A stretch of DNA of 56,728 nucleotides, counting the filler, from Catajapyx aquilonaris (lineage: Eukaryota), in NCBI GenBank assembly GCA_000934665.2. It is 3 parts of 3 records of this genome, joined end to end, with 100 filler letters (N's around TTAATTAATTAA, not from the genome) between each part and the next. Parts side by side here need not be neighbours in the genome. Positions count along the whole stretch, not along the records: positions 18,987 to 37,830 come from JYFJ02006595.1; 2 more parts are not named here. One strand, given 5' to 3'. This document shows positions 1 through 56,728 of the stretch, piece after piece. How positions within the stretch are numbered: position 1 is the first letter of the stretch; every line of letters begins with the position of its first letter. Below the pieces are notes generated by a model that worked only from the letters and a program-made list of their open reading frames with translations, searched no databases and had not been told where the DNA came from. The translations under genes were made by a program, and so were the position numbers.

Positions 1-564
1 GAAGTGCGCTTTTCACTATGCAGTTCAGTTTCAAAATCTAGAATAGCAAGGTAGCACTTTAGCGGGTAAGAAGGGAAGGAGCAAGCCCCATGCCTGGTGT
101 GGTGGCGTTAAAAAATAATTTCATTTATCTTTAATTGTCTTCTGAGAGGAATTTCTACCACGAATTCCACAAATGAATTTAAAAAACATTGTTTGGAGGA
201 TAGAGCACTATGTGAGTGATCCATTAAGTGGTATTTCAATTTTCAGCTTTCATCCGTTCTGCTTCTGTAGCAGCAAATGAATCCCAATGTTCTCATTGGT
301 TGTTTGTCACCATTTTTGTCGATATTTTAAAACTAAATTTTTTTTCTCGTTTCTTATTGGGAAAATGTTCAGAAAATGCAATCGGAACTGATATTGCATT
401 ACTCAATTCTTCTCGGGTCTCAGGAGGATATAGAGGTCTGCGGTCCGCTGGTGGGCTGTAGTGTCTCTCGATATGGACCGCGATTAGGATACAATCATTA
501 TTAACTGCTTTATTTTGAAGTCGTGTGAATAATGCGCATTTACTTCCCATTCATATAATTATAT

Positions 565-1321
565 ATCCGCTCAAAAACGCACTCGTAAAAAACGCGCCAG
601 GCCAAGTCTTCCGCCGAAAAAACCTGTGAGATAGTGTCTGGGAGCCAAGCCTTGTCCACTCCGCCGCGCCGTACAAAGTCGTGAGATCGTGGTGGACGCC
701 AAGCCTTTCTTCGAGGCTATAAGCTACGTAAGTGAGATGACTTGGCCGGACTTGGTTCACGTGCACGAGGAACAATGCGATGCGTGGTTTAATACAATAG
801 AAAGTAAACTTTTAACACTCATTGGTAGAGCCATTACCAAAAAATGTGACATTTGAATGGAATATTTACTTTTAACTGTCCATGGTGGAGCAGTAACGTA
901 ACACCTCCACCTTAAAAGTACATAATTATACAGTACCTTGATTCATTGGAATAATTATACATATACTTGGACCTCTGATTCGTATCACAGGAACTACAAA
1001 ATGTCGCCTTCGAACCGCACATGCGCACATGATTACAATCGCGGTTTATTAGACTTGAAAATTGAGTCGTACTGCTTATTGGGAGAACAGTAACTTGACC
1101 AAATTCCAGCGAACTGAACGCGTATTGTTCCTCGTGCCCGTGAACCAAGTCCGGCCAAGTCATCTCACTTAGCTTATAGCCTCGAAGAAAGGCTTGGCGT
1201 CCACCACGATCTCACGACTTTGTACGGCGGAGTGGACAACGCTTGGCTCCCAGACACTATCTCTCAGGTTTTTTCGGCGGAAGACTTGGCGCGTTTTTTA
1301 CGAGTGCGTTTTTGAGGGGAT
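565..1321. mobile_element. MITE / non-autonomous DNA transposon with ~210-bp terminal inverted repeats
   Basis: 565-779 (atccgctcaaaaacgcactcgtaaaaaacgcgcc...cacgaggaacaatgcg) is the near-perfect reverse complement of ~1119-1321; no coding capacity between the arms. Confidence 0.85.
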
Positions 1322-1908
1322 GTAAGTTTAAGAAAATGGTGTACAATCAGCCCCCGACTTACATGCGATTAGGACTTGCATAAAACTTTCGACGAGCGCA
1401 AAATGTAATCAGTCACAGTCAATCATCTATACGCAATAAGCAAAATAGACGTACCGAAATCTCACTTTACTTGCTCAGATTTATTCTCATTACGTAATAC
1501 CCTGCCGAGTCTAGAAAAAGATGAGATGTCATTATCTTTAACATGTTTCGGGCAATATCTGGTGTAAGTTAAACAAGAATGGGAATATTTGGCACGCATG
1601 ATTATCAGGGGAAATTAATCCGGCACCAAGAGGAATTGTCCATAAAGTACGCCAGGATGACCTTCACTTTAAAAAAAAAAATACTCCCACCCACCGTGTC
1701 ATACATACTGACGCCCAGTTTTTCTCTCCACAAAGTGGACATTTCCCACTGTGCTACGTTTTCTTTACGTAATATGTGCTTTGATTGGAATTTCGAGGAG
1801 CTTGTTCTCCACTTGCGCAAGTCGAGGGCTCTCTCTCTCTCTCTATGCACATCCCGATGCGGAGAGCAACACTTAAATGTGTCTTACCTTCCAGTCATTG
1901 GGTACATC

Positions 1909-2050
1909 CAAAGGTGGGCACAGCTAACCGAAAAATCAGCTTCTCTAACAGCTGATCAGCTAACTATAAAAACCTGGATTTGCTAAATAGCTAATGCTAA
2001 ATGGCTAGAAAATTAGTTAGAGCTAATGCTAACAGCTAACAGCTAACTTC
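1909..2050. mobile_element. Probable hAT terminus with subterminal GCTAA(C) repeats
   Basis: caaaggtgggcacagctaacc followed by many agctaa/gctaac motifs, ~700 bp downstream of the hAT transposase stop; matching opposite end not found in the window. Confidence 0.4.
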
Positions 2051-2631
2051 ATTTTTTTTTGCTCCATGACCCTCAAAAACCAGACCTGAGCTGATAAAGC
2101 CTAGAGAGCATTGCTACACATACGCCTTATTTAGTTATTTACTGTTCCATACAAAAAGTATTAAACAAATCCAAATAGGAAAAAAGTTTATTTGTCTCAG
2201 AAGAAAGCTCCAAAGACAGGCAATGCAAAATTTATATTTAAAAAACTGGTAGCCTATACAGTATAATGTAATCCGCGCACCAAAGTGATCGGAAAATAAG
2301 TTTTGGCCAGGTAGACAGTTACAGAATTTACAATCCGGCACCTAGCCCTGTAATATGCGTACAATGTATATGGGCGGCGGCAAAAAAGGGAGTTTTAAAC
2401 AATTCCGCACACCGTAGTGATAGTACCAAACGGCTGCCAACACATAGTAGGTGGGCATACAAACAGGTAAAATAGCTGAATATGAGCGTAAAAGAAAAAA
2501 AAGACAAACAGACAAAAATATTACAGATTTGTATAAGACACAAATTGTACACTACTCACTATCGCAGTACGTTGCGAGCGTATTTACAACCAACAAACAC
2601 TACACAGAGTTCCACTCAGAGTTCCGGTTGG

Positions 2632-3744
2632 TTAGTTTGTATTAAGATGATGTTGATTAGCCTTCAAAAAAATCAGCCTCTCAAAATTTTCATCAGAGAG
2701 GCTGGCTCTCTTGGCCCTCAATATGTCCTTGCCAGTGGAGAATAAGCGCTCCATTGCAGCACTGGATGGTATGGCGGTATTGTATCGAATGAAAAGGTCA
2801 ATTAAGATCTGTTCACCTAAGAAGCCTGCATCACACTTGACCTCCTGTGAGCCGGCCTCCAACCAGATCTTGACCAGGTTCTGCGCTTTTGACTTCACTA
2901 ACCTGTGACTGGACTGGCTGCTGCTCTTCTGGGATTTAGTGATTCTGCTGAAGAAGTCTTCTTCACAGCCCTCATCGCTGTGACTGGTTCTGCTGGGGAT
3001 GCCCTCCTCACAGCCACTGGTGTGAGCTGTCTCCATCAAGGCTCTCTCCACAGCGTCCTCCATGGCTTTCTTGGTCCTGGTGAACAAGCCGTCATCATGC
3101 TCCTCCTGGTCCTCCAGCCAGAACAGGCGAAACTTGGGGTGAAAGGCAGCGGCCAGCTGGCACTCCTGGTCTTCTAGGAGAGGCTTAAACCTCTTTTTGA
3201 TTCCTGCCAGGATGGCGTCTACCAGAGGACTGCAGTACCGGAGGCGTTCCGACTTGGCCTCCTTCAACATCATGATGGTGGTAGCTACAGTTGGCAGAAG
3301 GCTTCCGAGATAGGCCTGGTCCTCCCCTTGTATCTTATCCAATGCCTTGGCAACACTGGACATTACCTGTACATACTCCTTCAGGAAGCCAACGTCAAAA
3401 TCAGTGAAGGTCGGCAACTTTAGCTGCGTCATCACCCTATTTACATCACCCTTCGTCTTCTCTAGCAGGTTGTTGAGGACAACAACCGCGTCGTACGTAG
3501 AGTTCCATCTGGTGCAGTTGGGAATCACCAGCCTTCTCTGCAAAGCATCCAGAATGGTGTCTGCTGCCACAGTGCTGCGACTCTGCAGGTTCCACAGCGC
3601 CTGTGCCTTGGACATGGCCATCCTGTAGGCTGACTTGAACGAAGCAATCTTAAGAGCATTGTTGGTATCCACGCTGGCTACCAAATTTAAGGTGTGGGCT
3701 GCGCACCTCATGTGCACTGGTAGGTTCCAGTCCTGGCTGCTGGA
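2632..3744 (-). mobile_element. hAT-family (ZBED-like) transposase, C-terminal ~370 aa, 5'-truncated
   Basis: HMRCAAHTLNLVA (CxxH motif), TRWNSTY, LAAAFHPKFRL, and hATC dimerisation motif RYNTAIPSSAAMERLFSTGKDILRAKRASLSDENFERLIFLK; frame runs into the foldback element at ~3745. Confidence 0.92.
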
Positions 3745-6700
3745 CTCCTCAAGTAGTGGGAGCGGTACGCAGAAAAAAAAACCGCATTTGATGATAGAAG
3801 CAAGCCACTTTGCACACTTGTTCCTAACACCATAAGGTTCAATTTGACCCGCAGTACCCTCAACATTTCCCCGGGGGGTTCAAAATGGCGACCATCTTTT
3901 CAAAATGGACGACAATATCGAAAAGTGTTACTTTTTGGGGTACTGATGAATGCGGGGTGTCGATTCCGCATGATTTAAGGTCGCTAAACTCGAATTTGGC
4001 CATACCAAGTTGCCATCTTGAATGATTTCGGCCCCAGAGGCGCCAATTTCCAAAATGGCGGTTTTTATTGTATACACCTCAAATTGTCCTAGAAGCGAAT
4101 GTGATGTGTCGATTCCGGGTCATTGCCACATGCGAAGCTCGAATATGAACTGACCTTGGCGACATTTTGTGTCAATTAGGCCCCACAGGCGCTATTTTCC
4201 AAGATGGCGGCCTGATGTATTATGTAAACTCGGAACTAGTCGAAGCGGTACCCAAAAATATGCTGCAAAATCTTGCAGAAAGCAAGCCACTTTGCACAGA
4301 CGTTCCATAGACCAAGACGATCAATTTGACCCGAAGCACCCTGACCCCTGACCTTGTGGGGTCAAGTGGATGCCATTTTTGAAAAAAAGTCATTTTTTTT
4401 GTAAATTCCCAATTGCCTCTCCATGGCAATGTTGGTGTCATTTCCGCATATTTCGAGGTCGACAAGTCGATTGGTAACATGCAGGAGGTCATAAGGTCAC
4501 TAGTTTGTGACCTATGACCTCCATTTTGAAATGACCCTACTGGGCTATGTCTAATGGTATTTGCGACTAACAGGTGACATATATGTGAGGTATATATCGT
4601 TTAGATATAATTTGATGTCACTGAAACCGAAAACGACAATAAAAATTCGGAATCATGCATCCGGTGACCTGTGGGGCGCCATATTGGGTTTCAACTTATA
4701 CCCCTTGGTGGGGATGACTGTGCACCCGTAAGCGAATAGTATAGACGTGTTTGGTATCCTTGCAGCATAATAATTCGAGGTCACTAAGACGATTGGTCAT
4801 ATTCAGAAGGTCAGAAGGTCACTAGAATGTGACCTATGGCCGCCATTTTTAAATTATCCTAGCGGGAAATGTGTAAAGGTATTTGCATTTGATGTGTGGC
4901 TTATGAGGTGTCGATTACATATAATTTGCTGTCACTGAAACCAAAAATGACACTAAAAATCTCGAATCATGCTTTCTGAGACCAGACAAGCACCATATTG
5001 GATTTCAACTGAAGCCCTTAGGTGGGGATATGCACCCGTAAGAGAATAGTACACGTGCTTCGTATGTCCATACCACATTCCTTGCGATTGCTGTGCAGCC
5101 AGAAATTAAAGCTAATCTTCTTCTCCTGAATATCATGTACTGAAAAAATAATTGCTATTATATTAGAATCTGAGAAGTCGCACAAAAAGTACATGATATG
5201 CACTAAGATTTGACTTGCCTCTTGTTGCTGCATCTTCATTTGCATTTCTTACAATATATTGAGAGGGCATTGTGTCGCATTTTGAGGCGCATCCGCACCT
5301 ATCGAGGGCTCGACAAACTGGCCAGATCTCGTCCTTATCGGACCACACAGGCATTCATGCCCTCTCAATGGTAAGAAATGCAAATGAAGATGCAGCAACA
5401 AGAGGCAAGTCAAATCTTAGTGCATATCATGTACTTTTTGTGCGACTTCTCAGATTCTAATATAAGAGCAATCATTTTTTCAGTACAAGATATTCAGGAG
5501 AAGAAGATAAGCTTTAATTTCTGGCTGCACAGCAATCGCAAGGAATGTGGTATGGACACGAAGCACGTGCACTATTCTCTTACGGGTGCATATCCCCACC
5601 TAAGAGCTTCAGTTAAAATCCAATATGGTGCTTGTCTGGTCTCAGAAAGCATGATTCGAGATTTTTAGTGTCATTTTTGGTTTCAGTGACAGCAAATTAT
5701 ATGTAATCGACACCTCATAAGCCACACATCAAATGCAAATACCTTTACACATTTCCCGCTAGGATAATTTAAAAATGGCGGCCATAGGTCACAAACTAGT
5801 GACCTTCTGACCTTCTGAATATGACCAATCGTCTTAGTGACCTCGAATTATTATGCTGCAAGGATACCAAACACGTCTATACTATTCACTTACGGACCGT
5901 GCACATCCCCACCAAGGGGTATAAGTTGAAACCCAATATGGCGTCCCACAGGTCACCGGATGCATGATTCCGAATTTTTATTGTCGTTTTCGGTTTCAGT
6001 GACATCAAATTATATCTAAACGATATACAGGGTGTATCTGAACTCAGTGTCCCGACGTATATGACTGCCTTCCTTGCCACCAGAGGATCGATTTAAGTAT
6101 AGGAGTCATTATGTTTGGCCGCCGCATTACGGAGATAATTGGCCGCAAACATGTAGTACAAAATATCCTGTCGGTTTGGCCACCCATCGAACCCTCCCCC
6201 AGTCAGAAGGCTCTGGAAGGTCTGGGGGCGGGACTTTGTTGGTTTGTTGCCCACAGGTGGTAAGGCCTCTTTGGCTAGTTACACCAGAAAATTCTATTTA
6301 AAAGTCAGAAGGAGCGATTAGGCAAAAATCGCTAAAGAGTGTATCTCAGTAATGAGGCTGCCCAGACATATGACTCCTATACTTGAATCGATCCTCGGGT
6401 GGCTAGAAAGGCAGTCATATACGTCGGGGCACTGAGTTCAGATACACCCTGTATACCTCACATATATGCCACCTATTAGTCGCAAATACCATTAGACATA
6501 GCCCAGTAGGGTAATTTCAAAATGGAGGTCATAGGTCACAAACTAGTGAGTGACCTTATGGCCTCCTGCATGTTACCAATCAACTTGTCGACCTCGAAAT
6601 ATGCGGAAATGACACCAACATTGCCATGGAGAGGCAATTGGGAATTTACACAAAAAAAATATGACTTTTTTTTCAAAAATGGCCTCCACTTGACCCCACA

Positions 6701-7318
6701 AGGTCAGGGGTCAGGGTGCTTCGGGTCAAATTGATCGTCTTGGTCTATGGAACGTCTGTGCAAAGTGGCTTGCTTTCTGCAAGATTTTGCAGCATATTTT
6801 TGTGTACAGCTTCGACTAGTTCCGAGTTTACATAATACATCAGGCCGCCATCTTGGAAAATAGCGCCTGTGGGGCCTAATTGACACAAAATGTCGCCAAG
6901 GTCAGTTCATATTTGAGCTTCGCATGTGGAAATGACCCGGAATCGACACATCACATTCGCTTCTAGGACAATTTGAGGTGTATACAATAAAAACCGCCAT
7001 TTTGGAAATTGGCGCCTCTGGGGCCGAAATCATTCAAGATGGCAACTTGGTATGGCCAAATTCGAGTTTAGCGACCTTAAATCATGCAGAATCGACACCC
7101 CGCATTCATCAGTACCCCAAAAAGTAACACTTTTCGATATTGTCGTCCATTTTGACAAGATGGTCGCCATTTTGAATCCCCCGGGGAAATGTTGAGGGTA
7201 CTGCGGGTCAAATTGAACCTTATGCTGTTAGGAACAAGTGTGCAAAGTGGCTTGCTTCTATCATCAAATGCGGGTTTTTTCTGCTATTTTACTTGTGCCG
7301 CTCCCACTATTTGGGGGG
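3745..7318. mobile_element. Foldback-like element: ~1.5-kb inverted arms (3745-5270 / 5357-7318) around an ~86-bp spacer
   Basis: Mirror-image ORFs (4169+/6886-, 4492-/6522+, 5245-/5378+) and direct reading of reverse-complement identity; arms contain internal direct sub-repeats and many (C)AAAATGGCG/AAGATGGCG motifs; right arm carries a 424-bp insertion. Confidence 0.9.
6028..6451. mobile_element. 424-bp Tc1/mariner-type MITE (copy 1), TA target duplication
   Basis: TA|cagggtgtatctgaactcagtg...cactgagttcagatacaccctg|TA, ~110-bp TIRs; the opposite palindrome arm (~4586-4604) preserves the empty site with a single TA. Confidence 0.95.
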
Positions 7319-9948
7319 CAATCAACTCGGAGCACTGCAATTTTGTGCCACTTCATGAACCAGGAAAATTGTCATGTCAGTGACTCCTGCTGATTACTTT
7401 GAGGTTAATATTCCACGCCACATGAGCCAAAAAGGGCCCATGCGATAGCTTCACTTCGTATAGATTATGAGTGTAAAATCACTTCTTGTTACCTGGCTCG
7501 AGTGAAGGCCAAACAACCCGTGATCTGAAACAATACTTTCGATAATTATTGGATCAGTGCGCTCATGCGCTATTATCGTTTTACGAATGACAGTGATGTT
7601 CCAGGAATGCTCATTTCATAACAGGGCTATATTGATTGTTTTTAAATAAATATGATTTCATAATAACTTCCAAAAATATTACAATTGCGATTTTATATGT
7701 CCGATATATTTCTCTGGGGTCGGACAGCAGCCGGGTGATTTTCCCGCACCTGTCACTTATCCATACTTCAACTTCCTAAGCTCTCAATTTTTGCATCTCA
7801 AGGTTGAGCTACACAGTCATGTGTTCTGTTCAATTTATCGGGCTGAATTCTGGTGGAAGACACCTGACAATCAAAAAAGACCAGTTCATATTTTTAAATC
7901 CTTTATTAGATTTGACAGTAATCCCCATTACATACCATATAGGAAAGTCATAAAATCGCATAATTATGCAACACAAAATCATAATTTTTAAATTGAAATG
8001 TTTTAGAAATGTATTACTTTTTCAAATGTAAAAAAATTATATTCTCGAATTTCGGCTAGAGTTCCGATGTTTTATAACCATGACGTCCTACAACTAATTT
8101 AGCTTAATTCCCATAATAATTTGAAGTTGGTGCAATGTTCCTTGTTGCATAAAAAATCAGATGTGGCCTAATCTCATGTATAGAGTGACATTTCACTTCG
8201 ACATACTTTATGTAAAACTAAATCAATTGATTGAGACGGCTCTTCACGAACATCAAAATGACAAGTTAAACTAACGCAGCAGGATGATAACGATACAATA
8301 AAATAACTCATTCATGAAATAGATTTTCCTCGAATTAATTCTTATTACGTAGAAATGACATTTTTTGAACTACCCACGACATTTTATTAGATACCCACTC
8401 TAGGTGTCATGCCAAGTAAAATGATTTATAATACAATCACGGGCATTTCAGAAGGTAACTTGAGAATAAATCAATTTCTCCAAGAAATGTTTGACTTACG
8501 AATTCCTTGCTTACGTGGTGTGGTAGGGAAAACCCCAAAATTATTTTAGGCATGCACACACTAAAGAAAACAATTATTGCAAGCGTAATCCCAGGGGTCC
8601 AATATTATCTGATTTGCACAGTTGCTCAACTTGGACACATCGCTCGAATAATTTGAAATTTCATATCTCCATTTCTCATTGGAGTTCACAAACGGGTTTA
8701 AAAAAATATTTGATTGGAATGCATTTGAACAGATGGGTGTAATGATTTAGGGGAATCAGCAGTCGATACAGGTCCACACGGATATACTCGAGGTGGAATA
8801 TATCAATTTTGACGATTTTTCGCAACGTCGACCATTATTTTCTCAAATAATAATCAACGTCGCGTAGCATTGTCTTGATATTCCGGTATGCATTGTAGGC
8901 GGGCTAAGTGCTTATCATAATGATAATAGAACATGGGTGAGATGAGTCTGCTAATCCAAATGCAAGAACAGTACTGTAGTTGTCATACACTAGTATAGAA
9001 GTGATTTTTCACATAGTACAGTATAATATTAAATGTAAAATGACACTCTTAATGACAATCTAAACTTAATTATAATTATTTCGATATATTACACCATCGG
9101 ATTGGATAGTCACGTTACGAGGAAGAAATGTCAGGAGTGTTCAGGAGTTTCGGGAAAATACCTCTTTTGACTGATGCATATCTTGCCTCGGGTTTACAGA
9201 AAAATATTAAGACTTTTATTTTGACAAACACTCACTCACATGAACAGCAATGTTATTGCTTGCCGGAATTCTAAACCTGCCAGATAATTCAATATTTATG
9301 CAAAATTGGCATGAAATCACCCAATGGTAAACTACGACTTGGTTCCTAACATTGAATTGGCCTGAGGCTAGTCCAGCCAGCAATCTTGTTTACACTTTGT
9401 CTCGAAATGCGATTGCGTATCAGTTAATCAAGCAGCTATTCTGCTTCATTATGTAACTTTTACAGTATCCCAAGTCTATCCCACAGACCACAGTGTGCTA
9501 AACAAAAGGCTACTATTGTTCAGAGACAATACCACATCATGATCAATCAGTCTTCACTCTTTGCTTATTATCATCTCTCCTTCCCCAGATGTTACAACAG
9601 ATTCTCCACATCCAGACACAATTCACGTCCTCTGCAGGTGTCCACTACTTTCTCTACATCTGAACTTCTCTAGTCAAACCCCAACTATTTTGCCTAGAGT
9701 ACAACCAGTTGAATATTAGCAGCAAGATTGTAAACCAGTGGTAGAATAGGGTCAATGGGGCTGGCTCAGGCACTAACCGGTAGGGCGGCGCTAGTGGGCG
9801 AAAGGTTATAGTTCAGTATCGTCAGGAGTGAATACTGGTATTGTCCCGTCTACATTTCCATACAAGATGTGATTTCTGTTCACTTTCTGTTGGAGATGAA
9901 GCTTGAACCTTGCTGCGACAGTACGAAGCAAAGGTCCGAACCAGCAAA

Positions 9949-10140
9949 ATGCCACAGTACTGTTGTGTACCGAGTTCCCGATGCAACATTTCCGGCCATC
10001 ATTTTCCCAAAAACCCATCGCTTGGGAAACAGTGGCGAGTTGCCATCAAACGCGTGGATTCACGAACTGGAAATCTTTGAGATCAGGCGCAGATCCGGTC
10101 GCGTCGTCTGCCATTTGCACTTGAGGACTACAGAATTTGC
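9949..10140 (+). pseudogene. THAP (C2CH) DNA-binding domain relic, probably transposon-derived
   Basis: MPQYCCVPSSRC...HFPKNPSLGKQWRVAIKR...NL* (TGA at 10078-10080 where Trp is expected), then frameshifted VVCHLHLRTTEF; not shown as a single ORF in the track. Confidence 0.75.
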
Positions 10141-10206
10141 GAGTTTGCGGTCGACGTGACCCTTTTGGTTTTGGTCTAGTCACGGCAAAATATATTTTCG
10201 ACCCGT

Positions 10207-10265
10207 TTTCTTCTTCTTCTTCTTCTTCTTCTTCTTCTTCTTCTTCTTCTTCTTCTTCTTCTTCT
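10207..10265. repeat. (TTC)n microsatellite
   Basis: ~19 TTC units. Confidence 0.95.
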
Positions 10266-10454
10266 CTCCTTATGTTCGCCCCTGCATCCTCTCCTCCCCC
10301 TCCGGGGGAGGAGAGGTTGCTGGGCGAATATACATGCTATGGGCAAGGTGGGGCAGGCCCCGGGCCGAGATGGATCGGGTACGGGCAGAATTGGTGGGTT
10401 TGGCCGCTGGGAGAGCGAGGCAATAGCGGGCTCAAGGAGGAGTGGGGTTCACTC

Positions 10455-11016
10455 GCAGGGTTACCTCTGAAAATTCATTGCGGCCAATCTAGGGGTCGCC
10501 CTGGTTTGACAGTGCCCCCGTTGTCGAGAGGAGATTCCGACGATGCCGTCGAGGTCCATATCGGCAATAAATAACCACGGTCTATTTTACTGGAGAATTC
10601 AATAGCGATTATGAGGGTAAAAAGTGGGACATGTAGCCTCTGGGAGGGTGAGAATCTGGCGGGCTGTAACCCAACGGGTCCAGAGTGCAGGGTTGTCTCT
10701 GAAAATTCATTCCGGCCAAACTGGGGGTCGCATGGGTGTGACAGTGCCCAAGTCGTCGAGGGGAGATTCCGACTTTTCCGTCTATGGCCATATCGGCCAT
10801 AAATAACAACGGGTTAATTTACGGGGGAATCTTATTATTTTCTTCTTCCCCTCATATTCGATATTAAATTCTCAAGTAAAATAACCGCCCGGTATTTACG
10901 GCTTATATGGACATTGACGGAATCCTCGGAATCTCCTCTCGACGATGGGGGCACTGTCACACCAGGGCGACTCCCAGTTTGGCCGGAATGAATTTTTAGA
11001 GGCAACCCTGCACTCT
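10455..11016. repeat. ~145-bp unit present twice in direct orientation (10455, 10687) and once inverted (10868-11016)
   Basis: shared gcagggtt.cctct.aaaattcatt.cggccaa.ct.gg.gtcgc...gacagtgccc...gtcgag.ggagattccga. Confidence 0.8.
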
Positions 11017-11756
11017 CCACCCGTGCATGCGGCCCGTAGAGAGAGAAAAACAATAACCTTTCGCACACTAACGCCACCTGTCGGCCGAACTTTCGGTGAG
11101 CCAGCCCTATTTGTAATACGGGGTTACTAGCTAAACAATATTCAGTCATTTTCTTGTCATGGCATTTGATTTACGATAAAAACAATAAAAGTGCCAGGGT
11201 TGCAGATATCTGCCCTGGTAAATTGGCTCCCATGAATATAATGCAGTTAGAGGAGAGCCAATATATTGACAAGGTCCATGGCAGATTGCTTCCATAACTA
11301 AACAAATAAACATACAGCATATTATGTCCATATTCCATTTGCTATGTACGCGAACAAATTCTTAAGATAAAAGAGCAGCTTGGCTTAGCTTTCCGTTGAT
11401 TCTACACTAGCAGAGTTCTCCCAAACCAAAAGGAGGATTGAAAACTCGATCCACATGTCTCTATGACACTCCTTTTTGTGATCTCCCCCCACACCCCACC
11501 CCCTCTCTCTTTCCTTTGATATTCCCTTGCCATACTTTTCCTTCCTCTAAAATCTCCCATCAAGGATATCCGCTAAGCCTTTCAAAATGCCTTAACATTG
11601 TAGGTGGCAGGATGTGTTCAGATTACTTGAATATTGCAACGTCTCTCTGAATGGGAAATGAAACACAAAAATCACTTGTGTCTTGTGTGTGTTCTCTCAT
11701 GCTTTTTTAATGTCCTGATTGAGAAGGCATCCTCTTCAAATTATCCAACTAAATGG

Positions 11757-12878
11757 CTACTCCTTTGTGTGAACCCTCATATGCTTTTTCAAACTTCCTG
11801 ATTCACTAAACTTTCTCCCACAAACCTTGCAACAGAATGGCTTCTCCCCTGTGTGGGTTCTCATGTGGCTATTCAAATCTCCTGACTGAGTAAACTTTTT
11901 CATGCAAATTATGCAACTGAATGGCTTCTCCCCTGTGTGAGTTCTCATATGTTTACTCAAATTTGCTGCATGACTAAACTTTCTCTTGCAAACTGAGCAA
12001 CTGAATGGCTTCTCCCCTGTGTGGGTTCTCATGTGTATATTCAAACTTACTGACTGACTAAACTTTCTCTTGCAAACTTGGCAACTGAATGGCTTCTCCC
12101 CTGTGTGGGTTCTCATGTGTACATTCAAATTTACTGACGCACTAAACTTTCTCTTGCAAATTGAGCAACTGAATGGCTTCTCCCCTGTGTGGGTCCTCAT
12201 GTGTATATTCAAACTTACTGACTGACTAAACTTTCTCTTNGTTCTCATGTGCAAATTCAAACTTGCTGACAGACTAAACATTTTCTTGCAAATTGAGCAA
12301 CTGAATGGCTTCTCCCCTGTGTGGGTCCTCATGTGGACAGTCAAACTTCCTGACCTACTAAACTTTCTCTTGCAAACTTGGCAACTGAATGGCTTCTCCC
12401 CTGTGTGGGTCCTCATGTGCTTATTCAAATCTCCAGAGTGTGTAAACTTTCTCTTGCAAACTTGGCAACTGAATGGCTTCTCCCCAGTGTGAGTCCTCAT
12501 GTGTTCATTCAAATTTCCTGACACACTAAACTTTCTCCCACAAACCTTGCAACTGAATGGCTTCCCCCCTGTGTGGGTTCTCATGTGTATATTCAGCGTT
12601 CCTGACTCACTAAACTTTCTCTTGCAAATTGAGCAACTGAATGGCTTTTCCCCTGTGTGAACCCTCATGTGTATATTCAAACTTCCTGACTGACTAAACT
12701 TTCTCTTGCAAACCTTGCAACTGAATGGCTTCTCCCCTGTGTGGGTTCTCAAGTGAGTTCGCAAATTTCTCCTTGTACTAAACTTTTTCTTGCAAATCTG
12801 GCAAATATTCCCCTCCATTTCCGTCCGCCGCTTTTCTTCCTGGATCACCTTCTTCACATCCTCTTGAGCACATTCATC
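11757..12878 (-). CDS. Terminal exon of a tandem C2H2 zinc-finger protein (~13 fingers, TGEKPF linkers)
   Basis: Repeated CxxC-x12-HxxxH with HTGEKPFSC linkers; acceptor tttcag just upstream of 12878 on the minus strand; an N at 12240 joins fingers 7 and 8; upstream exons not identified. Confidence 0.92.
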   Translation of the reverse strand, partial: DECAQEDVKKVIQEEKRRTEMEGNICQICKKKFSTRRNLRTHLRTHTGEKPFSCKVCKRKFSQSGSLNIHMRVHTGEKPFSCSICKRKFSESGTLNIHMRTHTGGKPFSCKVCGRKFSVSGNLNEHMRTHTGEKPFSCQVCKRKFTHSGDLNKHMRTHTGEKPFSCQVCKRKFSRSGSLTVHMRTHTGEKPFSCSICKKMFSLSASLNLHMRXKRKFSQSVSLNIHMRTHTGEKPFSCSICKRKFSASVNLNVHMRTHTGEKPFSCQVCKRKFSQSVSLNIHMRTHTGEKPFSCSVCKRKFSHAANLSKHMRTHTGEKPFSCIICMKKFTQSGDLNSHMRTHTGEKPFCCKVCGRKFSESGSLKKHMRVHTKE

Positions 12879-12946
12879 CTGAAATTGGCAAATATGAGCG
12901 CATTCAACTCAAGAAATCAACGCATGCGTTCATAATAATTACACAT

Positions 12947-12990
12947 GGAGAGGGAGGGAGAGGGAGGGAGGGAGGGAGGGAGGGTGGGGG
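12947..12990. repeat. (GGGA)n microsatellite
   Basis: gagggagggagagggaggga... run. Confidence 0.85.
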
Positions 12991-13459
12991 GAAAAGCTGC
13001 TTGAGTGCATGTATTTCATAGTTGGAAGCAACTAAGGCATTTCGCCATGCAAGATGAGACTGGAGAAGTGAGTTTCGTGGAATGGGGTAGGGAGGACATA
13101 GTCGGAGTGATTGAATTGAACTCATTCTTATAATGTACCTTATAATCTAGCAAGATACACAACACAGCAGGATGTTAAAGAACTACGTGACCACTCGGTT
13201 GTGACCTGAGATGACCTTGAGGGTCAAACACATGCTGTCACCATTACTTCCGCTTTTAGTGTCAACAAACACTTTGAAAAATCAAAATGAAACTGCTGTC
13301 ACTATTCACTGAAGCTTCTCTGTCCATTTTCACTAATTTTGGCCTCATTTTTACTTATTGTGGGCTAATTCCATGCGTTAGTTACATGACATGACAGTCA
13401 GTTTGTACGTAACGTTTCATTTTTAAAAGCACAAACTTAGCATGGGTCGCCTCCATGAC

Positions 13460-13581
13460 CGCCAAATTCCCTGAGCGCCATGAACACTCATTTTCCCTGA
13501 GCGCCAAATTCCCTGAGCGCCATGAACACTCATTTTCCCTGAGCGCCAAATTCCCTGAGCGCCACTTTCCCTGAGCGCCAA
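13460..13581. repeat. 42-bp minisatellite, ~2.9 copies
   Basis: unit cgccaaattccctgagcgccatgaacactcattttccctgag. Confidence 0.9.
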
Positions 13582-14128
13582 AACAGGTCATTTAGGCAGG
13601 GTGCCAACCCCGGGTAGACGTCAGGATCATGTGAGAATATTATGTGGGAATAGCAGTGATATAAGCTGCTACTTTATGGCCCACTTCCTAAATTGGTCGC
13701 CATTTTGGATCCGAATCTAGCAGCTTATGATTGTTAGCGGATTAAGGCTGATAACAGCTTAGAGTAACTCTAACTCATGACTTATTCGCATGACGGAGGC
13801 GTCGCGTCGCGTCGTAGGTGGCGCAAGAGGCGGGCGGGGATGCATCAGGAGCTAGGAGCCTATCCGGAGTACTATAATCCGGGTATAAGGTTTCAATGTA
13901 GGACGGTAACTGGTACTGTACCTGTAGTCAAAAATTTGGTTGCACTCCATCCCAATGACCTCTGCCACGTCCCCCAATATGGCAATAGGGCCTGGCATGG
14001 TCTAAAGCTGAATTTTTCTAAGAACGCAACCGAGTGCGCGTCCCAAAAAATGGTCTAGCTGTTATGGACAGAAAAATGAGTACGCTATATCAGGAGTGAA
14101 ACAACATAAGGTGGGTGTCCGGCGAGTC

Positions 14129-14497
14129 CCTGATATGCCATGCTAAGGTGTGAGATTTTTTCTAGCCGCCATGTTGAAAAAAAAATCAAACCCATTTTTT
14201 TTGTAATCGTTCCCAGACTAATGGATTTTCACAATAAAAATTTTATTCCCCATGAAAACAGTTCTACTGCCCCCCCCCCCCCAAAAAAGTCCAAAAGTCT
14301 ACCAAGTGGCCATATCAGGAACATGTGCACATGATTACCCTTGTTCCATGTTCCTGATATGGCCACTTGGTAGACTTTTGGACTTTTGTGGGGGGGGGGG
14401 GGCAGTAGAACTGTTTTCATGGGNAAAAAATGGGTTTGATTTTTTTTTTCAACATGGCGGCGAGAAAAAATCTCACACCTTAGCATGGCATATCAGG
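14129..14497. mobile_element. Palindromic MITE-like element (arms ~14129-14325 / 14347-14497)
   Basis: cctgatatgccatgctaaggtgtgaga...tctcacaccttagcatggcatatcagg; mirror ORFs; followed by catatcagg tandem copies; contains an N at 14424. Confidence 0.75.
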
Positions 14498-15190
14498 CAT
14501 ATCAGGCATATCAGGCATCTTGGCATTTTCACGATAATTTATTTTTATGGTCCCCGGGTGTGCCCCATTGTCGTATTAAAATTTCAGACTTGCAGCATTT
14601 TCCTGTGCCGAACTAGAAAATGCAGAAGTGTAGAGTACGAATTGGATCCAGTAAAGATACACGGCAGTGCGAGACGTAAGAGTAAATGAGAGAAGGGGCT
14701 ATAGTGCGTGTCAGTGGCGGTGGAAGTGGCTGAGACTTGGCGGATGCACTGCCGTGCATCTTGATATATTCATGTTTACATAGAAACATATGCCCTACTT
14801 CACGTCAGCATATAATTATTCTGACGTGAAGTATTGCAAAATCTGTAATCAATCAGCATTAAACGTCTTCGTACAGAACCCAATTTTTCCAGTCTGGCCT
14901 CACTTACCGATGGTAAAAAGAGGGATCCGCACAATCTAACATTAGCGGCTAGTGTATTTGAAGACCTTGGGGGAAGAACAATCAAGGCGCACTTTTTGCC
15001 AAATATGAGTCACATACCTCAGAAGATAGTTTCACTCGGTTTCACTAGTGTACAAAATATGATGGTTTGGTTGTGGTTGTGGAGTAATGATCGTAGTCCA
15101 CTATGGAAGGCCCCAAAAGTGGGATTAAACAAGAACCTTCGAAATTTGAAATTGGAATATCTCAGTTTCACCTGAGGTGGACCTTGATCG

Positions 15191-15193
<3 letters not shown>

Positions 15194-15232
<39 letters not shown>
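15194..15232. repeat. (CT)n microsatellite
   Basis: direct reading. Confidence 0.95.
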
Positions 15233-15234
<2 letters not shown>

Positions 15235-15737
15235 GCCCCCCCCCTCCCCCCGAGGTGTTCGTTTGATAACCATGTAGAGCAGGGGTCTCATACTTGATTT
15301 GATAGAGGGCCACATTAGCTTACGTGAACTTTAGTGCCGGCCGCGAATATCAGCGCCACAGGAGAAATTTTTTGTGTGTTCAAGGTCACACAAGTTTAGG
15401 TGAATGTAACTGACAAAAGTACAGTAGAATCCTAAAATCCAAGATGTGCATATTTAAAAATCCCTAACAGATGGCAAGTTACTCTCGTCACTTTCAGAAG
15501 GACTCACTTACCTCTTCATTTTTAATAATCCTGATGCACAAATCACTGCTGCGATGCGCGAATCGGTGGGAATACACTGATGACTAATCAGCACGACAGG
15601 GTATAAAGCACAGCTAAAGAGTAACTTGGCAGGATGGGCCCAAGATGAGGACTGATTCTTTTCGTCCCAGTTTCTTTTCTCTTTTCCCCCAAAACCAGGC
15701 GACCTAGGCACCGCAACGCTAGCGTGGGGTATAATAA

Positions 15738-16482
15738 ATCTAACCAAAAACGGACTCGTAAAAAAACCGCCAAGTCCTTAGCCACTCCGCCTAAAAAGTC
15801 GTGAGATCATGGGTGGACACCAAGCCTCTTTGTGAGACTATAGATTAAGTCAAGTTACTTGGCTCACGATTGGAGACTATAGACTTACAACTCGTAGACT
15901 TGGCGCATGGTTCGAGACTATAGACTAAGGCGAGCGACTTGACTCACGGGGAATTATACCGGTACAAGGTGTTTCACAACTCTTGCCCAAAACTTTGAGG
16001 TTGAACTCGTGTGCACCAGTGGATCACTTTACATAGAGCAGGTGAAGCGATTCACTGGTGCTCAGGAGTTCACCCTAGAAGTTTTGGACGCGCGTTGAGA
16101 AACACCCTGTATGGTTTGACGGGGGAATTTGTTACTACATGAGTAGGCTATACGGTATTAAGGAATTGCGGTTTGGATATTACAGCAGTAAATGGAAGGC
16201 GTGTAACAGTCATTGGTTGATCAGAAACTACTAAATTTTATCATTAAGCTGCCTATTGCTCTTCATACCCGGTGAACCAAGTGGCTCAACCTTAGTCTAT
16301 AGTCTCGAACCATGCGCCAAGTCTACGAGTTGTAAGTCTATAGTCTCCAATCGTGTGCCAAGTAACTTGACTTAATATATAGTCTCACAAAGAGGCTTGG
16401 TGTCCACCCATGATCTCACGACTTTTTTAGGCGGAGTGGCTAAGGACTTGGCGGTTTTTTACGAGTCCGTTTTTGGTTAGAT
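15738..16482. mobile_element. MITE with ~190-bp TIRs, related to the element at 565-1321
   Basis: atctaaccaaaaacggactcgtaaaaaaaccgccaagtc...agactaagg inverted at 16290-16482; shares actcgtaaaaaa, ccactccgcc, aaagtcgtgagatc and ggtggac.ccaagcct blocks with 565-1321. Confidence 0.85.
15965..16109. mobile_element. 145-bp Tc1/mariner-type MITE nested in the previous element
   Basis: TA|caaggtgtttcacaac...gttgagaaacaccctg|TA, imperfect palindrome. Confidence 0.75.
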
Positions 16483-18189
16483 CTCAAGACTTTTTGTGCA
16501 GTTTCAGTAAATAAGGAATGATATTTTCTCCGGTGCACAGGAAAATACGATATAAAGTGTGGAATTCATAGGTTTTTATTTTCAAAGTGTCAGAGGACAC
16601 ACATGACATGTTTGTAAGAGGGCCGCCCATGCCATGCTCTTCCAAACATTATTCCAACACCCCAAACCAACAACTCCCCCATCATACACATCTACCTGTT
16701 TCCGTGACATTAGGAGGTCTACTTTGTGATTTGTCTAATATTATGTCCGAGTCTGTTGTATTCCAGTATAAGGAGTTTCTATTGGGTTAGCTTTTCCTTG
16801 GGTATGGTCGACGTTGATTATATGGATTCCGTCAATTGTTGTGGCACGAGCCAAGGCTACGTAGGTTTGGCCGCAACAGAAAAGTGATGAGCCGATGTCG
16901 ATTAGGGCAGTGTCTAAGCTCGAGCCGTGACTCTTGTGAATTGTGATGCCGTGTAAGCTATCGTTATAGGGAACTGTTTTCTATACGCTTAGACGAATGC
17001 TTTTGTTGTAACTTCAAATTTGCTCTTCACAGGCCCTAAATCGCATTCCAATCCGAAAGAAAGTTGAATTTTTATGGATTTTACTTTATTTTTGGAGCGT
17101 CTGGGTCGTACATATAACACTCACTGTCAGTACGGTACCCACTGCACCGAAGAGTAACATCAATGTTTCTTGTTAACATAATCTTTGTGCCAAGTTTAAT
17201 ATAGTAATGTTTTTTTTTTCTAAACCAGCCGTATTAGATTAGAACAATCCTCTTCGTACTTTTTGAGTATAGCCTATTGACTGGAGCATAGATCTGGGAC
17301 AGTCCAACGGGTCCTCAGCTTCCAGGATGATCTCAGGAGAGTTCGTAGCTTCAAGTGTGGCTTTATGTAAGGCTTTGCACAATGTGGTTGGTTGGCAGCA
17401 AACAAAAAAATATTGCATCTTCTGGCAGGCTGGATAATTGCCTCGTAAGTTGATCGAAGCAGCCAGTAGGATCAGTCGACGTGATATTCACGTGTCTCTC
17501 AGTAAGTATGGTACCTGGATATCGTTATTAGAAATTATTCCCAAGCATACACGATAAAGCACAAATTCACTATTACTTTGCTGTCTCATATTATTTTATT
17601 GTTAGTTCATCAACAATCGATCAGCAATCGATCAACAATGTTAATAATCAGATCGATGGTTAGTGCATCAACAATCAATCAGCAATGTTAGTAATGAAAT
17701 CAATTGTTAGTTCATCAACAATCGATCAACAATGGCTTAGATGCAATGTTCTTTTTTCTCTAATACCTGTAATAAGTTGTCGGGTGCCTAATAATTTTTA
17801 TTTATGGAGTTGTTCCCCTTGGTTTGAGATTTCCATACGGTTCCATTTTGTCTCTCCTGATCAATAATGGCTGTTTAAATTTATTAAAAAGCTGGCATCT
17901 CGAATCAAGATGGCATATTCCTAATGTTCATATATTAAGTAGTAGCCCTTGTTTTGAGGATTTCAGATCAGTTTCCATTATGTCTCTGCGATCAGTAATG
18001 GCTGATTTACGATTTTTTTAAGATTCGAAATGCCCGCCATCTAGAATCTAGATGATCGAGTTCCAGTTTCGGACTTTTCCCTAGTGTCCCAGACCGTAAC
18101 CTATCTTTATGCCAAATTTGGTGCCTCTATGATAGCTGTAAGTACATGATCAATTTGATTATCACCACCTATATATGTATAATATATAT

Positions 18190-18886
18190 GAGGCATTCCA
18201 CGTCAACTGGACCCCCCTCCCCGACAAATCTTTTCCGATTTCGACCAAAACCGAGTATGTTGTAGTACCCATGTATCTATGCAAGTGCCTCATTTTGTTT
18301 GTCCCTGCGACTCGTGGTTGCATAACTACAGGGTGGGAAAGATACGGATATTTGCCAATTTTGGCTCGGTCCGCCATCAGTTGGAGGGCCATAACTTCGC
18401 AAGATTGTAACATATCCGAAATGTGATTAATGGGACTGTAAGCTATTTCAACACCCCTTCAGGTGGTGGAACATATATGTGTGAAAAAGCAACATTTCGA
18501 ATTAAAGATGGCGTCCAAATGTTAGATTTGCATTTTCCCCATCGATGGACAGTTTTAAAAAATTTTGAATTGCGCTTAAAATGAAGATTGAAATGTTATA
18601 TTGAGATGTAGGCAAAATCTGGCTGGACGATTTTTGATTTTAATTGATTGGACACATTTTTATAAGGCCCAGCGCTGTCGCCCTGCAATTATTTTGCTTC
18701 CAGTGCACAGTGTAGTGGTTGATTGTGGATTTGTGCAATACTGATGGTGACCTGTGTGGCATTCCAGTTTTACTTTAGGAACATCACCAGGGGACAGCCT
18801 AGAGACAGGTCGCTGCCCCTCAAAAATCTCGAAAAACTCCTAAATTCCCTCAGGCATTTGCGGTGCATGTTTAGAAGGGAGTCCTG
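18190..18886. mobile_element. DNA transposon terminus GAGGCATTCCACGT (possibly Sola-like); related end at ~52640-52760
   Basis: gaggcattccacgt...ccgatttcgaccaaaaccgagtatgttgtagtacccat matches the reverse complement of 52660-52760; both flanked by ATAT; superfamily is a guess. Confidence 0.45.
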
Positions 18887-18986
18887 NNNNNNNNNNNNNN
18901 NNNNNNNNNNNNNNNNNNNNNNNNNNNNNNTTAATTAATTAANNNNNNNNNNNNNNNNNNNNNNNNNNNNNNNNNNNNNNNNNNNN
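18887..18986. other. Artificial contig spacer N44-TTAATTAATTAA-N44
   Basis: 100 bp exactly, six-frame stop linker, identical to 37831-37930. Confidence 0.97.
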
Positions 18987-19397
18987 GGGCGCATGCGCAC
19001 TTACTTCAGGGGGCGTGGCACCTGATTTGCCGAACATCCAAACAGCCCAGGAAGTCAGATTTCTGAATTGCCGAATACGCCTATAATTAACAAACAAATT
19101 ATTGTTATGGATGCAGCAGTGTTGCCAATGCAAAATGCCCAAAAATTCCGCGGGAGGACCTGAAAATACCCGATTTTACCCGCATTTTCATTTTACCCGC
19201 ACCATTACCCGCAAGCGTCCGAAATACGGCACCGAAATACCCGAACGTTGGCATATCACTGGGATGCAGCACAGGCGGGTAGGGGGGTCTCTCAGTTTGG
19301 CCGTTCGTTCGGCAATAATCTTCTGAGGGGCAGGGCTAACAACTCAGATATCACGTGACGCATCTCAGAATAATCTGAATTGCCGAATACGCCTATT
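18987..19397. mobile_element. Transposon-end fragments (tctgaattgccgaatacgcctat twice) abutting IR1
   Basis: direct repeat at 19062-19084 and 19374-19396; ttcggcaat at ~19308 is inverted to attgccgaa. Confidence 0.5.
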
Positions 19398-20841
19398 GTC
19401 AGGAATGGTACTCACCTGAGCCTGCAGACCATCTGCTGTTACTGCAAGGAAGGAGGTGTCCCTACCACCACGACAATGCCGGGGTATCCAACGCCGTACA
19501 AGAGGGGCAAGGACTTGTTTCCAGACACGACCAGGAACATGAGGGGATTGTTGTGGCGATACCCTTTCTACGAGCAGGTGGACTCCCATGTTGCTCGACG
19601 TAAGCTGGAAGTGATGGGTCGACATCATTTGACAGGTCTGGAGAAAGCGGCGTTGCTCATCGACGAGGCAATTGGAGTTCATATGATGACAATAGAGCCG
19701 GCGGAGGTCGAGCAGTGGGATTACCAGATGCCCAATGGTACCTGGACAGGAAGCGTGGCCTTTGTGAGATCCGGAAAGTATGAAGGTGGTGCAGTCTTCG
19801 TGGTCAGCAGAGAGGCGTACCTGTACGCTGACATATCCAATCTAGGGTTGGAAAGCTACCTGACCTTCGTGACCGATCTGCCTGGAGGACATATCCAATG
19901 GAATCTTCTGGTTCTGCCTTTGACCCGAGGGTCATGGGTGGGTCTTCTGTTGACCACCCTGATCTGTGGGGTTGCCCTCTGTCTGCTCCTGAGACGAGAG
20001 TCAATCAAAGCATCTCTCTCATACTGTTTGGCCAACCTTGCCCGGATCATCCTGGAGCAACCCGAGTCCCTACCGGATCTTGCCAAAGTCAGGATGCTAA
20101 TCGGCTCCTTTTGGATCATGGCAGTCGTGGTCACCTGTGGCTACCGGAGCAAGTTTGTGGAGATGCTGACCATCCCTGAGATGGAGAAGCTGCCAGAGGA
20201 TCTTACCGGCTTATTCTACGCCGGATACCAGATCCTGATGCCTGTTATCAACACCATGATACTGAAGCAGGTAACTTATTGTTGGTAATGAAGACGATAA
20301 CAATGCTGTTGACCCCATGTTCATATGCAACTCTTTTTTTGTCCTTCTATAGTTGTCAGCCTCCATAACAAATCCGTATCACATCCGGATGCTGAACGAG
20401 TCAGATCTTCTCCCAAACTTCAGATCATGTATGGATGAAGTTGTGGGGACACATGGAGTCGCTTGTCTGATGTACAACCTGATGATGGACCAAGAGCTGA
20501 GCCACTACTACACTTCAACTGGCGAACCTCTTCTGCAGGTGGCTCCTGCTAAGGAGTATCCTCTACAAGGGAAACTGGCGTTTCCTAAAGGAGGGTTGTA
20601 CAACCAAGCTTTCTTTGATTTGCTCCATATGGGGTTCGAATCAGGGTCGATTGACCACTTCTTTGACGAGCAGAAGAGGGTCACTGCGTACATGAATTTT
20701 AACGAGGTGGGTGACCCTGAAATTGAGTCAGGTCATGGGCCAGAGGTGCTGCGGATGCACGATTTGAAGGTTATTTTCTCGTTCTGGGTGGCCTCCATTT
20801 CTGCTTCTCTGTGTGTGATGCTAATCGAAATGTGTTACTAA
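19398..20841 (+). CDS. Divergent ionotropic receptor IR1, 5'-incomplete; exons ~19398-20270 and 20353-20841
   Basis: PNGTWTGSVAFV (S1), LVLPLTRGSWVGLL (M1), RMLIGSFWIMAVVVTCGYRSKFVEMLTIP (M3), terminal TM helix; phase-0 GT-AG intron 20271-20352. Confidence 0.82.
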
Positions 20842-21677
20842 AGAGATTTAAATACTCGCATCTAACACCAGCCTGTAAAAAATATTAACTATGGGTATGT
20901 ATAGCCTATAGGCGCATATTAAGTGTATTAAGTTAGTTAACCCAGATATGGCTGAATTATTTTTTAACATTAAAAAAAATATTTTATGATCTAATTAACA
21001 TAATAGTGTGCATAAAGTGCCCTGTGCAAGAAGTGTCCTATATGTATAGGACATTTACATATCTGGGTTATGCAGCGTACGTATGTTCATTTTAAATAAT
21101 AACCCATAATTATTGCAATATCTGTGCAAGTGTAGAAAATAGTCTTTGGATTAGCTATGTACAGTACTAGTCGACACAACCTAGAAATGTGAAAGGTCAA
21201 GAGCAAACAATGTCACGTACCAATCAATGCGAAATTGCACGTGAATAATTAGTGCAAGTGTCTCTCGGACAGGTTGGAACATTCACAGCATTTCCTTCAA
21301 GTATGGAGCACTGTGTCAGATGATGAATATTTAACAACTGACGTATGTATCATACCATATGAAATAAATAAAAATATCCTCGAACTGTCCTACAGAAGTG
21401 ACATTATTTACAATAAGGCATAAAGGGTTTTATGTTCTAAAAATCAGGGACATTGAAAATTTTTTTGCATCTTTATTCAACTGCAATGCATAAACAGTAC
21501 TGTACATATAATTATGACAATGTACTATTCATGTGCCTGCGTGCTGCTTGAAACATGTCACTGTCATGATTCATATCGAAAATAATTACTGCCCACTGAC
21601 ACCTTCCAAGTCATTATGCCACGTCCACCTCGGTCTGATTTTGAACTGCGTAGAACAAGAGGCCAGTATTGCGAAAA

Positions 21678-23732
21678 ATGGACATCATGTACGCTGCCGC
21701 CTTTATCCAACTCCTGCTGCTACACCATGTAAGTAGTTTTCAGTTGTTCAAAACCTGTTAAATGTTGATTACATTAATTTTATGACAGGTCCATGGTGAT
21801 GTCAAGTTGAAACAGGCGACTACTGAAGACTCTGAGTTGACTAGATTGATCCGGCATATTCTGGAGACTAAATATCCCAAGTGCTCCTTGGGGTTGGGAA
21901 TGGATTATCCGGATTTGAGCCCGGGTTTGCAGGATGTGATTGTGTGGAGCAACAGACACCGACCTGTTGTGATCAGTCGGATGGACTCGTTTCAGTACGA
22001 CCCTTCAGAGTATCCGTGGATATGGAAACATGAGCATCTGCTATCCTTCAGAACACAACCGCCTGAACTCAGATCCAGGTTGTGGCCTGGAGGATCCTGC
22101 GCTTTCAACCTGATCCTGGCTCGAAACACATCAAGTGTACCAGAGCTGATCATGCACACTGCAGCACACTTCATGATCAGGAATATAAAAGATCCCGTCA
22201 TGATCCACGTCCACGGTAACTCAACTCCACATCTTCTGACTGATCCTTTGAATGGAATCACGTTCAAACTACTCACACAGTTTGATCATACATTGCTGTT
22301 ACATACTGTGTGCTACTTCTGCAACTCAGGTCATCACGATGTGAACCCACCGTTTGAACCATACACCGGACCTGACATGTTTCCATCCCCTCCTAGGAAC
22401 ATGAACGGTCGTAAGTGGCTCATAGGCAACATGGACGAAATCGCCTTGGAAGGTGCAAGATCGCGGAAGAAACAGGGTGAACAACTGACCTTTGCTGAGA
22501 CAGCAGTTCTTCTGATCGAATCCGTGAGTAACGCACACATTGAGGTGGTTGTGCCTGACATATCCTCATCAGAATTTTACCAGAACGGAAGCCTGGCTGG
22601 TATGACCAAACCAGTATTGTCCAAAGAGGTGTCGATGATGCTTATTACACTCAACACCGAGGTGTCAGCCAAAGCTCTGATGCTGACAAATCCACTGGTA
22701 TTCTGGCACGTCACGTTCGTCACAAGGTATCCAAGACTTGAGATCAAATGGTACGTGATCATCAAGCCATTCTCTCTCGGTATGTGGGCCACACTTGCAA
22801 TGTCCATCGGATTCTCAGCCATTTGTCTCCAAATATTCGAACGGTCCAGTCGCAGATTCCACATGTTCAAAATGGTGTTTCAACGTGTGGTGATGAACGC
22901 TAAGATGATGACCCGGTTGTTGCTGGAACAGACACACTTTCCAGCACACACTGGAAGCTCTGTTGGTATGCTACTGTCGTTCCTGTTGTTCTTCGCCACT
23001 ATCGTAACATGCGCGTATAGGACCAAACTAGTGGCTTTCATTACATACCCGCCGACAGAAAGGTTGCCAGAAACCGCAAAGGAACTGACTGACTCCACTA
23101 TGCGGTTGGGAATCACTTCTTTGATCGCAATCCTGGCTGGAATATTCCTTCAGGACGTACCGGCCTCCCATCCGCATCGACAGATCCTACAAAGAGCCGA
23201 AATCAGCGAGACAATACACGACTGTCTGCACAAGACACAAACAGGGTACTTCGCATGTGTCCTGCCAAACGCGGATTACCAGAGAGAACGGTACTACTTC
23301 ATGGACGAAAAAGGACACTTAGGGATTCTCAAGTCGCCTTCGAACATCCTCAACGTCTTCTTGGGATCCGGATTCGGACGAGACGACATATATTTTGACC
23401 ACTTCAACTTCATGGCCATCCACGCGTTTGAAGCGAGCATCATAAGACACCTTGAGGATCACGTCAATTACCGGATGTTTCTGAAGAATTATTTCGAGAA
23501 GAGGAAGGCCAATCCGGAGGTACCCTTCTTTGAGTACAGGAGTCTACTCGATTTTGATAGACTCGCGTCCAGCCTGGGGATGTGGCTTGTTGGGATGGTT
23601 CTGTCGTGTCTTGTGTTGTTTGCTGAAATGTGTGGTGTCAAGAGCAGACACTCAAAAGGACGAGTCATTCAGGTTGAAAGTAAGCCTGAAACACCCTCCG
23701 ACTTATCACAACCAAGTGTTTCACATGATTGA
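21678..23732 (+). CDS. Divergent ionotropic receptor IR2; join(21678-21728,21789-23732)
   Basis: Signal-peptide exon MDIMYAAAFIQLLLLHH|VHG in frame through a GT-AG intron; NGSLAGM, IIKPFSLGMWATL, TIVTCAYRTKLVAFITYP, C-terminal TM. Confidence 0.88.
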
Positions 23733-24388
23733 TCTTTTGTCTAATTAATAATTATAAACACAGTCAGAAATAACTTCTTTCCTGTACATTTCTGTCAATC
23801 TTACCTCCTGATTGTTTTGCTTAATTTTTTTTCTTACATAACAAGCACATTCTAAATACTCGTACATTCATTACAATATCTGCTGGCGCTGTTGTGTTCT
23901 ATACTGCGCATAACCGTCCATGGATAAGGTCCGGAGCAACAAGGCCACGTAGCAATCAATACCTAATTACAGCACATGAATACTGCTCACTCACTACATT
24001 TCCACTGAGTATCGAGAAGCCGGATTGTCCTGGGTTCGATCCCACATCTCGTGCGGAGTTCGGGTCGTCTCCGGCTCCGTCTCAGGTGGAAATGTCCGTC
24101 AGACTAACCATTCGGGGAAGATCACAAATTGACATGCGCTGTATGACAGCTTTTATTATTTTACAGTAGGCCTACTTACAATGTTCCTTTACATGTGTGT
24201 AATGGATATAATACATACTTATGTTATACTTACTAGTAGATTGATGTATAATAATTACATGCACATAATAAATGACAGAGGAAAGTTGTGTCGACGTTAT
24301 TGAGCACTTTCAATAGTACTTGGTATGTCAGATATGGTTCAACTTCATAATTAATTTTTTTTGACCTCTATGTATCTACGACTGGTTT

Positions 24389-27300
24389 TCACAAAATGGT
24401 GCACCACCACAGGTACTTCTTGGGAGGATCCGGTGAAGACCTGCCGCTTCCAGACGAACCCCTACACTCCTGAAATAACATGATATATTACGCATCTCAT
24501 TGTGAAAACACTCCTTGAGACTTATCACCTTTAAGAACATTGCCACCTGCGTCCTCCCTTTAAGCCTTGCAACGTCCAAAGGCGTCTTTCCTTCCCCATC
24601 CGTGGCCCTCAAGTCAGCTCCTTTGTCCACCAGTAACTTAACCAAATCCAAATGTCCAGCATACGATGCCACATGCAGTGGACTCCGATTCTTCTCTCCA
24701 TTCGCCTGGATGTCAGACCCCTTCTGAATGAGAAGTTCCACCACCGACACATGTCCTTCTTTCGATGCCCTATGGATAGGTTGATCTCCAGCTCTATCCA
24801 CAGCCTCCAAGCTGGCTTCTGCCAGGACCAGTCTGGAGCAGGTGAGGAGATGTCCGTTGGATGATGCTAGATGAAGAGGTGTGATTCCGTCCTCTCTTCT
24901 CTGGTCCACATCAGGCCACTTCTCCTGAATCAGATAGTCCACAACATGGTGTCTTCCTTGCATTGCGGCCAGATGTAGACCGCTCCATCCATCCCGATCC
25001 TTCACTCTGACCAACCGATCAACCCTGCCCTTCACATAAGTCTGGACCACTTCCAGTCTGCCATCTTCACATGCATCCAGAAAGTGCTTCTGGTCAGCCT
25101 GCGATCAGATTTGGGTTGGTGTCTTTTCTAAGCTACTTCACAATCAAGTAAACATACCTTCATCATTCCTCGGTTCAGAAGCTCCTTCACTTGACTTCTC
25201 AAGTTCAGTGATGCAAGACGACTCATAGGGTTGTGAACAATCATATTGGCTATGAGCTTTGCTTCGTCTGGATACAGTCGCTTAAAATCGGCAGGACACT
25301 GACCTTCACTTCGAAGGGACAGGAACACCTGAGTTCGTCTCTCTCTGCTGTCTGGTCCGAAAGGTCGGATCATTTCGAACAGAATCAGACCCAAGGGGAA
25401 GACGTCCGACTTGGGCCCGTACTCCTTTTCTTCCAGTTGCTCAGGTGACATGTACAGTTTCGTACCCACGTTTGTGGTTTGATCATATGAGATGTCCATG
25501 GGCATGCCTTCGCGTCTGGCTACATCCAGAGCGGTGCTCAAGCCGAAGTCACCGATCTTGATCTTGTCCTGAGGGGAGTTAACAACATGATGAATCAGTG
25601 TTGCCATTCTATAAATCATCCTAGCATCAGTACAAATTGTCATGGTTTCCTTCGCCCTGTTACCTCAGGAGACATCGCGAAGAAGATATTGTGAGGCTTC
25701 AGATCACGATGGATGATCCCTCGGGTGTGGATGTAACTGACAGCCGACACTATCTGGTGGAAGTAGGTGAGGGTTACGTGCTTGTCCAGATGTTGTCCTC
25801 TGTCCAGTATATGTCCCAAAGTCTCCTCTCGGCACAACTCCAGCTGCATGTACAACAAGTTGACAGTTGGACCCACCACAGGTAAACGAGCTGTGAAGTA
25901 CTCGGAGGAAATCGCCGTTTCTTCAGCTGTTGGTCTGCTGTCTCTGGTGAGGTATATGGCGTCCCACTCCGTCTGTCTCCAAGCAGACGGATTCTCCTCC
26001 CATGCGCTGTGAAATTATGGACAAAAAAATATTTCGAACGAAAAGTCCATCGGACATTTGGACGAATATGGTTGACCCAACAATACTTGTGGAACTGGAT
26101 GATATTGTCGTGCTGGAGCTTCGCTAGAGCCCGGATTTCCCTCAGGATGATGTCCCTGAATTTCTTGTCTTCGGGTAGAGTTACTCGTTTTAAGGCGTAA
26201 TCGGCCAGGGCCAGCTTGTGTTCCGCCTTCAACACCACTCCGTACGATCCGTACCCCACCAGTGACTCGTGGTTGAACTCTGACACGTACCGGGAGACGT
26301 ACAGGTTATCACTTCCAGCCGGTATTTGACCATCGATCCTGTTCAAATGTTATTGTTAATAAAGCTTGGCAATTTATATCGATCCAAACCACAATCTTGT
26401 ACAACAAAACTGCCCATGTAGTACCATATCCCTCACATATATGGCGCAATACTGCCACTCTCAGGGTCGTGCGACAAAGTGCCACGACCTCTCGGAGTCA
26501 TGCTAACTTTAGTACCCACTGCTAACTTTAGCAGCCACTACTACAGGCGCCACCGCTAACTTTAGTAGCCACTACTAGCCTTAGTAGTGACTGCTAACTT
26601 TAACAGCCACTCCTAGCTTCAGTAGCCATTGCTAACTTTAGTAGCCACTACTAGCCTTAGTAGCGACTGCTAACTTTAACAGCCACTCCTAACTTCAGTA
26701 GTCACTCCTAACTTCAGTAGTCACTTACTAACTTGAACAGCCACTGCTAACTTGAACAGCCACTCCTCGGACGTGGTACTACATGCGCCTGCTGAACATA
26801 TGGCTCAATGGGGACAATCAAAGACACAGACTCGCACTGACCTAACAATTCCATGCGACGTCTCCAGATGCTCCATCAGGAAGCGGTACATCTGCATGTG
26901 GTTCTTCATCAGAGCCAAGCTGGCAGGGGTCTTCCCGGCGTCGTTTTTCGCCTGTGGGTCCGCCTCGTGGTCCAGTAGGAGCCTGGCCAGCTCCAGAAAC
27001 CCGGACAGAGACGCGAAGTGAAGAGGTGTGTCCTGCGTAGTAGTTCGGACGTCCACCTCAGCCCTATGTCCCAGCAGGATCCTGCAGATGTCCACGCTTC
27101 CTGTGCTGGCCGCCTGGTGCAAAGCGGCTTTTCCGTCTGTGTCCTGCGCGTTTATTTCGCACGCGTCGTAACCCAAGAGCAACCGGCACACCTCCAGGTT
27201 TCCAGCTCTAGTCGCCACTATCAGGGGCGTCTCGTTGTGCGAGTTGCGTTTGTTCACGTCCGTCAGCACACGCTGAACATCCTCGCGCGTACCGTTGGCA

Positions 27301-29795
27301 GACACGATGTGCACGTCGTTCCTGGCTCCCGTCAAGAAGATGTTCATCTCCTCGCAGTCATGCTTCACGGACAGATCCAGCGGCGTCTTAGAAGCTGAAT
27401 TCTTCGAGTCCAGGTCCACGCCCCTCTCCAGCAGCATTCTAGCAATAGCGATGTTGCCTGACCTGCCAGTAGACCCATGGAGGAATTAGCATCCATTACT
27501 AACTTGAGTAGCCACTACTAACTTTAGTAGCAACTGCTGATAACTCTCGTAGCATTGCTAACTTTAGCAGCCACCCACTACTAATTCTAGTAACCACTAC
27601 TAACTTGAGTAACCACTAACTTTAACAGTCATTACTAACTTTAGTGGTCACTAATCATTTAATAGCCACTACTAACTCTAGTAGCCACTACTACCTTGAA
27701 CAGCCACTACTAACTCTAGTAGCCACTACTACCTTGAACAGCCACTACTAACTTTAGTAGCAACTGCTGCTAACTCTAGTAACATTGCTAATTTTACAAG
27801 CCACCCACGACTAACTTTAGTAACCACTACTAACTTTAACAGTCAGTACTAACTTTAACAGTCAGTACTAACTTTAACAGTCAGTACTAACTTTAGCAAT
27901 CACTAGTCATTTAATAACCACTACTAACTTGAACAGCCATTACTAACTTTAGTAGCATTGCTAACTTCAGCAGCCACCCACCACTAACTTGAGTAACCAC
28001 TGCTAACTTTAAGTCATTACTAACTTTGGTAATAACTAATCATCTAGTAGCCACTACTAACTTGAACAGCCATTACTAACTTTAGTAGGAACTGCTGCTA
28101 ACTCTAGTAATCACTACTAACTTTAACAGTCATTACTAAAACTTTAGCAGCCACTAATTTAATATCGACCAGTAACTTTAGTAGCTACTTCTAACCTTAT
28201 TAGCTACGATAAATTTTAACAAGGCTAAATTTGATAGTCAAAGTCCAAGTTCGCGTCTAAGGCTTAAGCTAGCATCCAAGGCTAAATTAGCAACTTAGTA
28301 CAACTAATAGTGCAGCTACCCATAAAATTAGCATAAAAGCGAAAATGCGCACCCCGCAAAGCTTAAAGTAGCTACCACTAACTTGAGCAGCTCACGTTAA
28401 AATTAGCAGCTAAGACTAATGTTAGCATCCGCTGATATTTAGCAGATACCACTAACTTGGACAATAAATAACGATTGAATGAACTGACGCTAAAATTACC
28501 AGCTGAGCCTAAAGTTAGCATGCAACGATAAATTTAGCAGCAGCCACTAACTTTAAATTATAGAAGTTAAGACTAAAGTTAGTATCAAAATATGAATTTC
28601 GCATTCAAGAATAAATTTAGCAGCTCCCACTAACTTTACCAGCTACTGCTTAAATTAGCAGCTAACACTAAAGTTAGCATCCTAAGAATGATTTAGCATT
28701 CAACAATAAATTTATTTAACTGCTGCCACTAACTTGAGGAGTTAACACTAAAAATTACTGTATATAACCTTAATTTTTTGGATCATTTTCCTGGGAGTTG
28801 TTTCGAGTCAATCACAGGGGCCTGTATTAAATAAGCGGATAGTAGAACATGGGTAGAATTTTCGTCCCACTGCTATTTACTGCTAAGTTAGCAGTAACTA
28901 GCAGCGGGACGAAAATTCCACTCCCATGACGGTAAAATTAGTAGCCAACAACACCACTCACAGTGACTATTATTTACTGTACGTAAATAGCCTACTTGTC
29001 ACTTATTTTGTGACAATAATGACGTATGTAGAAGCGTTATTAGTAGCAGTTGCTAACATTGACTTAGAGTCTGCTAACCACAGTAATTTAATATAGTGCT
29101 TCTAATAGTAGCCTACTGATGAGCATGATGATGATGGTGACAATTTTGACCATGCCTACTATAGAAGCGTACAACGTATTATTACGTTACAGCTGCTAAC
29201 TTTAGGCGCACCTCCTAACTACCCTAATTCAGTAGCCTACCAGTGCTTCTAACCGTAGCCTAATAACTGATGATGGATAGAAGCGTCATTAGTAGCAGCT
29301 GCTAACTTTAGGTGTCACTGCTAACTATGGTAATTTAGTACTACTTTTTAATTATACCTTCCCTGATGATGATGGATAGAAGGGGTCATTAGTAGCAGCT
29401 GCTAACGTTCTGCTAACTACCATAATTTAGCAGTGCTTCTAACGGTACCTGGCAGCTACATGCAGCACTGTGTTTCCAGTCCTGGTCCGCTTCATAACGT
29501 TTGCCCCTTGGTCCATCAGGAACCTGCAGATCTGGACATGGTGGTTTCCAGCTGCTTCGTGCAGCGCAGTCGTCTCTTCATCATCTGCCAAGTTGACACA
29601 CGCGCCATTTTGCACCAGAAGCTCGCAGACCTGAAGCGAACCCTCTCTGGCAGCCACTATTAGAGGGGTCAAACCTGTCCTGCTCCGACAGTTCACTTTG
29701 AACTCAGGGTTGTCCAACAGACATTGGATGGTAGTCACCGACCTTTTACGGGCCGCCACATGCAACGTGGGCAAACTAACCTCGTCTTCACTCAT
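24389..29795 (-). CDS. Ankyrin repeat / eIF2-alpha kinase domain / ankyrin repeat / CaaX protein, 874 aa; exons 29795-29449, 27462-26842, 26338-26087, 26006-25664, 25568-25158, 25098-24529, 24469-24389
   Basis: All six introns GT-AG with matching phases (2,2,2,0,0,0), total 2625 nt. Kinase motifs GYGSYGVV, YALKRV, REIRALAKLQHDNII, FHNAWEE, LYMQLELC, IHRDLKPHNIFF, KIGDFGL, VGTKLYMSPEQ, SDVFPLGLILFEM. About 10 N-terminal and 6 C-terminal TPLH-type repeats. Ends KKYLWWCTIL*. Confidence 0.85.
26500..26765. repeat. ~19-bp minisatellite (ctaactttagtagccacta-like) in intron 2 of the ANK-kinase gene
   Basis: recurring gctaactttag/actaacttcag/agccact units. Confidence 0.85.
27495..29440. repeat. Long degenerate array of the same minisatellite filling intron 1 of the ANK-kinase gene
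   Basis: regular units 27495-28200, mixed-orientation units (taaagttagca) 28240-28745, degenerate units 29040-29440. Confidence 0.85.
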
Positions 29796-29829
29796 TGCAC
29801 TCCTCTACAGCACTGAACATCGTAGCAGT

Positions 29830-30725
29830 GTACATGGTAGCAACGTACTTAGCAAATATTTGCAGGCCAAAAGGCACCTCTCATCTACTGCTAAGATGTG
29901 CGGATAATGTGAACGACACTTGTGATAATTGCTAGGAAAACAACAAATATGTGTACTGGATATCGGTCAACACTGCAACCGTGATTGATGATTGTTTCAT
30001 GTCCATTTCATGCAGTATATAGTACTTACATAACGGCCGTAGCAGACAAATTATTGTGGTTTTGCCGATATAAAAGCAGTCAAATTCGGGCAATGCACAC
30101 CCACTATCAATGATGCAGACTGTCGACTATACTGTCAGTGTCATCGCAGTCTTCAAATTGTTGTCATTGTTGCTCGGTATGGTTGGACTCTTAACGGTAA
30201 GTATTAATTTATTTAATTTTTAAATTTATCTCATCAGATCCGTTTCATGAGGACATTTGTCAACAGTGTGTTGCATTAACAACTGAGGAGCAATAAAATT
30301 ACGGTACATGGTAGCATCGTACTTAGCAAATATTTGCATGCCAAAAGGCATCTCTTATCTACTGCTAAGATGTGCGGATAATGTGAATGACACTTGTGAT
30401 AATTGCTAGGAAAACAACAAATATGTGTACTGGATATCGGTCAACACTGCAACTATGATTGATCGTTTCATGTCCATTTGATGCCGTACTTACGTAACAG
30501 AGCTGTAGCATACAAATTGTGATTTTGCTGATATAAAAGCACTCAAATTTGGGCAACGCACACACAGTATTAATGATGCAGACTGTGGACTATACCGTCA
30601 GTGTCATCGCAGTCTTCACAATGTTGTCATTGTTGCTCCGTACGCTTGGACTATTAACGGTAAGTATTTAATTTATTTAATTTATCACATCAGATCCGTT
30701 TTATCAGGTCATGACAGTGAACAGT
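29830..30725 (+). repeat. ~474-bp tandem duplication containing TATA box, signal-peptide exon and splice donor of IR3
   Basis: gtacatggtagca.cgtacttagcaaatatttgca at 29830 and 30304; TATAAAAG at ~30069 and ~30532; 87-nt exons 30110-30196 and 30573-30659, both ending acg|gtaagt. Confidence 0.9.
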
Positions 30726-32585
30726 GTACTTACCCAAATTAACTTACAGGTCTGTCGATGTAACGTGCACGTGGCTCCACCCAGTCATGAAGATACGTTG
30801 CTGGCCGATGCGGTACGACACACCTTGCAAGTACATTTCACCGGATGCTCCTTAGCAATTGGGACGGATCAGCGATTGAACCGCGAGTTGCAGGAGATGT
30901 TGATCCGGATCCAACGGCCTGTTGTGATCAGTCGGATGGACTCGTTTAAGTACGACCCATCAGACTATCCGTGGGTATGGAAACCGGAGCATCTGTTGTC
31001 CTTCAGAACACAACCGCCTGAACTCAGATCCAGGTTGTGGCCTGGAGGATCCTGCGCTTTCAACCTGATATTATCCAGAAACATATCCAGTGTACCGGAG
31101 CTGATAATGCACACTGCAGCTCACATCATGCTGAGAAACCTGGATGATCCGGTATGGATCCATGGACATGATCCGCATTTGCTGTTGAACGATCCGGTTC
31201 AAGGAATCAGGCTTAAGCTGCTCTCGATGTTCAATTCAACCGCACGTGATTTGACCATACACAACGTGTGCCACTGTTGCTTATCAGGCCAAAACATGCT
31301 CAATCCGCCACTCAATTTCGGTTCAATCTTGGATCTGAATAATTTATTTCCAGTCCCATCACGCGATATGAACGGTCGCAGATTGACTATGGGGCTCTAT
31401 GAAAATCTATATGTGGATATGGAGGAAGCTAGAGTCCGGTTGATTCTAGGCGACCAGCTTAGTGCGGAGGAGGAAGTACTTCTGTTTTACGAGAAGACAT
31501 TCAACGCAGTGATTGTACCGACAATGCCTGATTTGACATTAACCGAGATGTATCCAAACGGAAGCTTGTCAGGATTCGACAGAGCAATTACCAATAATGA
31601 GATAGACATAATTGGTGTCATGATGTACACGGATATTGCGAATCAAGCAGTGCGGTTAAGCCGACCTGTGTACTTCACATGTCCTGGGTTCGTTACCCGT
31701 GCGCATCGTCCGAATATTAAGTGGTACGTTATGTTCCAGCCGTTCACGACCATAATGTGGGTCGTAATATTCGGTACAATCCTGCTGTCGTCTGTCGTCT
31801 TGCGGATGATTCAAGGAGCGGATGTACTTTCACATATGAAGTCACTGATGCGTAAACTGGTGGAGCAACCGTTGGACATACCACGACACATGGCGTTTCA
31901 TAGCGTCTTTTACATATTCACGTTGGTTGTGATATGTGCGTACAAGACCAAACTTGTATCGCTCATCACATTTCCGCCTCCGGAGAACCTCCCCGAGTGT
32001 GTCTCCGAACTTGTCGATTCCTCGTTAACATGGGGCACTGTCGAGCCTTTCTTACATGCGGCTACTGTCCTTCTGTCCAACATGAACCAACCGGTGTACC
32101 AGCTAGCACTGGACAAAGCGTACTTGATCAGCTCAGTCCGTACTTGCATGGACCGTACGCACCATGACTTCGCTTGCCTTGTGAGTGATTACATGTACGA
32201 TCGAGATAAAGCAAGTTTCCTGGATCAGAAGGGCAATCCGACGACCCTCTTCTGGCCTGAGAGGTCAATGTGCATCTATGCTGGACACGGGTTCAGTCGC
32301 GACCAGATCCATTTCGTGCAGTTCAACCAGGATCTTCAGCGGATGATGGAGAGCTCGGTGTTCGAACATCTGATGGAAAAAGCGGATTACATGAGCTTCA
32401 TACGGCATTACTTTAAGAAGATGCGTGGTACAAGTTACCGGAAGGTCGGACGTCTGTTGAACCTCCAGAAGATGATGTACGTCTTTTACTTCTGGATATT
32501 AGGTCTGGTCGGATCATGCTTCGGATTTGGGTACGAGACGCTACCAATACATACGGAAAGATTCACGAGTCGATTACACAAGTGA
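30573..32585 (+). CDS. Divergent ionotropic receptor IR3; join(30573-30659,30750-32585), alternative first exon 30110-30196
   Basis: Hydrophobic leader exon in phase 0 with acceptor ttacag at 30749; YPNGSLSG, VMFQPFTTIMWVVI, LVVICAYKTKLVSLITFP, C-terminal TM. Confidence 0.88.
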
Positions 32586-33332
32586 TACGATTCAGTACGA
32601 AGCAAAGGTACGCCACACAAGAAATAAAGGATTCGAATAAGCTGCAGTAATACTGATGTATTTTTTTGCCGATACAGAATGGTCGTGGTAAGGCGCTAAG
32701 TCTAGTGCAAAATAAGAAACAATTACAGCTCGTCACATCACTCCCAAAAAGGGACGTACCCTCGCTACACAAAAAAAAAATTCCATGCACAACTAAATAT
32801 CAACCATATTCCCCCATACAAACTAGTCTGCTACTTGACAATGTTACAAGCAATAAGTTATATAATAATAAATTGTAATTATTTTATGCGCTTCGTTTTT
32901 TAAATAAATTGCGGACAACTGTCGAAGCATCCGGTTGTTACTCAGCAACATGATATTTATTTCTCCGTTCGATTCGAGCGTTTATTGAAGTTAATTGTGC
33001 TTTGAGCACATGAAAACGCCTCTTCCCCCAAATATAAATACTCCGCACGTAATCGATATAAAAATACAGATGCCTGGATAACTTCAGTGTCCAATTGTCT
33101 CGAGAGTATAAGCTGCAAATAAATTGTTTACTAATTAGAACTAGCATCGTTGCCGGCAAAAGCCCCTCCCAGAAAAACCATACACCAGACAACTTTTGGG
33201 AATCAAAAACCGCCACAAGTTTTCACTTTTAAAAACCATGTCGTCCTGTCCGTTCACAACTGCAGCATCGTCCCAAAACTACGGACACTTAAAAACAACA
33301 AAGGAAAAAAAAAAAAAGGTTATTGGAAACTT

Positions 33333-35026
33333 TTAATGGGTCTGGCATTGTACGCCTGCTCGGTGTCCGTGATGCGTGTCGTCATCTTCGTCGTACACGT
33401 TCTTGTGCGAGTGAGAATGTTGGTGCTCTTGCGGAGTGTAATCCAACAGCATGCATTCCTCTGCATCGTCCGGAATGATGATCTGAGGCCTGTGAGTGAG
33501 ACGCAGCAATTAACACATTACGAGACAACGTACGTAATGATCATGCAGTCCACATGCTGTGTTAATCGCTACGTCTAGAGATACGTACCTCGGCGGCAGG
33601 CATTCCTCCAGCTGAGGTACCACGTCAGCCGGCATCGTCTCCGGAAAGGTCACGAAGAACTGAATGATCAGCCGTCCCTTCTCGAACGGATTCTTGTAAT
33701 TAGGCATCCCCTCGTTTAGGACGCACTTGACATCGCCATGCTTTACGACTTCCCCTGCGTGAAATAATCTGTTAAAATCCGAGCGGTGCCTGAATGTACA
33801 TGGACGTACCTGGTAGGCATGTTACCACTAGATCGCGGTTATCCAGCGTCTTAATCGTCTTCTGGAAGCCGCAGAGAGCTTCGACCAGTTCTAGGTTCAT
33901 GCGGATCAGAAGGTCGCTATCGGATCGCCTGAAACAACAATCGCAAATGCATTCACTCTATAGGGAGAGGTTCCGACGAACACTCACTTGAACACGGCAT
34001 GCTCCTGTTCATCCAAAATGACGATGACGGCACCCGGCTCCAGGCCTGGTTCTTGATCTCCCTCTCCGCTGAACACTATTTTCTGCCCGTCCCGCATCCC
34101 TTTGTCGATATTCAGCTCCAGGATCTTCCGGCTGTGGACCACCTTAAAAAAATAAATGAGATGTGTATGAGCCGAATAAGGTCGAGTTGCAAACCACTCG
34201 CTAATTATTTACCTTTTGTCCCATGCAGGTCTTGCATCTGTCCTTGGGGTCGATACGTTCACCTTGCCCCTGGCATTCGGGGCACATCGACTGGATCTGC
34301 TGGACCATACCGGGACCCAGGGCTTGTGTACGCACGACGATACCTTGCCCGCGGCACATGTTGCATCGCATGACTGAACCTTCCTTCCCACCGAGTCCTG
34401 TAAGCAGATTGAGACGTCAAGTGTCAGCTTGAAACTTGGCAAAGCAACCATAACGTTCGTTTCGTACTGGTGCAGTCACCCTAAGGCCATACAGATAACA
34501 ACACAAAGCGGCAGCCATTTGTTGGGATGCCAAAAGCACTTGCCTTCACACTTCTCGCAGATGACCTTCTTCTGCAGGGCCAGTCTTCGAACAGCGCCGT
34601 TGTAGAGCTCGTCCAGTGTGACAGACAGTTGGTGGATCACGTCCTTCCCTTTCCTCTCACGCCGGTTGCGACTCCCGCCGAACGCGCCGCCAAAAAACAT
34701 GTCAAAGATGTCCATAGGAGATCCAGTCCCCATGTTAACCCCGCCTTCCTTCAGGGCCTGCTCGCCTCCTTGGTCGTAGATCCGCCGCTTCTCGGGGTTG
34801 GACAGAACCTCGTACGCTTGCGATATCAGCTTGAACTGCAGGGAAAAATACGATCAGAATAAGCTGGAAGAGGCCCAATCCATTTCCAACTTACCTTCTC
34901 GCCTTCATTGGGATTCTTATCCGGGTGGTACTTCAAGGCCAGCTTTCGGTATGCCTTCTTCAGCTCGTCTGTTGCGCACGAGGGTTTCACGCCCAGCATG
35001 TCGTAGTACTTTGTTTCCTTAACCAT
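33333..35026 (-). CDS. DNAJA1: Class A J-domain chaperone (DnaJA1/Droj2-like Hsp40); exons 35026-34895, 34835-34544, 34397-34213, 34142-33988, 33928-33810, 33754-33589, 33489-33333
   Basis: [22 protein letters not shown]-domain, G/F region, CxxCxGxG zinc motifs, [25 protein letters not shown]-terminal CaaX VQCQTH*; intron 2 is GC-AG. Confidence 0.95.
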
Positions 35027-35529
35027 TTTCAAAGCTTCAGATGTCCTTTACCTGAAATTTTTGCAGGAGAAATCATATCAGTACTTGCTCAACCATGCAC
35101 CAAATTGCTCCTGAATTTGTCATGCACAGTACACAGTACGATCGCTGCCGATTGCTCTCACAACACGATGAAAATTTAATTCCCCATCTCTCCAAAACAC
35201 ACATCATCTCGAACATTACCCGCAACGAGAATATATAAAAAAAACGTATGTCAACGGCAAGGCAATGTTGCTATGGAACATTGTTTAAAAATAATTCATA
35301 CAAGTTCATGGCCTTCGGCAAGTATATTTCGCACTTTCATGCACACTTCAATGAAAAAAAAATAAAATCGTAAAACAAAACAAGTAACCTTTCAAAGCAC
35401 ATCGATTGCAACAATTAACTTTGCAATTAACCTGCTTATCACCGAAGCTCCACCAGACCCCCGAAACTATGTAACTATGTTCCCTAATGAGTGGCATTGA
35501 AGCGCACAGATTAATTGTGGAGTACCAAT

Positions 35530-36200
35530 TAATATTCTAATCAATACTAATAATACTAAATACTAATAATACTAAGCACTAATCAATACTAATCACTAAT
35601 CAATACTAATCAACTAATAATACTAAGCACTAATCAATACTAATAATAATATATGGCCTAGCACAGGGTATTTTAAAAAACAATAAAAAGCGAAGTACCA
35701 TGCTAATTAATGTAAATAATACCTAGTACTAATATTGCTAAGAACTAATTTATATAGGCCTACTAATTAATGTGAATAATGTGCTAATTAACGTAAATAT
35801 GTTCTAATTTAAATACTACTCATTAAGGTAATTAATAAAGTGCCAATTTAAATACAGTGCTCATTAGGATAATTAATGAAGTACTAACATAACATATACA
35901 CTAATGAATAAGAATACTAAGTACTAATTTAAATACAGCACTAATTCGTGTGAAGAATAAGTATTAAAGTACACTACAAGTTAATGTGAATAAGTAGTAA
36001 TTTAAATACAATAGGCTTACTAATTGATGTGAATAAGAATTAAAATACAGTACTAGTTAATGTGAATAAGTACTAATTAAAATACAGTACTAATTAATGT
36101 GAATAATAAGTATTAATTAAAATACATCACTATTTCATGTAAATAAAGAAGTACTAATATACAACGGTACTGATTAGTACTAGGCCTATATTAATAAAAA
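35530..36200. repeat. AT-rich degenerate tandem repeats (taatactaa; tactaattaatgtgaataag), probably in the 5'-UTR intron of DnaJA
   Basis: direct reading; minus-strand acceptor tttcag at ~35052-35057 just upstream of the ATG. Confidence 0.7.
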
Positions 36201-36689
36201 GTATTAACATACAGTACAAAATTCCTTTATGTTCACGTAAAAAGCCTCTCTCAAGTTGGTGTTCTAAATGGCGCTGGCCACGGCCACACAAAATGTTCCA
36301 CTTCTTCCGCCAGATAACGGCCGACTATAAGGATGGAGGGCTGATTGGCCCTATCTGATGGGGAAAGCGTGTGAAAGTGTAGGCCACACTGCAGCACTTG
36401 AGCACGTACAGTGATTCATGCGGAGGCTGCACTGAAGCCCACCTGTGCCGCAATCAGAAGGGTTCGAGGTGTGATGCAACCCATATGTTCTAAATCTCCC
36501 AACCTTCCGCCTCGAGGCCGCCCCCCCTCCCTCGGTTATATACTCACCAACAAAAGAAACCCTCTCCTTGTTTGCACAGTCCTCTGTGAGACGGGGTAGT
36601 CCAGATGGGGAGGGGGACGATGATGATGGCCCAGCTGCCTCCAGAGGATTCTACAGGAGGAAAAGGGTGGTGGTGTGGAAAGGAAGGAA

Positions 36690-36704
36690 GGAAGCTTCCA
36701 GAAT
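36690..36704. promoter_or_regulatory. Heat-shock element nGAAnnTTCnnGAAn upstream of DnaJA
   Basis: gGAAgcTTCcaGAAt, a perfect three-unit HSE; minus-strand TATATAA at ~36536-36542 and CCAAT at ~36344. Confidence 0.7.
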
Positions 36705-36819
36705 GATTCTATAGTAACGCTTCTCTTCAAACTACTGGGGATCGTTCATCGTTGCCCACTATAAAATATCGATCCACATCACTACGGGGGATCGCCCGTC
36801 GCTATGGAGAACCAGCTGC

Positions 36820-37830
36820 AGGGAAAGGGGGAAAAAAAAACAAACAAAAAAACAAAAATGGAACGTACAAAACAAAATTAGGGAAAAATTTGCGACAATT
36901 TTTTGCACAGTTTATGCAGAAAAAAAAAAAATGTGGGACGTGCCGAGAAATGGCACACAAGATGGAGAACATGCCCTTCAAAAATTGGCCCCCCAGAAAT
37001 TTCATATATATTGTACGTACCGGTACGTAATTTGGACATGTTCGCAATATTGTACAGAGGGGTTTAAAAAATTCTACAAAAAAACATGTCAACAATTGGA
37101 AGATTATATTCAGCGTCAAGATTTGCATAATTGGCAATTTGGAAAAATTTGCGGCACAGATTAATGTGCGAAAATGTCTGGCAAAAAAAAAAAAAAAAAA
37201 AAATGGTAGGAGATTTCCCATAAGACATGTTCAACAACTGGGGAAAAATTTGGCTCCAATTTTTTTTTGCACAATTGGGGNGTCTGGCAAAAAAAGGGAA
37301 CTGGGAGAAAATTTGGCTCAATTTTTTTTGCACCAATTGTGCAAAAAAAATTAGCCACATTTTCTCCCAGTTCCCTTTTTTTGCCAGACATTTTCGCAAA
37401 TTTTCAACAGTTTTTGTAATTGGGGGGCACGTTTTGGGGTAGAGAATGTGCGAAAATGTCTGGAAAAAAAGGGAGAAGATTTCCTACAAGACATGTTCAA
37501 CAACTGGGGCGAAAATTTGGCTCCATTTTTTTTTTTTTGCACAATTAGGCGGAACATTTTGGGGCAGAGAATGTGCGAAAATAATGTGGCGACGGAAACA
37601 TATGCTGCATGACCAACAATAGGCGAAAATGTGGATTTAAACAAAAAATAATTGAGAAGAAAAACCATTTTGGGCAACAATAGGGAGAATTTTTTTAGCG
37701 ACATTTTTTTTTTGCATAATTGACAATTTGGAAAAAAAAAATGGGGCAGCGAATGTGCGAAAATGTCTGGCAAACATGGAAAATAACTACATGGACAACG
37801 CAATAATTGGCGAAAATATCCCAATTTGTG
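36820..37830. repeat. Low-complexity A/T-run repeat with internal palindrome 37282-37389
   Basis: recurring aatgtgcgaaaatgtctggc and aagacatgttcaacaactgggg; gtctggcaaaaaaagggaactggg...cccagttccctttttttgccagac. Confidence 0.7.
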
Positions 37831-37930
37831 NNNNNNNNNNNNNNNNNNNNNNNNNNNNNNNNNNNNNNNNNNNNTTAATTAATTAANNNNNNNNNNNNNN
37901 NNNNNNNNNNNNNNNNNNNNNNNNNNNNNN
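37831..37930. other. Artificial contig spacer N44-TTAATTAATTAA-N44
   Basis: identical to 18887-18986. Confidence 0.97.
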
Positions 37931-39273
37931 CACAAAGGAAAGAAGTGAAATCTTCTTTGGTAAAAGCATTCCAAGTCGAGGAGTTCCCACACATTCCTGA
38001 GAACTGTGCGTACATTATATAGACGGTAGGTGGACATCTGTACCGTGTAGTATGGCCCCGACATGACGATTGTTATCCAACCTTAATACGGGAGCAACTG
38101 TGTGGTGGTTTTCGATGGATACCCTGATTATCCTACAACCAAATGCTGTGAACAGCAACGAAGAGCTGCCAGAAGAACCTCTGCTACAATTGATCCATAA
38201 GAAAATACAGAAACGATAACAATGCAGGCTGAGTTCTTAGCAAACAGAAGAAACGAAAAAATCAATAGAACTGCTTTCAAGACACTGCCTGTCATCAAAC
38301 ATACAGGTGAGGTTGGCAGAATCAGATGCTGATACCATGATTGTTTCAACAGCATTAGAGAGGTAAATTGCAGGCAATGAAGCTATTGCTAAAGGACAGT
38401 TTCCTGAGGGAAGGCATGAAAGTTTTTAACGCTCCTTCTTCAACCAAAGAAGAGGTAGCTGCTGCAGGAGAAGACTTTTTACTTCGCTTATATGGATTAT
38501 CAAGAAGTTATACCTTAGATGCTTTGCGCTACTACAGATCGTCTGCCATCTTCTAAATATCCAAACAGCCAGTCGGCAAAACGTTGACCTCGCGTCTCTG
38601 CCTCCAACTAGTGATGCTGCAGCACAACATTCATACCGGGCGTATCTATAAGTTCAGAATTGGAAAGGTATAACAGGATGACCCCTTCTGACTAGGGGTG
38701 GATACTAAAGAGAGACAGTTTCACACTCGTGTCTATGACAAAAAAAAAACGCTCCTCAGGAATTGTTAACGCTAATATCGTGTACCTGTAAAATCAACTC
38801 TGCCAACAGATGTAAATGTAGAAAATCTGGAATGAAGTGCTCGACTATGTGTAGAGAGTGTCAAGGACTATATCCTGCATGAATTCCGAAGATATTCAGT
38901 CCGATGAAGATGATGATAATGTCTAGTAGGCCTACTTGTGTATATTGCAAGTAGAGACTTTTCTTTTTCGCTGAACTATTATACTATATCTGGCATAATC
39001 GATAATGGCAAGGTTTATCAAAAGAAGGCTAAGAATAAATGATGTGGGCAATTGCACAGCAAACATTTTTGTTTAAAAACATGTGTAGTTTCCGAGATAA
39101 GTGTGAAATATGGGATTTAGGCTGCCATTTTCCAAGGTGGCGGCCGTCACACAGCCTTGATTTTCGAGGATTTTTACTATGTTATAAGGGTGATCAAATA
39201 CTACACATATACCAAATATCTCGCTTGTAAGGATTTTTTAATACCTCATTTTCATAAAATGACTGGATCACTA
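37931..39273 (+). mobile_element. Degenerate AcademX-type transposon 3' part (XPG/PIN-like nuclease + Cys-rich finger) with right terminus
   Basis: Broken frames give CVVVFDGY, EFLANRRN, ESDADTMIV, AAGEDFLLRLYG, LPPTSDAAAQHSYRAY, APQELLTLISCTCK..RCKCRKSGMKCSTMC; ends ...aatgactggatcacta. Confidence 0.75.
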
Positions 39274-39332
39274 TTTGGCCAGCATAATGTAGCCATGGGT
39301 CACGTTATATAATATTATTTTATATTATAATA

Positions 39333-39763
39333 ACCCTTACAAGCAAGAGATTTGGTAGCCTATGTGTAGTATTTGATCACCCTTGTAACATACTAAAAGT
39401 ACTCGAAAATCAATGTTGTGTGACCCCAAACCCCAAAATCCCATTTTTCGACATATATTGAACAAAGGAAATTAGATTTCTGGCATAATGGCAAGGTTTA
39501 TCAAAAAATGATAAGAATAGATTTTATGGGCAATTGCATAGCAAACATTTTTTGTTTTAAAGACATTTTGATAACATGTGTATTTTCCGAGATAAGAGTG
39601 AAAAATTGGATTTCGGCCGCCATTTTTCAAGATGGCGGCCGTCGCACAGCATGGACTTCCAAGGACTTTTAGTATGTTACAAGGGTGATCAAATACTACA
39701 CATACACCAAATCTCTTGCTTGTAAGGATTTTTTTACCTAATTTTCATAAAATGACTGCACTA
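39333..39763. mobile_element. Non-autonomous derivative of the same Academ-type family
   Basis: 39480-39763 repeats 38990-39273; 39335-39425 is the inverted copy of 39640-39727; ends aatgactgcacta. Confidence 0.7.
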
Positions 39764-39835
39764 TTATACGCATGCGCAGCTGGTGTAGGCAGCGGGCTTT
39801 GTCGAAATAATTTTTTAAAATGACTTTCTTTGCAG

Positions 39836-40637
39836 GCTAACAAATTGAAAGCAACAGAGGCAGAACGTCAATGTATCGAAAAGGAGATGTACCAATTGAC
39901 AGTTGAAAAAATCAAGAAAGAAGCTGAAGGAAAAACGATGATTGCTCAGCTAGAGTTTGAACTGAAACTTAGTGAAGCGAATAAAGAGGTATGAGCCACT
40001 TTGGAACATTGAAATAAAAGCATGGTTCACAGTACAATTGAAATATTTCTTGCGAAATGTGTTCTCAATTTCAGCAATTTTGAGCACTTTAACTACTTAT
40101 TAGTCGCCAAACAACAAGTTATTTCAAATTCATTTGAATAATTTTCAGAGACGCAAACCCTCAAAGCCAAAGTGTCTTCCCCAAACCATCAGAGTCACTT
40201 TCTATCCCAGAGGACAACCTGCAGGCAACTCCCAAGAATTCGCAGAACCAACAGAATACCATAAGGACTTGGAGAGTTTAATGGATGAGATTTTCGCACG
40301 ACACAACCCGTTGAATCAGACCTTCCGTATGCCTAGGAATCAGCGACAATTGGATGCCATCAACAATGCTGGTTACTCTATTCTTGCGCCAAGTTAGTCG
40401 AGAAAATTTAACAAGAGCAACTTGAGCAAAATATGTTCAAGTCTTGCTGGTTTAATTTGCAATTTGCAATTTTCTTTCCGCCAGATTTTCAATCTGATTT
40501 TTGGGATATAATAGATAGTTTTGAGGACATTGTCAATCTATGGAAAGACAACTGCAAGGACACCTTCGATCTCTTCATTGTTCACCGGAATGAGCAAGAG
40601 GATAGGTGGTCTGAAGTCCGTCAATGCCGAAAATAAT
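39836..40637 (+). CDS. Coiled-coil family paralog A, 3' exons only (5' end lost or displaced by Academ elements)
   Basis: exon-like segments ~39836-39988, 40149-40391, 40484-40637; LPQTIRVTFYPRG...DLESLMDEIF and SFEDIVNLW...FIVHRNEQEDR align with paralog B. Confidence 0.5.
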
Positions 40638-41013
40638 GAAACATGACAATTGGATTGGAAAAATCATGATGTGCGACACATTTTGAGTGAATTCAATAAA
40701 CTCTGGGTTAAAAAAAATTGGACCTGTCATTGGTGTCTCAGGTGAAACATAATTTGTGACAAAATCCGACATGCAAGCTTATGCAGGAAGTTATAATTAT
40801 GTGGAACCATTATTTCCAAGCATGGAAAAAAAAATCCGAACAACATAAGCAGGAAATGACTGCCTTATCTTACTTTTGATAACGTGGTCTTTGTTTGATG
40901 TGTGGGCTTAGACGCATTTGGAAAGGATAAGCATGATTTAAATGGCATTAATTCACGTGGTTATGATATTTCTGGTGTTTTATTGATCTGATTTCATCTA
41001 CAGAGGCCGTAAT

Positions 41014-41175
41014 CTGGTGCAGGCCCCTAGATGACTGACCACGTTGAGGTGCTGCCCCAAGTGGGCCATCATCTTCATCTCGTCCACCAGGCTCCTCATC
41101 TGGACCACGGAAGCTGGAGGCTTGACGGTCTTTCCCGCCACAACCACCACTCCGTCGTTTCCATCTATTCCAACA
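41014..41175 (-). pseudogene. Receptor tyrosine kinase (PDGFR/VEGFR, Pvr-like) N-lobe fragment, copy 1
   Basis: VVVAGKTVKP...SLVDEMKMMAHLGQHLNVVSHLGACT. Confidence 0.75.
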
Positions 41176-41329
41176 GCTTCTTGCCTCCAACTTCTTTCTT
41201 GTCCTTTGAATGCCATAAGCTCCATAAGCAGTGAATTCTCCACAACCTGTGGAAAAGCAGATAGAATTCATAATTTTATCATAATTTCATCACAGAATTC
41301 ATATACCATAATCATCTTCCTCACTTTCA

Positions 41330-41533
41330 GGAAAGATCAGGTCAGTTTGGAGTGGTCTACTTGGCTGATGATGTCGGAATAGAAGGAAGCGACGGGGTGG
41401 TTGTTGTGGCGGCAAAGACCGTCAAGCCTCCAGCCTCCGTGGTCCAGATGAGAAGCCTCCTTGACGAGATGAAGATGATGGCCCACGTGGGGAAGCATCT
41501 CAACGTGGTCAGTCTTCCAGGGGCCTGCACCAG
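41330..41533 (+). pseudogene. Receptor tyrosine kinase (Pvr-like) N-lobe fragment, copy 2, inverted relative to copy 1
   Basis: SGQFGVVYLA...VVVAAKTVKP...LLDEMKMMAHVGKHLNVVSLPGACT; no C-lobe nearby. Confidence 0.75.
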
Positions 41534-42294
41534 TATCGATGAGTGGTGTGGCCTTGGACCAGAAGTGACGTGACCTTTGACATTCCAGCACTTGTGATGC
41601 GCATCATCTCCATACATCTACATAAGAAGTGTTACCAAGTGTAATCTCACTTGCTTATGAACCTTGCATGACATATTCCTTACCGTTCAAATTGAGAGGC
41701 TGATAAGCACAGAATGTCCAGAACCCATCTTGGTCGCACTGTTCGCTGAATAGTGCAGTGCACAAAAATAGTGTACGTCTGCCACACACAACTGAACTAT
41801 TCTGATAAAGTTGGACCTGCTTCCTTTCAGTTTGCTATTGCGGTAACCCACATCCATGGTGTACGCAGGAAATTCGTGGCAATGTTGACTCTGAAGTACC
41901 TCGTAGCTATGTAGTAAAAGAATAAAATATATTTGTCATTTCTACTGTAGTAACAAGGTGTAAGCTCTCATGCTGGCAAATATGATGCATTTCTTGGGGA
42001 AGAAAAATTGGTGTCACAAGACTGTTATGATTTGGTGGAAAGATCAAAAAATCTTCCCCTCTCCATCTGCACTGTCGACTTCAGCAGAGCATTACCCTCT
42101 GTACACTGCACCACCTACGCTTTCTGTGACGTAATTGCACGATAAGAGTTATCATCACGTGAGAACAATATCACAAGACCTGTCTGAATGCCTTGTGAGC
42201 GAAAAAAAAGAAATGTAAATAAGGAAAGTGATTGTGATGTGCTGCCACCACTGCTGGCGAATGTGTGCTTAACTCAGCCTCTGTGAAGCCAACC

Positions 42295-44220
42295 ATGGCG
42301 GAAGTTGGTGCTAGAAGGTGAGCTCAATTGAGTTTATAATAATCCGGCATAAGGAGTACAGTACATACACTACGAGTACATTATGCATTTCTAAAAATAA
42401 ATAAATTCTGTTTCTGTCTATCATGTGATATATTTTCTCATTTCCAATAATTAAGTGATCCAGGTTATCCAGTGGTGCTTCAATTGGTGAGGGTGTACCC
42501 AAACCAGAACTTGGATCTAAGTCTTATGCTGAAGGACAAAGACGACCAGATTTTACGAAAGGTTATTATTATTATTATTCTTATTCTTATTCTTATTCTT
42601 ATTCTTATTATTATTTGGACAGACAATTGAGAATGATACTTTGAAAGCAATTCTGGAGAGAGAAACGTACAGCTGGCATGACAGGGTGAAAATCTTGGAG
42701 ACTGAGAAAGCAGCAATAGTAAAGGAGAAGGAGGAAAAGATAAATGAAGTTATGAATTATGCCCGGGTGTTGGAAGATGCTATGATGGTAAGCTCAATAA
42801 ACCATTTTTGGGCTCATAGCTCATAGTGTACAAATTATTACTGATCAAACGTGTACTGATTATAAAACTTTTGTCCTGCATAATAATTTCGCATAATTAT
42901 CAGAAGTCTGCTCAAGAAGCAGAGGAGAACATGGTGGAAGTATCTTCGTCCAAAGAGAAGGCTGCCATGGAAGAGAGGATCGGATCTCTGGAATTAGAAA
43001 AGTCACAACTGCAAAGTGAAATTTTGCAACGAGACGGAAAGATACTGATTTTGGAGAATGAGATGGGACACATGCGCGGAGAAATCAGAGAGCTGGAGAA
43101 GGAAATTGAAAAGAAGGTGTACTGCAATTTTTGTAATGTTCGCATGTCAGTTTTGTCAATCTCAGTACTTTTGTTTTGTCTTGTTTAATAATTATTTGGG
43201 AGAAAAATTCCTGACACTTTTTTGCAAGGTGTCCAAATAATAACTGGCATGAAATTTTTCCTTGCAGGACAACAGACTGAAGAACAGAAAATCAGAAGTG
43301 AATGAATTACAAACCCGTATATCACAAATGTCAATAGAGTTATTGAAAATGGGCTGCGAAGAACGTTTCAGGCAGTCATACCTACAGACTGAAACAGAAA
43401 GACTGAACGAAATGAGAAACACTGTTGAAACTACAGTATGCTATGATTTTGTAGGATTTGCACAGCAGTGTTTTCATACTATATTTTTTTTGCAGAAAAA
43501 CGAATTGGAATTGGCAAGAGCGGATATGGATCAGCATGAGAAGGACATTCGCCAGAAGGAACTATCATATTGCAAAGAATTGGCAGAAGGAAAAGTGGAG
43601 ACAGCGGTGCAAAAGGTCGAAATCAACTTTTTTCGAGAACAAAACCAGGAGGCAAGTCGCATATCGCATATCATAATATTGCAGAATTTTCATATTATTT
43701 TTTTAAAAAATGCATTGCACGAACTATTCCTGAACTATTCTGTTATAAATACACAGGTTGAAAGGCGCTTTAGTCGACTGTTGGACAGGTTCACAAACCG
43801 TGGAGCTGCGATCGAGTGCGGAAGTTCCGTGACCAGACGCTTGGAGTCGCACATAACCGTGCGGAAGGAACGCACCAAGTTGCGTCTCCCCCAAAACATC
43901 GGACTCGTTTTCTATCCCAAAGGAAAGCCAGGAGTTTACCAGGAAGTTGAAGATCTTCCCGAAAACCACGAGGATTTGGAAAATTTTCTGGACAAAATTT
44001 TCCAGCAGAACAACATCCTGAAACAAGATGCCATCCAGATGCCATCAATGGTCGTTGGGTGTCCATCAAGAACTTTGAGGACATGAGCGACCTTTGGGAA
44101 AAGAGACCAGATGACCAGAAGATATTCGTCCTGTCCATTGTCCACCAGGATGAGCGAAATGACCGGTTATCGGACGCTCTGTCCAAGCACGTGATTGATT
44201 GTAGCAATAGGAAAAAGTGA
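42295..44220 (+). CDS. Multi-exon coiled-coil protein paralog B, unknown function; frameshift at ~44045, possible pseudogene
   Basis: E/K/L-rich heptad exons separated by short GT-AG introns; C-terminal domain continues in another frame (SIKNFEDMSDLW...IVHQDERNDR); exon phases at the 5' end not fully resolved. Confidence 0.55.
42562..42615. repeat. (TTA)n/(TTATTC)n microsatellite in an intron
   Basis: direct reading. Confidence 0.85.
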
Positions 44221-45430
44221 AGGTCTCTATTGATTTCATCTCCCAAGGATTATTCGAGGAAAGAAATTATTTCAAAAGCCGATCACACAATTATCCTGTA
44301 AATTGAAAGAAAAAGCTTAATAAGAACTTCGAAAAAGGGATGGAAACAGCAAAGAAAGGTCGTTTGAAAGTTAAAATATTTTTTGTAAGCAAATTTCAAA
44401 GTCTAATTATTCCGACTCACTGTTCAGACAACTATAATGCGAGAAGGCAAAAAACTGGTCTTATTCACTGATGTGCTTCTGATTTAATAAGCTTTAAAAC
44501 ATTTAACCCTTGACAATAATAATACTAGATGGAATAATGAAGTTTTACTTTTAAAATTAATAAACATTAACCCTCATCGTTTTTAAGTACTGCTAGACTA
44601 TAGACAAAGCTGCTTCTTGTCGAACTGGCCACTTCAGTTATTCTGAACGTGAATATTTTATCACATACCATTTGTGCACGCCTACCTCTCATTGTCACAC
44701 GGTGGTCCATTGCAGGCTTGTGTTAATTAACTTTAATGAACCTCGGCATAATGAATATTTAAACATTGCATTTACAAAACGCCTAAATGTCAAACAGAAA
44801 TTGCAGTTTTGGGAAGACGAGTGATAGTTTGGCCTTGGGGAAAATATGCTGCTATATCTTACGTCCTGGATTAATACTGAATTAACCTGTCATTGTTGCT
44901 AAAATTATGGCTCTGTTGACTGCCTGGCTCACTTCCTGTGTGGGACAATAGCAGCCACTGTCATACGTGTTTATGAAGCGTCAGGTTTCTTCTCCGACCA
45001 AGCACGAAATTATTTTCTTATCAGTCGAGATTAGCGAAGAACTCGAAGACTCCGGTCGCAGGCTCCACACAAAAATTTATGATGAAGCCAAAAAGAAAAA
45101 AAATCAGTACGTCTGGCCTCAGAGATTGTTGTCATTATAAGGAAGTCGTTTAGTTGTCGATAGAACCAACAGCATATTCACAGTGTCACAGGTCATAAAT
45201 GTGACGAGCGAAATACGAAGCGCATAATATGAAACAATCCCACGCCACATGAGGTGAGCTGAACATGCAACGAGCTCTTCACCTTGACACATGTGACTCC
45301 AATTTCAACGTCTGGGTCTCGGGTTGATGTGGAAGTGACGTCAGATAAAGGGGGGGGGGGGGCTCATAAGCATGTGTTTCGCCAGTTGGAGATCTTGTTC
45401 AAATCAAGACGGACGTAACCGGAAGATCTG

Positions 45431-46800
45431 ATGGAAGTGATGGCTGCATTACCTGCAGAAAAGTGAGTTTTTGTTCACCTAAAATATAACCTTAATGCTG
45501 ACATTTTCCCCCGAAATTAGTATTCCAGACGGTGAACCAGCAGGCGACAATGTTGCTCATGAGCAGTATGAAGCAGCCATCCTGATGGTAAATTTTGCTG
45601 ATATTGCAGCCTTGAAGGCAGCATCGCATGGGAAAGAAGTAAGTGAGCTTCAAACCCGACTGGAAGTCATGGAGACTCAGAAAGCTGAATTGCAATCCAT
45701 GTTGGAAGAGAAGGACAATAAAATTGCTGGACTGACGATGCGCGTACAAGATCTAGGAGTCATTGTGGAGGTAAATCACTTTATTTATTATATCATAGCC
45801 TGCTGGAATCCATATGCAAAATTGAGTTTCAAAAAAAAAAGTATCGAGAACAACTCAATGAATGCAAAAATGAATTAAATCGCACTCACAATTTTACAGG
45901 TTCTCCAGAATCTGGCTCGAGCACCGGTGAAGATATCGCTTGTAGGAAAGGCTGCTATCCAAGAGAGGATCAGATTGCTCGAATCAGAAAAATCCAGCCT
46001 CGTAATGGAAATTTCCGGTCGATACTCGGCCATTCAACGTCTGAAGGAGGACAAGAACTTCTTCTATGAAGAAAAGCAGGAGATAATGAAGAAAATGAAG
46101 AAAAAGGTAACACACTGCTGCACAATGTCGTGTAATTGCAATGTTTCTATAGAGATTCACCTGTAAAAATTAGTCTGTTCTTAAACCTTATTGTGTATCT
46201 GAAACAGTTGCATGTTATTTCTCTTTCTCAGAGAAATGATCTAAAGTGCACAAAATTGGAGGCTGAGCGTATCCAGAGTCAGATCATTAAGGAGAAGAAG
46301 GATCTGATTACTCTAAAATCAGATCTGGAGTTAGCCCAGTTAGGTTTGAACAGTAAAACGGAGAGCCTGAACGACACGAACATGGTTATTAAAATTAAGG
46401 TGGGTTTTGTTCTCGACTGTTGTTAATGCAGCTATTTATAATTACTATTTTTTTTAAATTTGCAGGAGCGTAAAGCGGAAAGAATCACAACAGAAGTGGA
46501 ACTACTTCGAGAGACGTTGCAACAATGCGAACAAGAAGAGGTCGAAATGCTGATAGAGACGCAACATGTTGAAGTCGGACATGCTGGAGAAGGCAACCCA
46601 GAAGTCGAGGAGGTGAGCTGCAAAGTGATCTATGTTCAAAAAAATTTAAATAAATTGTAAGTCACATTTCATCATTGCAGAACCATGCTCTTTCAATTTG
46701 AACTATTAATTACAGATGAATGAACATCAAGAACTTCCAGGACATCATTTCCACCTGCAAAACTAACAACCAGATATGAAAGAATTTGATGTCCCCGGTC
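45431..46800 (+). CDS. Multi-exon coiled-coil protein paralog C, unknown function
   Basis: LEVMETQKAELQSMLEEKDNKI vs B ILETEKAAIVKEKEEKI; KAAIQERIRLLESEKS vs B KAAMEERIGSLELEKS; similar exon layout; 3' end uncertain. Confidence 0.55.
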
Positions 46801-47683
46801 AAGATATACGATGGAATGAAGATGCAATTAACTAGCAGCTGGAGTAGCAAGTAGTTGTGGACATAATATACAGTCATTGTGCAGACTGCAGGTTAATTAC
46901 AGTGCAGTGTTATATTTACCTGCTTCTCTCCAGATGATATATCCAGATGATGAATGTTATGATACTTACATTAATTTTTGTATCATGACATTTGGATACG
47001 AGTATAGAATAGTTCAGGAATTTGCAAAATCTGATGTGGAAAATATCTAATGCAAACACTGTTCTTTGTAATATTTGGAAGTAACGCTTTTATCAATTGG
47101 AATAAAATAATGTTAAAAAACATGCATTCAGTCACTAGCAAAATCATGAGCGGGATTTAACTGTTTATTATTTGATGACATACTAATGTTACTAATCTTG
47201 TCCTAATTTTAAATTGCTTTTCAAAATTCAATTTTAGAACTGGATTGCATGTGTGATTAACTGATAGCACATAATACAAAAAATTTAAAGTAAAATAAAA
47301 TTTCGATGCATATGAATCATAAAGTGAATTATGTCACACATAATCTACTTGTGCATTGCAGCCATGGAATAATAACATTGTCGATTTGCTAGACAGTGTA
47401 TGTCCTTGTGTGGTACAGTATGTGCATGAAATACCTGCAAAGAAAATCCCTTTTCACATTTTGAATGAAAACTACAACGCAATCATTCTGGGCAACTGAG
47501 TAACTTGTGCAATTGAAAGATTTTTCCATAAACATAATTATACCGTTTTTCATATGAACAACAATCGATCAAGATGTTAGGTGCAGTGGTACACATGATG
47601 ATTTTAAGAATATGTATCTGGGACGCATTTAACGATCAATATTGCAGCGAATATATCGACAATAATTCTGAGGCATATTTTGT

Positions 47684-49688
47684 TTACATGTCCTTTTTCT
47701 TTTCCTTTTCGTTGTATCCCAGCATGTCTGCCAACTGAAGAGTGTTTTGCAGGACAGTGTCTGCCATGTCTTGCACTTCTTCTCTTCCACTGACCAGTGC
47801 AGAATCCACCATGAAATTGACGTTCAACTTATCCACATAGGTACACGCGTTGATGACAATCCCTGAAAACATACACACATTTTAAAAGGATTTATCTGAA
47901 ATTGCATGTTCATTGATATGAGTAGATTGCTCAAACGACCCAAGCTAATTCTTCCAGCAATACGAGGTGATTTTTAAGCAAGGCACTAACCGTTCTTATC
48001 TTGATGAATCGTAGTGGAGAAAAAGCTCAGCAGTTTTTTCCCGTTGTAGGTTAGTTGGGGTCCTCTTCCGGGAAGGTAACTGACGCTTGCCCTGTAGTCT
48101 GCCTTCTTGCTCAAGGCCTGAAACAGTGGACCCGGAAGAATGTGGCCCAGTATTCTGAATCCCCAATGAACCGACAGGGGTTCAAGGGACCTACTGATCA
48201 GGCCTATCATTCTCTGAGTGTCTCTCAGTCGCTCCAGAGGATCCATCTTCTTCGCTGAGAAAGGCAAGGTTGTAACGGTGAAGCTGTTTGATTCGATGAC
48301 CTCCTCTGGTGAAGGGAACGCCAAAATCAAGGCGGACCGAATGACCGACGGAGAATACTTCTTGTTGCTGTAGTACTTTTGCAGACAGGCGCCAAACGAG
48401 GCGAGAATGACGTCTGAGAAGTTGCACCCGGCCTTCCTCTTGATGAACCTGACGATGGAGGTGTCCAAGGAGAAGGCGCAGAATATCTTCTTCCCACTCA
48501 GGGGAGGAAGAAGGCTGTCGTTCAGCATCCTTCTGAACGTGTGGGGAACGAGGAAGGAAGGGATGCTGAAGATGGCCGCAGCGTTCAGAAGGAACATCGT
48601 CCAGGGATACATCGGCGGCAGTGGAGGGATCGGGTTGTAAGAAAACTCCTGCTCGAACAAGTATCTGAAACAAGAGGTGATGGACTCAACATCTGACTGT
48701 ACCGCATGTTCTTGGGCCATGATTTAAAAATTGGTGATTGTTGTTCTATAATGCAACAAAAACAAAAACATAATGACTCAAGAGGCTCAAATTTTACTGG
48801 GTCGCACTTGTCGTTGCCCCAGCAGATTTGATTGACAGACTCTTTATATTCACGAATCAGCGCCCTTCGTATACACATGTTGTTAACTATATCATAAGAA
48901 TCACTATTCTCTATTCACATGTCCAGAAAAAAATAGAGAAAAAAGCCTATTTTTTGTAGAACAGTGTTGTTGTTAACCACGTACAAGGTAAGTGACACTC
49001 AAGCCAATATTTTACCTCGGGATAATTTACACTACATTTTAATAAATGAGATGCACAACCTTTTCATTATCTTGAGAAGCCCTATGCCGTCCATTATTGC
49101 GTGGTTCCCTCTGAGGATCCACACCATTTTGTTGTCCACGTTCGGCTTCCCAACCTCGTCGTCCATCACACATCTCGGTGCATAATGAATCTCACTAAGT
49201 GGCATTCCCTTGGCGAACGGAGCACAGTGCACGTTGTCAGTGTAGATCCTAACCACTTCCGAGACGGTGTAGGTCTTCTCGGGGTCCACTCCTTTCAGTA
49301 CATGGAAGCTGTCTCTTAGGTGGAAATCGTCATTCTTCCTCCAGTAGTAGTAACCCAGGATCTTTTCTACAGTCGAACCCAGTGGATTATCCGGATAATC
49401 ATGCAAGAACCTGTCCAACCTGCCGCTCAGATCTTCCAGCGTCACTTCCTCAAACGAAGATTCGATCACGAAGAATGCGCCAATCGCACCCATTTTGGTC
49501 TCATCGATGGAAATGAAGTATGTTTCCATCCCGGCCAGTTGCTTCATCTTGTTCCCGAATCGCAACCACACCACCAGACGAGACACGACCCATAACGGTA
49601 TGGATATTAGAAGTAGAGGGATCAAGAAGATCCAGTTCAAGATGTTAAAGGTAACTTTAACAAGTTGCACGCACAGAGCAGCCAACAT
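47684..49688 (-). CDS. WS/DGAT-like (wax ester synthase/diacylglycerol acyltransferase) gene 1, 493 aa; exons 49688-49060, 48664-47991, 47862-47684
   Basis: N-terminal TM, ILGYYYWR, RGNHAIMDGIG (HHxxxDG variant), FSDVILA..GACL, SVSYLPG, GIVINACTY..KLNVNFMVDSAL (WS_DGAT_C-like); consistent intron phases, 1482 nt. Confidence 0.82.
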
Positions 49689-50702
49689 CCTCGCTGTTTG
49701 AGATGGGCAGTAGCAGCGAAATAATTATACGCTGCAGATTTGAAAATGCTCAGTAGAATTATTGCGTCGCGATATTTCAAGGTATTTTCAAATCATTTGC
49801 AGGGTGGTTCACTGTCCAAGTCCAATTAGGAGTTGCCAGTTGCTTGCAACAGAAATCGGTGTATAAGGAGAGGCAACGACCAGAACAAGTCAATGATTGG
49901 TGATTCCAACTAACTTGTTGCTGGGGGGAACAACTCACAATTTATTACCAAATCATTCACTTTGAATAGCGGACATGCTCAGTAAACCACCCTGTGCATA
50001 CACATTGAGTAAGATGTATGGAGGTCATTTTTTATAATAAGAAACCTCGCAGCATATGAAGTCGATATGAAGCAATATGTTTCTTTTTAAATACCGTGGT
50101 ATAGTTGCGAAATACCATAAAAGGAAACTGCAAAGGAAAAAGTTTCCTTTTTCCTTTTATACTGGATTATGCTGGAAAACAATCGCAGCTGTACACAACT
50201 ATAATTATTATGCAATATTGCCAAATACTGTGGGGAGGGAAAAATTCGCGGAATTTTGGAAATAGGGCCCTTTTTGGATAATTTTTTCGGTTATTATTGG
50301 GAGTGATCAACATATGCACCACATGAAAGAGAAACACGAGGAGAATGCGATGGAATGGCGCATACGTTTTTCTGATTAAATTTTCCAGGAAAACAAATTT
50401 CATATACGAATTCTCCCCGTATTTTCTCATTCATTTGAGGCATATGTTGATTGGGGTTTAATGAGTTATGTGTGGACATGTTCAGCAAAAACCACCCTGT
50501 GTGTTGTATTGCGCATAATCTTTGACGGTCATTTCTTATAATATGTAGCCTTAAAGCACATGCTGCAATAGGTTGCTTTTTATATGGTGTAGATTAATTT
50601 ATAGAGATGTATAAGAAAATTAATGTCGCTGCACAATGTTATTGCAACTTATTCAAAAATCGCATATGTCGGCCATTATTTTCTTGCACTTCTGTTTATT
50701 CG

Positions 50703-50740
50703 CTGACCAATGCAGAATCCATCATGAAATTGATGTTCAC
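50703..50740 (-). pseudogene. Short relic of a further WS/DGAT exon 3
   Basis: ctgaccaatgcagaatccatcatgaaattgatgttca vs ctgaccagtgcagaatccaccatgaaattgacgttca in both genes. Confidence 0.6.
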
Positions 50741-50752
50741 CCTATATTCACA

Positions 50753-51074
50753 TCTCTATCTCTATAAATAAGGAAGTTTGTCAGTTTATTTGTCAATTTG
50801 GATGTTTGTCCCTTATAGAAATCCGGGGGAAGGCCCCTACACCGCCTTAAATGAGCATATCGGGAGTTACATTTTTCAAGGAATTTAATGCCGCATGTTT
50901 CAGCTTCCGAAAATCAACCTAACACCCATAACACGCATATTCCCAATTAACCAATTATCAATTACCTATTTGACAATATTCGTAGATTTCCATGGTAATG
51001 CCCTCATTACATTGTAGGCCTACCACCATAACAATGACCATAACATACCCGGGCAACGCCGGGTAACCTGCTAG
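50753..51074 (+). mobile_element. Non-autonomous Helitron
   Basis: A|TC start (tctctatctctataaataag..tttgtc), GC hairpin cccgggcaacgccggg at 51048-51063, CTAG|T end. Confidence 0.75.
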
Positions 51075-51309
51075 TACTATATAAATTATGACGACTGATG
51101 TGTGTAGCAAGATTGTGCAGGACAATTTCTTATGCAGTTAGTTTTATGTAGATGACATATGAGGCTGAGTTATATAAATGGTAACAACGATTTGCGTGAT
51201 ATAATTACGAAATTAAGGATAAGGGGTTGCAAAATTTTATGAATAAATTAACCACCACACGACATGAATAGGCGGGGGGTGAACATTATGAAAATTCAGT
51301 GACAAGTTT

Positions 51310-54218
51310 TTATATTATGCCATTTTTCTTTTCGTTGTATCCCAGCATGTCTGCCAACTGAAGAGTGTTTTTCAGAGCAGTGTCTGCCATGTCTTGCACT
51401 TCTTCCCTTCCACTGACCAGTGCAGAATCCACCATGAAATTGACGTTCATCTTACTTAAATATGTGCAAGCACTGATGACAATCCCTGAAAATATAAACA
51501 CATTCTCTGTCGCGTTATCAAGCAATAATTGACATAATATCACTTGTATACCCACGATTCGAACACATTTGTAAAATATGGAAGATCACCTGAATCAAAA
51601 TTATATAAACTGACCAATTTGTCCATCTTTTTATGCGGAAAAATTGATCTGATATCCCATTCAATGCCTATAACTTGCACTACCAACAATAATATTGCTC
51701 TACTATATACAGATGTGTAATTTGTAAGCAAGACACTAACCGTTCTTATCTTGATGAATCGTAGTGTAGAAAGCGTCTAGCACTGTCTTCCCATTGTAGG
51801 TTAGTTGGGGTCCTCTTCCGGGAAGGTAGGTGACACTTGCCCTGTAGTCCACCTTCTTGCTCAAGGCCTGAAACAGTGGACCTGGAAGAATGTAGCCCAA
51901 TAATTTGAATGCCAAGTAAACCGACAGTGGTTCAAGGGACCTCTTGATCTGGCCTATCATTCTCTGAGTGTCTCTCAGTCGCTCCAGAGGATCCATCTTC
52001 TTCGCTGAGAAATGCAAGGTTGTAATGGTGAAGCTGTTTGATTCGATGACCTCCTCTGGTGAAGGGTAGGCCAACACCATAGCGCAATTGATGACCGACG
52101 GAGAATACTTCTTGTTGCTGTAGTACTTTTGCAGGCAGGCGCCAAACGAAGACAGAATGACGTCTGAGAAGTAGCATCCGGCCTTCTTCTTGATGAACCT
52201 CACAATGGAGGTGTCCATGGAGAAGGAACAGAATATCTTCTTCCCACTCAGGGGAGGAAGACGGCTGTCATTCAGCATCCTCATGAACGTGTGGGGAACG
52301 AGGAAGGAAGGGATGCTGAAGATGGCCGCAGCGTTCAGGAGGAACATCATCAAAGGAGATATCGGAGGAAGTGGCGGAATCGGATCGTATGAAAACTCCT
52401 GCTCGATCAAGTATCTGAAACATAAGGTGATGGTAAGAAATATATTGCTGAGCAGCATGTTCCTCGGCCATGACATACAAATAAGTGACTGTTCCGTCAT
52501 GCAACATAATATGATCAAATACCAATATTTTACCTGCCCTTCTGGGTATTACGGTCTTTCAAGTGACAGCATGCGGAGCAAAAAACATGATCTGAGATTG
52601 GCATTTTTGACACCCTATAGTTTCGCCAACCACACGTCACAAAGCCAACCAAACTCGGTTACATACATGCATACATGTATGGGCACTACAACATACACGA
52701 ATCTGGTCAAAATCGGAGGAGGCCATGGCAAAAGATGGCCCACTTCACGTGGAATGCCTCATATAACTTATATAAAATGCAAAGTTTGTTGGTTTGTCCC
52801 ATTCCCCTCCTCCCCACCCCGGGGCCCGAACCGTTCCGGAACATGTCAAAGGTTGTCCATAGCAAAGGGGTACATTCTTAAATTCCCGTGCGAATAAAAG
52901 CTATCATGTTATACAGGGTGTATCTGAACTCAGTGCCCCGACGTATATGACTGCCTTCCTAGCCACCAGAGGATCGATTTAAGTATAGGAGTCATATGTC
53001 TGGGCAGCCTCATTACGGAGATAATTGGCCGCAAACATGTAGTACAAAATATCCTGTCGGTTAGGCCACCCATCGAACCCTCCCCCAGTCAGAAGGCTCT
53101 GGAAGGTCTGGGGGCGGGACTTTGTTGGTTTGTTGCCCACAGGTGGTAAGGCCTCTTTGGCTAGTTACACCAGAAAATTCTATTCAAAAGTCAGAAGGAG
53201 CGATTAGGCAAAAATCGCTAAAGAGTGTATCTCAGTAATGAGGCTGCCCAGACATATGATTCCTATACTTAAATCGATCCTCTGGTGGCTAGGAAGGCAG
53301 TCATATACGTCGGGGCACTGAGTTCAGATACACCCTGTAGATGATTTCTTTAACGAGCGCAACCGAGTGCGCACCCACAATCGCGCAAGTCTATTGTTCC
53401 AACAACAACGTTACCACAGTTACTAATCAGGGGCCTCTAAGGTTCGTTACAGAGCCTTGGCAACATCGCAAAAGTCGGCCATCTTGTTACCCCCTCAACC
53501 AACTTGCGCGAACTGCTTTGCTCACTCGGTTGCACTCATTTAAAAATTTTAAAAACATCTCTTAGTTCTCCTAATAAATAATGGCAAACCTTTTCATCAA
53601 CTTTAGAAACCCCATGCCGTCGATTATTGCGTGGTTCCCTCTGAGGATCCACACCATTTTGTTGTCCACGTTCGGCTTCCCAACCTCGTCGTCCATCACA
53701 CATCTCGGTGCATAATGAATGTCACCAAGTGGCGTTCCTTTGGCGAACGGAGCACAGTGCACGTTGTCAGTGTACATCCGAACCACTTCCGAGACGGTGT
53801 AGGTCTTCTCGGGGTCCACTCCTTTCAGTAGATGGAAGCTGTCTCTTGGGCGGAAATCGTCCTTCTTCCTCCAGTAGTAGTACCCCAGGATCTTCTCCAC
53901 AGTCGAAGTCATTGGCAGATGCGGATGATCCCGCACGCACCTGTCCAACTTGTGGCTTAGATCTTCCAGCATAACTTCATGAAACGAACCTTCGACCACG
54001 ATGAATGAGCCAATCGCACCCATTTTGGTCTCATCGATGGAAATAAAGTATGTTTCCATCCCGGCCAGTTGCTTCATGTTGTTCCCAAATCGCAACCACA
54101 CCACCAGACGAGACACGACCCATAACGGTATGGAAACCAAGAGCAGTGGGAATAAGAATATCCAGATCAAGACGTTGAATATCCCTTTAACAAGATGTCC
54201 GGACAAAGACGCCAACAT
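51310..54218 (-). CDS. WS/DGAT-like gene 2 (tandem paralog), 492 aa; exons 54218-53590, 52414-51741, 51485-51310
   Basis: Same exon sizes (629/674 nt) and motifs as gene 1, RGNHAIIDGMG; 1479 nt in frame. Confidence 0.82.
52914..53337. mobile_element. 424-bp Tc1/mariner-type MITE (copy 2), TA target duplication, in intron 1 of WS/DGAT gene 2
   Basis: same length as, and nearly identical to, 6028-6451. Confidence 0.95.
53343..53550. mobile_element. Small element with imperfect TIRs
   Basis: ttaacgagcgcaaccgagtgcgca ... tgctcactcggttgcactcatttaa; similar motif at ~14020-14040. Confidence 0.45.
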
Positions 54219-54437
54219 TATCTCCCTTTCAACTGATGGCTCAGCCTATTATGATGCAAATCATCAAGATAGCTTCCTTTATATATAGCTGTTACCCATC
54301 GATATATAACCCATGTATAAAGGGTATATTGCAAATGTAACTAACTATTAACATCAGAGTTCATTGTGCCTTAGCATTGAGGATGTTATTGACCATTGAA
54401 TAAGTGTAACTGGATGGTGTCACGTGTGAGCTACAAA

Positions 54438-54927
54438 TGTAACGTTCGCTCATACTCAGCGGTTTCTGGAGAACAATGACTATGTCGCGTCAGCATGCCC
54501 ATGTAAGGCAATCCTTCCGGGGCGTTGGCTAGGGGGGATTGACCAAGAAGATGACGAAGAGCTGGAGAAACAGAGGGCATAAAAGGAACAACTAGAGTGT
54601 GTGCAGGACAGTCTAGTCATGGTGCGAATAGTGAGAAGGTGCTGAAGCCAAGTGCCAGGAAGGAAGGAAGGAAGGAAGGACGTCCACTGGTCACCGCTGA
54701 TACAGGATGACCCAAGACAGTACGGTATTGTTCCATCAGTGTGTGTGTGTACTATTGGGAGTGATCACCATCCTGTAAGAATGTTTCTGTAACAGTAATT
54801 TTGAGTACTACCATTGTAAACCCTAACCGAACATTAAAACCAATTTGTTGTTATCCCTTGAAGTCGATCCACTTTTATTTTGGTAATTAAAAGAACTCAG
54901 ATCATTCAACAAGAGTGGATGATATCA
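54438..54927 (+). mobile_element. 5' LTR of a Ty3/gypsy-type retrotransposon (left boundary approximate)
   Basis: TG(taac)...(gatat)CA, internal cataaaa and attaaa signals, immediately followed by a PBS; the 3' LTR is outside the window. Confidence 0.65.
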
Positions 54928-54929
54928 TT

Positions 54930-54947
54930 TGGCGGCAGCGGTGGGAT
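54930..54947 (+). promoter_or_regulatory. Primer-binding site, tRNA-Leu type
   Basis: TGGCGGCAGCGGTGGGAT, one mismatch from the complement of the tRNA-Leu 3' end ATCCCACCGCTGCCACCA (recalled, not searched). Confidence 0.75.
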
Positions 54948-55065
54948 AAGTGAGCATTGATAACTTGATTAACTTTGTTCGCTTATCACCTTTTGTGTAT
55001 CGACTTCTGAAAGAAAGTAAATCGGTTAGAAATACAGTGGTAGTGACTCACAGTGAACCAGTAGG

Positions 55066-56007
55066 ATGCCTGACCCACCTGCAGTTGTCCCTCCGTTATC
55101 AGTGGGGTTGCTCCCCAACATACCACCATTTTCGGGAAGAAGGGACGAGGATTTAGAAGAAGTGTTGAGCAAATTGGAACTTGCCGCTGACCTTAGTGGT
55201 TGGGACAAGAAGCAAAAGGTTATTTTTTTGAAACTAAAACTTACTGGCGAGGCTAGAGATTTCGTGAATACGGACATTGTTTTGAAAGCGGAAAAAGATT
55301 ATGACAAGTTCATAAGCAGTTTGAGAACTCGGTTCTCCGTGTCGGAAAGTGTGCCTAAGCTGATGGTAGAGTTGGCAGAACTATACCAGAGCAACAGCGA
55401 GGATGTGGCTGAATTTGCCACTAGAATAAAGAAACTTGGGAGGAAGATAACCGACGCGTGCGCAGTAGGCAAGTCTCCCATGTTACAGGCGCAGTTGTTG
55501 GCCCAATACCGAAAAGGAATAATTTCACGAAACATCCGGCAGATGTTGAGCTGGAGGGACCCCAAGTCGTTGGAAGATGCGGTAGAGTTAGCCCGGAAAG
55601 AGGAAACCAACGAAAAGGGCGCAATGTACAAGTCGCGAAAGGGGAGCGATTTACATGCCATAGACTATGACGACACAGAGGGCGAGGTCCAGCGAGAGGC
55701 GTTGCCAAACCGGAGCGAAAGAAAGGCAGTTCATTTTGTGCAGAAAGAAAGCGCAGGAAACCACCCCAATGCCGAGCAAGTTGATCAGTCGTGCAGAACT
55801 AATCCTAACGCACGGAATAAGGCACACTGCACGTGGTGCGGAAAACCAGGTCATTGGGCGATCTCTTGCTATGCGAGAATGGGAGGAAAACCGACTCCAT
55901 CTCAAGGGCAAGGTCAGGGTCCGAAACAAAATCACAAAAAGAGACAACAGCCAGATAATGGACAGCTGATCCAAAAGTGGGAGGAGCCTCGCCTAGCGGG
56001 AAACTAA
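55066..56007 (+). CDS. gag: Retrotransposon Gag with CCHC zinc knuckle
   Basis: IPPFSG, GW...K...LKLKLTGEA, LYQ..SEDVAEFATRI, PKSLEDAVELA, CTWCGKPGHWAISC. Confidence 0.9.
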   Translation: MPDPPAVVPPLSVGLLPNIPPFSGRRDEDLEEVLSKLELAADLSGWDKKQKVIFLKLKLTGEARDFVNTDIVLKAEKDYDKFISSLRTRFSVSESVPKLMVELAELYQSNSEDVAEFATRIKKLGRKITDACAVGKSPMLQAQLLAQYRKGIISRNIRQMLSWRDPKSLEDAVELARKEETNEKGAMYKSRKGSDLHAIDYDDTEGEVQREALPNRSERKAVHFVQKESAGNHPNAEQVDQSCRTNPNARNKAHCTWCGKPGHWAISCYARMGGKPTPSQGQGQGPKQNHKKRQQPDNGQLIQKWEEPRLAGN

Positions 56008-56399
56008 TGAAGCCTGTCATCGAAAGAGGGGCAGAAGCGACGGGTTCAAAAGAGAAGAAAAGCCCCATAGAAAATCAAGTAGTGCGTAGGCGTAGGTGTA
56101 GTAATAGAGTTAAAGAATTTCGTCCTAGGGAAAATAGCGACGAAGAGGAGAGCGGGGAAGAAAAAGAATCTGAGCAAGCGCTAGAGACAGCTAGCCCAGC
56201 TAGTACTGGGTGGGAAGAGAATGTTATCGAGGATACATTTATCTGTCCCCCACCTGATGAATCAGCGAGCGGCAGTGTTGCTGACTCCACGGTTAGAAGG
56301 GGCACACGTGTAAGGCAGCCCCCCAACCGATTTGTCAAGAAGGTTTGCCAGAATCTCCGATTCATTTTAGACATGGAACCTACTTTAGGGAATAGGTAG
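55998..56399 (+). pseudogene. -1 frameshift heptamer G GGA AAC and residual pol frame (integrase-like C-terminal tail only)
   Basis: Heptamer 55998-56004 directly before the gag TAA; -1 frame open to 56399 with NRVKEF and RRGTRVRQPPNRF; no protease, RT, RNase H or DDE motifs. Confidence 0.65.
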
Positions 56400-56479
56400 G
56401 GCATGACTGATAAAGAGGTCAAGGTCGTTTAGCAGCTGAGACATACCGGTAGTGATCCAGTTGGCGAGAAACGAAAAGA

Positions 56480-56722
56480 GTAGATGACGTGACAAGAGTT
56501 GAGTCATGGTCATAGAGCAACTTGGGCAAGGGAGACCCAGTTGACATTAAGGTGTGACGTAACAAGGGGTTACGGTCGTTATAAGCAACACGGGCAAGGG
56601 AAGACCCGGTTGATACAAGAGTGTGACGTAGCGAGAAATGGGTTACGGTCGCTTAAGTAGTTGGGGAACCAAACCCAGCTGATATAAAAGTGTAACATGA
56701 CTAGAATGGGGTCATGATTGTT
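56480..56722. repeat. ~70-bp tandem repeats in the retrotransposon 3' region
   Basis: gtgacgt...ggtc...agcaac..gggcaaggga.gaccc.gttga.a, 3-4 copies. Confidence 0.8.
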
Positions 56723-56728
56723 TTATAA

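Follow-up and report, generated by a model that had tools for sequence, protein, structure and literature searches.

Sensor domains are all that sets the four known eIF2-alpha kinases apart, and each such domain defines one branch of the integrated stress response. PERK clusters through oligomerisation of its luminal domain and PKR, a fast-evolving kinase, through dsRNA. Structures of PKR and PERK assign the SRYxx(D/E)F motif ahead of the G-loop a role in the back-to-back dimer interface, and a Thr at the start of helix alphaG (Thr487 of PKR) is conserved in the family. Ankyrin repeats are combined with a kinase fold in ILK, TNNI3K, RIPK4/ANKK1 and DAPK1, whose kinase domains belong to other groups and none of which, to our knowledge, has two-sided ankyrin arrays plus a CaaX tail. 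Here, we describe a predicted gene from Catajapyx aquilonaris, in which a kinase domain of the eIF2-alpha kinase family lies between two ankyrin arrays, and weigh what its product might sense and phosphorylate. The DNA analysed, referred to as the window, is a stretch of 56,728 nucleotides, filler included. The gene runs from 29795 to 24389 on the minus strand and consists of seven exons, spliced via six GT-AG introns into 874 codons plus a stop:

29449..29795, minus strand: exon 1 (E1), start codon at 29795, ankyrin repeats 1 to 3.5 (aa 1-116; Pfam Ank_2, E 2.4e-21)
27463..29448, minus strand: intron 1, 1986 bp with GT..CAG ends, mostly a 19-bp minisatellite
26842..27462, minus strand: exon 2 (E2), ankyrin repeats 3.5 to 10 (aa 116-323; Pfam Ank_2, E 9e-32)
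26087..26338, minus strand: exon 3 (E3), linker and kinase N-lobe (aa 323-407; Pfam Pkinase positions 2-67), containing the pre-G-loop dimer motif, the G-loop, Lys373 and Glu390
25664..26006, minus strand: exon 4 (E4), beta4-beta5 insert of 45 residues, hinge and catalytic loop with Asp508 and Asn513 (aa 407-521; Pfam Pkinase positions 73-133)
25158..25568, minus strand: exon 5 (E5), DFG, activation loop with Thr552/553 and Thr557, helices alphaF to alphaI (aa 522-658; Pfam Pkinase positions 133-254)
24529..25098, minus strand: exon 6 (E6), six C-terminal ankyrin repeats (aa 659-848; Pfam Ank_4, E 4.2e-43)
24389..24469, minus strand: exon 7 (E7), Ser/Gly/Pro-rich tail, two lysines, CaaX-like box and stop at 24391-24389

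When the exons (2625 nt in sum) are joined, they translate into 874 amino acids followed by a stop, with no internal stop, which confirms the frame that an earlier note on this DNA had assembled from minus-strand ORF fragments through six phase-consistent GT-AG introns. Every one of the six introns starts with GT and ends with CAG, all donors and acceptors being canonical, and the phases agree: the codon is split after its second base at the E1/E2, E2/E3 and E3/E4 junctions, and the remaining three junctions lie between codons. An in-frame stop is located 12 nt upstream of the ATG in E1, and the donor GT of this exon is at 29448-29447. Three of the junctions rebuild conserved sequence, which is not expected by chance: E1/E2 completes an ankyrin repeat across the 1986-bp intron, and the alignments show that E3/E4 restores the strand-beta4 motif conserved in eIF2-alpha kinases and that E4/E5 links the catalytic loop to the DFG segment. 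Because E3 has no Met ahead of the kinase, and stop codons shortly before the acceptors close the ORFs that bear E3 and E6, the kinase exons cannot stand alone. Judged from the sequence, the ANK-kinase-ANK gene and its architecture are very probably real.

Intron 1 contains, at 27493-28204, a tandem array with a period of 19 and 37 copies (TRF). Hidden ankyrin exons within this intron were ruled out by tblastn, which shows no ankyrin-like coding there, and a tblastn search of the whole window with the joined product gave no further ankyrin or kinase coding and no second copy outside the seven exons. An origin from a symbiont or a virus was likewise ruled out, by the spliceosomal introns, a GC content like that of the flanks and the animal PERK-type kinase.

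The domain order of the product is ANK(~9.5)-kinase-ANK(6)-CaaX-like tail. At a register spacing of ~33 residues, the N-terminal array is composed of nine full repeats and one degenerate half-repeat and the C-terminal array of six repeats, close to the earlier count of about ten and about six on either side of a complete kinase domain; the latter is matched by Pkinase in three consecutive profile pieces. These Pfam domains were assigned on the separate ORFs containing each exon, not on the joined product. None of the sensor domains of the four canonical eIF2-alpha kinases, listed in the earlier note as heme-binding, dsRNA/Z-DNA-binding, ER-luminal and HisRS-like, was found with Pfam: there is no match to PQQ_2 (the PERK luminal domain), the N-terminus being ankyrin, nor to dsrm. 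A signal peptide and a membrane span were also sought and neither was found; the maximum 19-residue hydropathy is 1.07, below that of the PERK controls (in two of them 2.06-2.6, reached at the signal peptides or spans, and a maximum of 1.65 in the third, the damselfly isoform P0147), which argues against a membrane span. Among solved sequences, the C-terminal array (E6) best matches ankyrin-1/2, NompC and DARPins; RNase L does not occur in the top 60. The comparison with RNase L drawn earlier holds as an analogy between ankyrin-kinase proteins and goes no further, given the rank of RNase L among the array matches and the lack of a Pfam match to a KEN/RNase domain.

Overlooked in the earlier note was the C-terminus, where the product ends in Cys-Thr-Ile-Leu (CTIL) after two lysines (box codons 24403-24392). 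By the CaaX rule, the Cys is fourth from the C-terminus and a Leu as the last residue leads to geranylgeranylation; the a1 residue of the present CaaX-like box is Thr, not an aliphatic residue. The box was read from the sequence and depends on the predicted splicing of the 59-nt GT..CAG intron before E7. If this intron is retained, the frame continues to another stop at 24376 (ORF 24376..25104), with no CaaX box. As predicted, the tail points to a kinase that would be tethered to a membrane.

The solved matches assign the kinase to the eIF2-alpha kinase family (PEK group). Members of this family take all the leading ranks among solved sequences (top 9/9 for E3, 13/13 for E4 and 13/13 for E5), the best matches being PERK, HRI and GCN2 for E3, GCN2, PERK and PKR for E4, and PERK, with 75 bits, for E5; CDKL2, MELK and NEK2 rank behind them, and no kinase exon has ILK, TNNI3K, RIPK4/ANKK1 or DAPK1 in its top 60. 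Within the family, the domain appears to be specifically PERK-derived and not PKR-like. Its summed phmmer bits, for the joined kinase domain, are ~200-208 against PERK orthologues versus 151-159 against the best PKR, HRI and GCN2. In a careful tree of 55 rows and 312 columns, it clusters with all PERK rows (support 98/94); five bacterial kinases are the sole outgroup, so the family boundary is not set by this tree. It falls outside the canonical PERK clade (96/86) in the same tree, and the PKR clade (12 rows, 98 SH-aLRT) excludes it. The kinase-domain phylogeny proposed in the earlier note thus yields a grouping with PERK and speaks against a PKR-like kinase. In a quick tree from which four long rows were removed, the PERK grouping still has a support of 92. 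At 1.0-1.3 changes per site, the query branch is long, and it has a single sister, the second, degenerate kinase domain of the mite protein P0123 (92/64), so long-branch attraction may affect its placement. In the C-lobe, identity to the nearest proteins is 38-45%; a damselfly PERK is 43% identical over 297 columns.

The kinase motifs listed earlier were read correctly, and the catalytic residues Lys373, Glu390, Asp508, Asn513, Asp528, Asp576 and Arg638 are all retained in the alignment. The same is true of the activation-loop residues Thr552/553 and Thr557 (HMMER alignment), the SRYxx(D/E)F motif, with Arg339 and Glu343 in conserved columns, the beta4-beta5 insert typical of the family (45 residues, aa 412-456) and the MSPEQ-type P+1 segment. 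The kinase is predicted, with reasonable confidence, to be catalytically active. At the eIF2-alpha docking site, the linker between helices alphaF and alphaG is two residues longer than in 47/49 relatives (alignment). A short linker at this place is characteristic of eIF2-alpha kinases, and helix alphaG of PKR tolerates much variation (PMC11556786). The position of the alphaG Thr is occupied by Ser595 according to MAFFT and the fold model, and by Pro593 according to HMMER. In the AlphaFold model of E5 (pLDDT 81; PERK accounts for each of the 13 top fold matches), Ser595 is the N-cap residue of helix alphaG, at the place of the Thr conserved among relatives, and the alignment rows of bona fide PERK, HRI and PKR also include Ser at this position. 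Since fragments of eIF2-alpha kinases made up the alignment behind this model, the PERK-like fold is in part a circular result. That eIF2-alpha is the main substrate would, from these features, be an even call at best.

No database relative was found to have ankyrin repeats (0/84 Pfam-scanned, 0/269 BLAST-checked), and the ANK-eIF2-alpha kinase-ANK layout was not found in the literature, which upholds the locus as a candidate for a new architecture. No orthologue was found either: a word-index search with E3 gave 125 candidates, none of them significant, and one with E4 gave a single weak match of bacterial type. A metagenome scan detected four weak loci, none with ankyrin repeats (tblastn), of which three are generic kinases with 23-25% identity and the other, L001, is matched only over ~100 C-lobe residues (39-42% identity); a viral scan gave no matches, and the ESM Atlas gave generic kinase-fragment clusters only. 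Among the database relatives and the literature searched, the ankyrin-flanked, PERK-derived kinase, which is real and probably active, thus appears to have a new regulatory layout.

The reading towards which we lean, if only slightly, is that of an intact gene for a cytosolic, PERK-derived kinase, in which ankyrin arrays and a CaaX signal replace the signal peptide, luminal sensor and membrane span of PERK and the output is eIF2-alpha phosphorylation, as proposed earlier; overall, the earlier interpretation is partly supported. In the proposed model, a geranylgeranyl anchor would hold the protein at the cytosolic side of a membrane, the ankyrin arrays would bind a protein partner or restrain the kinase, and partner-driven clustering would allow two kinase domains to dimerise and autophosphorylate. 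The active kinase would then phosphorylate eIF2-alpha on Ser51 and damp translation. The gene would in this case be a compact example of a kinase swapping its sensor while keeping its output. More speculatively, and in our view doubtfully, the protein might represent a fifth type of eIF2-alpha kinase, prenyl-anchored, PERK-derived and with twin ankyrin arrays as its sensor, from a lineage-specific, diversifying arthropod family, that shuts off translation in response to a pathogen or stress protein at the membrane and fills the role of PKR in an animal that has none. If true, a lipid-tethered ankyrin sensor would provide an unknown input into translational control and offer arthropods, which have no PKR, a means of arresting translation against viruses or under stress.

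It is also conceivable, though we consider it unlikely, that this PERK descendant no longer targets eIF2-alpha, and that the ankyrins recruit other substrates or scaffold signalling at the membrane, like the ankyrin kinases of other groups. The long branch, the two-residue insertion in the alphaF-alphaG linker, seen in this form in no other of 50 family rows, the ambiguous alignment of the alphaG Thr and a degenerate kinase domain, carrying HRN and DFA motifs, as the nearest neighbour in the tree would all fit such a change of function. However, apart from the linker, every family-specific feature is retained (dimer motif, insert, activation-loop threonines and MSPEQ-type P+1 segment), the modelled N-cap is a Ser at a position where relatives have Thr or Ser, and much variation in helix alphaG of PKR is tolerated (PMC11556786). 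If the substrate has indeed changed, the gene would show the rewiring of an eIF2-alpha kinase, which would bear on how 'EIF2AK-like' annotations in the genomes of invertebrates are read.

That the ankyrin and kinase exons stem from separate genes, or form an unexpressed recent pseudogene, is very improbable: 2625 nt are open over seven exons, the split codons complete cleanly at the ANK/ANK and ANK/kinase junctions, a stand-alone kinase would have no start codon, and the catalytic residues and splice sites are all intact and canonical, respectively; the long, repeat-filled intron 1 and the lack of an orthologue with conserved exon structure are the points in favour of this explanation. Equally little credence is given to a sensor in the style of RNase L, in which the ankyrins would bind a nucleotide second messenger and bring about dimerisation, making the protein an antiviral stand-in for PKR or RNase L. 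It would draw on the analogy of ankyrins placed beside a kinase fold and on the statement that PKR arose in jawed vertebrates and is absent outside them (PMC11305385), but there is no KEN/RNase domain in the Pfam results and the C-terminal array has generic ankyrins and DARPins as its 60 best solved matches.

For the preferred reading, a PERK-derived kinase with ankyrin arrays in place of the PERK sensor, several described systems serve as a comparison. RNase L has ankyrin repeats ahead of a kinase fold as well, and ligand binding by ankyrins with subsequent dimerisation offers a possible activation model. In contrast to RNase L, which is composed of a pseudokinase and a KEN ribonuclease, the query has an active-looking kinase, no RNase domain and no specific ankyrin similarity to it. 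PKR/EIF2AK2, and also fish PKZ, belongs to the same kinase family, is cytosolic and has an N-terminal repeat module that, as in the query, could drive dimerisation; the query differs in being without dsRNA- or Z-DNA-binding domains and in its exclusion from the PKR clade. The second kinase domain of mite P0123 (a Halotydeus destructor protein named EIF2AK3) sits behind a PERK-like first kinase domain, and it and the query are sisters (92/64) on long branches beside canonical PERK, whereas catalytic residues are missing from the mite domain (HRN, DFA) and Pfam shows no ankyrin repeats in it.

PERK/EIF2AK3 has the closest kinase domain by sequence, tree (98/94) and predicted fold, and the dimer motif, the activation-loop threonines and an insert between beta4 and beta5 are common to the two proteins. 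Like PERK, the query is predicted to reside at a membrane, with its kinase directed towards the cytosol. Unlike PERK, the query is devoid of a signal peptide, a PQQ-like luminal domain and a membrane span, its beta4-beta5 insert is 45 aa in length compared with well over 100 in PERK, its alphaF-alphaG linker is two residues longer, and its position in the tree is outside the canonical PERK clade (96/86). In place of the luminal and membrane-spanning parts of PERK, it has an ankyrin array at either end of the kinase and a putative prenyl tail for membrane attachment.

The ORF listing of the window shows six long minus-strand open frames within 24389-29795, and the gene model was assembled from the sequence by joining seven exons by their coordinates, as follows.

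29795..29449, minus strand: E1, ankyrin repeats
27462..26842, minus strand: E2, ankyrin repeats
26338..26087, minus strand: E3, kinase
26006..25664, minus strand: E4, kinase
25568..25158, minus strand: E5, kinase
25098..24529, minus strand: E6, ankyrin repeats
24469..24389, minus strand: E7, tail

Joined by script, the exons give 2625 nt, corresponding to 874 codons and a stop, with no internal stop. All introns start with GT and end with CAG, and all phases fit, the codon being split after its second base at three junctions and left intact at the other three; the single 874-aa frame through six phase-consistent GT-AG introns, proposed in an earlier note from the sequence alone, is thus reproduced by coordinate joining. 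An ankyrin repeat is made whole by the E1/E2 junction across a 1986-bp intron, and in alignments the strand-beta4 motif of the eIF2-alpha kinase family is rebuilt at E3/E4 and the catalytic loop meets the DFG segment at E4/E5. Pfam ankyrin families match the E1 (E 2.4e-21), E2 (9e-32) and E6 (4.2e-43) frames, and the Pfam protein-kinase profile is covered in consecutive pieces, namely positions 2-67 (E3), 73-133 (E4) and 133-254 (E5). With a repeat register that puts nine ankyrin repeats plus one degenerate half-repeat N-terminal to the kinase and six repeats C-terminal to it, the order of ankyrins, complete kinase and ankyrins described in the same note also holds. The kinase and the C-terminal array are not easily read as separate genes, because the E3 and E6 frames are bounded by stops a short way 5' of their acceptor sites and no Met precedes the kinase in E3. 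A tblastn search of the product against the window gave no second copy and no further related coding.

The surroundings of the gene contain the following features.

21786-23732, plus strand: long intronless ORF (648 aa) on one side of the kinase gene, in opposite orientation
30681-32585, plus strand: long intronless ORF (634 aa) on the other side of the kinase gene, in opposite orientation
26501-26767: 19-bp minisatellite in intron 2, about 14 copies
27493-28204: 19-bp minisatellite in intron 1, about 37 copies
29830-30683: tandem duplication (period about 465-474 bp) between the start codon of the gene and the next ORF

The two flanking ORFs, paralogues of each other with 39% identity across 615 aa, resemble divergent chemoreceptor genes of the ionotropic-receptor type; one of them matches Lig_chan weakly and below threshold (E 5.6e-05). 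The minisatellite occupies much of introns 2 and 1, with 67-74% matches across both arrays, and shorter related arrays extend as far as 28714; the copies of the tandem duplication are 80-96% identical and are also visible as paired short ORFs. Outside the gene, paired runs of 44 N at 18887-18986 and 37831-37930 are filler joins between records, and single Ns at 12240, 14424 and 37281 are assembly gaps or masked positions.

Each kinase exon was searched singly against all solved structures, and its best matches were members of the eIF2-alpha kinase family, in agreement with the assignment made earlier: PERK, HRI and GCN2 for E3 (best 9), GCN2, PERK and PKR for E4 (best 13), and PERK (75 bits), HRI (66), GCN2 (47) and PKR (34) for E5 (best 13), followed by NEK2 at 33.8. 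A word-index search with E5 gave 631 matches, the 120 listed being nearly all named EIF2AK3 with 38-45% identity, and a search run exhaustively over 1.84 billion representatives yielded 7633, including 246 with E <= 1e-10. Several fish-type proteins (among database entries P0121-P0126, P0135 and P0142) carry dsRNA-binding domains and two tandem kinase domains, with a Z-alpha domain in one, and the doubled kinase domains inflate their whole-protein scores in the E5 search. For the joined kinase domain (the query), summed scores are about 200-208 bits with PERK orthologues and 151-159 bits with the best of PKR, HRI and GCN2.

Kinase-domain trees were built from 55 domains and 312 columns, with rows labelled by their own domains and source names; paired support values are ultrafast bootstrap/SH-aLRT. 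In a quick tree the query lies at the family base, where its placement is not resolved, yet outside PKR, HRI and GCN2 (91). In a more careful tree, with bacterial kinases as the only outgroup and a long query branch (1.0-1.3), the phylogeny proposed in the earlier note groups the query with all PERK rows (98/94), as sister to the second, degenerate kinase domain of the Halotydeus destructor mite protein P0123 (92/64), this pair being sister to canonical PERK (96/86). The query stays with PERK (92) when four long rows, the mite domain among them, are removed. P0123 (916 aa, named EIF2AK3) has two kinase domains, the first PERK-like and the second, nearest neighbour of the query in the tree, lacking catalytic residues (HRN, DFA); either a fused gene model or a tandem of PERK and pseudokinase could account for it.

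No ankyrin Pfam family was detected in the 120 listed matches of the E5 word-index search (631 in all) or in 84 scanned representatives (37 + 47, among the best 150), and in BLAST with the whole product none of 269 relatives matched either ankyrin region. Nothing further on this layout came from the metagenome, viral and Atlas searches, and no orthologue was found among the database relatives searched. A sequence index likewise showed no stretch similar to the gene, so that any paralogues would be strongly diverged. An ankyrin-bearing eIF2-alpha kinase was not found in the main-text literature searched, nor in the parts consulted of two family evolution studies (PMC11305385, PMC5851622) and a kinome paper (PMC3019232). 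Judged from its sequence, the product belongs to the eIF2-alpha kinase family, and its regulatory layout is unseen in database relatives.

All catalytic positions are present in the alignment (Lys373, Glu390, Asp508, Asn513, Asp528, Asp576 and Arg638), as are both activation-loop threonine positions in the HMMER alignment (Thr552/553 and Thr557), and the kinase is likely active. The SRYxx(D/E)F motif before the G-loop, which makes up the interface of the back-to-back dimers in PKR, PERK and GCN2, is retained, together with a beta4-beta5 insert of 45 residues, a family feature, and a P+1 segment typical of the family. In eIF2-alpha kinases the linker between alphaF and alphaG is shortened and the Thr that begins helix alphaG is constrained (PMC11556786). 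In the query this linker has two residues more than in 47 of the 49 remaining family rows, while the last two rows have one extra residue. The Thr position falls on Ser595 by MAFFT and Pro593 by HMMER. E5 was modelled with AlphaFold (42-row alignment, mean pLDDT 81.4); in the model Ser595 N-caps helix alphaG, whose first residue is 596, and Ser is likewise present there in genuine PERK, HRI and PKR rows. The best 13 fold matches of the model are PERK (rmsd 1.2-4.7 A), with GCN2 and PKR next, a likeness that is partly circular because the model alignment consists of family fragments. The predicted eIF2-alpha docking site is the weak point of the substrate case, and the odds that eIF2-alpha is the substrate are about even.

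After a 59-nt intron, E7 encodes a Ser/Gly/Pro-rich tail with two lysines and a C-terminal Cys-Thr-Ile-Leu, a CaaX-type box overlooked in the earlier note. A terminal Leu in such a box directs geranylgeranylation, so a lipid anchor is predicted. If the intron is retained the frame reaches another stop, without the box, which is therefore a putative feature dependent on predicted splicing. No hydrophobic span was found in the product (highest 19-residue hydropathy 1.07); by the same measure, two PERK controls reach 2.06-2.6 (signal peptides or spans) and a third PERK control, a damselfly isoform, 1.65.

A rewired kinase with a different substrate, to which the alphaF-alphaG linker insertion and the long query branch both point, is a possible but doubtful explanation. 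Clean frames and junctions make a gene-model artefact or a dead gene improbable. Also improbable is a small-ligand sensor in the style of RNase L, which analogy alone suggests: Pfam found no RNase domain, and the C-terminal ankyrin array has no specific likeness to that of RNase L. The interpretation offered earlier is supported in part: family membership and the unmatched layout stand, and the RNase L comparison is an analogy.

The gene deserves a bench test. We propose that a PERK duplicate shed its luminal sensor and membrane span and acquired ankyrin arrays and a prenyl tail, which would place the product at a membrane, on its cytosolic side, where the arrays may hold the kinase back or bind a partner. 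Clustering would lead to dimerisation and autophosphorylation, and the active kinase would then, probably, phosphorylate eIF2-alpha.
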